64,000 bases of DNA, taken from assembly GCA_051599415.1 (NCBI GenBank), contig AP039701.1, forward strand, positions 124,001 to 188,000, in the 5' to 3' direction. Origin of the DNA: Savitreella phatthalungensis. Taxonomy: Eukaryota. Under the pieces are notes generated by a model. It was not told the origin of the DNA, ran no database searches, and saw nothing but the letters and a program-made list of their open reading frames with translations. Shown here piece by piece: positions 1 to 64,000 of the stretch (position 1 is its first letter; every line of letters begins with the position of its first letter). Position numbers and translations under genes: made by a program.

Positions 1-340
1 TCTGAAGGGTGATTAAGAGAAAGTCTTTTCAAGAATATACGACTACCTTTGAGAGACCAACTGATGATCGGTAGATCTTTTGTATCATTACGTCTAAGCG
101 TTTACTCGATGCTCAACTCATGCTCGCTTCTGTACTGCCTTCCTAATCATAAATTGTCACCGAGCCTGTACAGTAACTGCACATGTGATGTAGTATGGAA
201 ATTTTGTACACCGATTCGCGCTCATCCGTGTAAATAAAAACAAACCGGAAAAGCGTTGAAGGTGCACCAGCAACGACGACATTCTCCCTTACCACCTACA
301 AGCATCGTCAAGAACAGTCATCCTGCGGACCACCAAGAAC

Positions 341-1096
341 ATGGATTCTCTGCCGCCAAAGATCCCACTCGATGCTGCAGGCGACCTCCTCTTCCTCCGG
401 CAGCAACTCCAGAACGCGCTCTCCCACAGACTAGCACTACATCTCCCACAAGCAACATCAACCACGACGACAGGCGCATCGACGAAAATAGCATCCTCCA
501 ATTCCTCAGACATCGGCAAAGACCCTCTGAGGGAGCGCGTGGAGCAATCTCTCCAGAGCTTCTTGCGAGATGTGATGACATCGGTGTCGAAGAACGTGCT
601 GATCAACGGTCTCGATCCGCGGCCTTCGGACATTGCGAAGGGGATCATGGACGATGGACACTCTGGGAGGGTGGCTGAGGTGTTTGAGCCGTTCGACGTG
701 GCACTGCAGCAGGCCGTTCAGCGGGAGTACGCTGCAGTTGAAGACCACATCCACACGGTCACCACACTCAGGCGCACCGCACCGCAAGCCATCGTCCAAC
801 ACGCCAAGCGCAAGGCCGAAGAGGCACAGGAGCAGGTCGAGCGGAGTATCGTGGCCGGTGGTGACGATGTTGGCGAGGTGGAGGTTGTTGGCGGTGAACG
901 GAAGCGCAAGAGTGAGGAGGACGAAGGGCTGGAGGTCAAGGTGGCGCGTATGTCAGAGGTGGTGGCGACGTATGAGAAGTCGGTGACACAGCTGGCGAAT
1001 CTTCGGCATGGCGTTGGCACGGTTGCCGCCAAGATCGATCGCGCCAAAGAAGTCCTCGAGCATCTCGTATCCACGACTAAAACCACCACGACATGA
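341..1096 (+). CDS. NSL1: Kinetochore MIND/Mis12 complex subunit Nsl1/Mis14
   Basis: 251-aa ORF; EPFDxxLxxxVxxxYxxxExxxxxVTxLRRxxP motif typical of Nsl1/Mis14; coiled-coil C-terminus. Confidence 0.8.
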   Translation: MDSLPPKIPLDAAGDLLFLRQQLQNALSHRLALHLPQATSTTTTGASTKIASSNSSDIGKDPLRERVEQSLQSFLRDVMTSVSKNVLINGLDPRPSDIAKGIMDDGHSGRVAEVFEPFDVALQQAVQREYAAVEDHIHTVTTLRRTAPQAIVQHAKRKAEEAQEQVERSIVAGGDDVGEVEVVGGERKRKSEEDEGLEVKVARMSEVVATYEKSVTQLANLRHGVGTVAAKIDRAKEVLEHLVSTTKTTTT

Positions 1097-1192
1097 CACC
1101 ACCGAGAGCGAAATTCCCGTATGTACATAGCAGCACAGGACGAGTACAATTGATGACGGTTCACGCCAAGACAGTATGAGGTGTTGAATGGT

Positions 1193-2017
1193 CTACAAGC
1201 TCGACAGGTAGTCGCCGATCTCATCACGAGAGAGTTTACGGTATCTTGGCGCTTTCGGGAGCTCGTCTTCTGGCTTGCCGTTCATCTTGTAGCCAAGAAG
1301 TCGTGGTTCCTCGACCGAGACAATTGCGATCTCGACCGTGTCTGAGGTCATCTCACCCTCGAATCCTTCCTTCAGGGTGAGCAGTGCTGTGTGGATGGCA
1401 TCCTCGAGCTCGAGACCCTGTTCAGAGTATCTCTTCTCGAGGAAAGTCTTTGAGGAGGTCGAGGACTTGCCAATCGCTGTAGCCTTCCACGGGTAGTATG
1501 AGCCGGACGGATCGACCTGGTAGAGCTGGTACCCGTGTGCTGCGTCCCAGCCTGCAACGAGCACGCTCACGCCGTACGGCCGCACGCCCCCGGACTGCGT
1601 CGCACGCTGCATCTCCTTTGCGATCTCCTGGACGAGAATCCGCGTAGGTGGGTACTCGTCGTAGATCCGCTTGTACGAAGCGTGAGACGCCTTTCGCGCC
1701 TTGTCCACCAGCACGCGAAAGTCAGGACCCATCCCGCTGTACACCATGCAGCAGTCCGGTGTGATCTTACACACCTTCTCGAGCGAGCTCGCATCCTGTA
1801 ATGGCGACGGAGTCTTCTTTTCTGTTGCCAGCACTACGCCATTTGTTGCTAAATCACCAGGGTCAGTCACACTGATTCGTCAGACCAAGCGTTGAGGGGG
1901 ATGCTTACCTTTGATGCCGAGCGATTGAACGCCCTGGTTGACAGCAGCTAGTGCATGCTCAATCTGACCGAGCTTGCCCTGCGGGCTGAATGTCGTTAGG
2001 GAGAACGAGTATGACAT
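1193..2017 (-). CDS. PRE8: 20S proteasome subunit alpha-2; exons 2017-1909 and 1848-1193
   Basis: Exon 1 reads [26 protein letters not shown]; 60-nt GTAAG..TAG intron; [21 protein letters not shown] and LELEDAIH motifs. Confidence 0.96.
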
Positions 2018-2613
2018 CGCCTCCTAGTGGAGAAACGCGTGGATCACTCTCTATCGTGCTCGATCGATGCGTGGTTGCGAAGATGCACCGCTGATTAGCC
2101 AAATGCAAGTCGACTGTCGATGGAGAAGCGCCAAGCACACCAGAACTACTCTGCTGAAGGACTCACAGAGACAGCAACGATGCTTTCTGCGTACAGACCA
2201 GATATGTGGTGTATGGGTATGCTTGCGTACGTACGTGTGTACGTACGTATGTGTATAGCACTCGCTGCATGAATTCAGTAGCCATGCACACGTCAACTCA
2301 ATTCTCTCCACCTCACTGTGAAATGCAAGCGCTTAATTATCCACCTCGTAGCAGATGCACCTATAGAAGAGCCATGGATGAAGTGACAATCCCTCAGTCG
2401 GCATCCATCAGATTCGTGACAAGTCCCCGAAGGGTATAGCTGCTCGTCTTTCTAAGTCTATCGACAACTGGCAACTTCTTAGCCTCGTTCTGTACATTGC
2501 TGTAGGCCATCCATGCATGAGTCCCCTCTATCTGCTTGCTTGCCTGACTTTCTCACCGAGACTCTGCCAAGGCTGGGTATCCATTCACGCGCCTTGACGT
2601 CTGATATGTCTAT

Positions 2614-3078
2614 TCATTGCAACCCTTTTGCCCTTTCCTGTGCGTCCGCGACGTTCTTCCTCACCTGAAACTCCCTCCTCCGCCGACGAATGTCGAGAAA
2701 GCCTGGCCTCTCCCGAGCGTCAGATTCGTCATCATCGTCCCAACCCACCTGTCGTGCGAACTCTCTGACCTTGATGGCCTTCAGCGTTCCACGAACTGAC
2801 ACGATCGAGCACAAGCTGTGGACGACCGCACCGACGAGAAGCTCGAGCACGATATCGAGCGGGAGTCCTGATACCAGGAACGCCTGTTGCGTGCCCGATA
2901 CTCCCACACGATCGAAGTCGGACATGCCATTTGCAAAGTCGTCGGCGGTCGCGGACGAGCTGACGGACAGTGCCGCGCGCTTCGTCGTTGATACGTGCTC
3001 GTACGCCGAGAAGGCGGCGTGTGCTACCAGCACCAGACTGATGGCCCATATTATCTTGACCAAATTACTCACAGCCAT
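2614..3078 (-). CDS. EMC5: ER membrane complex subunit 5 / MMgT family
   Basis: TM-HAAFSAYEH...LPLDIVLE-TM...RPGFLDIR pattern. Confidence 0.85.
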   Translation of the reverse strand: MAVSNLVKIIWAISLVLVAHAAFSAYEHVSTTKRAALSVSSSATADDFANGMSDFDRVGVSGTQQAFLVSGLPLDIVLELLVGAVVHSLCSIVSVRGTLKAIKVREFARQVGWDDDDESDARERPGFLDIRRRRREFQVRKNVADAQERAKGLQ

Positions 3079-3420
3079 GGGTCACCTGGGAGACAGCAGC
3101 AGCTGGCTCACCTTCAGCTGAGCACGATGTGACCGAGTGGAAAGAAGTCCCGTGCTGGCGTGTCTGCTAATCATTGCGCCTGCATACAATATACTTCATG
3201 AAACAAGCAGGCCGGGAAATATGCACGCGGATACACTATATGGTCTACAATGGACCTGGATGCTCAGAACAGCAGAGGCACTAGCGTAACGAAAGACGAC
3301 AAGACCAGTTCAGCAATAACTTTAGAAGGAGGATTTGACGTGACGTGATCGTTAACTAGATTTCAAGCTTCTTTCCCGAGTGTGCAGCAGCTTCCAAATG
3401 CTCAGACCATGCTCGGAGCG

Positions 3421-4185
3421 CTAGTCCAGCTTGAGTGCGTGGTTCTCCCACCTGACGCCGTCTTTTGTCACAATCGTGAATTCCAGACCGTCTCCAACCT
3501 CGATGTGTCTCTCTGTAGCACTGTCATTTGTTAGTCGATCTTCATCTCTGGTGCAGTCGATCGGGGTTAGAGGAGATTCGGGATCTTCCCGGTTCCACAC
3601 CCATTGGAATCAAACTCACCTTGTGAATGCGTCACGACATAGAACAAGCGCGCGATCCAAGTCTAGTAGCTCTGGCTTGATCTTGTTGCCATTCTCGTCG
3701 AACTGATTGCGGAGATTGACCTGGTTGTCGAGGAATGGCATGATGAGTGCTGCTGCTGCGCCTGCGGACCTGCACCACTCTCGCTCGTACGAGCCTACTG
3801 GGTCGAACGAGTAGACTGCGCCCACGCCCTTCTCGTCGATCCCTGCCACCAGCGTCGTGACGTAGTACGGGAAGAAGCGCTTGCCGTACAGCATCGTCTG
3901 AATCAGGCGAGCAACCGCGTGGACGCTCATCGGCTTGTTGTGCTGGTGGTGGTACCACTCGAGTCGCTGCTGCAGTCGCTTCACCAGCGTGTTACCGTCT
4001 GCCATGTATCCGACCACAGAGACCACTACGTTGTCGCCGATATGGAATGATCGAGGTGCATACCGCGTGTTGATCGAGTAGCCTGCGGTGTGCCGGGTGT
4101 CACAGGCGATGACACTGAAATCCTGTCCGGCAATGGCTACCACAGAGCCACCATTGTCGGTGTATGGGTTAAAACGGCTACCCAT
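3421..4185 (-). CDS. PRE7: 20S proteasome subunit beta-6; exons 4185-3620 and 3520-3421
   Basis: RFNPYTDNGG, LYGKRFFPYY, SFDPVGSY; 99-nt GTGAG..CTAAC..CAG intron restores SATERHIEVGDG..LKLD*. Confidence 0.96.
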
Positions 4186-4824
4186 GACGAAATTATACTG
4201 CACAGATGGCTCTGAACACTCAGATCAGAGCTTCGAGAAGGTGTAATTACAGATCTCTGGTGACGCGGAACCACGACGCGACCGGTCTACGTTACAATCA
4301 ATGAATCGTCTGGCCTACGCAATCAGGTAAGATTCAGCCACATGTGGCGCGTTACATTGTCGGGGTTCCAGGTTCTGGTTCAAAGGTTAAATTGATTCAC
4401 TCGGATGCACAGTGCTCTCATTTCTGTGAACACACATGATGCAGAAACTTCAACTGCTCATTGAATAGCGTCAGGTTTGCACGTGTACAATACCTTCAGA
4501 CATGTTAGAAGCCCAGATCGATAGAGACTGAGCCCTGGTCATGTCAAGGATAGTGCAGAGCGGTCATTCGTCAAGTCAGTCCCGGTGAGATGCATAAGCT
4601 ACATGATATGAGTCTCTCATCTTCTGAAGTGAGCGTTACATCTCAGTACTGCCGACAGTCCATATTCTTCATGCGACTTGTCCCCTGGGCGTGTCACGAC
4701 AGAGACTAGCCAGCATGAACATCAGGTCATCAGACGCGCATGCCTGTGGAACTAGTAACCTGTGATGACAACCAAACAGCATTCGTACGTGTCGCGCGGT
4801 AGACCTCTATTACCCAGGGAGAAT

Positions 4825-5248
4825 TTACTGGGCAAGGATGTCGGAGTCACCTCCGTCGGAGACAGAGAGGCAGCCGACGCGGAAGAGCTTACCGCAAGCG
4901 GTGCCGAGCTCGATGTTGTTTCCGGCGTAGTGGTGAACATTGCACTTGGCCAGCATGGCGTAGTACTCGAGCTCAGACTTGCGGAGCGGTGGGGTGTTGG
5001 CCGAGATGATGATCAGCTTGGCTATAATAGAAAGACCGCGTTAGTACACTTTCATATTCGTTGTACCCCATGACATGGGTGGTTCTGTCTGCATGGATCT
5101 CCATGGACTAGGATGTCTTACCCTTTCCACTTCGCAGGTCCTTGAGCACCGACTTGTAGCCGAGCTTGAACTTGCCGGACTTGATAGTCAGGGCAAGCTT
5201 GGAGTTGATGCCCTCCTTGTTCTGCTTCTTGTTTGCCTTTGGCGCCAT
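4825..5248 (-). CDS. RPL30: 60S ribosomal protein eL30; exons 5248-5122 and 5021-4825 (absent from ORF track)
   Basis: Spliced translation [75 protein letters not shown]; 100-nt intron with GTAAG and TACTAAC. Confidence 0.97.
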
Positions 5249-5253
5249 TTCTG

Positions 5254-5315
5254 TAGAAGTTTTGGAATGAACTTCGCTCGTGCCGTAGACAGTCTCTGCG
5301 ATGCTAAAACTTCTA
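5254..5315 (-). promoter_or_regulatory. Putative kink-turn-containing hairpin in RPL30 5' leader
   Basis: Perfect 10-bp stem TAGAAGTTTT/AAAACTTCTA enclosing TCGC-AGAGA..GA-GCGA. Confidence 0.5.
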
Positions 5316-5747
5316 AGTGTCGTTGTCGTCGGATGTTTTCGAGGAACGGAGTGCTGGAGTCACTCGCCGAACGCTGGTCACCCCTGTTGCTGAGCCGGTC
5401 CAACGGACCTGTGCGTGAGTGTGGTTGTGGTTCGGGCAGGTTGCTACTGCATCGTGAATCGAGCAACCAAATCAAAAATCCATCAGTGTGAGAAAATATT
5501 CTCGCGCTCAATCAAATACTGGGACAGGTGTATCTGACAAGAGTGACAAACAAATTCATTTTCAGCTGATCACTTTTGGTCTGCTCACCTCCATACCTCC
5601 TCTCCCTCACTCGCAGACTCACACAGACAGAGTCGCCTAGGTGGGCACTCGACGGCAGGGTCAGGACTGCACTACGGCGACAGGCTCATCCTAGTACCAA
5701 CAAAAGAAGATTGCCAGACACGAACAAAAGAAGTATCATCCACAGCC

Positions 5748-6191
5748 ATGCCTACGCGTCTCTCGAACACCCGCAAGCACCGTGGTCACGTCTCGGCCGG
5801 CCACGGTCGTATCGGCAAGCACAGAAAGCACCCGGGAGGTCGTGGTCTTGCCGGTGGTCAGCACCACCACCGCATTAACATGGACAAGTACCATCCTGGT
5901 TACTTCGGTAAGGTCGGTATGCGTTACTTCCACGACCTTCGTCAGGACCGCACCACTGTCAACCTCGACAAGCTCTACTCGCTCTTCACTCCTGAGGTGC
6001 GCGAGAAGCTCGAGGCTGACGGTTTTGGCGACAAGGCTCCCGTGCTCGACCTCACCTCGCTTGGTTACCTCAAGCTGCTCGGCAAGGGCCGCATCCCTGC
6101 CCGCCCGATCATCGTCCAGGCCCGCTACGTCTCTCGCCGTGCGGAGGAGAAGATCAAGGCTGCCGGTGGCGTCGTCGTCATCAAGGCATAA
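5748..6191 (+). CDS. RPL28: 60S ribosomal protein uL15 (yeast L28 / L27a)
   Basis: [35 protein letters not shown] signature; strong codon bias. Confidence 0.98.
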
Positions 6192-8744
6192 GCTCAACGC
6201 TGGCCTGATCTCAGTGTACGAACAAAACACCGATCATCATCACCCACACACATCGACACCTTCTGCATGATAACGACCAAAAACACCACAGCTCATCGGC
6301 ACCTGATGGTCTGAACGGCAACGATTGAGGACGACCAGGTCTTCCGCATAGACCACCTTTTCTCTTTGTCTTCTTTATGCTCATCACGCGCCTACGCGCC
6401 CCTACATGTATACTCCGAGCTCAATCCGAGCACTGTTGTTGAGAATGAATCGCGATGCAGCAATATGCATCCAGGTCTCAAACAGTGAGTATTTCTGGAA
6501 GATGCAACCCCCGCGCAACGAGCATACACAGCTAGCCGCTGACGTCTCGCCCTTCTGTCCTGGTTTGAGACTCAGATCGGCCTGACATGCTTACCGGGAT
6601 GCCCAGTGGTCTTCCAGTCTGCTTCTGTTCTTGTTCTGTCGTGTTGTGTGTGATATATATCGAGCTATGTGAGCACCTCTTTAGTGTGTTGCTTGTGTCA
6701 TCGCCCAGCTGTACCAAAGGTACTGCCTGCCGCCCACGCTTACAACCAGCAAGTTCTGCAGGCAAAGATAAAGATGGACTCACTACTGTAAATCAATGCA
6801 ATGGCATCCTCAATCCATCATATCGTTCACGCATCACGTCAAAGCTGTGAAGCTGTAAAGAGTGAGCACGTGGAAGAGTACAGTCGATGCGACCGTTGTG
6901 TATACAAGGCTATACATGGAGCCTCTGAAGCATTCGTGGACGAAACAGGATAAGTGTGCAGGTGGAGAAATATCTCGCTAACGAGGCAATGAAAGGAAGG
7001 ACGCCATGCCATGTCATGAACCTCACAGCCTTGGCATGCATACCCAAGGCGACTCCACTCCACTCCACTACGACTGGACTCGTTCTTGGCCCCACCATAA
7101 AGGTAATCTCGCCTACTGCTCGAATGCATTGTGTCGTGCGCTTGGCTAGACCACTCAAATTTGCCAAGAGTATGAGTGCCTAGAGTTCTTGCCAAATTGA
7201 ACCTCTCGTCAGCTGTATTATCACAGGTCTTCAATATTCGTAGACCACCCTCTCTAGAGAGAATGAAATGGTCATGAGCTAGCCTCAGTTATATTTGGGT
7301 CCTGACAGCACTGGTCAAGTGGAAAAATCCTTTTTGAGTAAAAGGTTATACGGCCGATGAACAATGAACGGAAAAGTTTCTTCGACCCATCTTAACCCTC
7401 CTCGATGGAAAGTCTCCGCATTTAGATTCGTTCAAGTTCACCAGTAATTAAAAGCCGGTCAAAGTTGTATAGCCGCGGATGTGGTCGATTGGTCCTTGTA
7501 CAATTTGAATGAAAACCATGAGATGAGTCACGTCGATCTGAAGCCAGCGGATCATTAGTGAGGAGAGACATTGAGAAGAGTGCTGGCGTAGATTGGGTCT
7601 TGTGAACCATTGATTTAAGATTTCCACCGTCATCACTACCGCCCTCTTTTCTCCTCTATCCTTCATCAGCAGCTGATAGATAAAAGCACTCTGCGGCTGC
7701 ACAACGGCCGCGAGACACATTTCAACCACGATCCCATATGAATATACACCAAGGAGATGTATATTGAATAGCGCCATGGCTTTCATCAAACAACTGCCTC
7801 AGCTACTTCGACAAGCATTGGTTGGACGACTCAGAAGTCCGTGTTTCCCGTGTACGAATTGCCAAGCTGATAGACTAGATATACACATTCACAAGGTGGG
7901 GGCGGTTCACATGTGAATCTGAGCGGGATTGACGGCGGTTTGCATGGGTCCGCTTGCTTCTGAATGAAGTCACCATCCAAGCTCTAGCCTGGTCGGGTAC
8001 TCCTTCCCTTCCATTTATCCAGCTCCTTCTGGACGACTGGAGGCCTGACTGCTCTAACAATCTGAAAGTTCTTCCGCTGTAATGAGTGCGAGGATTCATC
8101 AAGGGTCATTGGATAGACCCATTAAGAACCCTGACTTCTGCGCTCTAAACATATTCAATCCAGAAAAGGTCAGAAAGCATTTTGAGTGTGGCTCTCCTTT
8201 TGACAAGAACCAAAGTACGGTGGGATCATCGTCCACACACCTTCTTGACCTTGCCAGGCTCTACACCATGGACCCCATACACAAATACTCATCCGAATAC
8301 ACGACAAGACTCAAGGGTACGCCTTGAGCGGCTTCACCAAGAGCATTCATTGTAGATCAGTCGTCCACAAAGGTCGACACCTCTTCGCTCGCACGGACCC
8401 TCGATCGTGCCTTCACATCCATCAGTACGTAGTCTCCAGACACTTGACTAACCCCGACAATCGTCCCCCATTTTATTGGTCTGGGCCAAACGTCACGTCT
8501 ATAAGGCTTCACGCGACACCATCACCACCATCAAAGCAGACAAAAGCCATTTACACTCGTTGCTCACTCGTCTTTCGTCGCTCAAGGCTCTGTCGTCTTT
8601 TTCAGGCGGGGCCAAGGACAGTAGATGATCATTGTCTAGAGCAAGTACAGGCCCGATATAATTCCAGGCTCAGACCAGCCATTCACTTGGAAGGGTCAGG
8701 GTTCGATCCATCCTGCTCTGTGGGTGATTCCTCATATTTGAGCC

Positions 8745-10532
8745 ATGGCAATCCTGGCTAATAGCCTGACACGGCATTATCGCATCATCCTCGCTGCATT
8801 TGTAGCGGTCATACTTCTGTCCAGCTTCTTCCACCCATCCACACAGCGCATCTACACACAGTCCTTCGACAATACGATAGACGGCATTCGCAGAAATGGC
8901 AATAAACTATGGAGTCTCGGCACTGGTGAGAGCATGTTCCCGGACGTACCCGCACAATTCCAGAGTAATGCTTCGGGACCCGTTGTCGCGCCCGGAAGCG
9001 AAGAAGGTTTCCAGTTCTGGCGTGACTATGCAGAAGCTATCCGGAATGCAAAGCCTGGCTTCGCAAAGATTCGCGAGCAGGAAGGTCTTACTGGCTTCCC
9101 CTTCGCTACATACGAAGGCATCAGCTGGGACTCTTCTCGCGCCGATCGCCTCGATGTGTCGGACTCGGAGCTTCAGATGATGCGTGAATCGTACAACAGC
9201 GCTAAAGCGAGCATGGCTGCAATTGCACCACGCCTGCCCTATGTTCCCGGCACTCGCGGCATCATCTTCACAGTCTCGACTGAATCCATGTCTTTCTTGA
9301 CCGTCAGCCTGCGGATGCTGCGGAAGGTCGGCAGCCGGCTGCCCGTGGAGGTCTGGATCTGGGATCGCAAGGTCGAATTTGCAGATCCATACTTGATGTC
9401 CGTATGCGACAAGCTATGGGCTCCATTGAACGTGCGGTGCATGTACACCACGGACTACCAGCCGCCTGAACGTCCAGCGCCTTTGGACGAGGAGTCGAAG
9501 AAGTTTCAGAACAAGCTGGATGCAATGATGTCGACGACGTTCGAAGAGTTCTTGTTTATGGACTCTGACAATATCGCCGTCTTCCCGCCGGACGGTCTAT
9601 TCGTCGAGGCTCCATTCAAGGACATTGGTTACACCCTCTGGCCAGACTACTGGGTCGATTCGAGCGCTAAGTACTTCTATGACTTCAGCGACATCCCAGA
9701 ACCAAACATTCGCGAACGTGCATCCTCGGAGTCAGGCCAATTCATGATGAGCAAGGCGACGCATGCTTCGGCCTTGCTCATGGCATCATACTACATGCGG
9801 TATGGAGAGTCGCACTACGAGCAGCTGTTCACGCAGGGTGCGATGGGAATGGGCGACAAGGAGGCCTTCCTGAAAGGTGCTCAGGCGATGGAGCTCCCCT
9901 TTTACCAGGTGGTGGAAAAGCCCGAGCGAGTTGGATACAGGTGCGACGGCGGAGAGCGTGCTATCGGTTCAGGCCAGCATCACCCTGGAGACGACCTGAA
10001 GCTAAGACAGTACGGGATCAAGAGCAACTCGCGTGATCTACTCAACGACCGCGTCCTACCCCGCATTCAATTCATCCACGGCAACTTGCCAAAGTACGAC
10101 CCGGCGAGATACCTCGACTGGTATGACCCTTCACCAGACGGTTGGAACGACCAGTTGCGATGCGGGAAGGGCAAAGGTCTCGCGCATCGACTGTACGGGC
10201 CGAAATGGCTGACAATGCTCAAGTTTGGGTGGGATATCGACAAGGCTATCTTTGACCAGATGCTTTGGTCTGCGTGCGCGACGGAAGAGTACCAGGTCAC
10301 GTGGTGGGAACCATGCTGGTGGAACACGTACAAGCCAAGGCTAAACGTCTGTAAGCGCTTCACCGAATTCCACGAAGAGCTATTCCTCAAGCAGGAAAAC
10401 CTACCGTACGACCCATCCCTCAAATCACCATTCTCAAAAGGAGGAGAGTACGAGCAGGCAGTCGTCCAAGGACTTCCTTCCTCATGGAACTCTGGCAAAG
10501 GTACCCATCGCTGGGGGGCCATCCAAGCTTAA
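8745..10532 (+). CDS. Alpha-1,2-mannosyltransferase, Mnn2/Mnn5 family (GT71), type II membrane protein
   Basis: N-terminal TM; LRMLRxxGSxLPVEV, FMDSDN (DxD), LWPDYW, SESGQ, GDKE motifs. Confidence 0.88.
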   Translation: MAILANSLTRHYRIILAAFVAVILLSSFFHPSTQRIYTQSFDNTIDGIRRNGNKLWSLGTGESMFPDVPAQFQSNASGPVVAPGSEEGFQFWRDYAEAIRNAKPGFAKIREQEGLTGFPFATYEGISWDSSRADRLDVSDSELQMMRESYNSAKASMAAIAPRLPYVPGTRGIIFTVSTESMSFLTVSLRMLRKVGSRLPVEVWIWDRKVEFADPYLMSVCDKLWAPLNVRCMYTTDYQPPERPAPLDEESKKFQNKLDAMMSTTFEEFLFMDSDNIAVFPPDGLFVEAPFKDIGYTLWPDYWVDSSAKYFYDFSDIPEPNIRERASSESGQFMMSKATHASALLMASYYMRYGESHYEQLFTQGAMGMGDKEAFLKGAQAMELPFYQVVEKPERVGYRCDGGERAIGSGQHHPGDDLKLRQYGIKSNSRDLLNDRVLPRIQFIHGNLPKYDPARYLDWYDPSPDGWNDQLRCGKGKGLAHRLYGPKWLTMLKFGWDIDKAIFDQMLWSACATEEYQVTWWEPCWWNTYKPRLNVCKRFTEFHEELFLKQENLPYDPSLKSPFSKGGEYEQAVVQGLPSSWNSGKGTHRWGAIQA

Positions 10533-10743
10533 GACATGGCTTAGCCCGAGAGGTGAATTTAATGTACAGCTATAGTTTGACAAAAGGTCTATATAATTGA
10601 TTGAACGATTGTCTACTGCAGCTTCCAAAGTTACGCGTACACTAGAGCGCATTCGGGTGCAGAGTCCATGGGATCGAGTGCACGGGAGGCATTCCTCACT
10701 CTTATTCAGTATGTGTGAGTTGCTGCTAGGTGGCTGGCTATAG

Positions 10744-10782
10744 CTGACTGACTGACTGACTGACTGACTGACTGACTGACTG
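10744..10782. repeat. (CTGA)n microsatellite, ~9-10 units
   Basis: Read directly. Confidence 0.95.
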
Positions 10783-11536
10783 GTTGGCTGGTTCAAATAT
10801 GAGGTGACTTTTGATACAGTATGAACACGTGCACATTATACTTTTCATTCTTTCTCAGTCCCAATAATTACCGGACATATATAAAAATCATTGATTATCT
10901 TAGCTCCTCAACTAAAAGTTTTCTGAATCTCAATAGCAATATTCATTTCAGAGTGGAAACATTCACTGCATGATTGATTATTCTGTATCCATTTTTTCAT
11001 TTAGAGTTTCTCCTCTTTCCCATTTCCCACTTTTGAATTTCTCCTCTTAAGCTTTGTTTTTCTGACAATGAATTCGATCGATATATTGCAAGCCCTGCAT
11101 CCATCGGATCTATTTACGGATAGAGTGAATGATCGAGTGAATAATAAGTGTATGTGTGAATAGAGAGAGATAGTATATCCAGTCTAGAGGCAGGAAACAG
11201 AGTAAAGTGGAACAGAGTATGAGTATAGTAGAGTACAGTAGAGTAGATGCAACGAATGACATCGACCACTACCAACACCACCACCACAACCTCTACATCA
11301 TCACATCCTACCTCACACATTCTACCTTACAGCCATCCTACATCTCATCATCAAATCCTCGGTCCTAGAACTCGACTCGTCCAGTCCTCCTTCTCTCGAG
11401 CGCAGCGCATTGTATCTCTCCTATCGATCATCAAGCGCGGCCACCGTTCCCTTAGACAACAAAGCCAACAGGGCCTCTGTAAGTATTTAATTTGCTCGCA
11501 GGCGCAAAGCCGCAGCAGCCCCCAAACCTCGGCGTC

Positions 11537-13831
11537 ATGGCAGCCGATCATTTCGTCTATGCCATCTTCAACTTCCCAGGCACGAACGATGAAGATCTAC
11601 CACTCCAGATAGGAGATCGGATACAGGTCCTCCAGACCGATGACGAATTTAGTGACGGCTGGTGGGAAGGTCGTAACGAAGCCGGTCGCGTCGGACTCTT
11701 CCCCAAAATATACACCGCCGACGTCATGCCTCCACCGTCGACGACAGCTTCCAGCCTGCACGAGTCCGTCAGCCGCGTCGACGAAAGTCCAGATGCACCG
11801 GTCGCCGTTGATGTCAATTCACCACAACTGTCTCTAGCCGACAGCGCAAACACGCGGCAAACCGAGAGTCTTAGAGCCAAGTCCCCGGTGGCCACCACGC
11901 AGCGATCGACTGCTGGACCGTTGACCGTCGAGACGTCAACTGCTCCAGCGACAGCGCCGTCCGCCCCATCGGATCAGGTGGAAAAGTGGACGCCTGCAGA
12001 TGTGACGCGACATTTCCGTGAGCTCGGTCTCGGCGAAACAGCTGATAAATTCACACAACACGAGGTCAGTGGAAACATTCTTCTATCCATGCATCACGAG
12101 GATTTGAAGGAGATCGATATCATGGCCTTTGGGAAACGGTTCGAGATCATGCGCGAAATCGACAACCTGAAGCAGCGCACGGAAGCTTCAGTCCTCACGC
12201 CTATTGAGCCCCTTGCCTTCAGTGCCGACAAGAATAAGGAGCCTCGTCGGGAATCGCGCGTGCTTGCTGGCCAATCGGCCACGGGCGCACTCCTGCAGGA
12301 TATGACCACAAGCGAGACAGACGACGCCGCCACTGCAGAGTACGACCGACGCACTTCCGGCTCAACCGGCTTGTCCGACGGCAGACGCATTTCAGCACCT
12401 CGAGCCGTCGTCCCCGGAAGTAATGCCGCAGCACTAGAATCCGCTGCAACACTCGCCCCTCGCAACACTTCTTCACCACAACCGAGCCCCGAGCTTGCCA
12501 ATGCTCGCAACGTATCTCCGCAGCGCTCTCACCGCAAATCCATGTCGACCACCTCTGCAGCCTTGATGCTCGGCAACGAGGCAGTCACGGGCAGGCGCAG
12601 CCCAGACAAGGCAATGCAGCAGCAGGAAGCAGGTCACGGTCGATCGTGGTCACAGGATACTGTCAAGATGCCATCCACACATCAGAAGACCAACAGCGGC
12701 AATCTATCTTCCGTCCGGGAAGGCGTGGTTGCGGCAGGATCTGTCGGCGGCGGGTCATCTGACTCTGCCCCACGCTCACCATCGAGTACGCTTGGATCGC
12801 CCATGTCAAATGGTGCGCCGATGAGCCCGAAGACTGCACAATCACGTGGTGCCGTGGCTGCGGCCGCAAGCTTTGGCTCTGGTGCGAAGCGTGCCTTACT
12901 CGGCCAGCGCAAACCCAAGTGGCAGCCCAACGCCGTCTCACAGAACCTCGAGAATGTGGCAGCAAGCGAAGCAGCCAAGGACGCAGACCACGCAGGATAC
13001 ATGCGCAAGCGCTCTGAACGCGCGTATTCATGGAAGCTTCGCTATTTCGTCCTACGTGGAACCCGACTTGCGTTCTATTCGACCGACAAGGACGGCCAGG
13101 AGCAAGGTATCATTGACATCAACTCGTACCGCGTCATTGCTGTCGACGATATTCTCTTCTACAGTCCGACCAAATTCACCTTCAAGCTTGTCCCGCCAGC
13201 TCCCGGCGCGACCCGCTCCCTGAATTTCACACCTCCAAAGACCCATTATTTCTGTACAGACTCCCGGGAAGCGCTGCGCGACTGGATGGCAGCCTTCACG
13301 AAGGCAACAATTGGCAGAGATTGGTCTACTCCGGTCATCTCCTCCTGCACGACCAAGACCATCTCCTTGAAAGAGGCGCAGGCGCAGCGTGCGCAGCAGC
13401 AGCAGGCCCAACAGGCTGGCGCTCACGGCATTGACACCTCAGGTATCGGCAAACAGCTCGATCCAGCACTCGATCTCGACATGCTTCCTGATTCTCCTGT
13501 GGCTGCACGACCTCCAGGGTTTCCTGCCACCACAACTTCTTCCGGCACAACGACGATCGCAGGCCCACAGTACCGGAGACCTCTAGTCTCCCCTCTCGAA
13601 GAGGACGACGACCCGATCAAGGACTCGAATAAGCCAGCGACGAACGGCGGAGCCGACAAGCAGCGCAACACAACACCGATAGCCTCTCAGTTCCAGCGAT
13701 CTGAGTCAGATACCTCCCTCCGCCGAGCTGTCATGACCGCATCCCGCGGGAACGATCGTAATAGCGCCAACGGTCTTGCAGGCACGAGCAATGGTGGCAA
13801 TGGCTCTCACCACCGCAACGGTGCATTCTAA
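11537..13831 (+). CDS. Boi1/Boi2/Pob1-family polarity protein (SH3-SAM-PH)
   Basis: SH3 (DGWWEG..GLFP), SAM (WTPADV..FGKRFEI), PH (GYMRKR..WKLRYFVLRG); probable ATG at 11537. Confidence 0.92.
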   Translation: MAADHFVYAIFNFPGTNDEDLPLQIGDRIQVLQTDDEFSDGWWEGRNEAGRVGLFPKIYTADVMPPPSTTASSLHESVSRVDESPDAPVAVDVNSPQLSLADSANTRQTESLRAKSPVATTQRSTAGPLTVETSTAPATAPSAPSDQVEKWTPADVTRHFRELGLGETADKFTQHEVSGNILLSMHHEDLKEIDIMAFGKRFEIMREIDNLKQRTEASVLTPIEPLAFSADKNKEPRRESRVLAGQSATGALLQDMTTSETDDAATAEYDRRTSGSTGLSDGRRISAPRAVVPGSNAAALESAATLAPRNTSSPQPSPELANARNVSPQRSHRKSMSTTSAALMLGNEAVTGRRSPDKAMQQQEAGHGRSWSQDTVKMPSTHQKTNSGNLSSVREGVVAAGSVGGGSSDSAPRSPSSTLGSPMSNGAPMSPKTAQSRGAVAAAASFGSGAKRALLGQRKPKWQPNAVSQNLENVAASEAAKDADHAGYMRKRSERAYSWKLRYFVLRGTRLAFYSTDKDGQEQGIIDINSYRVIAVDDILFYSPTKFTFKLVPPAPGATRSLNFTPPKTHYFCTDSREALRDWMAAFTKATIGRDWSTPVISSCTTKTISLKEAQAQRAQQQQAQQAGAHGIDTSGIGKQLDPALDLDMLPDSPVAARPPGFPATTTSSGTTTIAGPQYRRPLVSPLEEDDDPIKDSNKPATNGGADKQRNTTPIASQFQRSESDTSLRRAVMTASRGNDRNSANGLAGTSNGGNGSHHRNGAF

Positions 13832-13865
13832 ATCAGGCTTCTGTCTGTCCATCGCGTGCTATCAG

Positions 13866-13890
13866 ACAGCACAGCACAGCACAGCACAGC
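13866..13890. repeat. (ACAGC)5 microsatellite
   Basis: Read directly. Confidence 0.9.
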
Positions 13891-14013
13891 ATAGCGCGCC
13901 AATGGCTTTGTAGTATTCACAGACTTTCCGACACGATGAGAGACGCTTCTATTCTAATCAACCAAGTACTTTCATCCAGTGCAACCTCATCTCGTGTCCT
14001 CGATTCTCACATA

Positions 14014-15114
14014 CTATACCATCGACTTTGTTTTGCCGTCACGAGGAGCCGGTGCACTCCCTTGCTCTGCAGCTACATCGCTTGCAGCCCGGAGCGGTAA
14101 CGCAAATAAGTCGACCTCCTCTTTGACGAGCCTGTCTGCCGGAGCGTCCCAGTCGAACTTGAGTTGCAGACCATCATAACTCGCTCGCGCTTCCACGTGG
14201 CGGCCGAATTGTTTAGACGTTGTCTTGCTCCAGTCGTCCAACTCATCGACCAGCGATGCGTGGTCAACCTCGTGTGTGAAATCCAGCAGATATGTCAGCG
14301 GGACGCCATCGCCGCTATCCCCCGAGGTCTTCTGGCCATGCGTCGAAACCACATAGTCGAGTGCCTGTCCAATGGAAAAGTGGCTTGCATGAGGATCATG
14401 CTTGAGACCGTCCAGTACGAGAACTTTGGTGCCCTGCATCAGCTCTGCGGCGCGAGCCGGTACGCCGGAACAGTCTGACACGTAGGTAAACCCACCTACA
14501 CGGAATCCATCACACATCAGCGGTATCCGTTCGCCATCTTCATCCACCCCACGCCATCCATGCCGCACAGGGACCTGTGTGAATGTGACACCACCAGCTG
14601 CCTCAAACTCGCCACCCTCGTCAGGCAGCACATGCCAGTCAAACTGTGGCACGTCCCCACCTCCAGTCGCTCTCGACCTGTCGATCAAGTACGGAAACAT
14701 CCGCTCGACTTCGACAAACGTCGCCTGCGAGCAGTATATATCGACTGTGTCCTGAACAAATCTACCCAGCGTCCATCCTCTCAGATCGTCGAGTCCCAGG
14801 ACGGCGTCTGCGTGCGCGTGCGTGAGCAGCAACGCGTCGATCCGCCGCAGCCCCGCACGAGGCCACAGCTGCAAGGCCGCTTCGAAGAAGGACTTGCCAC
14901 AGTCCACGAGTACAGTACGTCCGTTGGAGAGCGAGAGAACGGCACTCGTGTTCCTTCGACGATTCCGTCGACCTGGCAGATCAGAAGACAGAGACGATGG
15001 GCACACCAAGCACCGCGACCCAGGTTTCGTCAAGCATCCAATCACAGGCACCTGTGACGACGTCCCTGTACCCAAGAATACCATCGACTCGACGACCACA
15101 TCTGCCGCCGCCAT
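14014..15114 (-). CDS. Metallo-beta-lactamase fold hydrolase, PhnP-like
   Basis: FLGTGTS..PVIGC, VDCG, THAHADAVLGLDD, YVSD, HF and H motifs; likely ATG at 15114. Confidence 0.88.
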   Translation of the reverse strand: MAAADVVVESMVFLGTGTSSQVPVIGCLTKPGSRCLVCPSSLSSDLPGRRNRRRNTSAVLSLSNGRTVLVDCGKSFFEAALQLWPRAGLRRIDALLLTHAHADAVLGLDDLRGWTLGRFVQDTVDIYCSQATFVEVERMFPYLIDRSRATGGGDVPQFDWHVLPDEGGEFEAAGGVTFTQVPVRHGWRGVDEDGERIPLMCDGFRVGGFTYVSDCSGVPARAAELMQGTKVLVLDGLKHDPHASHFSIGQALDYVVSTHGQKTSGDSGDGVPLTYLLDFTHEVDHASLVDELDDWSKTTSKQFGRHVEARASYDGLQLKFDWDAPADRLVKEEVDLFALPLRAASDVAAEQGSAPAPRDGKTKSMV

Positions 15115-15422
15115 CGATGCCTCCTCCGTGACTGCAAAGGACAGGACAATGGTGTCAATTGATCTATGGATCGTCTGGCTCTTGAGACAGAGTCCGTTCA
15201 AGAGATACGTCGGACGGATGACCGGGTGAATGGATGATTGCCAAAATCGGCCAGACTTCCCAAATCGGAAAGCGATCGGGTAGTACAAATTTCACTCGAG
15301 GACGTCACCATCCTACACTCTCTCGCACACACACACCATCAACACCTTCGTTCTCAAGAGCTTCAGCAAGAATATCCCCAGCTGCTAGAGGACTCTCAAG
15401 ATCAGGGTCGTGAGGATCTACG

Positions 15423-16916
15423 ATGGTTCATAAACCGACGAAACGGTTGGTTGACATCCTTCTGAATGGTCGTCAGAAGAACATTCCTTTCCTCGCGGCT
15501 TCTTTATTCTTCCTACCACTCAGCATCACTATTGTTTTCCTCAGCTATGCCATCAGCATACTGACACTTGGTGATCGTCGTCGATCCCGTTCAGGGCTTA
15601 CAATCCTAGTGTCCGGAGGCAGGACATGTAAAGCACTCGTCCATGCACGGCAGTTTGCAAGGGCGGGTCACCGTGTGATCCTATGCGAAGAGGCAGATGC
15701 ACAGTACTGTGCTACTCGGTATTCCAACTGCGTCGACCGCTTCTACACGCTGCCTGACCCACTTGCATCCCAGCAGAAGTACACGGAAGCCCTGCTGAAG
15801 ATCGTCCTCAAAGAACGCGTGGACATCTTCGTACCCTGCTGCGGTGTGGCGACGACCATCTGCGACGGTATCGCAAAACGCTCGCTCGATCGCCACTGCA
15901 CCGTCCTACAGTTTGACGAGGATCTCGGTCGGAAGCTCGACAAGAAGGACCACTTCATGGCAGCCTGTCAACTCCATGGCCTAGAGATCCCAAAGACCGT
16001 CACGTTCACCTCGGCAGCAGAGGTGATGCAGTACGACTGGGCGAATGACGGCAAGCGTAAGTATGTGATGAAGTGTGTCGGTGTGGACGACCGGACGCGC
16101 AACGATATGACCTTGTTCCCATACGCACCGGCAGACAAGATGCTTGCTCACCTGAACCGCCTCAACATGTCCAAGAGCAACCCTTACATCATGCAGGAGT
16201 TCCTCGACGGCGCAGAGTACTGCTGCCAGAGTATCGCATGGCGTGGCGTCATCCGCACCTACTCCGCATGCCTTTCATCAGATGTCCTCATGAACTACAC
16301 ACACATCCCACCTTCCACCAAGACGTTCGAGGGCCGGATCTCCGCTAAGATGCTTGAGTTCGCACAGCACTTCACCAAGGCGATGGAACTCTCGGGACCA
16401 GTGGCATTCGATTTTCTCCTGACATCGACCCCACCAGACGGTGCACAGGCCAAGACTCTCGTGCTCTCGTCTGTCCTGTACGATGACAGCGGAAGGCGGT
16501 GGAGACTTCTCCCGATCGAATGCAACCCGAGGACACACACCGCCAACACAAACTTCCTCGGCAATCGCTACTATGAGGCTGCATACACGCGCCTCGCCCA
16601 CGACGCCAACACCAGGCATGCATGGCCTATCCTGCCTGACGAGAACACAGCACCGGCAAGGGGAACCTACTGGATCGGCCACGAGCTCTTCAACCTATGC
16701 CTTCCATTCCTATCGACCAAGCGTACAAAGCCTCTCGAGTTCATCAACAGGATTCTCACGCAGCGCGAGGCAGAATGGGATCTCCATGACCCTCTACCAT
16801 TCCTCATGTGCTACCACTTCCAATGGCCTTTCCTCTGGCTCACCCAAGGCCTCATCAAAGGTCGCAGGTGGACACGCATGAACGCCAGCACAGGCAAAGT
16901 CTTCTGGCTAGACTGA
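15423..16916 (+). CDS. ATP-grasp ligase, MysC (mycosporine-glycine ligase)-like
   Basis: N-terminal TM then TILVSGG..KALxxARxFxxAGHRVIL, RYSNxVDRFY, LDxKxxF, QEFLDGxEYC, FDF, PIECNPRTH. Confidence 0.85.
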   Translation: MVHKPTKRLVDILLNGRQKNIPFLAASLFFLPLSITIVFLSYAISILTLGDRRRSRSGLTILVSGGRTCKALVHARQFARAGHRVILCEEADAQYCATRYSNCVDRFYTLPDPLASQQKYTEALLKIVLKERVDIFVPCCGVATTICDGIAKRSLDRHCTVLQFDEDLGRKLDKKDHFMAACQLHGLEIPKTVTFTSAAEVMQYDWANDGKRKYVMKCVGVDDRTRNDMTLFPYAPADKMLAHLNRLNMSKSNPYIMQEFLDGAEYCCQSIAWRGVIRTYSACLSSDVLMNYTHIPPSTKTFEGRISAKMLEFAQHFTKAMELSGPVAFDFLLTSTPPDGAQAKTLVLSSVLYDDSGRRWRLLPIECNPRTHTANTNFLGNRYYEAAYTRLAHDANTRHAWPILPDENTAPARGTYWIGHELFNLCLPFLSTKRTKPLEFINRILTQREAEWDLHDPLPFLMCYHFQWPFLWLTQGLIKGRRWTRMNASTGKVFWLD

Positions 16917-17135
16917 CAGCTCTATCACCGATCCATCAACTGTAGAAGTATAGACCGGACAAAGCAGTCTCTTGTACTACGTGACGTGAACAACGCCCAT
17001 AACCTGCCTTTCGCATACCTCTTCTATAAAGATACGATTTTACATTCCATTCATGTTACGAGTTCAATACACAACACATTCAACGACGTCATAGCAGCCT
17101 CTGCATAGCACTACAGGCATGTCGAGCCACAGCGA

Positions 17136-18578
17136 ATGCTGGCTCTAGGGCAAGCTGTCTTCTCCAAGCAAGCAAAGAGTGTCTTTGTTTGTCGCCTTAC
17201 GATGGCGCGTAAGAGGGATGCATCGATATCCCCACCGAGGCTGCCATCACCACCCAGAAGACCGACTTCACGCTCGAGAGACAGCAGTCCAGATTCTCAG
17301 GCCTCAGATGCTCCAAAGAACAAAAGGCTAAAGACTGATCTTGACGAATGGCCTGCAGCTCGTTCGCAGATCGAAAGCGCACGCGAATTCGTCCGCCGCG
17401 TTGCAGCATCCACGGGAACAGTCATCATCGCGCCAGACAAGGACGCCGACGGCTTGAGCGCCGGCGCAATCATGTACAGAACGCTTGTCAAGCTAGGAAA
17501 ATCTCCAGATACAATCGCCGTGCATCTTCTAGAGAAAGGCACGACAATTCATGACGACTACGAGCGTGATCAAATGCTCCAACACCAACCAGCCGATCTC
17601 ATCGTCCTCGATCACGGGTCGCGGGGAGGACCACCGATCCTGCCTGGTATTCCGACGCTGATTCTCGATCACCACTACTCGTTTGAGTTTCCTGAGGGCG
17701 CGGTCATCTGCACAGCAGCCCACTCACCTCCGATCGCCACCTCGGCCCTGCTGACCTACGAAGTGTGTGATCCATTGCATCCAGAGCTCCGACCGGAGAT
17801 CGACTACCTAGGCGCGCTTGGCACAATGGGCGATCTCGGAGCGACTGTCAAGTGGGACTCGCCATTCCCATCTCACCTTGGTTCGGTGGTGAAAGCGAAG
17901 GGGAAGAAGAACTTCAGTGATGCTGTAGGCCTGGTGAACGCGCCAAGGCGGTCGAGCGCGTACAACGTGATCGAGGCGTGGAACTCGATTCTATGCTCGA
18001 CAGAGCCGAGCGATATCCTCCACCACTCCCGCAACCCACACCTGAAGCAGCTCATCGTCGCACGCGATCAAGTCTTTGACGAGACAGAGCGCAACACCCA
18101 CACCGCCCCCCTCTTCACACGCGACAAGCGCACAGCATGTCTGGTCATCAGCTCACCCTGTCAAGTTCACCCGGTGATTGCAACGCGCTGGGCAGGCTTC
18201 CTGAAGAGCAAAGACCTGTGTGTAGTGATGGTGGCGAACAAGGGGTACATGCCGGGGAAAGTGCATTTCTCCTGCCGGATTCCCAAATTCCGCAGGCACC
18301 TAGACGGCACTCCCGATGCAGTCGATCTACAGCAAGTCCTGAAGGAGTATGCCGCCCGGGACCCAGACCTAGCAACCACACTCCAGCAAATGGGGTCCTT
18401 TGCCAAGGGACATCGCGAAGCCTCAGGAGGTGTCCTGCCCAACGACCTCTGGGACAAATTATACGACACCATGGAAATAGGACCGTCCATCAGAGAGAAA
18501 AAACCACCGAAGGAAACCGACCAAAAGCAGAGGAACAAGCTCACAAACTACTTCACGAGTCCTAGCAAGAGTAAATAG
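17136..18578 (+). CDS. DHH-family phosphoesterase (RecJ-like); start may be ATG 17202
   Basis: DKDADG motif I, LDHG, ILDHH, GTMGD, C-terminal DHHA1 GHREASGG. Confidence 0.85.
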   Translation: MLALGQAVFSKQAKSVFVCRLTMARKRDASISPPRLPSPPRRPTSRSRDSSPDSQASDAPKNKRLKTDLDEWPAARSQIESAREFVRRVAASTGTVIIAPDKDADGLSAGAIMYRTLVKLGKSPDTIAVHLLEKGTTIHDDYERDQMLQHQPADLIVLDHGSRGGPPILPGIPTLILDHHYSFEFPEGAVICTAAHSPPIATSALLTYEVCDPLHPELRPEIDYLGALGTMGDLGATVKWDSPFPSHLGSVVKAKGKKNFSDAVGLVNAPRRSSAYNVIEAWNSILCSTEPSDILHHSRNPHLKQLIVARDQVFDETERNTHTAPLFTRDKRTACLVISSPCQVHPVIATRWAGFLKSKDLCVVMVANKGYMPGKVHFSCRIPKFRRHLDGTPDAVDLQQVLKEYAARDPDLATTLQQMGSFAKGHREASGGVLPNDLWDKLYDTMEIGPSIREKKPPKETDQKQRNKLTNYFTSPSKSK

Positions 18579-18940
18579 AACACGTTCTCTTCTATAGATG
18601 CCAGACATGACACAACGGAATGTCAGTCAGCCATAAGGTAACGAGGACTGAGAGAATGTGTGAATAGCCTCGGTTCAATGTGAGTTTTGGCCACCGACCA
18701 CATGCGATCGAGTGATATGTGGGGGAAACATATTATAGCCAGAGCTAGCTCCACTGAGAATAAAAGAAGGAAGGAAAACCTTCCGAAATGACATCAAAAA
18801 CATTCCGAAGATTCCAACTGCATTTGACCAGTATCTCCAGTATCCATGTATATAGCATAGCCTATACCCCACGCTGTGACGATATATAGGATCGAGTCCT
18901 CAAAAGACAAACAGCACAACCCATACCACTCTCAGCAATC

Positions 18941-19627
18941 ATGTCGAAGCTTCTTGATCTCCAGCATCAGATGCCATTCTACGGCGCATACCACACCAAC
19001 AAAGTCAATGGTATTTCATCTCTTGCCGCACTAAATCCTCCTCCGCGCAGATCTATTGACACCCCTTTCCTCTCTCTCAGTCCTGATCCACAAGATCTTC
19101 GTCCCTACAATCCTATTCACGTCGCTCGTGTGGCTGTCGAATACGGGACCACTCGTCTCGACGTCTAGTGGGGCATGGCCATCGTTCCTGCCTGAGAGCA
19201 ACGCTGCGACGCTGCTGACGCTCGTGGTCTTGCCGATGTACATCAAGATGCAGGCGAAGGCTGGGCTGTTGCTGATCCCCGTACTCCTTGGATTCTGCGT
19301 GGCCGCGCGACATCTAACCAAGACCTACGCCCATGCAAACTACTATGCATCGATCGTCCAGTAAGTGACGCAGCTTCCTCTAGCGTGGTAACGACTGACA
19401 TCCCGCGCAGCGTGGTATCGTGGGTGATGCAGTTCTACGGTCACGGCAAACACGAAGGCAGGAAGCCAGCCTTGTTTGATAATCTGTTCCAGTCGTTCTT
19501 CCTAGCACCCTTCTTCGTCTGGTTGGAGATCCTGTTCGATCTAGGATTCGAGCCACAGCTACACCGTCAACTCAGCAAGCTCACTGCAGAACGCCGTATC
19601 CAGGAATTCAAGCTCTCGAAGCAGTAG
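18941..19627 (+). CDS. MPO1: Mpo1/DUF962 family 2-hydroxy fatty acid dioxygenase; exons 18941-19010, 19081-19360, 19411-19627
   Basis: FYGAYHxNxVNxxIH, WxxQFxGHGxxEGRKPALxDN; two canonical introns restore the frame. Confidence 0.9.
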
Positions 19628-19820
19628 AGAGGGAAAAAGTTGCAACTTACGCGTCCATCCCGCCATCACACAGGATCTCAAACCGGTGGCGACAGTGGTT
19701 TGTTTGCTCAGATTTTCATTTTTTCAGTGTCTTATGTACAGCTAGCGAACTAGGCCAGTCAACATCCCTCCCTTCAGCTTCGTATGTGTTTGTGTATGTA
19801 AGCTCTTTGATTGCTGCACT

Positions 19821-20408
19821 TCAGCAACAGTTGTTCTGCGCCTTGGCTTGTCTGGCAAAGAGCTTTGACTGCTGTGAGAGTTGGTCGGATCTCTGAACGA
19901 GGTCGTCTAGTTTTTCTCCTCTCTGGAGGACAGAGTCGATTGTCTTGTGGAGGACGATCTTTGTCTCGTCGAGTTCCTGCTGGACCCTCATGATGGTGTC
20001 TGCCTGCTTCGGGTCCTGGTACTTGCCGATGTACGTCTCGAGTTCAGGCATCGGCATCTTTGGCGTCCCAGTCGCCCACTTGCTCTTCGCGTGCTTTGCC
20101 AAAAACTCATCGAGCACCTTGTTCAGCAAGGTGAATGCAACCCTCGGCGGATAATCCCCATCAGCGATAATCACACCACACACACCCTCAGTCCGAGCAT
20201 ACGCGTGGAACTTCTGACCACGCTCCTCAATCGTCTGCCGCAATCCAGCCTGCGTTCCCTCAGCCACCTTGACCGAAGTGAACGTCATGAACTCCTGAGC
20301 ACTAGACCGAGCAAGCCATGGGAATGAGGAAAGGTCTGTACCATGGCATAGCTCGTGCGCAGGCTTGCTGTCGTTCCGTAGCACTGCGATCGAATACAGC
20401 TTGACCAT
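19821..20408 (-). CDS. YKT6: R-SNARE Ykt6 (longin + SNARE)
   Basis: MVKLYSIAV, YQDPxxADxIxxVQQELDETKIVLHKTIxSVLxRGEKLDDLV; ends QNNCC*. Confidence 0.96.
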   Translation of the reverse strand: MVKLYSIAVLRNDSKPAHELCHGTDLSSFPWLARSSAQEFMTFTSVKVAEGTQAGLRQTIEERGQKFHAYARTEGVCGVIIADGDYPPRVAFTLLNKVLDEFLAKHAKSKWATGTPKMPMPELETYIGKYQDPKQADTIMRVQQELDETKIVLHKTIDSVLQRGEKLDDLVQRSDQLSQQSKLFARQAKAQNNCC

Positions 20409-20814
20409 CTTTCAGACTTCTCCTTGCAATATTACTTAGAATGAGAGATGGGTATTGAGGTGCGCACTCGAGCGACGATTTGATCTCTTGCGCAGTGAGT
20501 ACAGTAGATTGATCGTAGAGTGTCTGTGCTCAATCAAGTCTACACCGCGTATGTGGTTGTGTGGTGTGGTGTATGTGTGTATAGGTGTGTCTGTGTGCGT
20601 TTGTTGAATGATGCGTCTAGCTACACGTACTGAATGAATGACCAGACAAGAGAGTGATGAATCTCGTGAATATATGTTTGGATCTGATTACAGTCAAATT
20701 TAACTAAAATTGAATTGAACTGACCCCATTGACGTAACAACCATTCACGTGATCCATAGCATTCGGTCCAATGTAGTCTTCTATGCAGGTTAAGGATACA
20801 AGTAGAAGCTCTGG

Positions 20815-22056
20815 TCAACTGTAAGCAAGCGTCTCATCAGCTCTGACTCTTCCTCGTCTGTCCAAATCATCTTCAGTAGCTTCTACTCCGCCACTTCCCA
20901 CATCCTCATCTTCCTCTTCCTCGTCATCATCAGCCAGTGGCACAAATCTGTACTCCACAAAGCTCTCTTTCTCATTGAAGCTCAGCAAAAATTGCATCGA
21001 CAAAACACCACGATCATCTGTCCTCAAGCTCACTTTCGTTGCCTGACCCATAGCCCTGTATGCATGCCTTCCAGATCCATTGTCAGTCCTGATAAGTTCC
21101 AAAGTGTCTCCGACTCTCCACATACCGTATCAGTGCAAAGTGATAGACGTTCCTTGCCTCAGACTCGCACTCAAATACCTCAAGCACATCTCGGTCATTC
21201 GGATAATCCATCTGAGCACGTCCGTGTATTCCCTCGCTGGCAAGTCGAAAGTAGGGTCTGAAGGGCGACTGTCTGATGATGAGCTCTTTCCCGTTCCCTC
21301 TTTCGAGTTCCGTGATTGCCTCATGGAGCCATGTACTCTTCTGTATGTGATCACTTTGTCAGTTCCAATTCCTACCTCACGGAGACTGGAGATCCACGGA
21401 CATACCTTCAGGATGATCTTGTGCTGTGGCGGCACACTCTGCAACCGCATATCAACTAGTGATGACGGCTCGTATGTTGTCAGCTTGCACCGCGTCACAA
21501 CCTCAGCTTCCTCCAGCACCATCACCAGCGGCTCGCCCGTCCGCTCATACATCAGTCGCATCGTCCCACCGATCCGCAGTGCATTCGTCCCGTACCCTGC
21601 CCCAATATCACCGCCGCCATTATTTGCGAATGAGCTAGGCGAGATCGCACTGTTGTACAGACCTAGCACCTCCAGCATCGCCTTGAGTTCAACATTCACG
21701 CACACAGCAGGATCAGTTGCGCTTCCATTGTAGTCGTACCGGGAGAAGAGCGCGGCATCGAGGTTCACATGGCCTAGAAGTGGAATTTCTGTCAGCAATG
21801 GTAGATATCTAGTGCGTGAGCTGCCCTACCTTGACAAGACCGAGCCGTCTCCACAGAAAATCGAATACCAGAAGGTGAGATCGTTACGAGTGCCTGGCCA
21901 GCAGAGATCAAGCACCGTAGAGACTCATGCACGAGCTTCAAGTGAACTGTAAGCGCCGAGAAGATCTAACCGTCCATCGTCAGCCAAGTCACAACAACTG
22001 TGTATCATCGTCACACGTACAGGAGGCTCCTCATCACCAGTGTCTCCTAGCGACAT
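20815..22056 (-). CDS. RAD1: 9-1-1 checkpoint clamp subunit Rad1/Rec1/Rad17; exons ~22056-22021, 21965-21830, 21773-21406, 21340-21126, 21067-20815
   Basis: Spliced translation gives GIRFSVE..QGHVNLDxxLF, VTRCKLTTYEP, STWLHEAITEL, KVSLRTDDRGVLSMQF, FVEYRFVP plus acidic tail. Confidence 0.85.
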
Positions 22057-22290
22057 GATCTGCACCTATTCCTTATAGCATTCTACCCCTAGCTTGCACC
22101 TTCCGTTCCCTGTCAAGTATCCATACTCTTGATTGTGCATTGAACTAGAAACTGCATGTTGTCGTGTGCATGCATGTGCATGCTTCACACAAAGTCACAG
22201 AATACTTCAACTGAACGGCGGGCGAGCTGGTTAAAAAAAGTCAGCGTTTGACGACACTGTAAGTACTAGTCAAACCCTTCGTCGCCCGCA

Positions 22291-23031
22291 ATGCTACCGA
22301 CGATGAGAATTCGGATAGCGTCAGTTCCTCTCACATGTCGTGCTCTGACGACATCTGCACGGCTTCGCAATGCCGGTGATACTATCTCTCAGGGCACACA
22401 GACACAGTCGGCTGCAAACCCATCAGTAGTGGGAGATGGGCCCCTTCGGCGTCTGCCAACCACACCGCTTGGTCGCGTGAGACAGCGTGCCGGCACGAGT
22501 GCTCCCGATGCTTCCGCTTCCAACGCAAACGCACCACTACCGACGGGCAAGACCACAGTCGTCGCAGAACCGCTTGTGGACCCGGGACAGTACCACCTTC
22601 ACTGCCTGACGACACACTCGAACACGCGGATTACGCTGACGAATCACGCTCACGAGGTGGTGATGTGGACGAGTGCTGGCGTGTGTGGGTTCAAGAAGGC
22701 TCAGCGGGGTGGGTTTGAGGCTGGGTTCCGCGCGATGTGCAACATCCTCGAGCGGATGCGTGAGAAGGAGGATTCCGACGCCGCACGCGCTGCAAAGGAG
22801 CGTGCTGAACCAAACCGCGTCAACAAGGTCGCAGCCAACAAGCGCAGGCCACCGTTCCGTCCACGCAACATCGACCTCATCCTCTCCGAGTTCGGCGTCG
22901 GCAGGGAGGCAGTCACAAAGGCACTCCTCGGCGTAGAAGGCAACAGGTACAGACCACTCATCAGACAGCTCATCGATACTACACCGATCAGGTTCGGCGG
23001 CGTTCGTCCTCGCGCGGTCAGGCGATTGTGA
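22291..23031 (+). CDS. MRPS18: Mitochondrial ribosomal protein uS11m
   Basis: Presequence-like N-terminus; NTRITLT, SAGxxGFKKAQRG, DTTPIRFGGVRP. Confidence 0.88.
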   Translation: MLPTMRIRIASVPLTCRALTTSARLRNAGDTISQGTQTQSAANPSVVGDGPLRRLPTTPLGRVRQRAGTSAPDASASNANAPLPTGKTTVVAEPLVDPGQYHLHCLTTHSNTRITLTNHAHEVVMWTSAGVCGFKKAQRGGFEAGFRAMCNILERMREKEDSDAARAAKERAEPNRVNKVAANKRRPPFRPRNIDLILSEFGVGREAVTKALLGVEGNRYRPLIRQLIDTTPIRFGGVRPRAVRRL

Positions 23032-23178
23032 GTATATCGTCTGAGCCGAAAATAATCACGATTCATCACTGTCGACGTCCCATCCAAAACATATTGTCCT
23101 CCCACCTAGCACACACCACGTACGTGCATGCATGTATTCATCTATCGTCATTGCATCATCAGGCATCGTAGCTGCAGG

Positions 23179-24363
23179 TCATTCGTCGTCGCTACCGTAG
23201 TCCAATTGTAGTCCATGCTTCCGGTTCGAGTCTGCAGATTTTGTAGAGCGTAATGCTTCAAGCGCTGCCAGCGTTCGACCATTGATGAGCGCGTTTCCAT
23301 CCGAGGGTATCTTCAAGTGTGCTTCCGGTGCATCGTCTGCCTGCTCGATTGTCTTCTGCGGCGCGGGACGACCTACCGGATTGATAGCGTGCTCGCCCCG
23401 CTGGTACCACAGCTCGTCCGTCGGCTGGTATCCATCTAGTCCAAAGTCAAGTCGTTTCTGCTTCTTGTCCGTCTTCCCCTCGAGCTCATCCACAAACTCC
23501 TGGGGGAGGGCGCGACGAATAGCAGCGGCTGCCTGTTCTTCAGTACGCTTCGCGTCGCGTGCTGCTGCAGCTGGATTTGGGTCTTGAGTCGCCCACTTGA
23601 CGTTCAAGGTCTCGCCGTTACCGAGCGTCTGGTTGTGCATGGCCTCCTTGGCAAACTCGGCAGAAGCCACGTTTGCATACGTCACAAACGCGACACCTCG
23701 ACCATTCAAGATTCGGATCCGCTCAACGTCACCCCAGACAGTGAATTGCGTCGATACCTGCTCCTCGACTGCATCGCCAATTGTGATTCTTCCAACATAA
23801 AGTGTGTGATTCTGGCGGAGGAACGAGCCGACGCCACCCATATCATCGCGGTAGTCTGCGTGCTTGTCGCGACCGAAGCAGTCGACGTTGGGCGGGAAGA
23901 TATCTGTGGCGCGCGGTATCCGGTGGAGGAACTTGCATTCAGGTCCCTCTGCACAGCAGCCGCGCGCAAAATACAGGCAGAAGTATGTCGCTCCAGCGAC
24001 CACACCTGCCCGGTCAGCTTGCGTCCATCCTGAATCTCTCGCAGGATTACACCGCGTCTCCGCCGGAACACCACCCTGTGCAGCAGGATCCCATCGATCA
24101 CCACCTGACCACTGACCGTACCAGATATTGAAGACCTGGCCCGTTTGCGCGGGCAGCTCGGTCGCAGACTTGCGCTCGTCGACTTGACGTCTCGCAGGTC
24201 GGCGCTTCCGCTTTGTCGATGTCGTTAAAGCGCCTGCATCGTCCGCAGGTTTGGTCACAGGGACAACGTCCGTATACCGCTTCCCTTTCGGTATGGCTTC
24301 AATGACGGTTCCTCCGCTGCTGCTGCCATTGCCGACGATCGCCGACACAGCCGGCTGCGCCAT
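23179..24363 (-). CDS. CWC2: Pre-mRNA splicing factor Cwc2 (CCCH zinc finger + RRM)
   Basis: RPARRQ, FNIWY, FCLYFARGCC, DCFGRDKHADYRDDMGGVG, AEFAKEAM. Confidence 0.95.
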   Translation of the reverse strand: MAQPAVSAIVGNGSSSGGTVIEAIPKGKRYTDVVPVTKPADDAGALTTSTKRKRRPARRQVDERKSATELPAQTGQVFNIWYGQWSGGDRWDPAAQGGVPAETRCNPARDSGWTQADRAGVVAGATYFCLYFARGCCAEGPECKFLHRIPRATDIFPPNVDCFGRDKHADYRDDMGGVGSFLRQNHTLYVGRITIGDAVEEQVSTQFTVWGDVERIRILNGRGVAFVTYANVASAEFAKEAMHNQTLGNGETLNVKWATQDPNPAAAARDAKRTEEQAAAAIRRALPQEFVDELEGKTDKKQKRLDFGLDGYQPTDELWYQRGEHAINPVGRPAPQKTIEQADDAPEAHLKIPSDGNALINGRTLAALEALRSTKSADSNRKHGLQLDYGSDDE

Positions 24364-24673
24364 AACCACAAGTATAGACTCTCGATTCCTAGCAACCCTA
24401 TGGTAGGCCAACGTCCCTTCAGCTGTGGTTTAGGTCAGCCGTAGATGCTGAGGTGGATATGCTCGGCTGTAGGTCGCCTGTAGATCGGTTCCTGTGTATT
24501 GCGAGTCCTCCACATTTCTAATGCGTGACTAGATCCAATTACCCGAAGCATGCATGCATGAATCATGCGCATGCCTGCCGTACGAGTATGATCAATCTAG
24601 TGCAAGTCTATGTACATGTGGAGTCAGAGCCCTCATCCCACCATCAGGGTACACTGTAGTACAGCTTCTCACC

Positions 24674-24680
24674 TATAAAG
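24674..24680 (+). promoter_or_regulatory. Putative TATA box (TATAAAG) ~70 nt upstream of peptidase ATG
   Basis: Consensus match at a plausible position. Confidence 0.5.
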
Positions 24681-24743
24681 AGGGCAGTCCCCTTCCACCA
24701 CTGGCTCGAAAGAGACCCTGATCATTGAGTCAGTCATTTGATC

Positions 24744-26528
24744 ATGGAGAAGTATGCTCTTGACGTACGGGAAGAGCGCGCGCAGAAACATTTACGACCG
24801 TATCGGAGCCGCAAAGGACGTCTCGTTCTTCTGCTCATCTCAGTAGCCAGCTTGGCTCACACGAGCTATATTGCCTACAATGCAGCTCAGAAAGGTGTCT
24901 TTGCGCCTCTTGGTCTGCACGGATGGAGCACATCGCCTAACGTCCATCAGTATAGTGGCGAACATATCAAGTGGACGGAGTGCGGCGAGGCGGCAGGAAA
25001 GAAGCTCGAGTGCAGTGAGCTTGACGTGCCGATGGACCAGTTCAACCAGACGCTGTCCGGGGACAAGACATTCAATCTGAAGCTGATTCGTTTGCGCGGC
25101 AACAAGGACGCCACGAAGAACATCCTGCTGAACCCAGGAGGCCCTGGTGGCAGCGGTGTAGGTTTCCTGGCAGCTCGAGCAGAGCAGCTGACCAAGCTCG
25201 TTGGAGACAACTACCACCTGCTTTCATTTGACCCGCGCGGCATCAACGGCTCGTCCCCTAGAGCCGTGTGTGGGGCGTCCGTGGAGGAGCGCAAGTCGCA
25301 CCCGGCTGCACATCAGGTCGACGCTGTTGCTGACAGTGGTGAGTCGTACGCGTGGGCGAGTACATTCGTGCGCGCGTGCGAGGACAACCTAGGCGAGTAC
25401 GGCAAATACATCAATACGCCGCAGACGGCAGCCGACATGAACACCATCCTCGACGCAATCGGCCAGGACAACCTCTGGTACTGGGGATTCAGCTATGGCA
25501 CGACCTTGGGCCAGACCTATGCCCAGCTATTCCCAGATCGAGCGGAGCGCGTCATCATCGATGGCGTCTCGAATCAGAAGGACTGGTACAATCTCAAAAT
25601 TCAGACGGAGGAGTTGGTCGACCAGGAGCGTGTGCTGACGGGCTTCGTTGACGAGTGTGTGAAGGCAGGGGAGGACTGCAAATTGAATCAGCTCGGTCTC
25701 TCAGCGACAGAATTGCGCAAAGTCATTGTTGAATCTGTGACCAAATTGAAAGTCGACCCGATGCCGATCTACGTGAACGAAACGACCTATGGAAGCCTAA
25801 CATACTACATGGCTGCCACCAACGCTATCTTCTCAGCCCTGTACAAACCGGCAAAGTGGTACGAGCTCGCGGACAAAATGACGTCCTTCCTTCGTGGCAA
25901 CGGTACAGACCTCTGGCTAGCCAATCGAGCACAATGGTTCGATCCCGGGGACGACTCGACCGAGATCGTCATGTTCAACGACGGGCCGTCCGGCGAGAAG
26001 TACTGGTCGCAGAGTCGATTGTCCCTGTTGGAGGATCTCGAGCCGGTCATCAAGAACAATACCTTCTTCCAGCACGGGGTCGCATTCGAGTACTACCCGA
26101 AGCAGCAATGGCGTCTGCCAAAAATTCACGCCTTCAAACCCCGTGACCACGTCCACACACGCCACCCACTCCTGATCCTGTCGACAACGTACGACCCGAT
26201 CTGCCCGCTCGTGTCGGCGCGTGCAGCGAATGAGATGTTTGAAGGATCGCGACTGCTGGAGCTCAAGGCGTTTGGCCACTGCACGATCGCGATGCCGTCT
26301 GTGTGTGTGGCGAAGCACGTGCAGCGATTCTTCGCCACGGGAGCCCTGCCTGAGCGCGGAGCACAGTGTGAAGTCGATGGCCCGTACTTCGTCAAGCCAG
26401 AGGACCAGATGCAGCCGAGAATCTCAACAGCAGACGGCACGATCAATGCAGAAGAGATGGCCATTCACATGGCACAGGTGGCGCTCTCACACGACACCGG
26501 TATCATCCCGAGACAGGAATGGCGCTGA
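24744..26528 (+). CDS. Alpha/beta hydrolase, tripeptidyl-aminopeptidase (TAP)-like
   Basis: NPGGPGGSG, FDPRG, GFSYG nucleophile elbow, DP, GHC; N-terminal TM. Confidence 0.88.
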   Translation: MEKYALDVREERAQKHLRPYRSRKGRLVLLLISVASLAHTSYIAYNAAQKGVFAPLGLHGWSTSPNVHQYSGEHIKWTECGEAAGKKLECSELDVPMDQFNQTLSGDKTFNLKLIRLRGNKDATKNILLNPGGPGGSGVGFLAARAEQLTKLVGDNYHLLSFDPRGINGSSPRAVCGASVEERKSHPAAHQVDAVADSGESYAWASTFVRACEDNLGEYGKYINTPQTAADMNTILDAIGQDNLWYWGFSYGTTLGQTYAQLFPDRAERVIIDGVSNQKDWYNLKIQTEELVDQERVLTGFVDECVKAGEDCKLNQLGLSATELRKVIVESVTKLKVDPMPIYVNETTYGSLTYYMAATNAIFSALYKPAKWYELADKMTSFLRGNGTDLWLANRAQWFDPGDDSTEIVMFNDGPSGEKYWSQSRLSLLEDLEPVIKNNTFFQHGVAFEYYPKQQWRLPKIHAFKPRDHVHTRHPLLILSTTYDPICPLVSARAANEMFEGSRLLELKAFGHCTIAMPSVCVAKHVQRFFATGALPERGAQCEVDGPYFVKPEDQMQPRISTADGTINAEEMAIHMAQVALSHDTGIIPRQEWR

Positions 26529-27114
26529 TAGTAGTCATGCACGGATAGACTCAGGTCAGGCGAGACGGCACTCCGATGAAGTTTTGGCAGCGTTGGAACT
26601 CCACTCGTCGAGTGATCAACTCAGAAACAGCGAGTACAAGCACTCATCGTGTCACCACAACACCATTCACTGGATGTCATGCAATGCACGTACGTGGATA
26701 TGTGCTCGCTCGAGCAATCCAACATCAGACATTCCGCGTGATTATTACGCCATGCATCTTAGATAATTGAATTAGATTCGAATTGGACTGTGCTTATTCA
26801 GCCTTCGCCTCGCCTTTAATTTTCGAGTATCAACTTTTAGAAAACAATTGAAAGTCCAAATTCCGACTTGTATAGATCGACTCGAATTATTAGAACTTAA
26901 GGCATTAAAATATACACTGGCATGTCCACAGAAAACACGTGCAAACAGCGTGGTAGATCAGACAAAAAGAGAAAGAATTCCACCACGCTTCAACTCCAAC
27001 ACACCGACGTACTACCCACCATCACCTTCTACCAATCCCTCGACTTCTATCGCTACTAGAGAGACCTCTGCCACTGTGACTCTTTGGGTGCTATCGATCA
27101 TACATACACAAGTG

Positions 27115-28551
27115 ATGCGCTCGTCTCTGCTCAGAAGCGCAATCCGTGCAAGCGCAAGGGCCAGCGCTAGACCTTCTGCAATCCGCGCCTATGTCACTCC
27201 ATCACGCGCTGCAAACGCCACACCAGTCGGCAACGTCTCCGTAAATAACAAGAGCGCCGCGCTGGATGGTGGCACAACCCTTGACCAGGCAGAATTTCTG
27301 GCAAACCATTCGGTCAGCAAGGATGAATCTGTCGTTGGCGCACCTGCACAGCGACCCATCTACCTCGATATGCAAGCAACCACCCCAATCGATCCTCGGG
27401 TCAACGACAAGATGATGCCATACTTCCTGATGGGATATGGCAACCCGCACTCCCGCACGCACTGGTACGGCTGGGAGGCCGAGAAGGCAGTAGAAGAGGC
27501 ACGAAAGGAGGTTGCCTCGCTCATTGGAGCAGATCCAAAGGAGATCATCTTCACCTCCGGCGCAACAGAGTCAAACAACATGATCATCAAGGGTGTCGCT
27601 CGCTTCTACGGCGGCAAGAAGAAGCACATCATCACCACACAAACAGAGCACAAGTGTGTGCTCGATTCCTGCCGTGTGCTCCAGGATGAAGGCTTCGACG
27701 TTACATACCTGCCAGTCGGCACCAACGGACTCGTCGACATGCAGCAACTCGAGGCAGCAATTCGTCCAGACACCGCACTCGTCTCCATCATGACTGTCAA
27801 CAACGAGATTGGTGTCATGCAGCCAGTCGACGAGATTGGCAAGCTGTGTCGCTCCAAGAAGGTATTCTTCCACACCGATGCAGCCCAGGCTGTTGGCAAG
27901 GTTCCCGTCGACGTGAACAAGTCAAATATCGACCTCATGTCCATCTCGGGCCACAAGATCTACGGCCCGAAGGGTATTGGTGCAGCATACATTCGCCGCA
28001 GACCGCGTGTGCGTATCGAGCCACTTATCAATGGTGGCGGTCAGGAGCGTGGTCTTCGATCAGGCACGCTCGCCACGCCACTCATCGTTGGCTTCGGTGA
28101 GGCCTGCAGGCTCGCCCGCACAGAGATCGACTACGATCACAAGCACGTGTCGGAGCTCTCGGAGCGTCTCCTCGCAGGTCTGCTCGCCCTCCCTCACACA
28201 GTGAGAAACGGTGACCCGAAGGCGACATACCCGGGATGCGTGAACGTCTCTTTCGCCTACGTCGAGGGAGAATCCCTGCTGATGGCTCTCAAGGACATTG
28301 CTCTGTCTTCCGGCAGCGCATGCACCTCTGCCTCGCTCGAGCCCTCATACGTTCTCCACGCCCTCGGCGCAGACGACGACATGGCACACTCCTCCATCCG
28401 ATTCGGCATCGGTCGCTTCACCACAAAGGAGGAAGTCGATTTCGTTGTCAACAAGGTCACCAACAAGGTCGACTTCCTTCGTGAGCTCTCCCCACTCTGG
28501 GAAATGGTCCAAGAAGGCATCGACCTTAAGACCATCCAGTGGTCCGGATAG
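27115..28551 (+). CDS. NFS1: Mitochondrial cysteine desulfurase
   Basis: [28 protein letters not shown] (PLP Lys), [14 protein letters not shown]; Arg/Ser/Ala-rich presequence from ATG 27115. Confidence 0.97.
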
Positions 28552-28799
28552 ATCTCACATCTCAATCTTCAACCTTCCACCTTCTGTAGATCCTCTGATC
28601 AAGAGACGAATGACCTTATATGCTTTGATTTCACACCCACATTACCTTGAACGATCTAGCATGACATTATTGCAAACCCTCGATGATGCGTTTGACCTAA
28701 TTAGGAAAGTTCAGAATATGAATTTATGTGCCTGGACATCCATCAACACGACAAGTTGTCCTCTATAGATCCTCTCAATCTTGCTACTCGGTAGCTCAC

Positions 28800-30098
28800 A
28801 TGGCTGACAAGGCTGTGCAGACGATTGCTGAACCTCTTCCGGAGAAGCCGCAATCAGAGACCGCGCCTGCACCATCCGCCGCTTTTGACGACGAGGACGA
28901 CGATGAGGACTCGATCACGCCAGAGCAAGTCGCCGTGAACGAGAAACTCCTATCGCGTTGTCTGGCGCTGGACCTGACCGGGATCAGGACGCTCTTGGAC
29001 AAGCTAGATGCGGACGCCTGGTGGCAGGATCAGACGACCTGTGAATCATGCCTGCATGCCGTCATCCGGGGTCTCCACCTCGTCCGGACTACCTCTGCGA
29101 CCACCATCGCCGACGCCGAATCGACCGCACGCGAGTGCCTGTCGGTGCTGCTGGCGGAGGGCGCTGTGTGGTATGCCCCGTGTGGGCGGGGTGAGACGCC
29201 TGGGTGCTTGGCCCGGCGGTTAGGTGAGGGGGTGCTGTACAAGACGATCGTCGACGCTGGCGTTCGCGCTGAACTACTCCTCCGTGCGCTATCCACCCGG
29301 ACCCCCACGGCAACGCCCAACCCGCAGACCTACCTCAACGCACCGGTCACCTACACCACGCCCCTCCAGGACACCCACACACTCCTCGACAGCGACGGCA
29401 ACGCAGTCATGATGTCCTGGGAGACCCCGATCATGGAACGGTCTGCTGCGCTGCTGTTTTCGAGTGTGAGGGGAGAGGTGGGGGGAGTGGTGTTGAATAT
29501 CGGGTTTGGATTGGGGATCATCGACTCGATTATCCAGGAACAGCACTCGCCAGCACTCCATATCATCGTCGAGGCACACCCGGACGTCCTGCACAAGATG
29601 CGAGCGACTGGGTGGATGGAGAGGCCGTCGGTGGTGGTGCTGGAAGGACGTTGGCAGGATCACGTTGAGTCGATCGGTCGAGTGCTTGGGGAACGTGGAG
29701 AAGAGGTGTTGCTCGATGGGATTTACTATGATCCGTTCGGTGAAAGCTTCGATGACTTCTTGTCGTTCGCAGACCAGGTTGTCACACCTTTCCTCAGACC
29801 ACCAGCAGATACAACAGATCTAGGAGGCACATTCTCATTTTTCAATGGCTTCGGTGCCGATAGACAGACCTTCTACGATGTCTACCTCCAGGTCACACAA
29901 ATCGAGCTGCTAGAGTACGGTCTCGGTGTCGAGTACGAGATGCTCGATGGAGAAGCTCTTCCGCAGAACGCAGGCCGCAGCGTCGGTAACAAAGACGAGC
30001 CTGTGGCTGGCGATATCTGGAAAGGAACTAGCCGGAAGTACTGGGACATTCCAGGAGGATACCAGTTGCCGACTGTACGATTCACCCCTCCTGCTTGA
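28800..30098 (+). CDS. RMT2: Protein arginine N-methyltransferase 2
   Basis: ETPGCLA, VDAGVRAELL, VMMSWETPIM, LNIGFGLGIID, FSFFNGFGAD. Confidence 0.93.
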   Translation: MADKAVQTIAEPLPEKPQSETAPAPSAAFDDEDDDEDSITPEQVAVNEKLLSRCLALDLTGIRTLLDKLDADAWWQDQTTCESCLHAVIRGLHLVRTTSATTIADAESTARECLSVLLAEGAVWYAPCGRGETPGCLARRLGEGVLYKTIVDAGVRAELLLRALSTRTPTATPNPQTYLNAPVTYTTPLQDTHTLLDSDGNAVMMSWETPIMERSAALLFSSVRGEVGGVVLNIGFGLGIIDSIIQEQHSPALHIIVEAHPDVLHKMRATGWMERPSVVVLEGRWQDHVESIGRVLGERGEEVLLDGIYYDPFGESFDDFLSFADQVVTPFLRPPADTTDLGGTFSFFNGFGADRQTFYDVYLQVTQIELLEYGLGVEYEMLDGEALPQNAGRSVGNKDEPVAGDIWKGTSRKYWDIPGGYQLPTVRFTPPA

Positions 30099-30147
30099 AT
30101 CCTGCTGGGAGAATACTGCATTATATCATATCGTGTAATTTCTTTGA

Positions 30148-31074
30148 TCAACGCTTGACCCAGGTGTATCCCTTGCGTGCTTTCGGTCGTCCTGGCTTCT
30201 TGCGTTCGACGCGACGCGGGTCGCTTGTGATGCAGCCTGCTTTGCGGAGGATCGGTTTGAGGTCTGGTTCGTGGACTATGAGTGCCCGTGCGAGTGCGAG
30301 CTTGAGTGCACCTGCTTGTCCTGAGTGACCGCCACCATCGGCGTATGCCCACACGTTGTACTTGTTCGCTCGCCCTCCCACAAACAGCGGCAGCGTCACC
30401 TGCTCGCGATCACTCACCTTCGGGAAAACCTCATTCAGCCGCAGACCGTTCACAAACACCTCTCCCTCACCGGGCACACACCAAACGCGACCTGTCGACT
30501 CCTTCCGCCGACCAAGACCAAGCGATCTACCAAAAGCATCGACTGTGCGAACGTTACGCTCCTTGTCGAGGGCGACACGTTGCCTTGTGAAGAGTGCCAT
30601 GGTTTCTGCGACGTCTGCGGGGAGGTGGTCGCGGTCGATTCTGTTGAGCTTGTTTAGAAGTTCTGTCAGACGGCGATAGTCTGTTGGGCGAACGTGGGAA
30701 GTCGGATCGACCTCGTTCCGGTACTGCTCTACCGTTCGCCAGCTCGTCGGCGGGATGTCCTGCACGTGCTTGTATTCTGGCAGCCCTTTACACCGGCGTA
30801 CCAACGACTCGAGCGCTAGCAAGTTATCCTGGTAGACAGAGTTGCCAGTGAAGTATGAAGCACTGGCTGGTTTGAATCTGAAGAGCACTGACGGGTCATA
30901 CGATGCTGAGGAGGATGTAGGTTTGGAGGAAGTGGAGACGCCTGTAGACTTGGAAGGTGAAGAGGAAGAGAGGTTGCGTCTAGCGCTGGTGAGTGATGAG
31001 TCTGCAGCGGTCGTCAAGGGACGTGCAAGTGCCTTTGTAAGTGCCTTCTGTGTTGTCAGCCTTTTGCAAAGCAT
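30148..31074 (-). CDS. MRPS9: Mitochondrial ribosomal protein uS9m
   Basis: GRRKES, GGGHSGQAGA, DPRRVERKKPGRPKARKGYTWVKR. Confidence 0.95.
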   Translation of the reverse strand: MLCKRLTTQKALTKALARPLTTAADSSLTSARRNLSSSSPSKSTGVSTSSKPTSSSASYDPSVLFRFKPASASYFTGNSVYQDNLLALESLVRRCKGLPEYKHVQDIPPTSWRTVEQYRNEVDPTSHVRPTDYRRLTELLNKLNRIDRDHLPADVAETMALFTRQRVALDKERNVRTVDAFGRSLGLGRRKESTGRVWCVPGEGEVFVNGLRLNEVFPKVSDREQVTLPLFVGGRANKYNVWAYADGGGHSGQAGALKLALARALIVHEPDLKPILRKAGCITSDPRRVERKKPGRPKARKGYTWVKR

Positions 31075-31438
31075 CTCGAAGAGACCACGAGAGACTGTAT
31101 GAGTCTTGTGACTCTGTGAGCTGGACGTTCCTTTGGAGAAGGAGGATGATCGAAGTACGTACGTGCAAGGCGGTGGTTATAGTTGTACAATGTCTTCTCT
31201 CATTCACTTTGGACTTTTTCCTCCGTTGTGTGGCTTGAACCTCTGGATTATGAGGCTTTCACCTTGCTCAGATTGAACACTCACTGTACTCACTCACTCA
31301 CTCGTCTGTATGCGCGCGCAATCACCCGCAACAAACTCCATCCTCAACCTTCAACCATCACCCAGCAACCCTTACTCCTCCTCGCCCTCAAGAAGGGCAA
31401 GTTGATCGAGTCCATATCTACTCCTAAGCTTAATCGCC

Positions 31439-31858
31439 ATGTCATACGTTATCGCAGGACGCAAGATCCCAGCAGAGTACCTTTCAATCGGTACTCTGAC
31501 AACCTTCTTTGCAGGCGTCGGTTACGCCATGTCCGGCTCATCAAAGGCCACCATTGGTAGGTTTGCAACTGACCGTTCTCCCGGATACAAATACTGACCG
31601 TGTGTTTGTGCAACAGAGCAGAAGAAGGATGCTATTCCTCCGATCGAGACGACCGACAAGGACGAAGAGTCATTCATCCTGTAAGTGTCGTCATTCAGAC
31701 ACGCCTCTCGAGTGGAGCGCATCCAGCAAGGCGGTTCATCGCGAGCAGGCAGTACACGTACTTGAGCAAGAACGCTGACAATCCTTTTTATGTACAGGAA
31801 CTTCATCAAGGAGGAGGAAGAGAAGGCAAAGTCCATCAGCCCAGCTGCAGCACACTAG
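31439..31858 (+). CDS. ATP19: ATP synthase subunit k (80 aa); exons 31439-31556, 31617-31680, 31798-31858 (absent from ORF track)
   Basis: Spliced: MSYVIAGRKIPAEYLSIGTL..PPIETTDKDEESFILNFIKEEE..H*; canonical introns; exon lengths sum to 243 nt. Confidence 0.88.
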
Positions 31859-32402
31859 AAGACGCAATCTCTCCCTTTGGCAACGTCCCGGGAATAAAAG
31901 ACATTATGCCATGTCAACCCAGACGACCTTGTGCGTTATCCTTGGTCTCTATGACGCGCTTCACTATGATCATTGCCACGATTGTCGTACGATGTCTAAA
32001 TCTAGACCGTTTGCTGCACGAGAACATTCGAACCAGCCAAGTCCGGAGTTCCATGTCCGAGTGCGGTGACCCTGTTGATGACGCCCCCGATACCCTGGTG
32101 GCTTATCTCGAGACGGTTGCTTGCTTGTATGCGCGCGTGCATGCTTGATCACATGGCATCGCCGAAAGCCCTCGTGAAACACATCGATCGCTCCCGCGTC
32201 ATGTGAGGATGTGACCTCCAACATACCATAACGTACCGGCCTTGTCCTGTCCTGTTGTGTCCGCCTTCGCGGCTATCTTGATGACCCGTGCGCTGAGTAC
32301 AGGTGCAGCCTCTGTATTCCCACAGCGTCAAAGCGTAGTGGAGCATTTCGCCGCACAGACCGGTCATCGCCTTGCACAATTGACCTTGCATATCTTGCCT
32401 TC

Positions 32403-33517
32403 ATGGCCGCTCAGGAAGCTGCAGCTGCGACCGTGCGATCTTCTCACATCAACCTAGCTAGCTCGTTCTCGTCCGAGAGGATCAATGGACACAGTGCACA
32501 TGCCGGTGCGGCCACGTCCAACGACCTACGGCGTCCTGAAGACGGACTGCCTTCCGCGTCCTGGGGCATCGGCAGGGAAGCGATGCGAGCGCGTGTGGAC
32601 GCGGCGATGCTAGGACCCGTGAAGCAGCAACCCAGACGTACAGAGATACCGCGAGCGATAACGGATGAAGCAGACATCGACACTGACACTGCTCAGGCAG
32701 ATAACACGTCTGTTAGGATGATGCGGAAGGCGTCAACAGACAGCGGGAGATCCGTCGGCAAGAGTCTGCGTCGATGGGCAGCAGCGGTGGTGAGGGGAGC
32801 CAAAGTGAGTGTGCCGGTTGTAGGATCGACCGCGAAGCAGCAGTACATGCCGCTAGGTGACGACCCATGGTCTGGGCGAGCGGCGGCCGCTTTGGAGATC
32901 GACGATGGTGAGGATGTTCGGCGTGCACACAGGGCGCTGATGCAGACGCAGCAGCAGAGAGAGGTCGTCGAGACGACTGGCCCCGCACCGTTGCTTATAG
33001 ACACCCCAGCTCAGGTCAATCGTCCGGCTGTACGCACACGTCGAGCACTGACGATCGCAACGCCGCAGAATCACGATTTAAGACTGACAGTCGGCTCCTC
33101 AAAGGACGACAGCACGCCCCGGAGTGCACCCAGCACAGGCGTTCTCTCGACAGCGTCGATGTCACCTGCATCGATGAGTTTGCTGGCGCTGTACCCTGAC
33201 CTGACGAATCATCCCGACTTTGACGGTCGGAAGCTCGGTAAGATGAATGTGTATGCTCATGTCCAAGTATCAGACGACTGACACTTGATAATCCAGACCG
33301 ATTGCTCTGCCGGGGTGAAGATGAAGCCGGGATGGACTACCTGATGTCGCTTGTCGAGTCGGAAGACATGCCATGCCGTCACTCAGTCATCGGGACTGTC
33401 CTGCCACCAGGCAGAATGGCAACGAAGCCATCTATCCTCCAGACACACACGCTGTCGCCAATCCAGCAGAGCACGCCGGCGTCACCGGCGATCGAGTTGT
33501 TTGGGTATGCCACATGA
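32403..33517 (+). CDS. Hypothetical disordered protein; exons 32403-33237 and 33297-33517
   Basis: 292-aa ORF joined in frame to the 33302 ORF by a GTAAG..CTGAC..CAG intron; no recognised domain. Confidence 0.6.
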
Positions 33518-33606
33518 CGGCAACCCCGTAGCCATTTTTGATGACCCTTTCATGCAATCATCCAGATCCATTCTTGTGAGCAACTTTCAAGTAGTCGCGT
33601 GGCCTA

Positions 33607-34068
33607 TCACCTGCCTCTGCCGCGCTGGGAGAATCCTGTGCCTGTAGAATCTGGTCCTCGCGCTTGCCTTTGCGGCTTGTCGACTTTTGGTTGTGTATCG
33701 AGCTTAGGCGAAGGTGTACGAGTCTGTGATTCGGCGCCGAAGAGACGGTGTCTGGCTTCCTGGTACCGCTGCTCTCTGGCTGCGCCGGAATCGTTACGGG
33801 ATGCGCGCGCTGCCGCCTGCGCCTGACGCTCTGCTTCCTGCGGCGACGGTCCGCCGGCATCCCGGCGCAGGATCTTGACACTCGGCTTATACCCGATGCT
33901 AGGCGCCACAGCACCGTAGTCCACATCCTCTCGCGCATTCGCAGCCTCCCACACAGCCTTCGAAGACGTCGTCGTCCCAGATCGAGATTTCTCAGCATCC
34001 AATCCCTTAGAGCTCACGCCGGATGATCCAAAGTCATCGTTCCAGTCTTGCGACCAGGGGTCCGTCAT
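33607..34068 (-). CDS. SUZ / SUZ-C domain RNA-binding protein (SZRD1-like)
   Basis: KILRR, REQRYQEARHRLFG, RQARGPD..GF. Confidence 0.85.
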   Translation of the reverse strand: MTDPWSQDWNDDFGSSGVSSKGLDAEKSRSGTTTSSKAVWEAANAREDVDYGAVAPSIGYKPSVKILRRDAGGPSPQEAERQAQAAARASRNDSGAAREQRYQEARHRLFGAESQTRTPSPKLDTQPKVDKPQRQARGPDSTGTGFSQRGRGR

Positions 34069-34894
34069 CTTAGCTGCTAGGATACCTCAAGGCAGCATGC
34101 AAGACGCGATGGGAAGACGTCTTTGGAACTCTCTTGTTCACTACTGATTTGGTTGTGTCACATGTTACAGTCTGCGGACAGTTGTGCGTTCGTCACACGT
34201 GATTCAAATCTTGAGCATTTCCAAGAGGCAACATTTTCAAGAAGAGCAGCCTTGTCAGCGAGGCCAATAAGAGGTACACTTCTTATCGTCGTCTAGGTAC
34301 CTGGTCTAACAGCAGATGCCATCGCACCCTGTACTGTCTAGATAGTCATTCACGCGTCTTAAAGTTTTGTTGTTGGTCTACCGCCACTGTATACTTGTTT
34401 GAGTCATAAAGATCCGGTGGCAAGGTGTTTTCACCATCTTGGAGCAATCGATTGGGCATTCGAGACAAATCCTGCTGAAGCTGTCGACGGGTATCTTGTC
34501 GAGCTGTGAGAAAATCAATGGCGCCGAGCTTAGGGCGCTTATATGACGCGAAGTGGACGCGTAAAGTCTAGAGATTGTTTGAGGACGTTGAGTGCTATGT
34601 TGATGTTGGATTATACGTCAGCTTGTGCTGACGGCTTCAATGGCCTAGCGACTTGTTGAAGTAGTTGAGCATTGCATTTCACACATAGAACATGTCATCT
34701 TTCGACACTATCGCGGTCTTTCATGATGGTACTTTAGAGGACATGGCAGATTAAAGCGATATTGACGTCGCAAACCTCCATCAAGGAATTGAAAGTTGAA
34801 AGGGAATTCAGTATGCATAAGGCATGACGGCTACGGGAGTTGACTTGAGTCTAATGGATGGTTTGTGTAGATGAGTGATCTGGTGATGGAGTAT

Positions 34895-37222
34895 TTAAGA
34901 TCCTGAAGCGACAGCTAGCTTTCGTAGATGCTCCATGAAGGTCTGCAGGGCGACGTCATCTGTGAGGACTGCTGATGCACCTGGCTGGCCGTACGTGGCG
35001 GATGAGTGGTTTGTGGATGGATTGATTCTGGAGAGGAGGAAACGCGCTTGGGAGCCTCCCTGGTCACAGACAATGTATCGCGGGATTGGGAATCTGTCAC
35101 GAAGTAGTTCACCAATCTCGGCCTTTGGAGCCGTCAGCAGTTCTGCCAAATTCGCATAGTCTTCCTGCTCGTGGTAGCCTGCCTTGCGCCACGCAGCGAT
35201 CTGCTCACCATGCCAGATTAGGACGTGGAAGAATGTGTCGAGCAGCAAGATGACATCCGGCTTGATCGAGATAGAGTCCAGGAGGACCGGTCGTGGCTCT
35301 GGATCGTCAAGAGAGAAAGAGAGAAGTGTGGGCTGGATCATGATCAGGGAGTTGTTGACGTCCTCATGGTTGAGAACGTGGCGGTAGAAGGCAGTCTCGT
35401 CGGGTGAGTTGTTGAAGACCTGAAGGAATTGCGATCTCCGCAGGTGGAACATGAACTGCGGGTAGAGAGAGAAATTTTCTGCCAGTCGGAACGAAGTCGG
35501 ATCCTCCTTCCTGTAGTCCGCAAACTTCTGGCATAGACGAATGAGCATTCGATCTGTCCAGCGCAAAACGTCTGGCCCGTCATCCACTTCTGCCTTGTGC
35601 ACGGCTACACGAGCCATCAGCACCGCTGCGGCTTCTTGGTCGAAACCCTGAGCAATAGCTGGGGATCCACCGTCAACCAGTGTGCGACGGACAGTTGTCA
35701 CACGCAGCTTCATCAGGCCCGAGGAGTGCAGATAATGAGTGACGAACTGAACGATATACGGTGCGCCAGCAGGGTTGCTACCGCTTGCGGATGTTTGGAC
35801 CACCTCAAAGTAAGCTGCAACCGCCGTCTTTGGAGTCAAACCGCACAATTTCCAGGCAGATGTACCACCGATGCCGACTTCCGTCTCTCCGACATACTGC
35901 GACTTCTTGCCTGCGCTCACAGCATGACCGATCAAACCGCTGATCTTGACTTCCTTTGTGGTGAAGATGTCAAGATTAGCATTGAAAGCCATCTCGAGAC
36001 TGCCATCTGGGTTCTGGTTGAAGACGCGCTGGAATGACTGCTTGAAGATTGTGGAGTTGAACGCATCGGACAGAATCATGTGACCACCTGTGGAATTTGC
36101 AAGACTCTTCATCTCTAGCATCCCGATCTGATCGAGACAACCTGCGAAGACGTCGATGATGTGCCCGTTTGCGGCGGATCGCTTTGCAAGTGTCTCATAG
36201 AAGCGCGAAGACTTTTTGTAGTACTTAATGTTATCACGCTCAATGTCATGATGAGAACGGATGGGCTCTTTGAGCTCTTGAGAGATCACCAAGCCGGGAC
36301 CGACAGTCGCTGGGCCGGCTGAGAAGAGCATGACACGTCCGCCGCAGTTTGGGAAAGCTGTCTCCATAATGCCTAGAGCGACCGAGAGAGCAACGCCTGT
36401 GCATCGAGCAGGACGTTTGTCACTCGCCACGGACCACGGGTCCTTTTGAAGTGTCTCGAGGATATTGTTGAACTGGAACTCACCCTGGGAGACTGGTAGG
36501 AGGAAGCGTGTTGCAGCACCGTAATTGCCCGGAGGCTGCTGTGGGCGTGCACCTCCTGGCTGAGGCACTGAGGCTGGTGCTCTACCTTGCAGCGACAGCA
36601 TTTCTGAGATCTGCTTCGATGTGTACTCCTTGTTGCCGCGGAACACGTAAGACTTTGAGCACTCGGCATAGCCAATCTCATGCACCTGTGCCATTGTACC
36701 AAATGTGACAAGACCGACGAGTGAAGTCTCAGGAATGAGCGAGAGGGATGTCTGAATGGCATCCTTGAGAGCCTGCAAGTTGTCCTCTTCCTGACATGTG
36801 TCGACGACGTAAAGGAAAATCGGGGGCACAGCAGCTGGGCGCGCCAAGGTATATTCGACAGTGCTCAACTCTGGCGTGAGTTCCGGTGGAATCTGAGTGG
36901 CCGAGATCTGAGCATATGCTGGAGGAAGCTGATTGCGTGTAAGACAGAATGGACAAATCCAGAGCTTGCCACGCATATCGACCTGACAGTAAGGGTTGAG
37001 GATTGCCTTGCAGGGTGGTCTACACACCACTGGCTCGTATTCCAGGTTGATGCTCTCCTGCTTGTTGAACAGGGGCGTGTAGACAGCGCCGATCGGAACG
37101 ACAGTACGTCCTGCTTCGACGCGGGTAGATGGGATAGCGTTCCACGAGAATCGAACACCGTCCTGGTACTCGGCATCCTCGAAGAAGTCCTTGCCCATGG
37201 CTGGCAGCTGTGGAGCAGCCAT
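34895..37222 (-). CDS. SEC23: COPII coat subunit Sec23
   Basis: DGVRFSWN, zinc finger, [24 protein letters not shown]; intronless CDS. Confidence 0.98.
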
Positions 37223-38175
37223 TATAGAGCCTCTCTGACGTTAGTCTTGGAAGGAGTAGGATGTTCTTGCAAGAATGAATCAAGAATATCGACTTGTTCA
37301 AAGCAGATCCTGTCTCCAATTTATGTTACAGCTGACAATGGGTGGTCCAATTTTGCTGGACCTCGTCTGCAGATGAACTGCTGGAGGTTCTTGTTGTCCT
37401 TGTCAGGCGCGCGGAATAGACACGCTGGCTGATTGACGTGTACTGGTGGTAAGGAAGAACTGGAGATGCATCAGTATGCTGCGCTGCCGTACAGAATCGA
37501 CGACACGAACACGGGATTCACACCTCACGTATTCAAGGAGACTTGAGACGCGATCCGGCTCAGCGCCACACTCAAAATTTACCACTTGGTGGAAGCAAAT
37601 TTAAGAAGGACTCCAACTGAAAAATAAAATAATTAGAAGGATGCAATTGAACATTTGACATTCCATCACGCATGCGCCACAAATTCAAAATGTCCTGTCT
37701 GTCATGCATCCGAGATGCCCATCACGTGATCACAGGGCTCCCCGCCACGCACGTGTCGGAATCAGCCCGTCATGCCCTACAGCACTGCTGAGTATCATGT
37801 CATGACGACAGACAAGAGGTAAATCACATTGAGGACATCGTGAGGGTCAACGGGCGCTCTTGTTCAGCGGCTGGCATCTCTAAGGGTAGAGCTAATCCCT
37901 AACCCTGTATCTATCTGTATATGACATTCTTCTGCCGGCGTAGCGAGCTATGAGATCTGGCCGAAGCTTGTAAACTTTTAGGAGGCATCCGGACTGCCGT
38001 GCTACACATAGGACGCTCGGGAATCCTGCGACGTCCAAGAATTATTTTCTCCCAAGTCGCTTGAACAATATCAAGTCCAATTGCGATACTTGCCGGTCTA
38101 TGTGCTAGCTAGGAAACCGTCATCTTCGACACCATTCTACGTGTATATTTATCCTTCTTGCGGCGCGCTCTCGTC

Positions 38176-39018
38176 ATGTCCTTCAATCGACCTGAGCATC
38201 CTCCAGCCCTCCGGAGTCGCGGACGTGGTCGAGGACGTGGCAGGTATGGTGGTAGAGGCGGTTCCGAGATGCGAGACATCATTCGAGCCAGTCGGGCTGA
38301 GCAACACACCTTGGCCGGCCCAAGACCGAATGCTTTCTCCATCGTCCTCCCATCCGGTCAACAGGCTATACATCCCAGTGGAGTCAGTACACCTCCCTTT
38401 GTCGATCGCTCCAGCCAGCAGGTGGCCACCACTGGCGTCTACGCAGACCACACCCTCGACATCACATACACAAACGACGCAGGCGCTGTACGAGATTGGC
38501 TAGCAGGCCTGTCAACGACAAAGGCTTTCGGCTTCGATATCGAGCACAGGCCGACATTTGACAAAGGCCAGCTGCCCAATCTTGCTCTGATTCAATTGGC
38601 TCCAGTGCCTGGTCAGGCTGAGGAGAAGAAACACCCTGTACTCATTTTCAGCGTGTATCACGCAAATGCAGAAGTGCCAACGGAGCTCGTTAGCATTCTA
38701 CGAGACCCAGAGGTACACAAATACGGCATCGGGGTCAGAAGTGATCGTCAGAAACTTGACTTCCTCGAGCTGGAGCCTGCCAGCGCAGGTCCGTCTTTCA
38801 GAGACCTTGGACCGACCGGCCAGCAGGGTATCAGTCTGAAGAAAATGACCACAGAGTACATGGGAGTCGAGTGTACAGAGTACAAGACGAAGCGCCTCAC
38901 GATGACGAACTGGGAACGGCGACAGCTCGATCCTGCTGAGCTGAAGTACGCTGCAATGGACGCATTTTGCGGTGCCATGATTCACAGGCTCATGAAGGAC
39001 ATTGCCAAGGAATCATGA
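38176..39018 (+). CDS. DEDDy 3'-5' exonuclease (WRN-exo/EXD-like) with N-terminal RG/RGG tract
   Basis: ExoI GFDIE, ExoII GVxxD, ExoIII YAAMDA, TNWE; RGRGRGRGRYGGRGG. Confidence 0.85.
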   Translation: MSFNRPEHPPALRSRGRGRGRGRYGGRGGSEMRDIIRASRAEQHTLAGPRPNAFSIVLPSGQQAIHPSGVSTPPFVDRSSQQVATTGVYADHTLDITYTNDAGAVRDWLAGLSTTKAFGFDIEHRPTFDKGQLPNLALIQLAPVPGQAEEKKHPVLIFSVYHANAEVPTELVSILRDPEVHKYGIGVRSDRQKLDFLELEPASAGPSFRDLGPTGQQGISLKKMTTEYMGVECTEYKTKRLTMTNWERRQLDPAELKYAAMDAFCGAMIHRLMKDIAKES

Positions 39019-39572
39019 CCATGTCGACAGGCCCGCCCCCGGACTTCTTGGTATACTTACTGTTGACATGTAACAAACAATCACGACTGTACGAGTGTAT
39101 ATCTTCTTTATAACAGACCTTATGAGCTGGATCGATCGTGTCTTGTCTCTTGTGTCCAATCTCGGCTGGACTACCTTGCTTAGCTAGCTAGCTGATACGC
39201 AGCCATGGTCGGGAATTGTCCGCGTCGACCAGGAGCCTGGTTGCCCTGTTTTGTGTCCAGGGGTCCGTCTAGTCCAGAGTCTAGTCGAGCCATCATCGGC
39301 TCCACCCAAAACTGACATTCCTGTCAGGTCACAGTATACCACGAACCAGGACAAACTCAAAGTCGAGCAATCGCGACAGGAAAAGCTCACCGTCCTCGAT
39401 AGTAGACGCAACTGATCAGTATCTTTGTGCCGCTCTTTTCGTTTGAGCCCATTGACTTCTCGCGCGACCATCACCCATACCTGATAAAGTTGGCACACAA
39501 CCTAGACCCTCAGGTCAAGCTGGGATGTTCTGAGGGTGATTCGCGGCGTGGGGGACAGTACGCTAAGCTAGG

Positions 39573-42500
39573 ATGAAGGTAGTGAGACCAGGTTGGCTGG
39601 GTCATCACGACCAGAACTACCAAAAGCAGCCTATCTACAGTGTGGATGTGTCGCCTGATGGATCACGGCTCGCGACAGGCGGGCTGGACGGCAAGGTCAG
39701 GGTATGGGCGACGGAGATGTGTACGGGTGCTGTGCCCGCTGAGGATGGGAATGACGGTTTGCAGATTCAGACGGGTATTCGAGCGACCATCCCGGCACAC
39801 AGCGGTGGCGTGCTGTGCATCAAATTTAGTCCTGATGGCAGGTGGTTGGCAACGGGATCGGACGACAAGTTTCTCATCATCTGGGAGCGAGATGACTCTG
39901 CTGCTGCAACGCGAAGGACTTTCGGTGACAGCGATGCCGATGGCGTCATGACCGAAGCATGGAAGGTCCACAAACGCCTCCTCGGCCACGAGAACGACAT
40001 CGTGGATGTAGCATGGGCTCACGATACAAGCTTGCTTGTGACTGTGTCGCTCGATTCCCATGTGATTGTCTGGAATGCGTCTTCGGGATCATTCGAGAAG
40101 ATACGGTCGCTACAACACGGGTCTTCTGTCAAGGGTGTTGTGTTCGATCCCGCTGGCAAGTACTTTGCGACCGCTTCGGACGATCGGACGATTCGCGTTT
40201 GGCGCACGTCTGATCTTGGATGCGAGCATGTCATCGACAAGCCCTTCAAGAATTCTCCTATCTCGACGTACTTCCGCCGACTATCGTGGTCGCCGGATGG
40301 CGCACATATCGGTGGTCCGAACGCAGTCAACAGTCCTGTGAGGGTCATTTCAATCATCAATCGTGGTACGTGGACGCACGACATCTCCCTCGTAGGCCAC
40401 GAAGGAGCGATCGAAGTCGTCCGATTTAACCCGATCATCTTCCGGAAGGACGGCAACAACTGCACGATTCTCGCAGGTGCAGGTGCAGATCGCACTGTCA
40501 GTGTCTGGAACACGTTGAGTTCGAAGCCCGTCATCACGTTGAATGGTATGGCAGAGCAGTCGATTGCCGATCTGGCGTGGTCGCCGGATGGTTTGGCGTT
40601 GTACATTGCCGGGCTCGATGGCTCACTCACTGTCTGTTGCTTCTCAGCTGCCGAGTTTGGCGAAGCTCAAGGCCGAGAAGCGAACGAGGAAGCATTGAGC
40701 AAGTACGGTGCTGGTCGGCAAGGCGCGATTCTGCCAGAATCCGTAGAACAGCTCCGTCTCGAGGACGCCGGACGTGTGGAGAAAGCGCAAGCAGTCCAGT
40801 CACGCGTCGACGCGATTATGGGAGGTACCGACGAAGCGTCGCAACAGCAGAACGAGAAGTCCTCTGAGAATGAGCAAATCCAAGCAAAAGCGTCAGCATC
40901 GAGCATCACAGCCTCAAATGGTACAGCCCAATCCCCAGCCGCCGCTCCAATGGCAAACGAAACACAGACCACATCGTCTGCAAGCAAGATAGCTCTTGCG
41001 ACTGCGAATGCTACGCCGGCAAATCCAGTTGCTCCTGCTGATCCACCTGTTGCTGCGCCTGCACAGGCCGCTGCTCAGCCGTACGTGCAGAAGATGACGA
41101 TTGTGAACGGAAAGAAGCGTGTGCAGCCACAGCTGATATCGTCGGGCGGGAGCTCGGCGGGTGCGGGTGGTGCTGCCGGATCTGGCGCGGGAGGGAGCGC
41201 ATTGCAGCGCGGTCTCGCTGGTGCGGTGATCTCAGGACAGCGCCAAGAGACGGTGCTCTCACTGCCGCAACTCGACATCTCCGCACCGAGCTACGCACTA
41301 CCAAAAGGTGGAATGCCAACGGCCCTGCAAGGCGCAAAACGCGCTGCCACTACAACAGACAACCTGGACGGGCACACCGACAAGCGGCAAGCTAATGGAC
41401 TCGGTGGCGTCTCGGCGATCGGATCGAGTGAGAAGCCTGTGTGGATCCGACCGGCTGTGGTGTCTCCGGCGACGGAGATGGCACAAGTCCGTCTGGGTGT
41501 GCCGCAGGTGAAATCACTCATCACGTTCGGCCGAGATGGGAATGCGCGCGAAGTCCTCGAAGCACGAAACCCAGAAGAAGCAGGTCCCTCGCAGCAGACC
41601 TCCGGCCAGCTTTCACAGCAGCAGCAACACCAGCAACAAATCCACCAACAGCAACAGCCCTGCAAAGTGAGCTTGCTGCGTGGCGACAAGGTCGACTGGC
41701 ACGATTACGTTGCGTCGCCGGTGGTATTGCTTGCGGGGACAGATTCGTTCTACGCTGCCGGGTGCGAGGATGGTGGAATCATCGTGTGGACGCATACCGG
41801 TCGGCGTGCCGTGTGTGAGCTTGTGACGGAAGCTGTGGCGTGCTTCCTGGAAGCTCGTGGGGACTGCCTGATGGCGATCACGTCTGTCGGGCTCGTGCAC
41901 GTGTGGGATCTGCGTCGTCGTCGAGCCACGATGCCGCCAGTCAGCGTGGCGCCAATCCTAGACGCCGCAAGTCTCTCAGACGACAAGCTCTCCCGCGGTC
42001 CTGCCATCACACAAGCCTCCGTCACATCCGCAGGATCACCCATCCTCACCCTCAACAACGGCGACGGGTACGTCTACAACACAGACATGCACGTCTGGCA
42101 ACGCGTCAGCCAAGTCTGGTGGTCAGTCACCAGTCACTACTGGAACGGCGCCAACTCACTCCTCCCACCATCACTCGACGATGTTCACGACCCCTCACTC
42201 CCCGCCCAATCAAACCCAGACCCTCAACCGGCACTTCCACGTCGACCTGGCCTGCTATCGCTCGTGGAGCGGCGGACGAACGAGGAGACGAGCCGTCACG
42301 GAAAAGGTCGGTTGTTGCAGCGCGTTGTGAAGCAGGCTTCTCGACGTGAGGGCTTTGAGAGTTTGGAGTCTAGAGCGTCGCTCGCCCACCTAGAACACCG
42401 CCTGTGCGCAGCCGTGCTCCTAGACTCTCCGGCAGAGTACGTCGGCGCCTTGCTCACCTTCGCTCGACGGATCGCAGAAGACGCAGACCTCAACAAAGTC

Positions 42501-42737
42501 GCAGAACTATGTACCGAGCTATTCGGTCCACGGACACATTTATCAAAATCATCTGTATGGGAACCAGAAGTCCTCGGGATCAGTAAACACAAGCTACTCA
42601 GAAAATGTCTCGTCGTCATGGGCAAGTTCAGAGGCGTTCAGAGACTCACCACACAGTACATGGATCTGCTCGATATGGAAGAGGATGGTGGTGGTGATGG
42701 TCGGGATCGAACCCAAGATGCGATGTCTCTTGCGTGA
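39573..42737 (+). CDS. HIR1: Histone chaperone HIRA/Hir1 (WD40, B-motif, HIRA domain)
   Basis: WD40 repeats, TYFRRLSWSPDG, GKKRVQP B-domain, SLAHLEHRL. Confidence 0.95.
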   Translation: MKVVRPGWLGHHDQNYQKQPIYSVDVSPDGSRLATGGLDGKVRVWATEMCTGAVPAEDGNDGLQIQTGIRATIPAHSGGVLCIKFSPDGRWLATGSDDKFLIIWERDDSAAATRRTFGDSDADGVMTEAWKVHKRLLGHENDIVDVAWAHDTSLLVTVSLDSHVIVWNASSGSFEKIRSLQHGSSVKGVVFDPAGKYFATASDDRTIRVWRTSDLGCEHVIDKPFKNSPISTYFRRLSWSPDGAHIGGPNAVNSPVRVISIINRGTWTHDISLVGHEGAIEVVRFNPIIFRKDGNNCTILAGAGADRTVSVWNTLSSKPVITLNGMAEQSIADLAWSPDGLALYIAGLDGSLTVCCFSAAEFGEAQGREANEEALSKYGAGRQGAILPESVEQLRLEDAGRVEKAQAVQSRVDAIMGGTDEASQQQNEKSSENEQIQAKASASSITASNGTAQSPAAAPMANETQTTSSASKIALATANATPANPVAPADPPVAAPAQAAAQPYVQKMTIVNGKKRVQPQLISSGGSSAGAGGAAGSGAGGSALQRGLAGAVISGQRQETVLSLPQLDISAPSYALPKGGMPTALQGAKRAATTTDNLDGHTDKRQANGLGGVSAIGSSEKPVWIRPAVVSPATEMAQVRLGVPQVKSLITFGRDGNAREVLEARNPEEAGPSQQTSGQLSQQQQHQQQIHQQQQPCKVSLLRGDKVDWHDYVASPVVLLAGTDSFYAAGCEDGGIIVWTHTGRRAVCELVTEAVACFLEARGDCLMAITSVGLVHVWDLRRRRATMPPVSVAPILDAASLSDDKLSRGPAITQASVTSAGSPILTLNNGDGYVYNTDMHVWQRVSQVWWSVTSHYWNGANSLLPPSLDDVHDPSLPAQSNPDPQPALPRRPGLLSLVERRTNEETSRHGKGRLLQRVVKQASRREGFESLESRASLAHLEHRLCAAVLLDSPAEYVGALLTFARRIAEDADLNKVAELCTELFGPRTHLSKSSVWEPEVLGISKHKLLRKCLVVMGKFRGVQRLTTQYMDLLDMEEDGGGDGRDRTQDAMSLA

Positions 42738-42885
42738 GAGCAGATGACTGTAGGTGATCACATCGTCCATTGGGTCGAACAAATATAGTCAAGGTTGAAA
42801 GACTTGTAGAGGTTCTGTAAGGAGTTGTCACGTGGTCTTGAACAATGTATAAAAGAGGCTCTCGCGCGTATACGTGTGCTGCCCC

Positions 42886-42887
<2 letters not shown>

Positions 42888-42925
<38 letters not shown>
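42888..42925. repeat. (TG)n microsatellite, ~19 units, between HIR1 and QCR7 3' ends
   Basis: Read directly. Confidence 0.95.
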
Positions 42926-42926
<1 letters not shown>

Positions 42927-42966
42927 ATGTGTGGATGTGGGAAAGGGTCGATGGATGCTGAGATTT

Positions 42967-43335
42967 TCACTTGACACGGAGGTTGTCGAATTCTGCGCGC
43001 TCGATGGCCTCGTTGTGGATCTCGTCTGCGAGTGGTGTGACGTACCTGGTGTCCTCAGACTCCTTGATCCACTTGTCCTGCGGCAGGAGCTGGTGCTGGA
43101 GTGACAGCTGCTGAGCGTTCCTCAACCTGAACGCACGGTCGTAAGCCTCACGGTCACTCAGGCGGCCGAGCGCTCGCTGCATCGTGTCGTTCTCCTCAGG
43201 AATCAGGTCGTCGTACTTCAAGCCCATCTGGCGGTATCCAGACATGCGAGCGTAGGTCTTTGCAAGGGGAGTCAGCAGGTTCTTGAGACCTGGTGACTTC
43301 ATCACGGCTGCTGCAAATGATGGTGCGCCTGCCAT
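42967..43335 (-). CDS. QCR7: Cytochrome bc1 complex subunit 7
   Basis: SGYRQMGLKYDDLIPEE, YDRAFRL, LLPQDKWIK. Confidence 0.96.
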   Translation of the reverse strand: MAGAPSFAAAVMKSPGLKNLLTPLAKTYARMSGYRQMGLKYDDLIPEENDTMQRALGRLSDREAYDRAFRLRNAQQLSLQHQLLPQDKWIKESEDTRYVTPLADEIHNEAIERAEFDNLRVK

Positions 43336-44597
43336 GGTTGTGTATGTGAGAGGTGGACAGCGACGTTAATGACTTCCAAGAAGAGTAGAAGGATGAGTGT
43401 GAGTGACTGGCCAGAGAGGAGATCAGGGTAAAGGGTTGTAGAGCGCTGATTGTTGGTGTAGAGTTTGAATTCGACTGGACTCGACTCGACGTTCCAGATC
43501 GGACAGAATATCGGCTGGTGCGTGCAAGTGAGTGAGTGAAGGTGAAAAAAGGGAAAATTAATCAATACAGTCGTACACAGAGAGGTGTTGCTCTAGAAAT
43601 TTTGATTTGCGATTAAGTAATTCTAATCACGTGTATTGAATGAACACCATGGCGCCACCACCGCCACAATATCGATTTGATCATTTTTTGAATCTTCCAT
43701 GTCTTGGAGAAAAGGTCGTAGAAATCCTCGAGCTATACATATATATATACGATTATTAGGTCGCTCAAGGTTGGCACGTGCAAAATTGAGGAGCTCAGAG
43801 TCAGGATGCAGGAATCCATGAGACTGTGTGGATCATGCAGTCAAACACGAGTTACTATACTGTACGTGGAAGTTCATAGGATGCGAGCTGTGTCAGTATT
43901 TCGATTGGCGTATTCTGAATGGGATCGCGTGTCTTACTGCATGCATGCATCCATTTAGTGAATGGAACGCAAGAACTGCACATGACTACCGACTTCACTC
44001 ACAACATATATGACGTCCATATATATATTCAAATATTGCCATGAATCTTACTGGACTCTTGACTGAACTTTTTACCTAACTTTTTATCTGGACTTTACAC
44101 CTGACTGGCTCTTTCGACTTTGAAAGCGTTGCTGTAATTGATTGGACTGATGGGAGCGCATGTCCGGGGACGGATGGGCTCTTTGGAGATGAGAGTGACC
44201 GGGGAGAAGCGGTTCAATTGACTGTATAATAATTCCCTGGTGGACTTTGATCTGGGTTGACTCTATCCAGCCTGGGTCAAATGGATTTGTGCATACGAAG
44301 ATCTTCTGTCGGAAGCGATCAGGAGAGAGGGTGAATTGTGCTATACCACTCAGGAAGGTAGTGCTGCCTCGGCATCTGGCTATGAATTAAATGTTCAATT
44401 CAAATTTGAGTTTAAATCAATTTCGAAAGGAGAAATTCTGGATCCATATGAAATTGCAGTCAAATGTTAAAAATGGATTTATTCGGAATGAACGCAGGAT
44501 TGATTTCCAGTCCGGAGAAACTCGTGCATTTGACCCAATCAGATAGTATGCACAGTCGAGTATGCACTACAACTCACTCGCTCACTCTCTTCACTCG

Positions 44598-44689
44598 CTC
44601 ACTCACTCACTCACTCACTCACTCACTCACTCACTCACTCACTCACTCACTCACTCACTCACTCACTCACTCACTCACTCACTCACTCA
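44598..44689. repeat. (CACT)n microsatellite, ~22 units, with degenerate copies at ~44905-44995
   Basis: Read directly. Confidence 0.95.
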
Positions 44690-45097
44690 TTGGGTTTGCT
44701 GCTCAAGGAATTCTCCCAGCGTGCATCTGAGGTCTCCAATTCAAAAAAGAAAAACTGGAATCTGAATCTTCCTTTCCATTCATTCATTCATTCATCGATC
44801 GATCGCCAATTAGTCCGACTCTCCCTTCTCCAGTCGAATCCCCCCGAAACCCGCATCTCCGCCGTCTCCACACCGGCACCGACATCTTCCACCCAGCAAC
44901 CCTCTCACTCACTCACTCACACACTCTCACTCACTCACATACTCTCACACTCTCACTCACTCCTACTCACCTACACTGTCACTCACACACACACAGGAGT
45001 GCCAACTGCAACGCTCACTCAGGAATCATACTCCTCATCAGGCTTTATTCTCAATTCACACACACTCCTGTCCTCCCCCCCCTCCAAAAACTCTGCC

Positions 45098-46654
45098 ATG
45101 CTCAACCGTGCAAGGCAGCAGCTCTTCAAAAACTCAAACTCAGCCTTCAACGCAGCTACCCGTTCAACCGTCGCATCTGCCCCACGTCACCAACGTACCA
45201 TGGCTACAGAGACTGCACCGCCTTCAAACAAGGTGCCAGAGTACGACGAGGTGATCAAGAAAATCGCCTCCTACGTCCACAACCACAAGATCGACTCCGA
45301 CCTTGCATTCTCCACAGCCCGCTACTGTCTCATCGACACAATCGGCTGCGGTCTCGAGGCACTCCACCACAAGGAATGCACAAAGATGCTCGGACCCCTC
45401 ACCGAGGGTACCTCCGTCACCAACGGTGCAAAGGTCCCTGGAACAAAGTACGAGCTAGACCCGGTCGAGGCTGCACGCAACTTCGGCACCATGATCCGCT
45501 GGCTCGACTTCAACGACACCTGGCTCGCTGCCGAGTGGGGTCACCCCTCAGACAACCTCGGTGGTATCCTCATGGTTGCAGACTGGCTCTCCCGCCGTGG
45601 AGCCAAGTTCACCGTCCGTGACGTTCTCGAGGGCATGATCAAGGCTCACGAGATCCAGGGTGTGCTCGCGCTCGAGAACTCCTTCAACCGTGTCGGTCTC
45701 GACCACGTCCTCCTCGTCAAGGTCGCCTCCACAGCCGTCGTCTCCAAGCTCCTCGGCCTGAACGAGGCCCAGACCAGGGACGCAGTCTCCCACGCCTTCA
45801 TCGACGGACAGTCCCTCCGTACCTACCGTCACACCCCAAACACCATGTCGCGAAAGTCCTGGGCTGCAGGAGACGCCACCTCCCGCGCAGTCTACCTCGC
45901 CCACATCGTCAAGAAGGGCGAGAAGGGTCTGCCTTCCGCCTTGACCGCACCAATCTGGGGCTTCTACGACGTCCTCTTCAAGTCGAAGGAGTTTGCCTTC
46001 CAGCGTGAGTTCGGCTCGTACGTGATGGAGAACGTTCTTTTCAAGATCTCCTTCCCTGCAGAGTTCCACGCACAGACGGCTGCAGAGGCAGGTATCCTCC
46101 TCCACAACAAGCTCAAGGAGATGGGCAAGTCGACCGACGACGTCAAGTCTGTCCGCATCCGTACACAGGAGGCAGCCGTCCGCATCATCGACAAGAAGGG
46201 CGCTCTCCACAACTACGCCGACCGTGACCACTGCATCCAATACATTGCCGCAATCGGTATGATCTTTGGCCGCCTCGTCGGCGAGGACTACTCGGACGCC
46301 GTTGCCGCAGACCCACGCATCGACGCCCTGCGCGACAAGATGTTCTGCGTCGAGGACAAGACCTACTCGGCCGAGTACCTCGACCCCGAGAAGCGCTCGA
46401 TCGGTAACGCCCTCCTCGTCACCCTCAACGACGGCACCGTCCTGGACGAGATTGCAATCGACTACCCAGTCGGCCACAAGCGTCGTCGCGAAGAAGGTAT
46501 CCCCCTGCTCGAGAAGAAGTTCCTCCACCACCTCAAGGGCCACTACTCCCAGGGACGTGAGTCCAAGATCCTCGACCTCGTCCTCAACGCTCAGCGTGAG
46601 AAGCTTGAGGCCATGCCCGTCAACGAGTTTGTCGACCTCTGGGCCAAGGAATAA
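45098..46654 (+). CDS. PDH1: 2-methylcitrate dehydratase (PrpD), mitochondrial
   Basis: IRWLDFNDTWLAAEWGHPSDN, FKISFPAEFHAQTA, ADRDHCIQY; presequence from ATG 45098. Confidence 0.96.
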   Translation: MLNRARQQLFKNSNSAFNAATRSTVASAPRHQRTMATETAPPSNKVPEYDEVIKKIASYVHNHKIDSDLAFSTARYCLIDTIGCGLEALHHKECTKMLGPLTEGTSVTNGAKVPGTKYELDPVEAARNFGTMIRWLDFNDTWLAAEWGHPSDNLGGILMVADWLSRRGAKFTVRDVLEGMIKAHEIQGVLALENSFNRVGLDHVLLVKVASTAVVSKLLGLNEAQTRDAVSHAFIDGQSLRTYRHTPNTMSRKSWAAGDATSRAVYLAHIVKKGEKGLPSALTAPIWGFYDVLFKSKEFAFQREFGSYVMENVLFKISFPAEFHAQTAAEAGILLHNKLKEMGKSTDDVKSVRIRTQEAAVRIIDKKGALHNYADRDHCIQYIAAIGMIFGRLVGEDYSDAVAADPRIDALRDKMFCVEDKTYSAEYLDPEKRSIGNALLVTLNDGTVLDEIAIDYPVGHKRRREEGIPLLEKKFLHHLKGHYSQGRESKILDLVLNAQREKLEAMPVNEFVDLWAKE

Positions 46655-46786
46655 ACCTTTTCCCCTTCTCCTCTAACTCGAACACTCTCGATCCTTTCTA
46701 GAAAAAAGCAATCCATACATACATACAATCCCATCCATTAAACGAGCGTGTCTTTGTAAAATCCAGGGCGTCAATGCCGATGCTCT

Positions 46787-48322
46787 TCACCTACGTACCC
46801 CATTTGTCGCAGGTGTCTGTGAATCACCACCGTGCTGGTGGAACTTGACCAGATTCTCAATCACCGCACCGAACGTCTCTACCTGGTCTTTCAACCTGGC
46901 TTCCTCCTTCTCGAGTGCTTCCACACACAGCTTCGCGTGGCCATTCAAGTGTCCGATCAACCGCAAGTGCGCACCGCGATCGAGCGGCGGCAGAGACCTC
47001 ACAAACGTCTCTGTACTTCCACCACTCAACCGAGCTCCCACCACGTCAAACGACCCGCACACATCCTCACGCTTGCGGTCGCCGTCGCGGGCTGAGGCGA
47101 GCGAGGCTGCAGCTGCGTGAGCCTGGGTGGCGATGGAGCCTCTAGCTATGTGTGTTCTGTGGGTGGTGTGGGTGGTGTTGGTGGTTGCGCGTGGGAGGAC
47201 GAGTTTCTTGTGCTTGACGCGCGGCAGGAGGTCGTCTAAGTCGACTGGGATCCCGAGCGATACGAGGAACAGCCTGCGGATCCGAGACGTACGCCACTCA
47301 GGAGGAGACAAAGCAGGAGGCGCCATCAGCTGCCGCCACAACGAGCATGCACGATCCGTTAGCATAAACGGCCAGTCTTCCGAATCCTCCTCATCCTCCT
47401 CTCCGTCCTCCTCAGCCTCAGCAGTCTGCGTTGCAGGAGAGAATGGCGTTTTCAAGGTAGGAGAGGTCTCGGGGAACAGGCGATCAAGGTGAGCGTTCAT
47501 TGCGCCCATCATGCTCGCAGGCGATGTCAGGTCTGGGAACGGGATCGGGAGAGCGACGGGATCTAGTTCTTCAGAATGCACGCCGGCTGATGTGTCTAGT
47601 GGGTCACAGGGAGAGCCAGGAGAGCCAGTCACACTGGCTTCCTCGAACGCGTCAAAGTCATCGAAATCGCCAAACTCGTCATCGTCATCTGCTTCCTCAT
47701 TCTCGTTTTCCACGCCGCTTGCAGACACCTCGATCGTCGGAATTGCCATCGACGAGCTCTCTCCGATCACGGAGTCTCGGAGCTCAATTGATTTCCGTGG
47801 GTATGTCTCTTCAGCTATGCCGCGATCCGATGTGACACTGTTGCGTCTGCTTTGAACGTTGCTGGTCCCGGCGCTGCTGGTGCGGCGGTGGCCGACGGAT
47901 GCACCACTCCGCTTCCGCCTGTGACCGCCCGTGGATACAAGTCGACCTGAGCGCGATAGTGCGGGACTGCCTGGTGTGCTGCGAGATTCTGGACTTGTGA
48001 TTGTCGAAGGCACTCCTGTATTTGTGTCGCCATCGTCGTCACGCGTCGGCCCGGACACACTACTCCGTCGAGGTTGTCCGTCAGCATCCATGTTCGTCAA
48101 CTCATCCACAGCACTGTCGATCGCATCGGCGTTCAGCTCCTGCCGCTCCTGCACCAGCACAGGGTCAGCCAGGTCGATCGTGAATTCCTCCAGCGCCTCG
48201 TGCTCAGGTAATGTCGTCAGGCCAGCCTGCAGAGCACGCGTCACACGAGGACTAGCTGATCCAGTATTCAAAACACCATCTGAATCACTAGCGATGCCAG
48301 GGACACCAAACGCTAGCGACAT
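46787..48322 (-). CDS. Conserved fungal protein, DUF5102-like
   Basis: DDEFGDFDDF, SLWxQLxAPP..WxxSRIRRLFLVSLGIPVDLDxxLP. Confidence 0.7.
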   Translation of the reverse strand: MSLAFGVPGIASDSDGVLNTGSASPRVTRALQAGLTTLPEHEALEEFTIDLADPVLVQERQELNADAIDSAVDELTNMDADGQPRRSSVSGPTRDDDGDTNTGVPSTITSPESRSTPGSPALSRSGRLVSTGGHRRKRSGASVGHRRTSSAGTSNVQSRRNSVTSDRGIAEETYPRKSIELRDSVIGESSSMAIPTIEVSASGVENENEEADDDDEFGDFDDFDAFEEASVTGSPGSPCDPLDTSAGVHSEELDPVALPIPFPDLTSPASMMGAMNAHLDRLFPETSPTLKTPFSPATQTAEAEEDGEEDEEDSEDWPFMLTDRACSLWRQLMAPPALSPPEWRTSRIRRLFLVSLGIPVDLDDLLPRVKHKKLVLPRATTNTTHTTHRTHIARGSIATQAHAAAASLASARDGDRKREDVCGSFDVVGARLSGGSTETFVRSLPPLDRGAHLRLIGHLNGHAKLCVEALEKEEARLKDQVETFGAVIENLVKFHQHGGDSQTPATNGVRR

Positions 48323-48729
48323 GACAGCCACCTAGTTGCTCCTCCTGTCGTTGATCGCAGCCTATCGGCCTCCTTTCATCTCTGTGAGGTCCTCTGACTG
48401 AATAGAAGACCTGTGAAGCGTCTCAACTAGCTGTGATTACACCTATAGCTTTATATAGCTGCTTTAGTGAAGCCTGATGTCTGGAGTGTTGATCTTTGAG
48501 TCTTCAATGTTGTCTGTATCCTGATGATGATGGATGATCACGTACGTTGAAGGAAACAAGACAAGACAAATTGTTACACAAAAAACCAGCGAGTACGACG
48601 CGCCTTCGACTTCATCATCAACATCGTCGTCAACATCAACGTCACCATCTAGCTCATTGTCCATCTCAATAGTTCCAGAGTGTACCGAAGCTCACTATTG
48701 TATCAGGTCCGTCTCTCCTTGCTGACGAG

Positions 48730-50574
48730 ATGAGCTTCAACTTTGGCGGCGCAGCAGGCGGTGACGCCAACAAGCAGAAGCCAGCCTTCAGCTTCGGTAA
48801 CACCGCATCTACACCCGCAAGCAATCCACCGACGAGCAATCTCTTTGGCGGTGCAGGTGCAGGTGCGGGAGCAGCTGGCAGCACCACGCCAGCGGGAACA
48901 CCAGCTCCTTTCTCCTTTGGCGGAGGGAACACCGGCAACAGTTTGTTTGGAGCAAAGCCTGCAGCAGCCGGAAGCTCAACCGCAGATGCCAGCAAACCAG
49001 CCGGCGGATTTTCTTTTGGTGCTCCAGCAAGCAGCAACACTGCGGCAACTGGCACCACAGGAGCACCAGCTTCCGGAAGTCCCTTCAGCTTTGGTGGAGC
49101 AGCAAATACGCCAGCAGCTCCATCATCCACTACACCAGCATCTACGACGACGACAGCGGCACAGCCTTCAGGCTTCTCCTTTGGCAACACGGCAGCGCAG
49201 ACACCGGCTGCACCTGCACCTGCCTCTGGTGGCTTCTCTTTTGGCAAGCCCGCTGGAGCTGCATCTACAACACCAGCAGCGACGCCTGCTGCAGGTGGTT
49301 TCAGCTTCGGAGGCAGCAAGCCGGATGCCTCAAAGCCAGCCGGAGGTTTCTCTTTCGGTGGAGCAACGACTGCTCCCGCTTCAGCAGCTTCCACAACCCC
49401 TGCAACCTCTACAGATAAGCCTGCAGCGACAGGCGGGTTTTCTTTCGGTAGCACAGCACCTGCGGCCTCAGCAGCAGCAGCTCCTTCTACAACGACTCCC
49501 GCAGCATCAACCGATGCCGCCGCACCAAAGCCAGCAGGTGGATTCTCGTTCGGCAATACCACCACCGCACAACCTGGCCAGGCCAAGGCAGAAGACAAGC
49601 CTGCGGCAACGTCAGGATTCTCTTTTGGTGGTGGTGCACCAAAGGCCGACGACAAACCTGCAGCTGCAGCACCAGCTACTGCTCCTGCCACTGGTGGCTT
49701 CAGTTTCGGTGCCGCCAAGCCTGCAGACGCAAGCAAAAACACGCCATCGACGACGACAGCAACAGCAGCGGGCACTTCAGGGTTCGGCTTTGGTGCAAAA
49801 CCTGCAGACTCGTCAACCAAAACTCCAGCTGCCGGCACATCAGCGCCAACCAACTTCTCAACCTCTGTGTCTGTATCGGCACCTGCGCCGCCTAGCATGA
49901 AGAACAAGACGATGGAAGAACTGATCAACCGGTGGTCGTCTGACTTGGACAAGTACTCGCGCGATTTCCAGAAGCAGGCTTCGCAGATCTCTGGATGGGA
50001 CCAACGTCTTCTCGCCTCTGGCGACCAGATCTCGCGACTGTACGGTGCGTGCGCCGAGGCCGAGCAGCAATCACACAAGGTCGACCAGGCGCTTCTGTAC
50101 GTTGAGTCTCAGCAGGATGAGCTTTCTGCGCTCCTGGACACTTACGAGTCTCAGGTCAAGGAGGCCCATTCTGAGCTCGTCGGCAGCGGATCTGGCACGC
50201 CGATGAGCCAGCTCCAGCCTGCCGACCAGGAGCGAGAGCGGTCTTACAGCCTTGCAGAGCAACTGCTCAAGGACCTCGATGGCACGGGCACCCAGCTGGA
50301 TGAGATCGTCAAGGAGATCAACACTGCAGCACGCACACTCCAGCGGACCAAGCAGGACGATCCCCTCACACACATCGTTGCGATCCTCAACAACCACATG
50401 CACGCGCTCTCAAACATCGACAGCACCGCCAACAGACTCCAGGACAAGATCACCCATCTCCAGGCAAACACCCTCCACGCCAGAGACTCGACCGCCTTCC
50501 ACGGCGATCTCAGCTCAGCATCGATCCGAACACCGAACGGTCGATCTCGATTTGGTGGTCTGCGGTTAGATTGA
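48730..50574 (+). CDS. NSP1: FG nucleoporin Nsp1
   Basis: About a dozen FSFG repeats; Nsp1_C coiled coil (KNKTMEELINRW, ADQERERSY, ILNNH). Confidence 0.96.
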   Translation: MSFNFGGAAGGDANKQKPAFSFGNTASTPASNPPTSNLFGGAGAGAGAAGSTTPAGTPAPFSFGGGNTGNSLFGAKPAAAGSSTADASKPAGGFSFGAPASSNTAATGTTGAPASGSPFSFGGAANTPAAPSSTTPASTTTTAAQPSGFSFGNTAAQTPAAPAPASGGFSFGKPAGAASTTPAATPAAGGFSFGGSKPDASKPAGGFSFGGATTAPASAASTTPATSTDKPAATGGFSFGSTAPAASAAAAPSTTTPAASTDAAAPKPAGGFSFGNTTTAQPGQAKAEDKPAATSGFSFGGGAPKADDKPAAAAPATAPATGGFSFGAAKPADASKNTPSTTTATAAGTSGFGFGAKPADSSTKTPAAGTSAPTNFSTSVSVSAPAPPSMKNKTMEELINRWSSDLDKYSRDFQKQASQISGWDQRLLASGDQISRLYGACAEAEQQSHKVDQALLYVESQQDELSALLDTYESQVKEAHSELVGSGSGTPMSQLQPADQERERSYSLAEQLLKDLDGTGTQLDEIVKEINTAARTLQRTKQDDPLTHIVAILNNHMHALSNIDSTANRLQDKITHLQANTLHARDSTAFHGDLSSASIRTPNGRSRFGGLRLD

Positions 50575-50595
50575 GATACCTGATTGATAGTAGTA

Positions 50596-51591
50596 CTACA
50601 GAGGTTTGAACTTTCTTTGTTGTTTGAGTTGGTCGATTTTCTTCTTGTCGAGTTCGAATTTGGCTCTTAGGTCTGATTGCTTTTGTGCTCTGTCATGCTG
50701 TCTCCTGAACCTGTACAGGTCTGCTGCGATACCTCTCTGGGCTGCTGCTGCCTTCTGCGCCTGTGCCTTGGCTTCAGCGACCTTGCCCACACCGGCTCTG
50801 CCACCACGCGTCACAGTCACAAACCCGTCGGCATCGGCCTCCGTACGCATCATCTTCTGCCGCTTCCGGCGCAATCCAACCTCAGCATCGTACAGCTCAA
50901 GCGTAGCGTCACACGCCCTCTGCAACGCACCACGATCAGGGTACCGCGATCGCCGTAGAAACATCTCATACCGCGCCCGTCCGTACAGCGGGACGGCATC
51001 GTCGCCAGCGTCATCTGCATTGTCAGTCGATGTGCCGACGGATCGTTTGGCGGGTGTTGGGGTTAGGGATTCCCAGTCGATCTCGAGCGGTTTGTGCTTT
51101 CTCGCTTTGAGGGTTCGCAGGATTCTGGTGCGTTCCTGTGGCTCGAGCAGTGTGATGTGTGCAGTGGCGCCGGATGGGTGAAGGTCGATGTTGAATCCGC
51201 CGTTGGCTGGCCAGGGTGATGGGAGGTTCGAGAGATTTTTCAATCTACGGATCTCCTTCGACATGCTCTCGTCCTCGACACCGTCAAGCTCGGTCAGCTG
51301 CATCGCGGCAATGTCGTCCAGCGACGCATCCGCCTCAGACCGTCGCGCACCGTGGAAGCGGACGTGCTCCAATCGAGCACCGTCACCGAGCCGCGAGAAT
51401 AGCGTCCGCAGCTGTGTGCGAGAACAGTCCACAGGGATGTTGACTAGGAACAAAGTCCGTTCTGCAATCTCCTCCTCAGAAGCGTTCTTGCCCACGTGAG
51501 CTCGCACGAAGAGTGAGTGAAGGACGCCATCCGGGAAGAGCGTCGTCGGAGGCATCCGTAATCGGATCTCGTCAAAGTCCGACAGACCCAT
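50596..51591 (-). CDS. RRP7: Ribosomal RNA processing protein 7
   Basis: HxLFVRxH, RTLFLVNIPVD, DADGFVTVTRGGR, YRF, F..DKKKI..RKFKP. Confidence 0.92.
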   Translation of the reverse strand: MGLSDFDEIRLRMPPTTLFPDGVLHSLFVRAHVGKNASEEEIAERTLFLVNIPVDCSRTQLRTLFSRLGDGARLEHVRFHGARRSEADASLDDIAAMQLTELDGVEDESMSKEIRRLKNLSNLPSPWPANGGFNIDLHPSGATAHITLLEPQERTRILRTLKARKHKPLEIDWESLTPTPAKRSVGTSTDNADDAGDDAVPLYGRARYEMFLRRSRYPDRGALQRACDATLELYDAEVGLRRKRQKMMRTEADADGFVTVTRGGRAGVGKVAEAKAQAQKAAAAQRGIAADLYRFRRQHDRAQKQSDLRAKFELDKKKIDQLKQQRKFKPL

Positions 51592-51738
51592 TGGAGAGTG
51601 GACTCGGAGACCCTGGCTAGGTTGCTTCGAGTTGAAGGGTGAATGACCGACCTTATGGAGTATGTGCCTTGACCTGAGTCTGCAGAGGAAGATGATCATT
51701 TCAGATCAAATATCGATTTCACTAGGTCTAAGGGTGAT

Positions 51739-51750
51739 GGTCACGTGACC
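51739..51750. promoter_or_regulatory. 12-bp palindrome GGTCACGTGACC (bHLH E-box) upstream of RRP7
   Basis: Perfect palindrome containing RTCACGTG. Confidence 0.45.
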
Positions 51751-51819
51751 TGCCTGAGTGCTTCTGAGGAGGTATCACTGAGTACATGCATCGATGCATC
51801 CACATGGAAGGCTGTCAGG

Positions 51820-52200
51820 TCAAGAGTCGTAGTTGTCAGTGTTGACGAGAGTCACTGGTGATGCTGATTCTCTCTGTTGGTTCTCTTGTTCGTTGGAGAG
51901 TCGCTGTAAAGCCTTGCCCAGATCACCTGCCCAGATCTGCCTGAATTCCTGGCTGATTTGGGTCAGAAGTTCCTGAGCCGTGGCAAAGGCAGGAACTTTA
52001 CGCTGTGTAGAAGACTCCTCTCTAGCATTACTGATCGATGCAGCTCTCCAGCCGTCATCGTCAACAGTGACTGTATAGAGAGCTCCTTCAGGTGTGGTTA
52101 TCTGGAGACTATGATTCTCGGATCGCTTGCATGATTGTAGGTATTGTTGAAACTCACTGATGAATGCGTCTAGCTCTTCAGCACGAGTGTTCTCTAGCAT
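51820..52200 (-). CDS. GSKIP (DUF727)-like small protein
   Basis: ITTxEG-x-YxVxVxxxGW ... TxxxLLxxISxxFRxxWxxxLxxxLxxL resembles the GSKIP domain. Confidence 0.65.
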   Translation of the reverse strand: MLENTRAEELDAFISEFQQYLQSCKRSENHSLQITTPEGALYTVTVDDDGWRAASISNAREESSTQRKVPAFATAQELLTQISQEFRQIWAGDLGKALQRLSNEQENQQRESASPVTLVNTDNYDS

Positions 52201-52774
52201 GATGTAGACTCATTGACCAAGAGTATACTCATATGACTCCCAAGGGTCTGTCTGGGTGAGGGGATGTTGGCAGTGAACATTTGATCGAATGAATTGTGTG
52301 CATCTGAGATGAAGTTAGGATAGTCAGTATAAGCACGTGTAAACTTTACAACGCCCTACACGGGATTGAATCATCGGGATAATTCGAGATCTGACTTCTA
52401 AATTGAATTACATATAGGTGTAATGTATATAAATTTTATAGAATGATTGTAGATCTTCCGCACAATGACGAATTAGTTAATTTCACGGGCAGATTTGATT
52501 AAGTATATATAATTAAGCTTTCAAGAACTCTAGCTTCAACAGCATTTATTTGATTATGCATGATTAGCTAGATGTGCGTATGTAGATATGGTTTCAACTA
52601 ACCTCCCACGCGGTCCAATCAATCAATCAGGAAACATGTGGAGCATTGAAAATCCGGGGTACTCTCTATAGACACTATAACACAAACCATATCACCCCTG
52701 CACAATCCCACCTACCTCTCTATTCACACACACACATTTCTTCATCAGCGCTGTTCAAGTCTCTCTGCTGATCG

Positions 52775-53704
52775 ATGAATCTGCTGAATCGGCAGCAGGA
52801 CGAGATTCGCTCGAAATGGCGTGTCCAATCATCTCGACCTACTGTTGCGGACGGAAGCGTTGATTCCTCTGGGAGCGGTGGTGTCGAAGTGATCTGCGCT
52901 GGGTTGCCTCGTACAGGGACTTCGTCGATGGTTGAAGGGCTTCACGAGCTGGGGTATGGGCCTGTGTACCACATGGCTCAGCACTTCAGTGACGGTTGGC
53001 GAAGCGAGGTGCTCGAACGAGCATTCGATCGTGATCTCTCTGACATGGACTACCTGAATGTTCCTCGGTCTCGCACTCGGATCGCCATCCGCTCCTTCTT
53101 CGCTGGCTTCAGGGCGACGACTGACACGCCGACGTGCGATATGCTTGTACAACTGATGCGGGCGTTCCCTGACGCCAAGGTCGTCCTCACCTCTCGCAAG
53201 ACGAACGAGGCTTGGTGGAAGTCGTTTGAGGATACTGTCGAGGTGATTTGCAGACCTTCTGGCTGGTGGGGGAATGTGCACTACTGGTGTGTGTGGTTGA
53301 ATCCGACGCTGCGCAAGCAGAGCGCCTTGTCACAGGCGATTGCCAGGTACTGGCGCCGCAGGTGGGGCGAATACGGTCCCGGTGCACACGACAAGCACAA
53401 CGCCTGGGTCAGATCCGTTGTTCCAAAGGAGAAGTTGCTCGAGTTTGACCTTGCTGGGGGATACCCAGTCCTTTGTGACTTTCTCGGCAAGCCCGTACCA
53501 AAGGACGAAAACGGCAATGTCAAATCCTTCCCCCACGTCAACGACACAAAGTCACTCCAGCGCATCATCCTATTGCTTCAGGTAGCAGGACTCGTTCAGT
53601 GGGCCTTATTGTTTGGTGGAGTATTCTCTGCAGTGATTTACCGACGGTGGATAGTCGGACAGCTGATGAAGTTAGGTCGTCGGTTGAGGGAGACTGTGCG
53701 ATAG
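52775..53704 (+). CDS. P-loop sulfotransferase-like protein (Sulfotransfer_4 type) with C-terminal TM
   Basis: VICAGLPRTGTSS, YHM, FPDAKVVL, VPKEKLLEF, LCDFLGKPVP, FPHVND. Confidence 0.85.
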   Translation: MNLLNRQQDEIRSKWRVQSSRPTVADGSVDSSGSGGVEVICAGLPRTGTSSMVEGLHELGYGPVYHMAQHFSDGWRSEVLERAFDRDLSDMDYLNVPRSRTRIAIRSFFAGFRATTDTPTCDMLVQLMRAFPDAKVVLTSRKTNEAWWKSFEDTVEVICRPSGWWGNVHYWCVWLNPTLRKQSALSQAIARYWRRRWGEYGPGAHDKHNAWVRSVVPKEKLLEFDLAGGYPVLCDFLGKPVPKDENGNVKSFPHVNDTKSLQRIILLLQVAGLVQWALLFGGVFSAVIYRRWIVGQLMKLGRRLRETVR

Positions 53705-53726
53705 TATTGATATGATAGGTTATGAT

Positions 53727-56700
53727 TCACAATTCACGCCACTTGCCGAGCCGCTCCCAGTCTTCTAGCATTCGTCGCCACATCGCCCGTCGAGACGTGT
53801 CGAGCGCAGCGGCAGTGGTGTCGCGCTCGTGCTGCGACGAGATTGCCAGAGCAGACCACAGCACGCCTTCCCTTGTCACTTCCCTTGCAACTCTCAGCGC
53901 TTCAATCGTCGCTGGCCTGTTCGCGTCGTTCATCGCTTTCCGCTGCAACGCGTCCGTATACTCAAGTCCCTCCATAGCATCGAAGTGCGCAAGTGAAGAT
54001 TTTACGGGCGCAAGCACTCGACCGGCGTCGTACGTAAGGTAAACAAATTCGATGAACAGTGGCGGGAGATGCTTGGCTAGAGCTCTATCGAACGCGCTCG
54101 CTAGTGTGACTGCAGCTTTCTTGTCTGTGGCTGCAACCGGCGCCGAGGATGACGACGACGACGACGACGACGATGCCGTAGCTCGCCTGCCTGATGTGAC
54201 AAAGGTCGACCACAGCCGACTCAATTGATCTGCGGATTTGCGAGAAGGCCAGACCTCCTTTGATAGCTCGATTTTGAAAGACCGTGAGAGGAGTGCACTG
54301 GCCAGTCGGCAGAAGAGGTGAATGACGATGTGTAGCCTGTTGCGGAGGAACAAACCGAGATGTTCGAAAACAGCACGCAGCAGCTGGCAGGTCGACAAAT
54401 ACACGGCCTCGAGCTCCTCAGAAGTGGCAGCGTCGAGTAGAAGAGCTTCTTGAGGTGATGCATCCGTGATGGCAGCCAAGATCGACCCGACAGCAACACA
54501 GACATCGTCAACGTGACTCTGCCGGAGGACGCGGTGGTGGCGATCGAGCATGACATGCAGGAAAGCATGCTGCTGGCGCCACTGACGGGTGATCGGGGCC
54601 ATGTCGATCTGGTTGCAAGTGCCCACGAAACACGGCAGCAAATATCGTGTGCTTTCCATCTCGATAGTCGAGAGGGCAGTGGCAAGATGTAGCCACGTAT
54701 CGGACGGTGTGGACGGCCACGAGCCCACCAAAACCTCACGAGTCTCGCGTGACATTGTCGAGACGACGCCATGCGCGAAGAAAGACAGAGTATCGTCACT
54801 AAGCGACTTTGCCTCGACAAGTGAAATGGTCTGGAGCGCTTCTCTGTCGTCAAGCGCCAGCATGCCAAGTAGTCTCGCCGCTTGCAACTCGATTCCGGTC
54901 TCTGTATGTGCTCGATCTAGCGTGTTTGCCAGCTTGTCGAGCAGGCCACCAAGAAGATCAGAGGATTCAAGCTTACTTCTTGTACCGACAGGATCCAATT
55001 GCACGATCGTGTTCAGCGTTTCGAGAGTGTCTGATGATTCAATAGACTGCGTATTTGCCGCAGTGAGGAACCGGTCACAGATGGAGCTCCACGATTGGCG
55101 CTCCCGGTACTCTGCTGGTAACTTCGGCAGAAGCATTCTTTGCATAGCGATTGGAGCGTCCTCCGCACAAGCGAGCTGGAAGATCTGATCGTCCACCGGC
55201 AGTAGATAGTTCAGGTATGCATCTAACAGGGCGTGAGTGAGCTTTGAAGACGATGGCTCGACGAGGCGCATCCAAAGGCTGATTAGCCATTCGTGGATAT
55301 CCGCGCCTTCAGTCTTGGCGAAAATTCCTGCGCGTGCGAATCGTAGAAGGAGACGTGCGATGAGCGCTTGATCGTCGCGACGCTCTTGGCTGATTGCGAG
55401 CAACGAGCTGACGATGCGGTGGCGCATAGCTTTATGGTACCACTCTGCTGGGACGTTGATGAGGGTCTCAAGACCTCCTGACTGCGCTGACGCGACTAGA
55501 GCATCTTGAAGTGGCATGAAGAGCGCGTCGCACTCGAGCAGTGCAGGAGATGCTTGCAGATCGTGTTCAATACATGTACTGATGAAGCTGGGTTTCTGAG
55601 AATCCGACATCAGAGGGACGATGACCGGCAGGAACCTTTCGATCAAGGTCTTGCAGAAGAAGATGTCATGTTCTGCTTCGCGAAGCACCTTCGTCATCTC
55701 GAGTTTCTCTAGCGTCTGACCAAGCTCTGCGAGACGCAGAAGTGCCTGAAGATGTGCTGATGATGCCTGCGTTTTCTTTGTAGCTGTCCACGGTCGGTGC
55801 GGAGCTTGGACGAGGGAGTTGTAAATGAGTTCGAGTCTGGACGCTGCTTGTGCAGCTGGTGTGCCCGGAACCACGTCGGCGCACACTTGCGCAAGTGCAG
55901 ACCCAAATGACTCGAGCTTGGCTGAGCCGTACGAAAAGCTACTGATCGCCGGGGAGAGCAATTCGTACGCCAGACGCTTCTCTGGGCCAAGCGTCGCACA
56001 ATCGATTAGTTGACGTAGTGCATCCGTGCGAGTTGCTTCGGTTGCCTTCGCAAGCTCGCTCGAGAGAAGTCTATGCAGCAGCAGATTTGGAGTGCTTCTG
56101 ACTGGATGAGCCATTCCAAAGGCTCGCAGAAAGTCTGGCAATGCTCGGATCGAGATATGTGCTCTGGCGAGCTCGACTTCGAACAGCTCGATGTCAACTT
56201 GATCGTGATTTCCTGCAAGCGACTGAGCAAGCCGCACGAGGAAGTCGACCTGAGACGGGAGGAGCACGTCAGGATCGAGAAGTAGAAGAGCTCTCGAAGC
56301 TTGCAGCTTGAGGTTTTCATCGTGACAATTCACGAGAATCTCGACGAGTTCTATTTCAGCTTCTCGGACGCGTTCGTTATTGCCTGGGGTGAGGAACCGT
56401 GACGATGAGACAGAACCGACGGTAGCAGCGAGTTGGATGAGCACGTGGAGCTTGTCCACTCCTGTAGCGAGCTGTGTCCAGGTCAGGAGGAGTGAATGCC
56501 AGACCTGAATGGTCTTCGTGACAGAGAGGTCCAGGTTATTGGCAGCTTCGAAGCACACACGACTGAGATTCGATATAGCCATGTGACCTGCATGGTCTTT
56601 CAGGAGGGTATACAGGTCGAGCTGTTTTGTGTTCTGACTTGGTTGACTGCCTGCACATGCTTCCTCGAGGATGTCAGGACTGAAGAGAGTGGCCTGCAGA

Positions 56701-57299
56701 AATCGTGAGATGGGTCCGCTGACTGCGCCTTTATCGCTAGCGAATCGAGGAAGGTGTCTTGCCAGGAGCTCGGCGACCTTGCGCGAGGTCGATCTGTAGC
56801 TGCAGGCGTAGAGGCACAAGTCGACTGCCAGGTTGGCAAAACGACGTGCAGCAGCAGTCTCTCGGACATTCAAAAAGTCTGTCAGAGCTGCAAGAACATC
56901 TGGTAGAGGATCAAGGGATGTGAAAACGGCCTTTTTCAAAGGTCGATGCCTGACGATTGCTTGGAGGACAGTGATGGCAGTTGTTGAGGTTTTCGTGGCA
57001 GCATCGCTTGAAAGTTCGCTCAGTGCGTGGAATGTGACAGTGATGCCTTCGATCAACTTTGAACGTCGTAGCAGTGAAAGCTGAGTAGTGCCGTCGAGTG
57101 CACAGAAGGAGGACAGGAGACCTGTCCAGATATGGTCGAGTTCGTCCGGTTTGGCTTCAGGGAGGATCTCCAGTAGGTATCTGGCAACAAATTCTTCCCT
57201 GCGAGGAAACTTTGCAGCATTGACAGACTTGAGCCTCTGGGAAATTGGCAAGTCTGCTGTGCGTAGACCCTTGGTGACCTGCTCAAGAGATGGCGCCAT
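53727..57299 (-). CDS. URB2: Nucleolar pre-ribosomal factor Urb2/Npa2
   Basis: 1190-aa Leu-rich helical protein; C-terminal LxxHLP..Y..R.G..LDxxxRAxWxxxxEDWxRxGKW. Confidence 0.75.
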   Translation of the reverse strand: MAPSLEQVTKGLRTADLPISQRLKSVNAAKFPRREEFVARYLLEILPEAKPDELDHIWTGLLSSFCALDGTTQLSLLRRSKLIEGITVTFHALSELSSDAATKTSTTAITVLQAIVRHRPLKKAVFTSLDPLPDVLAALTDFLNVRETAAARRFANLAVDLCLYACSYRSTSRKVAELLARHLPRFASDKGAVSGPISRFLQATLFSPDILEEACAGSQPSQNTKQLDLYTLLKDHAGHMAISNLSRVCFEAANNLDLSVTKTIQVWHSLLLTWTQLATGVDKLHVLIQLAATVGSVSSSRFLTPGNNERVREAEIELVEILVNCHDENLKLQASRALLLLDPDVLLPSQVDFLVRLAQSLAGNHDQVDIELFEVELARAHISIRALPDFLRAFGMAHPVRSTPNLLLHRLLSSELAKATEATRTDALRQLIDCATLGPEKRLAYELLSPAISSFSYGSAKLESFGSALAQVCADVVPGTPAAQAASRLELIYNSLVQAPHRPWTATKKTQASSAHLQALLRLAELGQTLEKLEMTKVLREAEHDIFFCKTLIERFLPVIVPLMSDSQKPSFISTCIEHDLQASPALLECDALFMPLQDALVASAQSGGLETLINVPAEWYHKAMRHRIVSSLLAISQERRDDQALIARLLLRFARAGIFAKTEGADIHEWLISLWMRLVEPSSSKLTHALLDAYLNYLLPVDDQIFQLACAEDAPIAMQRMLLPKLPAEYRERQSWSSICDRFLTAANTQSIESSDTLETLNTIVQLDPVGTRSKLESSDLLGGLLDKLANTLDRAHTETGIELQAARLLGMLALDDREALQTISLVEAKSLSDDTLSFFAHGVVSTMSRETREVLVGSWPSTPSDTWLHLATALSTIEMESTRYLLPCFVGTCNQIDMAPITRQWRQQHAFLHVMLDRHHRVLRQSHVDDVCVAVGSILAAITDASPQEALLLDAATSEELEAVYLSTCQLLRAVFEHLGLFLRNRLHIVIHLFCRLASALLSRSFKIELSKEVWPSRKSADQLSRLWSTFVTSGRRATASSSSSSSSSSAPVAATDKKAAVTLASAFDRALAKHLPPLFIEFVYLTYDAGRVLAPVKSSLAHFDAMEGLEYTDALQRKAMNDANRPATIEALRVAREVTREGVLWSALAISSQHERDTTAAALDTSRRAMWRRMLEDWERLGKWREL

Positions 57300-57754
57300 C
57301 AGTGCTGCAGCTAGGGAATATGAGCAGTGAGCGCACGACAGAGAGTTATAGCCACATTGATCAGGCGTGACTGTACGATTGACAGCTTAGCAGCTCTGCT
57401 GACTGCTTTGAGAGATACTGTAATGGAGTATCTTCGTCAACACTTCGAGGATGTCCTTGGTAGGGAGATGAAGTTGTGTGCCTGCATCACTTTTCAGATG
57501 CGCTGTGATTGCTGTTGAGATTGATCACACGTAAGAATGAGAATTCACATGTCTCAAACACATCCGCTCTGACAAGGATCTACACTCTTCAAGAGCTTCG
57601 ACCCAGCACATCCGCAAGCTCGGAGTTGGACCCATTCTGAAGTACTCTCAAGGCCTGTATACTCTCCATTGTGATTGACGTACACCAACTACACTCTTCT
57701 TTCAGTTGTCCCTCGCGGCAGTACAGTAGACGGCGTGCCGTGCTGTGTGCCATG

Positions 57755-58327
57755 CTATGCCCTTGTCTGGTTGTCTAAGGTGGATCCCTGTCAGTATTTT
57801 TTGATGTTCGAGCATAGAGGAAGAGGATTGCTTGAGCTCACTGTAGTCTGCACCGCCTGCTTTGCGGAGTCTGGGTACGATGACCTTTTCATCTAGATCT
57901 GCTTCTCTCTCTGCATCGACCTGGATTGAAAAGTGCTGAAGGACCTGCCTGACTTGTGCAGCGAGGATTCCTACTTTCGCCTTTCGCATCACCTTCGTTC
58001 CCTGGCCGATCCACACCACAAACACAAACTTCTCGCGCTTGGATTCTGTGTCGTTGGCGTACGTTACTTTGGCGTACCCGTACGCTGCATCATCACGGTC
58101 CAGTGACTTGGACATCTCGGAAAGACCGCCGGTACCAGTTCCTTTCACGACGAGCTTGTCACCTTTGGCTTCAGCGTAAGAGAGAAGTAGCCTGTTTGGA
58201 TATGTGTCAGTCGGGGGTTTGAGTGGAGATCAGTACGCGGATGAATATACCAATTGGTGTCTGTCTTGTCATTACGAACGTCATCGTACGCGGCTTTGAT
58301 CTCTTCAGTCTGTGCTGGATTACTCAT
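57755..58327 (-). CDS. Coactosin-like ADF-H protein; exons 58327-58251, 58191-57842, 57774-57755
   Basis: AYDDVRNDKTDTNWLLLSY, GTGGL, KREKFVFVVWIG, LRKAGGADY; two canonical introns. Confidence 0.88.
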
Positions 58328-58631
58328 GCTGGCAGAATATGGTCGATGATAATAGATGTCTTTGTATGGCAAGGGCTTATGACGATGGTTTCCACTCATC
58401 AACTCCAGATTATCCACCTGATCGATTTAGCCCGCTCGGGATTCCACAATTTGACATTTGTGCACGTGTATGGAGTGAGTTGAGGTATGAGGGTAGGTCA
58501 GTTCGATGACAGCTGGATGGATATGGAGTTGTGACTTAAGGAGATGCGATGCCATTGTCTCTCTCGTCTATGCTGCTACAAAGATACATGTACAATAGTT
58601 GTGAATTACTGGTGAGCTGCGGGGAGACTGT

Positions 58632-60176
58632 CTACCTGAATAGCCAGGCTTTGTCGCCGAACGCTGAGCCGCCGGTGGTGAGGAGGTGTTGGTGAATAAC
58701 CGAGAGTGCTTTGATGCTGTCTCGCTCGTTGATGACGCAGGAGATATTGATTTCCGATGCTCCTTGTGAAATCATCTCGATGTTGATGCCTGCTTGAGCG
58801 AGGGTTGAGAACATCTTGCCTGAGATACCGATCAGGTTCTTCATCTGCATTCCCACGAGCGACAGGATCGCCATCTCCTTCTTACGCGTCACCTCGCCAA
58901 TCGCATTCAGGTCGGATTCGACCCCACGTAATGCAGCCAGCTTGACCTCAGCGTGGATCGCCATCGACACGTGGACCTCACTCGTCGAGATCAAGTCCAC
59001 AGTAAGCTTCCACTTGTCCAGGATGCCAAACACTTTGGCAAAGAAGCCATGGGAGACTGTCTTCCTGTTCGACTCGACGACCAAGATGTTGATGTTGTCC
59101 TTGATGGTGACTGCTGTTGGCATCTTGCCAAGCCTTGCTGCTTCCATTGGGTTTTGGTGCGGTACGTTTGCCGGGGTGGCTGAGCCTGAGCGTGATGCTG
59201 CGTCCGGGAAGATGACAGTGCCTGCGCCCCCAGGGTTTTCCACGTTTTTGATCCTGATAGGGATACGTGCTCTGACGACGAGATTCGAGATGAAGGGATG
59301 GATGACTTCTGAGCCGTAGTAGGTGAGTTCTGCGGCTTCCTCTGGCGTGATACGGGGCAACAGTCTCGCCGTTGGTACCTTTCGCGGGTCTGCCGTAAAA
59401 ATTCCGTCGACCTCCTTCCACACCTGAAGCTCCTCTGCGCCGAGCCCGATGGCGATCAACGCCGCACACAGATCCGTGTAACCTCGACCGATCATTGCCA
59501 GCAGACTGCCTGGCACCACGCCAAAGTATCCCGTCACCACTGGCACCTTGTCACCACACGCTGCCAGCCGCTCACGCATCTTGTCGCACACGTGGTCGTA
59601 GAACGTCTGGTCGAGTCCCTTGCCATCCTGCATTACATACTCGCCTACGACCTCTTCAAGGCCGACGTACTCAGCCGCAACGCCACGGTCATTTAGCAGA
59701 GCTGCCATGTACATGCACGACAGCTTCTCACCTGTCGCGAGGATGTTGTCTAGGGTTTTCGGTGAGACCTCCTGAAGAAATTGGGCTGCGTTAAGGATAC
59801 CATTCAGATGTGCGCACTCTAGTGAGATCTGTGCGACCAGAGGTTCCAGTATCGATCGATCGCGGATGGCGAGGGTGGAAGCGTCGATGTGATCTGCTTC
59901 GATGGCGGCCACGATCGCACGATAGTCATCTGTCTTTGGTACTTTTTCGGCTTCCTTGGCCGCCTTCAGCAATCTGTTCGTCGTTCCTTCTGCTTTCGTG
60001 TCGGTCGACCGTGCTGAGCAGACGAGCACGACCCGATGTGCGGGCACATGCGTCTTGACGATATCTACTGCAATCTTGTCTGCGAACTTTCCCACTGATG
60101 TGCCGCCGAACTTCTGAACGACCCATCGCTGGCCGGGCGTGTTGGAGAGTCTCGTGCTGGGCGCAGTTGATGTCAT
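58632..60176 (-). CDS. HOM3: Aspartate kinase
   Basis: VQKFGGTSVG, GRGYTDL, WKEVDGIFTADP, ACT domains. Confidence 0.97.
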   Translation of the reverse strand: MTSTAPSTRLSNTPGQRWVVQKFGGTSVGKFADKIAVDIVKTHVPAHRVVLVCSARSTDTKAEGTTNRLLKAAKEAEKVPKTDDYRAIVAAIEADHIDASTLAIRDRSILEPLVAQISLECAHLNGILNAAQFLQEVSPKTLDNILATGEKLSCMYMAALLNDRGVAAEYVGLEEVVGEYVMQDGKGLDQTFYDHVCDKMRERLAACGDKVPVVTGYFGVVPGSLLAMIGRGYTDLCAALIAIGLGAEELQVWKEVDGIFTADPRKVPTARLLPRITPEEAAELTYYGSEVIHPFISNLVVRARIPIRIKNVENPGGAGTVIFPDAASRSGSATPANVPHQNPMEAARLGKMPTAVTIKDNINILVVESNRKTVSHGFFAKVFGILDKWKLTVDLISTSEVHVSMAIHAEVKLAALRGVESDLNAIGEVTRKKEMAILSLVGMQMKNLIGISGKMFSTLAQAGINIEMISQGASEINISCVINERDSIKALSVIHQHLLTTGGSAFGDKAWLFR

Positions 60177-60832
60177 TGCGAGTGCTGCGAGGCCTTACAG
60201 ACCGTCAGCCAGATCAAGACAAATGCACTCACCCACGCCTACGCCTGTCTTTCAACCAGGCTCGGGAAGTCTAGACTAATTTTTTTGAATGTTGTCCTTT
60301 GCGGAAATTTGAGTGACTCTCATTTGCGCGATGTGGAAATGGAGAAAACGGGTTCATCGGAATGCAGATCAAGATGATCTTGATCTAATCTGTCAGATAA
60401 AGCAAACTTATTTGAGATAGAATGCAGCGCAGCGGTCGCTCGACAACATCACTGTTGTATGTACTTCGGCCGCCAGACAGGAACCTACTCTCAGATACAC
60501 TAAGGATCAGACGCATGAAGGTATGAGACAATCGTGTGATATGCTTTTTACAGACACGACTGCGCTACAGGTTAGAGGCTGGCGGATGCGGAAGGGATGC
60601 GAGGTGTCCAGGAGACTGATCTATACGCTCTCGACAGACATCACGAGAGGCAATTCTTTTGAAATCCCTAGACCACCGTTGCGAAGCCGCACGATCCGAT
60701 TCCAGTTGACCTCTTCGCGTGTAGGTTTAAAAGGAAAACAAATGCTTTTCGGGGTGGAGAGTAGTGGGTGGACGGTGGTAGATTGACCAACGCCTCGATG
60801 ATTCGCGCAACAAATGAATCTTTGTCGAAAGC

Positions 60833-61743
60833 TCAAGGCTTCTTAAACTCAGAAAGCACAGGATAAATGCTCTCGAAGGCCGTGTAAATCTCCGAACGGA
60901 TCTTTGCACCTGTCAAGACAATCTTGCCAGAGACGAAGATGAGGAGGACGATCTTGGGCTTGACCATGCGGTAGATGAGACCGGGGAACAGTTCAGGCTC
61001 GTACTGGTTTCAGGTCAGTAACTTTCATTCGAAGATCACAACACGACCTGGTTCAGAGTCGGAAGACGACTCGCTCGAGGAGAGGGACCAGAAGGAGGGC
61101 GTGTATGGGGAAATCACTCACACTTGAGAAGTTTCCGTGCGAGTAAGCAAGACCTTCCAATCGGATGGGAAACTTGACGTCGCAACTCCCGACAATGTTC
61201 TGGATCTTGAAGTCCGTGAACTTTGCATTGAATCCCAGCTTCTGGATGATACGCGCATACTTGCGCGATGCCAATTTCGAGTCGTCCTCAGACTTTGCAC
61301 CAGTCACGACCATCTTTCCACTGGCAAAGATGAGCGCCGTCGTCTTCGGTTCACGGATACGCATGATGACAGCTGCGAAACGCTAGAGAGCCGTGTGTCA
61401 GTACAAGAAATCTCGAAGGTTTGATCGCGTCTCTTCTTACCTTTGGGTTGAACTCGGCATTACGGGCGTGCAAGGCGATCGTCTTCAAGTCGAGACGGCA
61501 GTCGAGGTTGACAGTGGCGACGATGTTTTGGAGGGTAGGTACGATACCGGACACGCCTTGGTAGGCGGTAGGATCATCGCTGTCCTCTGCAGCAGCACCA
61601 TTGCTCTTGTCGCCATCCTTGCCTGCCGCTGCGGGCGCCTCACTCTTTACCAGACCGCCATTGCCAGACGGATATGAGAGTGAGTCTGCAGCCATGAAAG
61701 TGCGCGCCTGCGCCGCCGTCGTCGGCACCGATAGGGAGTCCAT
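60833..61743 (-). CDS. SPT15: TATA-binding protein; exons 61743-61441, 61382-61122, 61003-60833
   Basis: [52 protein letters not shown]. Confidence 0.98.
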
Positions 61744-62345
61744 CGCTCTCGAAACTGAGCTGAGCTGGACTGTCGTGAAGGGTGTTGTTAGGTCGAACGA
61801 AAGCTCTTTCGAAGAAGCGCGGCAGCCCAGTCGCGCAGTCTACGATGTTCCGCTGTCTTCAGATCGACCGTAACGGATGAGATGTCCGAGTCAATCAAGC
61901 CCCAGACACGCCGGTTTGAGTCGACGTACAGACAAGAGGGATCAAAGGTTGATCGCTACTCGTCGTATTGTAGCCTTGCGTGATGATACGCGCTAGCAAG
62001 TTGACCACTTGCTACTCAAAGGGATGTGGTTTCCTTTGACTAACAAGGCCTATTGTCCTCGAGATCCTCTTTCAACTCTCTTGGTTTGTGCTTATGTGTG
62101 GCACAGACCCGCGTGATGAGGCTTGACTCTTTGACGAAACCAATCCTCGTGCACGTGCTCCTTCGTGTACTCTGCAAGCGGATGCAGGGGAACTTTGGAT
62201 GAAAAAGGGAGGATAATCGAATGGGGGAAGACGGGTGAAAGAGGAAAGGGAAAAGGGAGGAAAAGAGAGAGTGAAAAAGGGAAAAGCGGGAGAGGGCGGA
62301 AGGATGGAACGAAAATCAGGATTTGATGGGCGCGGGGCATCCTCT

Positions 62346-62354
62346 CTTTATATA
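62346..62354 (-). promoter_or_regulatory. TATA box (TATATAAAG) upstream of TBP gene, followed by CT-rich tract
   Basis: Consensus TATA on the minus strand ~600 nt from the ATG. Confidence 0.55.
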
Positions 62355-63146
62355 CTGCTCACATGAAAAATTTTCTTTTCGCAATAATGGCTTGTCAGGA
62401 GTTCAACAGATCTAGCAATCTGAGTCGGGCCATAGTTTGAAAGGCCACGTCATGGAAACCAAAATACTCTCACTGCTTCCAGCCGGTGTGAATCTCCTGA
62501 TGAAATTCTGGACACGCAAATGAAAATCATTGGCTAATGATCATCCCTCCGCCGCTGAGATAGCAAGTTTGTTCCTTCACAGATACGCGTTCTGGTTTAT
62601 CAGTATGCTCACCCATACAGATTGATTTGCTGCTTGTCTGCCAGCCACAGATTGAAGATTTGCGCATGTGGTCGATTTCGTGCGCGCTTATCCGAATCGC
62701 TTTGTATATCATTTGACCGATCTGAGCTAAGCTGGGACAGGCAGGAAGACGCGATAAATTCAGTTTGATAAGATACACGCGTTCTGATCGTGCCTCTGGA
62801 CGCGTGATCGTCGACGTGCACGAGGATGTATGCATGGTAGAGGATGGTATCTGGACGGGTGTGGGATGGAAGCGATTGCAATCTTCACGCTGCACGCGGG
62901 CGTTTCAGTCTTACCCACACGATCACAGTCACGCCCAAACAGTAAAAGACGAGGCAATGCAGCGTCATGCTTTTGTATAGGAGGATAGCATCTTTTTTCT
63001 TTTTCAAAGCTCCCGAGTGTCTTGCACTTGCTCGGTTGAGCTAGGCCTGATTATGGTACATCGTACGTGACGTGAAGGTGACGTGGCTTAGAATCGCATG
63101 ACTGACTTTTCTCTTCCATGTGAGCCTGAACGGTCTAGGTCATCGC

Positions 63147-64000
63147 CTAGCTGACTTCTGCACCTTCTGCCTCAATCTCTGGTTCTGCACCATCACCATT
63201 GACAATTGGCACCTTCTTCGAGGCTGCGACTGGCTCGGGCTGAGTTGCGCCCTTGACCTCGCCCTCGACGTCGATCAGATTCTCTGCTGCAGGAGCCTGG
63301 AGACGGTGTGCGAGACGTTCGCGGTTATTCTTCTTGAGGTCTGTTCGCCATAGGTCGAGAACACCGTCAATCCGCTTTGGTACGTAGGTTCGTGCGAATA
63401 GTCCGGCTTCCGGGAATCGCTGGGTCTTGACGAGTGAGTCAAGACATGCATCTGCATCGCCAAGGGACAGGTTCGACACGAACGCGATGTTGTGCTGACC
63501 GGCATCGTCTGAGAGCTTGGCGAGCTGCTTGAGACCGTCCGTGCTGCCTGTGGATGAATGAAGGAGGAGCAATGAGCCGAGATCCTTTGCCTCTGTGTAT
63601 GACTCTTCTGCGAGTGCAAAGTTCCAGGCAGCAAGGGCGGCATCGCCGAGCGCCCGCCACTTGATGTCTGATGACGCCGTCTTGGCGATTTCGTGAGCTT
63701 TATCAAGTAGTTCAAGCGACAATGCCAACTCGAACTTGTGCTCGACATCCGGCGTCACATCGAGTGCCATCTCTCGCAGACCTTGACCCTCGAGGAATCT
63801 GGCGACCTTGCTGCGCTGATCTGCCGGGATTGTCTCGAGAATTGTAGCTGCCTCATCGTAGTCGCCTCTGATGATCATCGTCTGGTATTCGATCACTGTC
63901 AGAGCTAGTGCGTACGAAGAGATGTTGAGATCCTTGTCTGCAAGGTAGATGCGACCGTCGCGTGGAATGTAACCAAGCAGGTACATGCCGCTGTCGAAGT
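63147..64000 (-). CDS. SEC27: COPI coat beta' subunit, C-terminal part (5' end outside window)
   Basis: YLLGYI..RIYLADKD, KVARFLE, KWRALGD, EAGLFARTY. Confidence 0.93.
   Translation of the reverse strand, partial: FDSGMYLLGYIPRDGRIYLADKDLNISSYALALTVIEYQTMIIRGDYDEAATILETIPADQRSKVARFLEGQGLREMALDVTPDVEHKFELALSLELLDKAHEIAKTASSDIKWRALGDAALAAWNFALAEESYTEAKDLGSLLLLHSSTGSTDGLKQLAKLSDDAGQHNIAFVSNLSLGDADACLDSLVKTQRFPEAGLFARTYVPKRIDGVLDLWRTDLKKNNRERLAHRLQAPAAENLIDVEGEVKGATQPEPVAASKKVPIVNGDGAEPEIEAEGAEVS

Follow-up and report, generated by a model that had tools for sequence, protein, structure and literature searches.

The leader of the eL30 (RPL30) gene in the DNA analysed here, a 64-kb stretch hereafter called the window, carries on its minus strand a 62-nt hairpin (5315..5254) which ends 5 nt 5′ of the eL30 AUG and which, by base-for-base fit to the consensus, holds a canonical kink-turn (k-turn) at its core. 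Judged from its sequence, this leader is most likely a new orientation variant of the known eL30 feedback site. The reading that we favour, with moderate confidence, is that the hairpin is a local form of that site in which the polarity has been reversed, and that it would serve translational feedback; binding by eL30, repression, and translation as the affected step are putative roles which we infer from the sequence. Autoregulation of eL30 is a textbook example of a eukaryotic ribosomal protein sensing its own excess via an RNA mimic of its rRNA site, although detailed knowledge of it comes, as far as we are aware, from budding yeast alone.

The 62-nt string and its parse, as given by an earlier sequence-only reading of this DNA, are correct letter for letter, with the CAGAA linker and the ATG following directly on the minus strand. 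The eL30 gene and a divergently oriented uL15 gene are separated by a common 499-bp intergenic region. The closest named proteins found for the uL15 product are the L28 protein of Protomyces lactucae-debilis (84% identity) and that of Saitoella (72%), from which we take the host to be a Taphrinomycotina-like ascomycete. The features of the region are as follows.

5748..6191, plus strand: uL15 (RPL28/L27a) gene; Pfam PF00828; divergent from eL30.
5315..5306, minus strand: 5′ arm of the outer stem (10 bp), from the inverted repeat; outside cDNA contig coverage.
5305..5302, minus strand: 5′ strand of the C-helix extension, predicted by both MFE and centroid folds; outside cDNA contig coverage.
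5301..5274, minus strand: kink-turn core hairpin, 28 nt; scanner type A, C=4, NC=4.
5301-5298, minus strand: 5′ strand of the C helix, UCGC, pairing with GCGA at 5277-5274.
5297-5295, minus strand: bulge L1-L3, AGA, from the sequence.
5294-5293, minus strand: G1b and A2b, opposite G2n and A1n (5279-5278), in register according to the scanner.
5292 / 5280, minus strand: 3b C and 3n C, a non-Watson-Crick C.C.
5291-5288 / 5284-5281, minus strand: NC helix UGUC/GGCA, 4 bp.
5287-5285, minus strand: triloop capping the NC helix, from the sequence.
5277-5274, minus strand: 3′ strand of the C helix, GCGA, from the sequence.
5273..5264, minus strand: 3′ side of the C-helix extension (A5273 and GUU 5272-5270) and the 6-nt bulge CAUUCC (5269-5264), from sequence and fold.
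5263..5254, minus strand: 3′ arm of the outer stem; cDNA contigs from runs X1, X2 and X5 extend across it.
5253..5246, minus strand: CAGAA linker and eL30 start codon (ATG 5248-5246), read from the sequence.
5248..5122, minus strand: eL30 exon 1, 42 codons and one base.
5121..5022, minus strand: eL30 intron, 100 nt, GT..AG, phase 1, at codon 43, with a TACTAAC branch site.
5021..4825, minus strand: eL30 exon 2 including the stop codon; Pfam PF01248, E 1.1e-13.

Under the k-turn rules and nomenclature of Lilley, as laid out in the sections of PMC6298567 used here, the core has every sequence-level feature of a standard k-turn (helix-bulge-helix, tandem GA, -1b:-1n and 3b:3n). The 2+5 purine-rich internal loop, GA / AGAGA, is present in the window leader and is closed by a Watson-Crick C:G pair at -1b:-1n (C5298:G5277). 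Natural k-turns mostly have C:G at -1b:-1n, whilst 3b:3n is normally non-Watson-Crick (reported in PMC6298567); the C-C juxtaposition which had been entered as a mismatch and a caveat is indeed there, but it occupies the 3b:3n position and is not a flaw. The same source reports that a C at 3b and C:G at -1b:-1n favour folding in Mg2+ without protein (PMC6298567). The combination found in the window thus predicts protein-free folding, which weakens the idea of a strictly protein-triggered switch. Downstream of the kink-turn, the AUG follows after 25 nt and the 5′ splice site (5121) after about 150 nt.

Around the core, the arms 5254-5268 and 5301-5315 form an inverted repeat of 15 nt (87%), of which the outermost 10 bp are perfect. 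The 64-kb window has four perfect inverted repeats of at least 10 bp with loops of 3-60 nt, where 50 shuffles give 2.84 +/- 1.75, so the outer 10-bp stem alone is at chance level; it exists as first described, but it does not hold up as a signal, given this frequency and the alteration of its 3′ arm in a relative (below). For the isolated hairpin, MFE and centroid both coincide with the proposed structure (-14.5 kcal/mol, z -1.65, with 12 of 200 shuffles as stable), and the C helix is extended by pairing of AGC with GUU (5272-5270) across an A5302/A5273 mismatch. In 91-nt and 321-nt transcripts starting at 5320 the hairpin is an independent domain in MFE and centroid; in a 201-nt stretch from 5400 another fold wins and the hairpin is absent from the MFE. 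The kink-turn core alone is weak (-6.3 kcal/mol, z +0.42). The nearest-neighbour stability of hairpin and core is unexceptional, in a method which does not model k-turns. If the outer 5′ arm is left out, a second GAAGUU at 5275-5270 becomes an alternative partner for the outer 3′ arm; this predicted pairing, which comes from the fold alone, hints at a two-state leader.

A pattern scanner for k-turns, written for both hairpin polarities, was used to estimate how often such motifs arise by chance. Loose patterns are frequent, with 645 in the 128 kb of window strands at C of at least 3 and NC of at least 2, and 41 at C and NC of at least 4 each. Compact patterns in the orientation seen here with an AGA bulge (C at least 4, NC at least 2) occur 13 times in 687,454 strand-bases, and two of these are RPL30 leaders; the 11 background matches correspond, by simple arithmetic, to about 1.6e-5 per base or about 0.001 per 60-nt leader. 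The other compact matches in the window, at 58174-58205 (+) and 11375-11401 (-), are antisense to or outside plausible transcripts and were set aside as background.

Sequencing runs provided evidence on transcription and conservation. None contains half of the window's words (best share 0.20), and the comparisons use assembled contigs. In each of the four runs compared, of 12 listed, one contig joins 5021 to 5122; as the codon-43 intron is skipped in all four, these runs contain cDNA, and the spliced contigs bear out the earlier placement of the intron at codon 43, far from the hairpin. Within the leader, contigs end at 5272 (X1, near-identical to the window), at about 5270 (X2) and at 5298 (X5, from a relative), none with a loose end; such ends cannot mark the transcription start. 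Since the contigs reach 5298, the mRNA includes everything from the outer 3′ arm through the non-bulged strand, NC helix and loop to the bulge and a single C-helix base, whilst positions 5299-5315, which include three C-helix bases and the outer 5′ arm, lie outside contig coverage. A further cDNA contig spans 5649-5800 in the uL15 region, and the stretch 5299-5648 is uncovered by contigs.

The relative is represented by a spliced 235-nt cDNA contig (X5 record 18) and by X2 record 10, which has the same variants where covered; its cDNA is about 96% identical to the window. Over the 50 leader bases 5249-5298 it differs by substitutions at 5250, 5251, 5259 and 5266 and by deletions at 5258 and 5264, such that the stretch 5250-5266 takes all six changes and 5267-5298 is free of them; the 127 nt of exon 1 contain 2 changes. 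With the core boundary (5274) set a priori by the scanner, the hypergeometric probability that all six events fall outside the core is about 0.011 (arithmetic over the 50 bases). Conservation in relatives, which the sequence-only reading had named as a check on its proposal, is thus found for the core as far as the contigs cover it (to 5298), where this cDNA has no change. The changes outside it affect the 6-nt bulge (5266 substituted, 5264 deleted) and the outer-stem 3′ arm (5259 substituted, 5258 deleted). With two of six events in that arm, the outer stem appears to be less constrained than the k-turn, unless the uncovered 5′ arm compensates.

We then compared eL30 leaders from other fungi. 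A metagenome scan with exon 2 gave 202 confirmed eL30 loci, of which 80 were kept (denoted L001 onwards). Exon 1 of eL30 has a tblastn match in 79 of these, on the plus strand in 78; L016 has none, and L007, where the match is on the opposite strand, was excluded from the scan. A k-turn of yeast-type polarity, with the AUG always in the same register, is present in 13 loci: L002, L003, L008, L026, L028, L031, L032, L033, L034, L070 and L076 by scanner, and L005 (clipped by the contig start) and L073 (with G.U at -1) by inspection and pattern. In L033 and L034 the 5′-proximal element is the non-bulged strand, ..CCG-GA-GUG.., which is followed some 34 nt on by the bulged strand ..CGC-AGA-GA-UGG.., in which A2b-U3b-G is the start codon, with the 5′ splice site immediately after. 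We take these two loci to be S. cerevisiae-like RPL30, from the protein N-terminus and the intron right after ATG-G. The pattern of (C)GC- or UAC-AGA-GA opposite GA-G.., with the AUG formed by A2b-U3b-G, is shared by L033/L034, L031, L028, L008 and L032. L002, L003, L005 and L073 are Pezizomycotina-like by their best protein matches, as L070 and L076 probably are too; the Pezizomycotina-like k-turn loci have no intron at the AUG. The description of the window hairpin as detached from the intron is therefore true, but the arrangement is not unusual, as these k-turns also lack an adjoining intron.

Placed in a common k-turn register, 14 leaders (the window and 13 loci, with L001 included and the duplicate L034 dropped) are paired at positions -1 to -3 in every case, with 2-4 pair types at each position, and positions 4 and 5 are paired in 13 of 13. 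The tandem GA/GA is present in all 14 and -1b:-1n is C:G in 13; the AGA bulge is found in nine when the window and L001 are counted (eight of the 13 others). For 64 of the 78 loci the scanner returned no k-turn at the start codon, and a few of these have less than 100 nt of upstream sequence; many of the loci without one are Agaricomycete-like, and the device is therefore dispensable in many fungi. At Rfam gathering thresholds, the only match among 10 k-turn-bearing loci, yeast-type ones included, was to a tRNA, and Rfam lacks a model for the eL30 sites treated here. A search for further relatives returned only a 28-residue fragment at the contig end of a Planctomycetota MAG (L081) from genome contigs, and none from viral contigs.

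Among the leaders examined, a bulged strand that comes first and a capped NC helix are confined to those of the window and L001. L001 is the best exon-2 match (81%) of the 80 loci kept, and window exon 2 and L001 eL30 are 89% and 87% identical, respectively, to one and the same protein, P0123; against named proteins, the L001 products are at most 80% (eL30) and at most 69% (Imp3) identical. The L001 hairpin (2345-2372) ends 2-3 nt before its ATG and comprises a 5-bp C helix, an AGA bulge, GA/GA and a 2-bp NC helix capped by a 5-nt loop. Behind the kept C:G, the pairs at -2 to -4 all differ from those in the window yet still pair. This covariation in reversed polarity is seen in two examples and one partial relative, too few for a formal statistic, and the chance probability of the L001 match is about 0.06 if L001 is taken not as the one nearest relative but as one of roughly 65 loci inspected. 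The eL30 ORF of L001 has no intron. The literature searched, which took in few subscription journals, yielded no account of an RPL30 k-turn with reversed polarity or from Taphrinomycotina, and no paper joining GUCAGU with RPL30.

The closest known counterpart is S. cerevisiae RPL30 (formerly L32), with which the window shares the gene, the GA opposite an AGAGA loop, the C:G closing pair and the CGC beside the bulge. A position toward the 5′ end of the transcript is probably common to both, and by analogy eL30 would be the ligand and the feedback logic the same. The sequence-only reading had equated the core with that of the yeast site in reversed strand order; comparison with L033 (CGC-AGAGA / GA) confirms this. 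In S. cerevisiae the NC helix is on the outside and takes in both AUG and 5′ splice site, with a loop of about 34 nt closing the C helix, whereas in the window the C helix is the outer one, the NC helix is capped by the triloop and the AUG is downstream of both; 3b:3n is C.C in the window and U.G in S. cerevisiae. Yeast L30 is reported to keep U2 from binding at a structure to which exon 1 and the intron both contribute (PMC11585973). As the sole intron of the window gene is at codon 43, direct splice-site occlusion is impossible there.

Outside budding yeast, Li & Breaker (2017) described an 'rpl30 motif', an L30 5′-UTR hairpin with a conserved purine-rich internal loop (47 examples from 26 species), which they proposed as an L30 autoregulatory site in non-Saccharomycotina fungi, with Pezizomycotina among the species listed in their Table S1; in the available text of that paper the motif is not termed a kink-turn (PMC5640933). 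L002, L003, L005, L026, L070, L073 and L076 probably show this motif. Unlike the window, all seven have yeast-like polarity with the AUG inside the k-turn. A parallel is also found in the archaeal l7ae leader k-turn (Daume 2017, PMC5539422; Huang, Ashraf & Lilley 2019, PMC6298567), likewise a weak stem-loop, through which, according to these reports, a ribosomal protein of the L7Ae family acts on its own mRNA, binding the leader and repressing translation, and in which both hairpin polarities occur (PMC6298567), as they do for eL30 k-turns. The archaeal system differs in its protein (L7Ae, not eL30), its domain of life and its bulge (GAU as opposed to AGA), and it represses by Shine-Dalgarno occlusion, whereas the block proposed for the window would act on cap-dependent scanning. 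In another Taphrinomycotina lineage, feedback by eL30 is described for S. pombe rpl30-1/rpl30-2 (Lemieux 2011, cited in PMC4695336); as reported there, it takes a different form, in which Rpl30-1 lowers rpl30-2 splicing and the paralogue undergoes nuclear decay, and the text consulted mentions no RNA site.

These comparisons suggest the following mechanism. eL30 in excess of its use in ribosome assembly would bind the G.A/A.G core and the AGA bulge, and in doing so would lock an otherwise weak hairpin in the kinked form; the locked hairpin, which is probably close to the cap, would hinder loading of the 43S complex or its scanning to the AUG, such that less eL30 is translated. Protein-dependent stem-loops in l7ae leaders are reported to be weak (PMC6298567), and L30 is reported to bind a k-turn both of its own pre-mRNA, affecting splicing, and of its mature mRNA, affecting translation (PMC3706390). 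The protein side is conserved as well: the RNA-binding stretch GKLFRVG of eL30 does not vary within the protein alignment (A1), and an aromatic residue inside it is named as the main RNA contact of L30 (PMC3706390). The regulated step in the window gene is most likely translation: the 5′ splice site is remote from and unpaired with the k-turn, and L001 is intronless, which makes translational feedback the most economical account. The proposal of eL30 autoregulation made from the sequence stands as the best reading, on the conservation in the relative's cDNA and the same design in L001, but the route through a leader intron that was offered with it does not. That route supposed a cryptic, eL30-regulated 40-nt intron (GTCTAC..TACAG, 5290..5251) with its donor in the hairpin. 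Beyond the presence of the GT and AG dinucleotides nothing speaks for it; the donor is poor, a branch-site match is absent, 40 nt is shorter than the real intron of the gene (100 nt), and the three cDNA contigs from X1, X2 and X5, which cross 5251-5272/5298, do so unspliced, with no 5290-5251 junction. The sole joints seen are that of the codon-43 intron and an artefact of divergent paralogous contigs. We reject this intron and regard its existence as highly improbable.

The main rival to translational feedback is a nuclear step, in which bound eL30 inhibits splicing of the codon-43 intron or marks the transcript for nuclear decay. The window gene does retain an intron, S. pombe rpl30-2 is reported to be cross-regulated at splicing, with its transcript a target of Mmi1/exosome (PMC4695336), and S. 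cerevisiae L30 is reported to affect splicing co-transcriptionally (PMC11585973). We nonetheless consider a nuclear route unlikely, as the 5′ splice site at 5121 is well downstream of the k-turn and outside the predicted leader pairing, whereas repression in yeast is reported to need the 5′ splice site within the structure (PMC11585973; compare L033/L034); moreover L001 has the reversed k-turn yet no eL30 intron, and no unspliced contigs were seen, though contigs drop rare forms. It is distinctly unlikely, in our view, that the resemblance is a coincidence without any role for eL30, the block kept in the relative serving, for instance, the promoter that RPL30 and RPL28 share, as a core-promoter or TSS element. 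The chance frequency of the outer stem and its ordinary stability would fit such a coincidence, as would the k-turn-like patterns that occur elsewhere in the window without a plausible role (the two background matches listed above are examples) and the lack of a k-turn in most fungal eL30 loci examined. Against it, the yeast-type core (CGC-AGAGA / GA-G) sits in the one gene where that core works, the best-matching locus repeats the design with a covarying stem, the changes in the relative avoid the core, and the joint chance is, by arithmetic from the compact-pattern counts, of order 1e-5 or less. HomolD is a core promoter box; a search for HomolD-type boxes with at most one mismatch found none in 5249-5747, and the window-wide counts are below those of shuffles, which leaves no usable promoter landmark. 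A very improbable option is that the ligand is another L7Ae-family protein (Snu13, Nhp2, eL8 or eS12) or that the element is part of a small processed RNA: k-turn recognition is reported as common to L7Ae-family proteins (PMC3706390) and the short capped NC helix resembles a k-loop, but Rfam (region 4700-5800, E of at most 10) gave nothing relevant, with no snoRNA or other family at the hairpin, C/D box sequences are absent, the element is continuous with spliced eL30 mRNA in the cDNA contigs, and the bulge and closing pair match the eL30 sites of other fungi.

The finding is not a new principle. Taken together, the window, the 13 yeast-type loci and L001 have one kink-turn core across distant ascomycetes which is not bound to an intron, and the eL30 k-turn exists in two hairpin polarities. 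The element is a candidate for a compact natural eL30-responsive 5′-UTR module (28-39 nt), and it makes it possible to ask whether a suitable placement with respect to cap and AUG suffices for feedback when neither a splice site nor the AUG is occluded. As to its origin, we tentatively raise a possibility which is less likely to be right than wrong, namely that eL30 k-turn feedback was ancestral to Ascomycota and that the site was rebuilt by circular permutation in a Taphrinomycotina-like lineage. A new bulged strand would have arisen upstream of the old non-bulged strand (..GA-GCG..), and in place of a long-range helix that sequestered the AUG there would now be a compact k-loop-like roadblock, possibly near the cap. 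If true, this would be an RNA switch whose ligand and logic were kept while its topology and action changed, from occlusion of the splice site or AUG to a block of scanning or at the cap. The purine string ACAGAAAUGG at the start codon of the window gene might then be what is left, after decay, of the former bulged strand; the old-type bulged strand, ..AGAGAUGG, is present in eight of the 13 yeast-type loci.

The outer-stem 3′ arm of the eL30 leader hairpin (minus strand) has two possible pairing partners, because the word GAAGUU occurs twice in the leader:

5313-5308, minus strand: first copy of GAAGUU, in the far 5′ arm of the outer stem
5275-5270, minus strand: second, near copy of GAAGUU

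The 3′ arm can form either 10 bp with the far 5′ arm or 6 bp with the near copy; the latter pairing takes in the final C-helix base of the kink-turn (k-turn), and is the one found in the centroid when the folded transcript begins at 5302.

Among the eL30 loci retained from the metagenome scan, the start codon itself supplies positions A2b-U3b-G4b of the k-turn in 13 fungal loci, some of which have no nearby intron:

At their ATG, L002, L003, L005, L008, L026, L028, L031-L034, L070, L073 and L076: loci with an AUG-embedded k-turn

In these lineages binding of eL30 would directly sequester the AUG. The start-codon context of the window's eL30 gene (5255-5242, minus strand) reads ..ACAGAAAUGG.., compared with ..AGAGAUGG for the bulged strand of the yeast-type sites, a difference of one base (G1b to A). 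A 14-nt string around the ATG is also present in L004 (about 139-160), a locus without a k-turn. The start-codon context may be read in either of two ways: as what is left of a former k-turn that contained the AUG, or as just an A-rich initiation context.

Two conserved words lie upstream of the ATG in the eL30 loci:

About 70-110 nt 5′ of the ATG, in the Agaricomycete-like eL30 loci among L036-L080: AACTGTATAGT-like word
L001 (the best exon-2 match) and the MPPKKSKK group, comprising L010-L012, L030 and L061: CAGTCACA

Both are probably core-promoter elements; CAGTCACA resembles the fission-yeast HomolD box. Neither word was found in the window's eL30-uL15 intergenic region:

5249-5747, genes divergent: eL30-uL15 (RPL28) intergenic region, 499 bp, common to both genes

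Two further compact k-turn-like hairpins, each with an AGA bulge, are present in the window:

58174-58205, plus strand: hairpin antisense to an ADF-H/coactosin-like gene
11375-11401, minus strand: hairpin in antisense orientation upstream of a large gene

Both were taken as chance background.

Two other eL30 sequences are of note. L081 is a eukaryote-type eL30 fragment of 28 residues (71% identity) in the last 1.6 kb of the MAG contig JBCCYK010000001.1, which is 95 kb long and carries the label Planctomycetota. The fragment lies at the extreme end of the contig, which may be chimeric or contaminated there. The other is a spliced eL30 cDNA, more divergent and aligning only partly, that is present in all four sequencing runs (X1, X2, X3 and X5); it joins 5022 to 5151 with 28 letters between, which X2, X3 and X5 have in common and X1 does not share. 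This cDNA is from other organisms in the samples and is not an alternative splice form of the window's eL30 gene.

The uL15 side of this intergenic region is partly transcribed: X1 record 6, a cDNA contig nearly identical to the window, spans 5649-5800. This gives uL15 a 5′ UTR of 99 nt or more, which is long for a ribosomal protein gene. Yeast RPL28 is described as autoregulated in the abstract of a 2026 study in G3 (PMC13232506).
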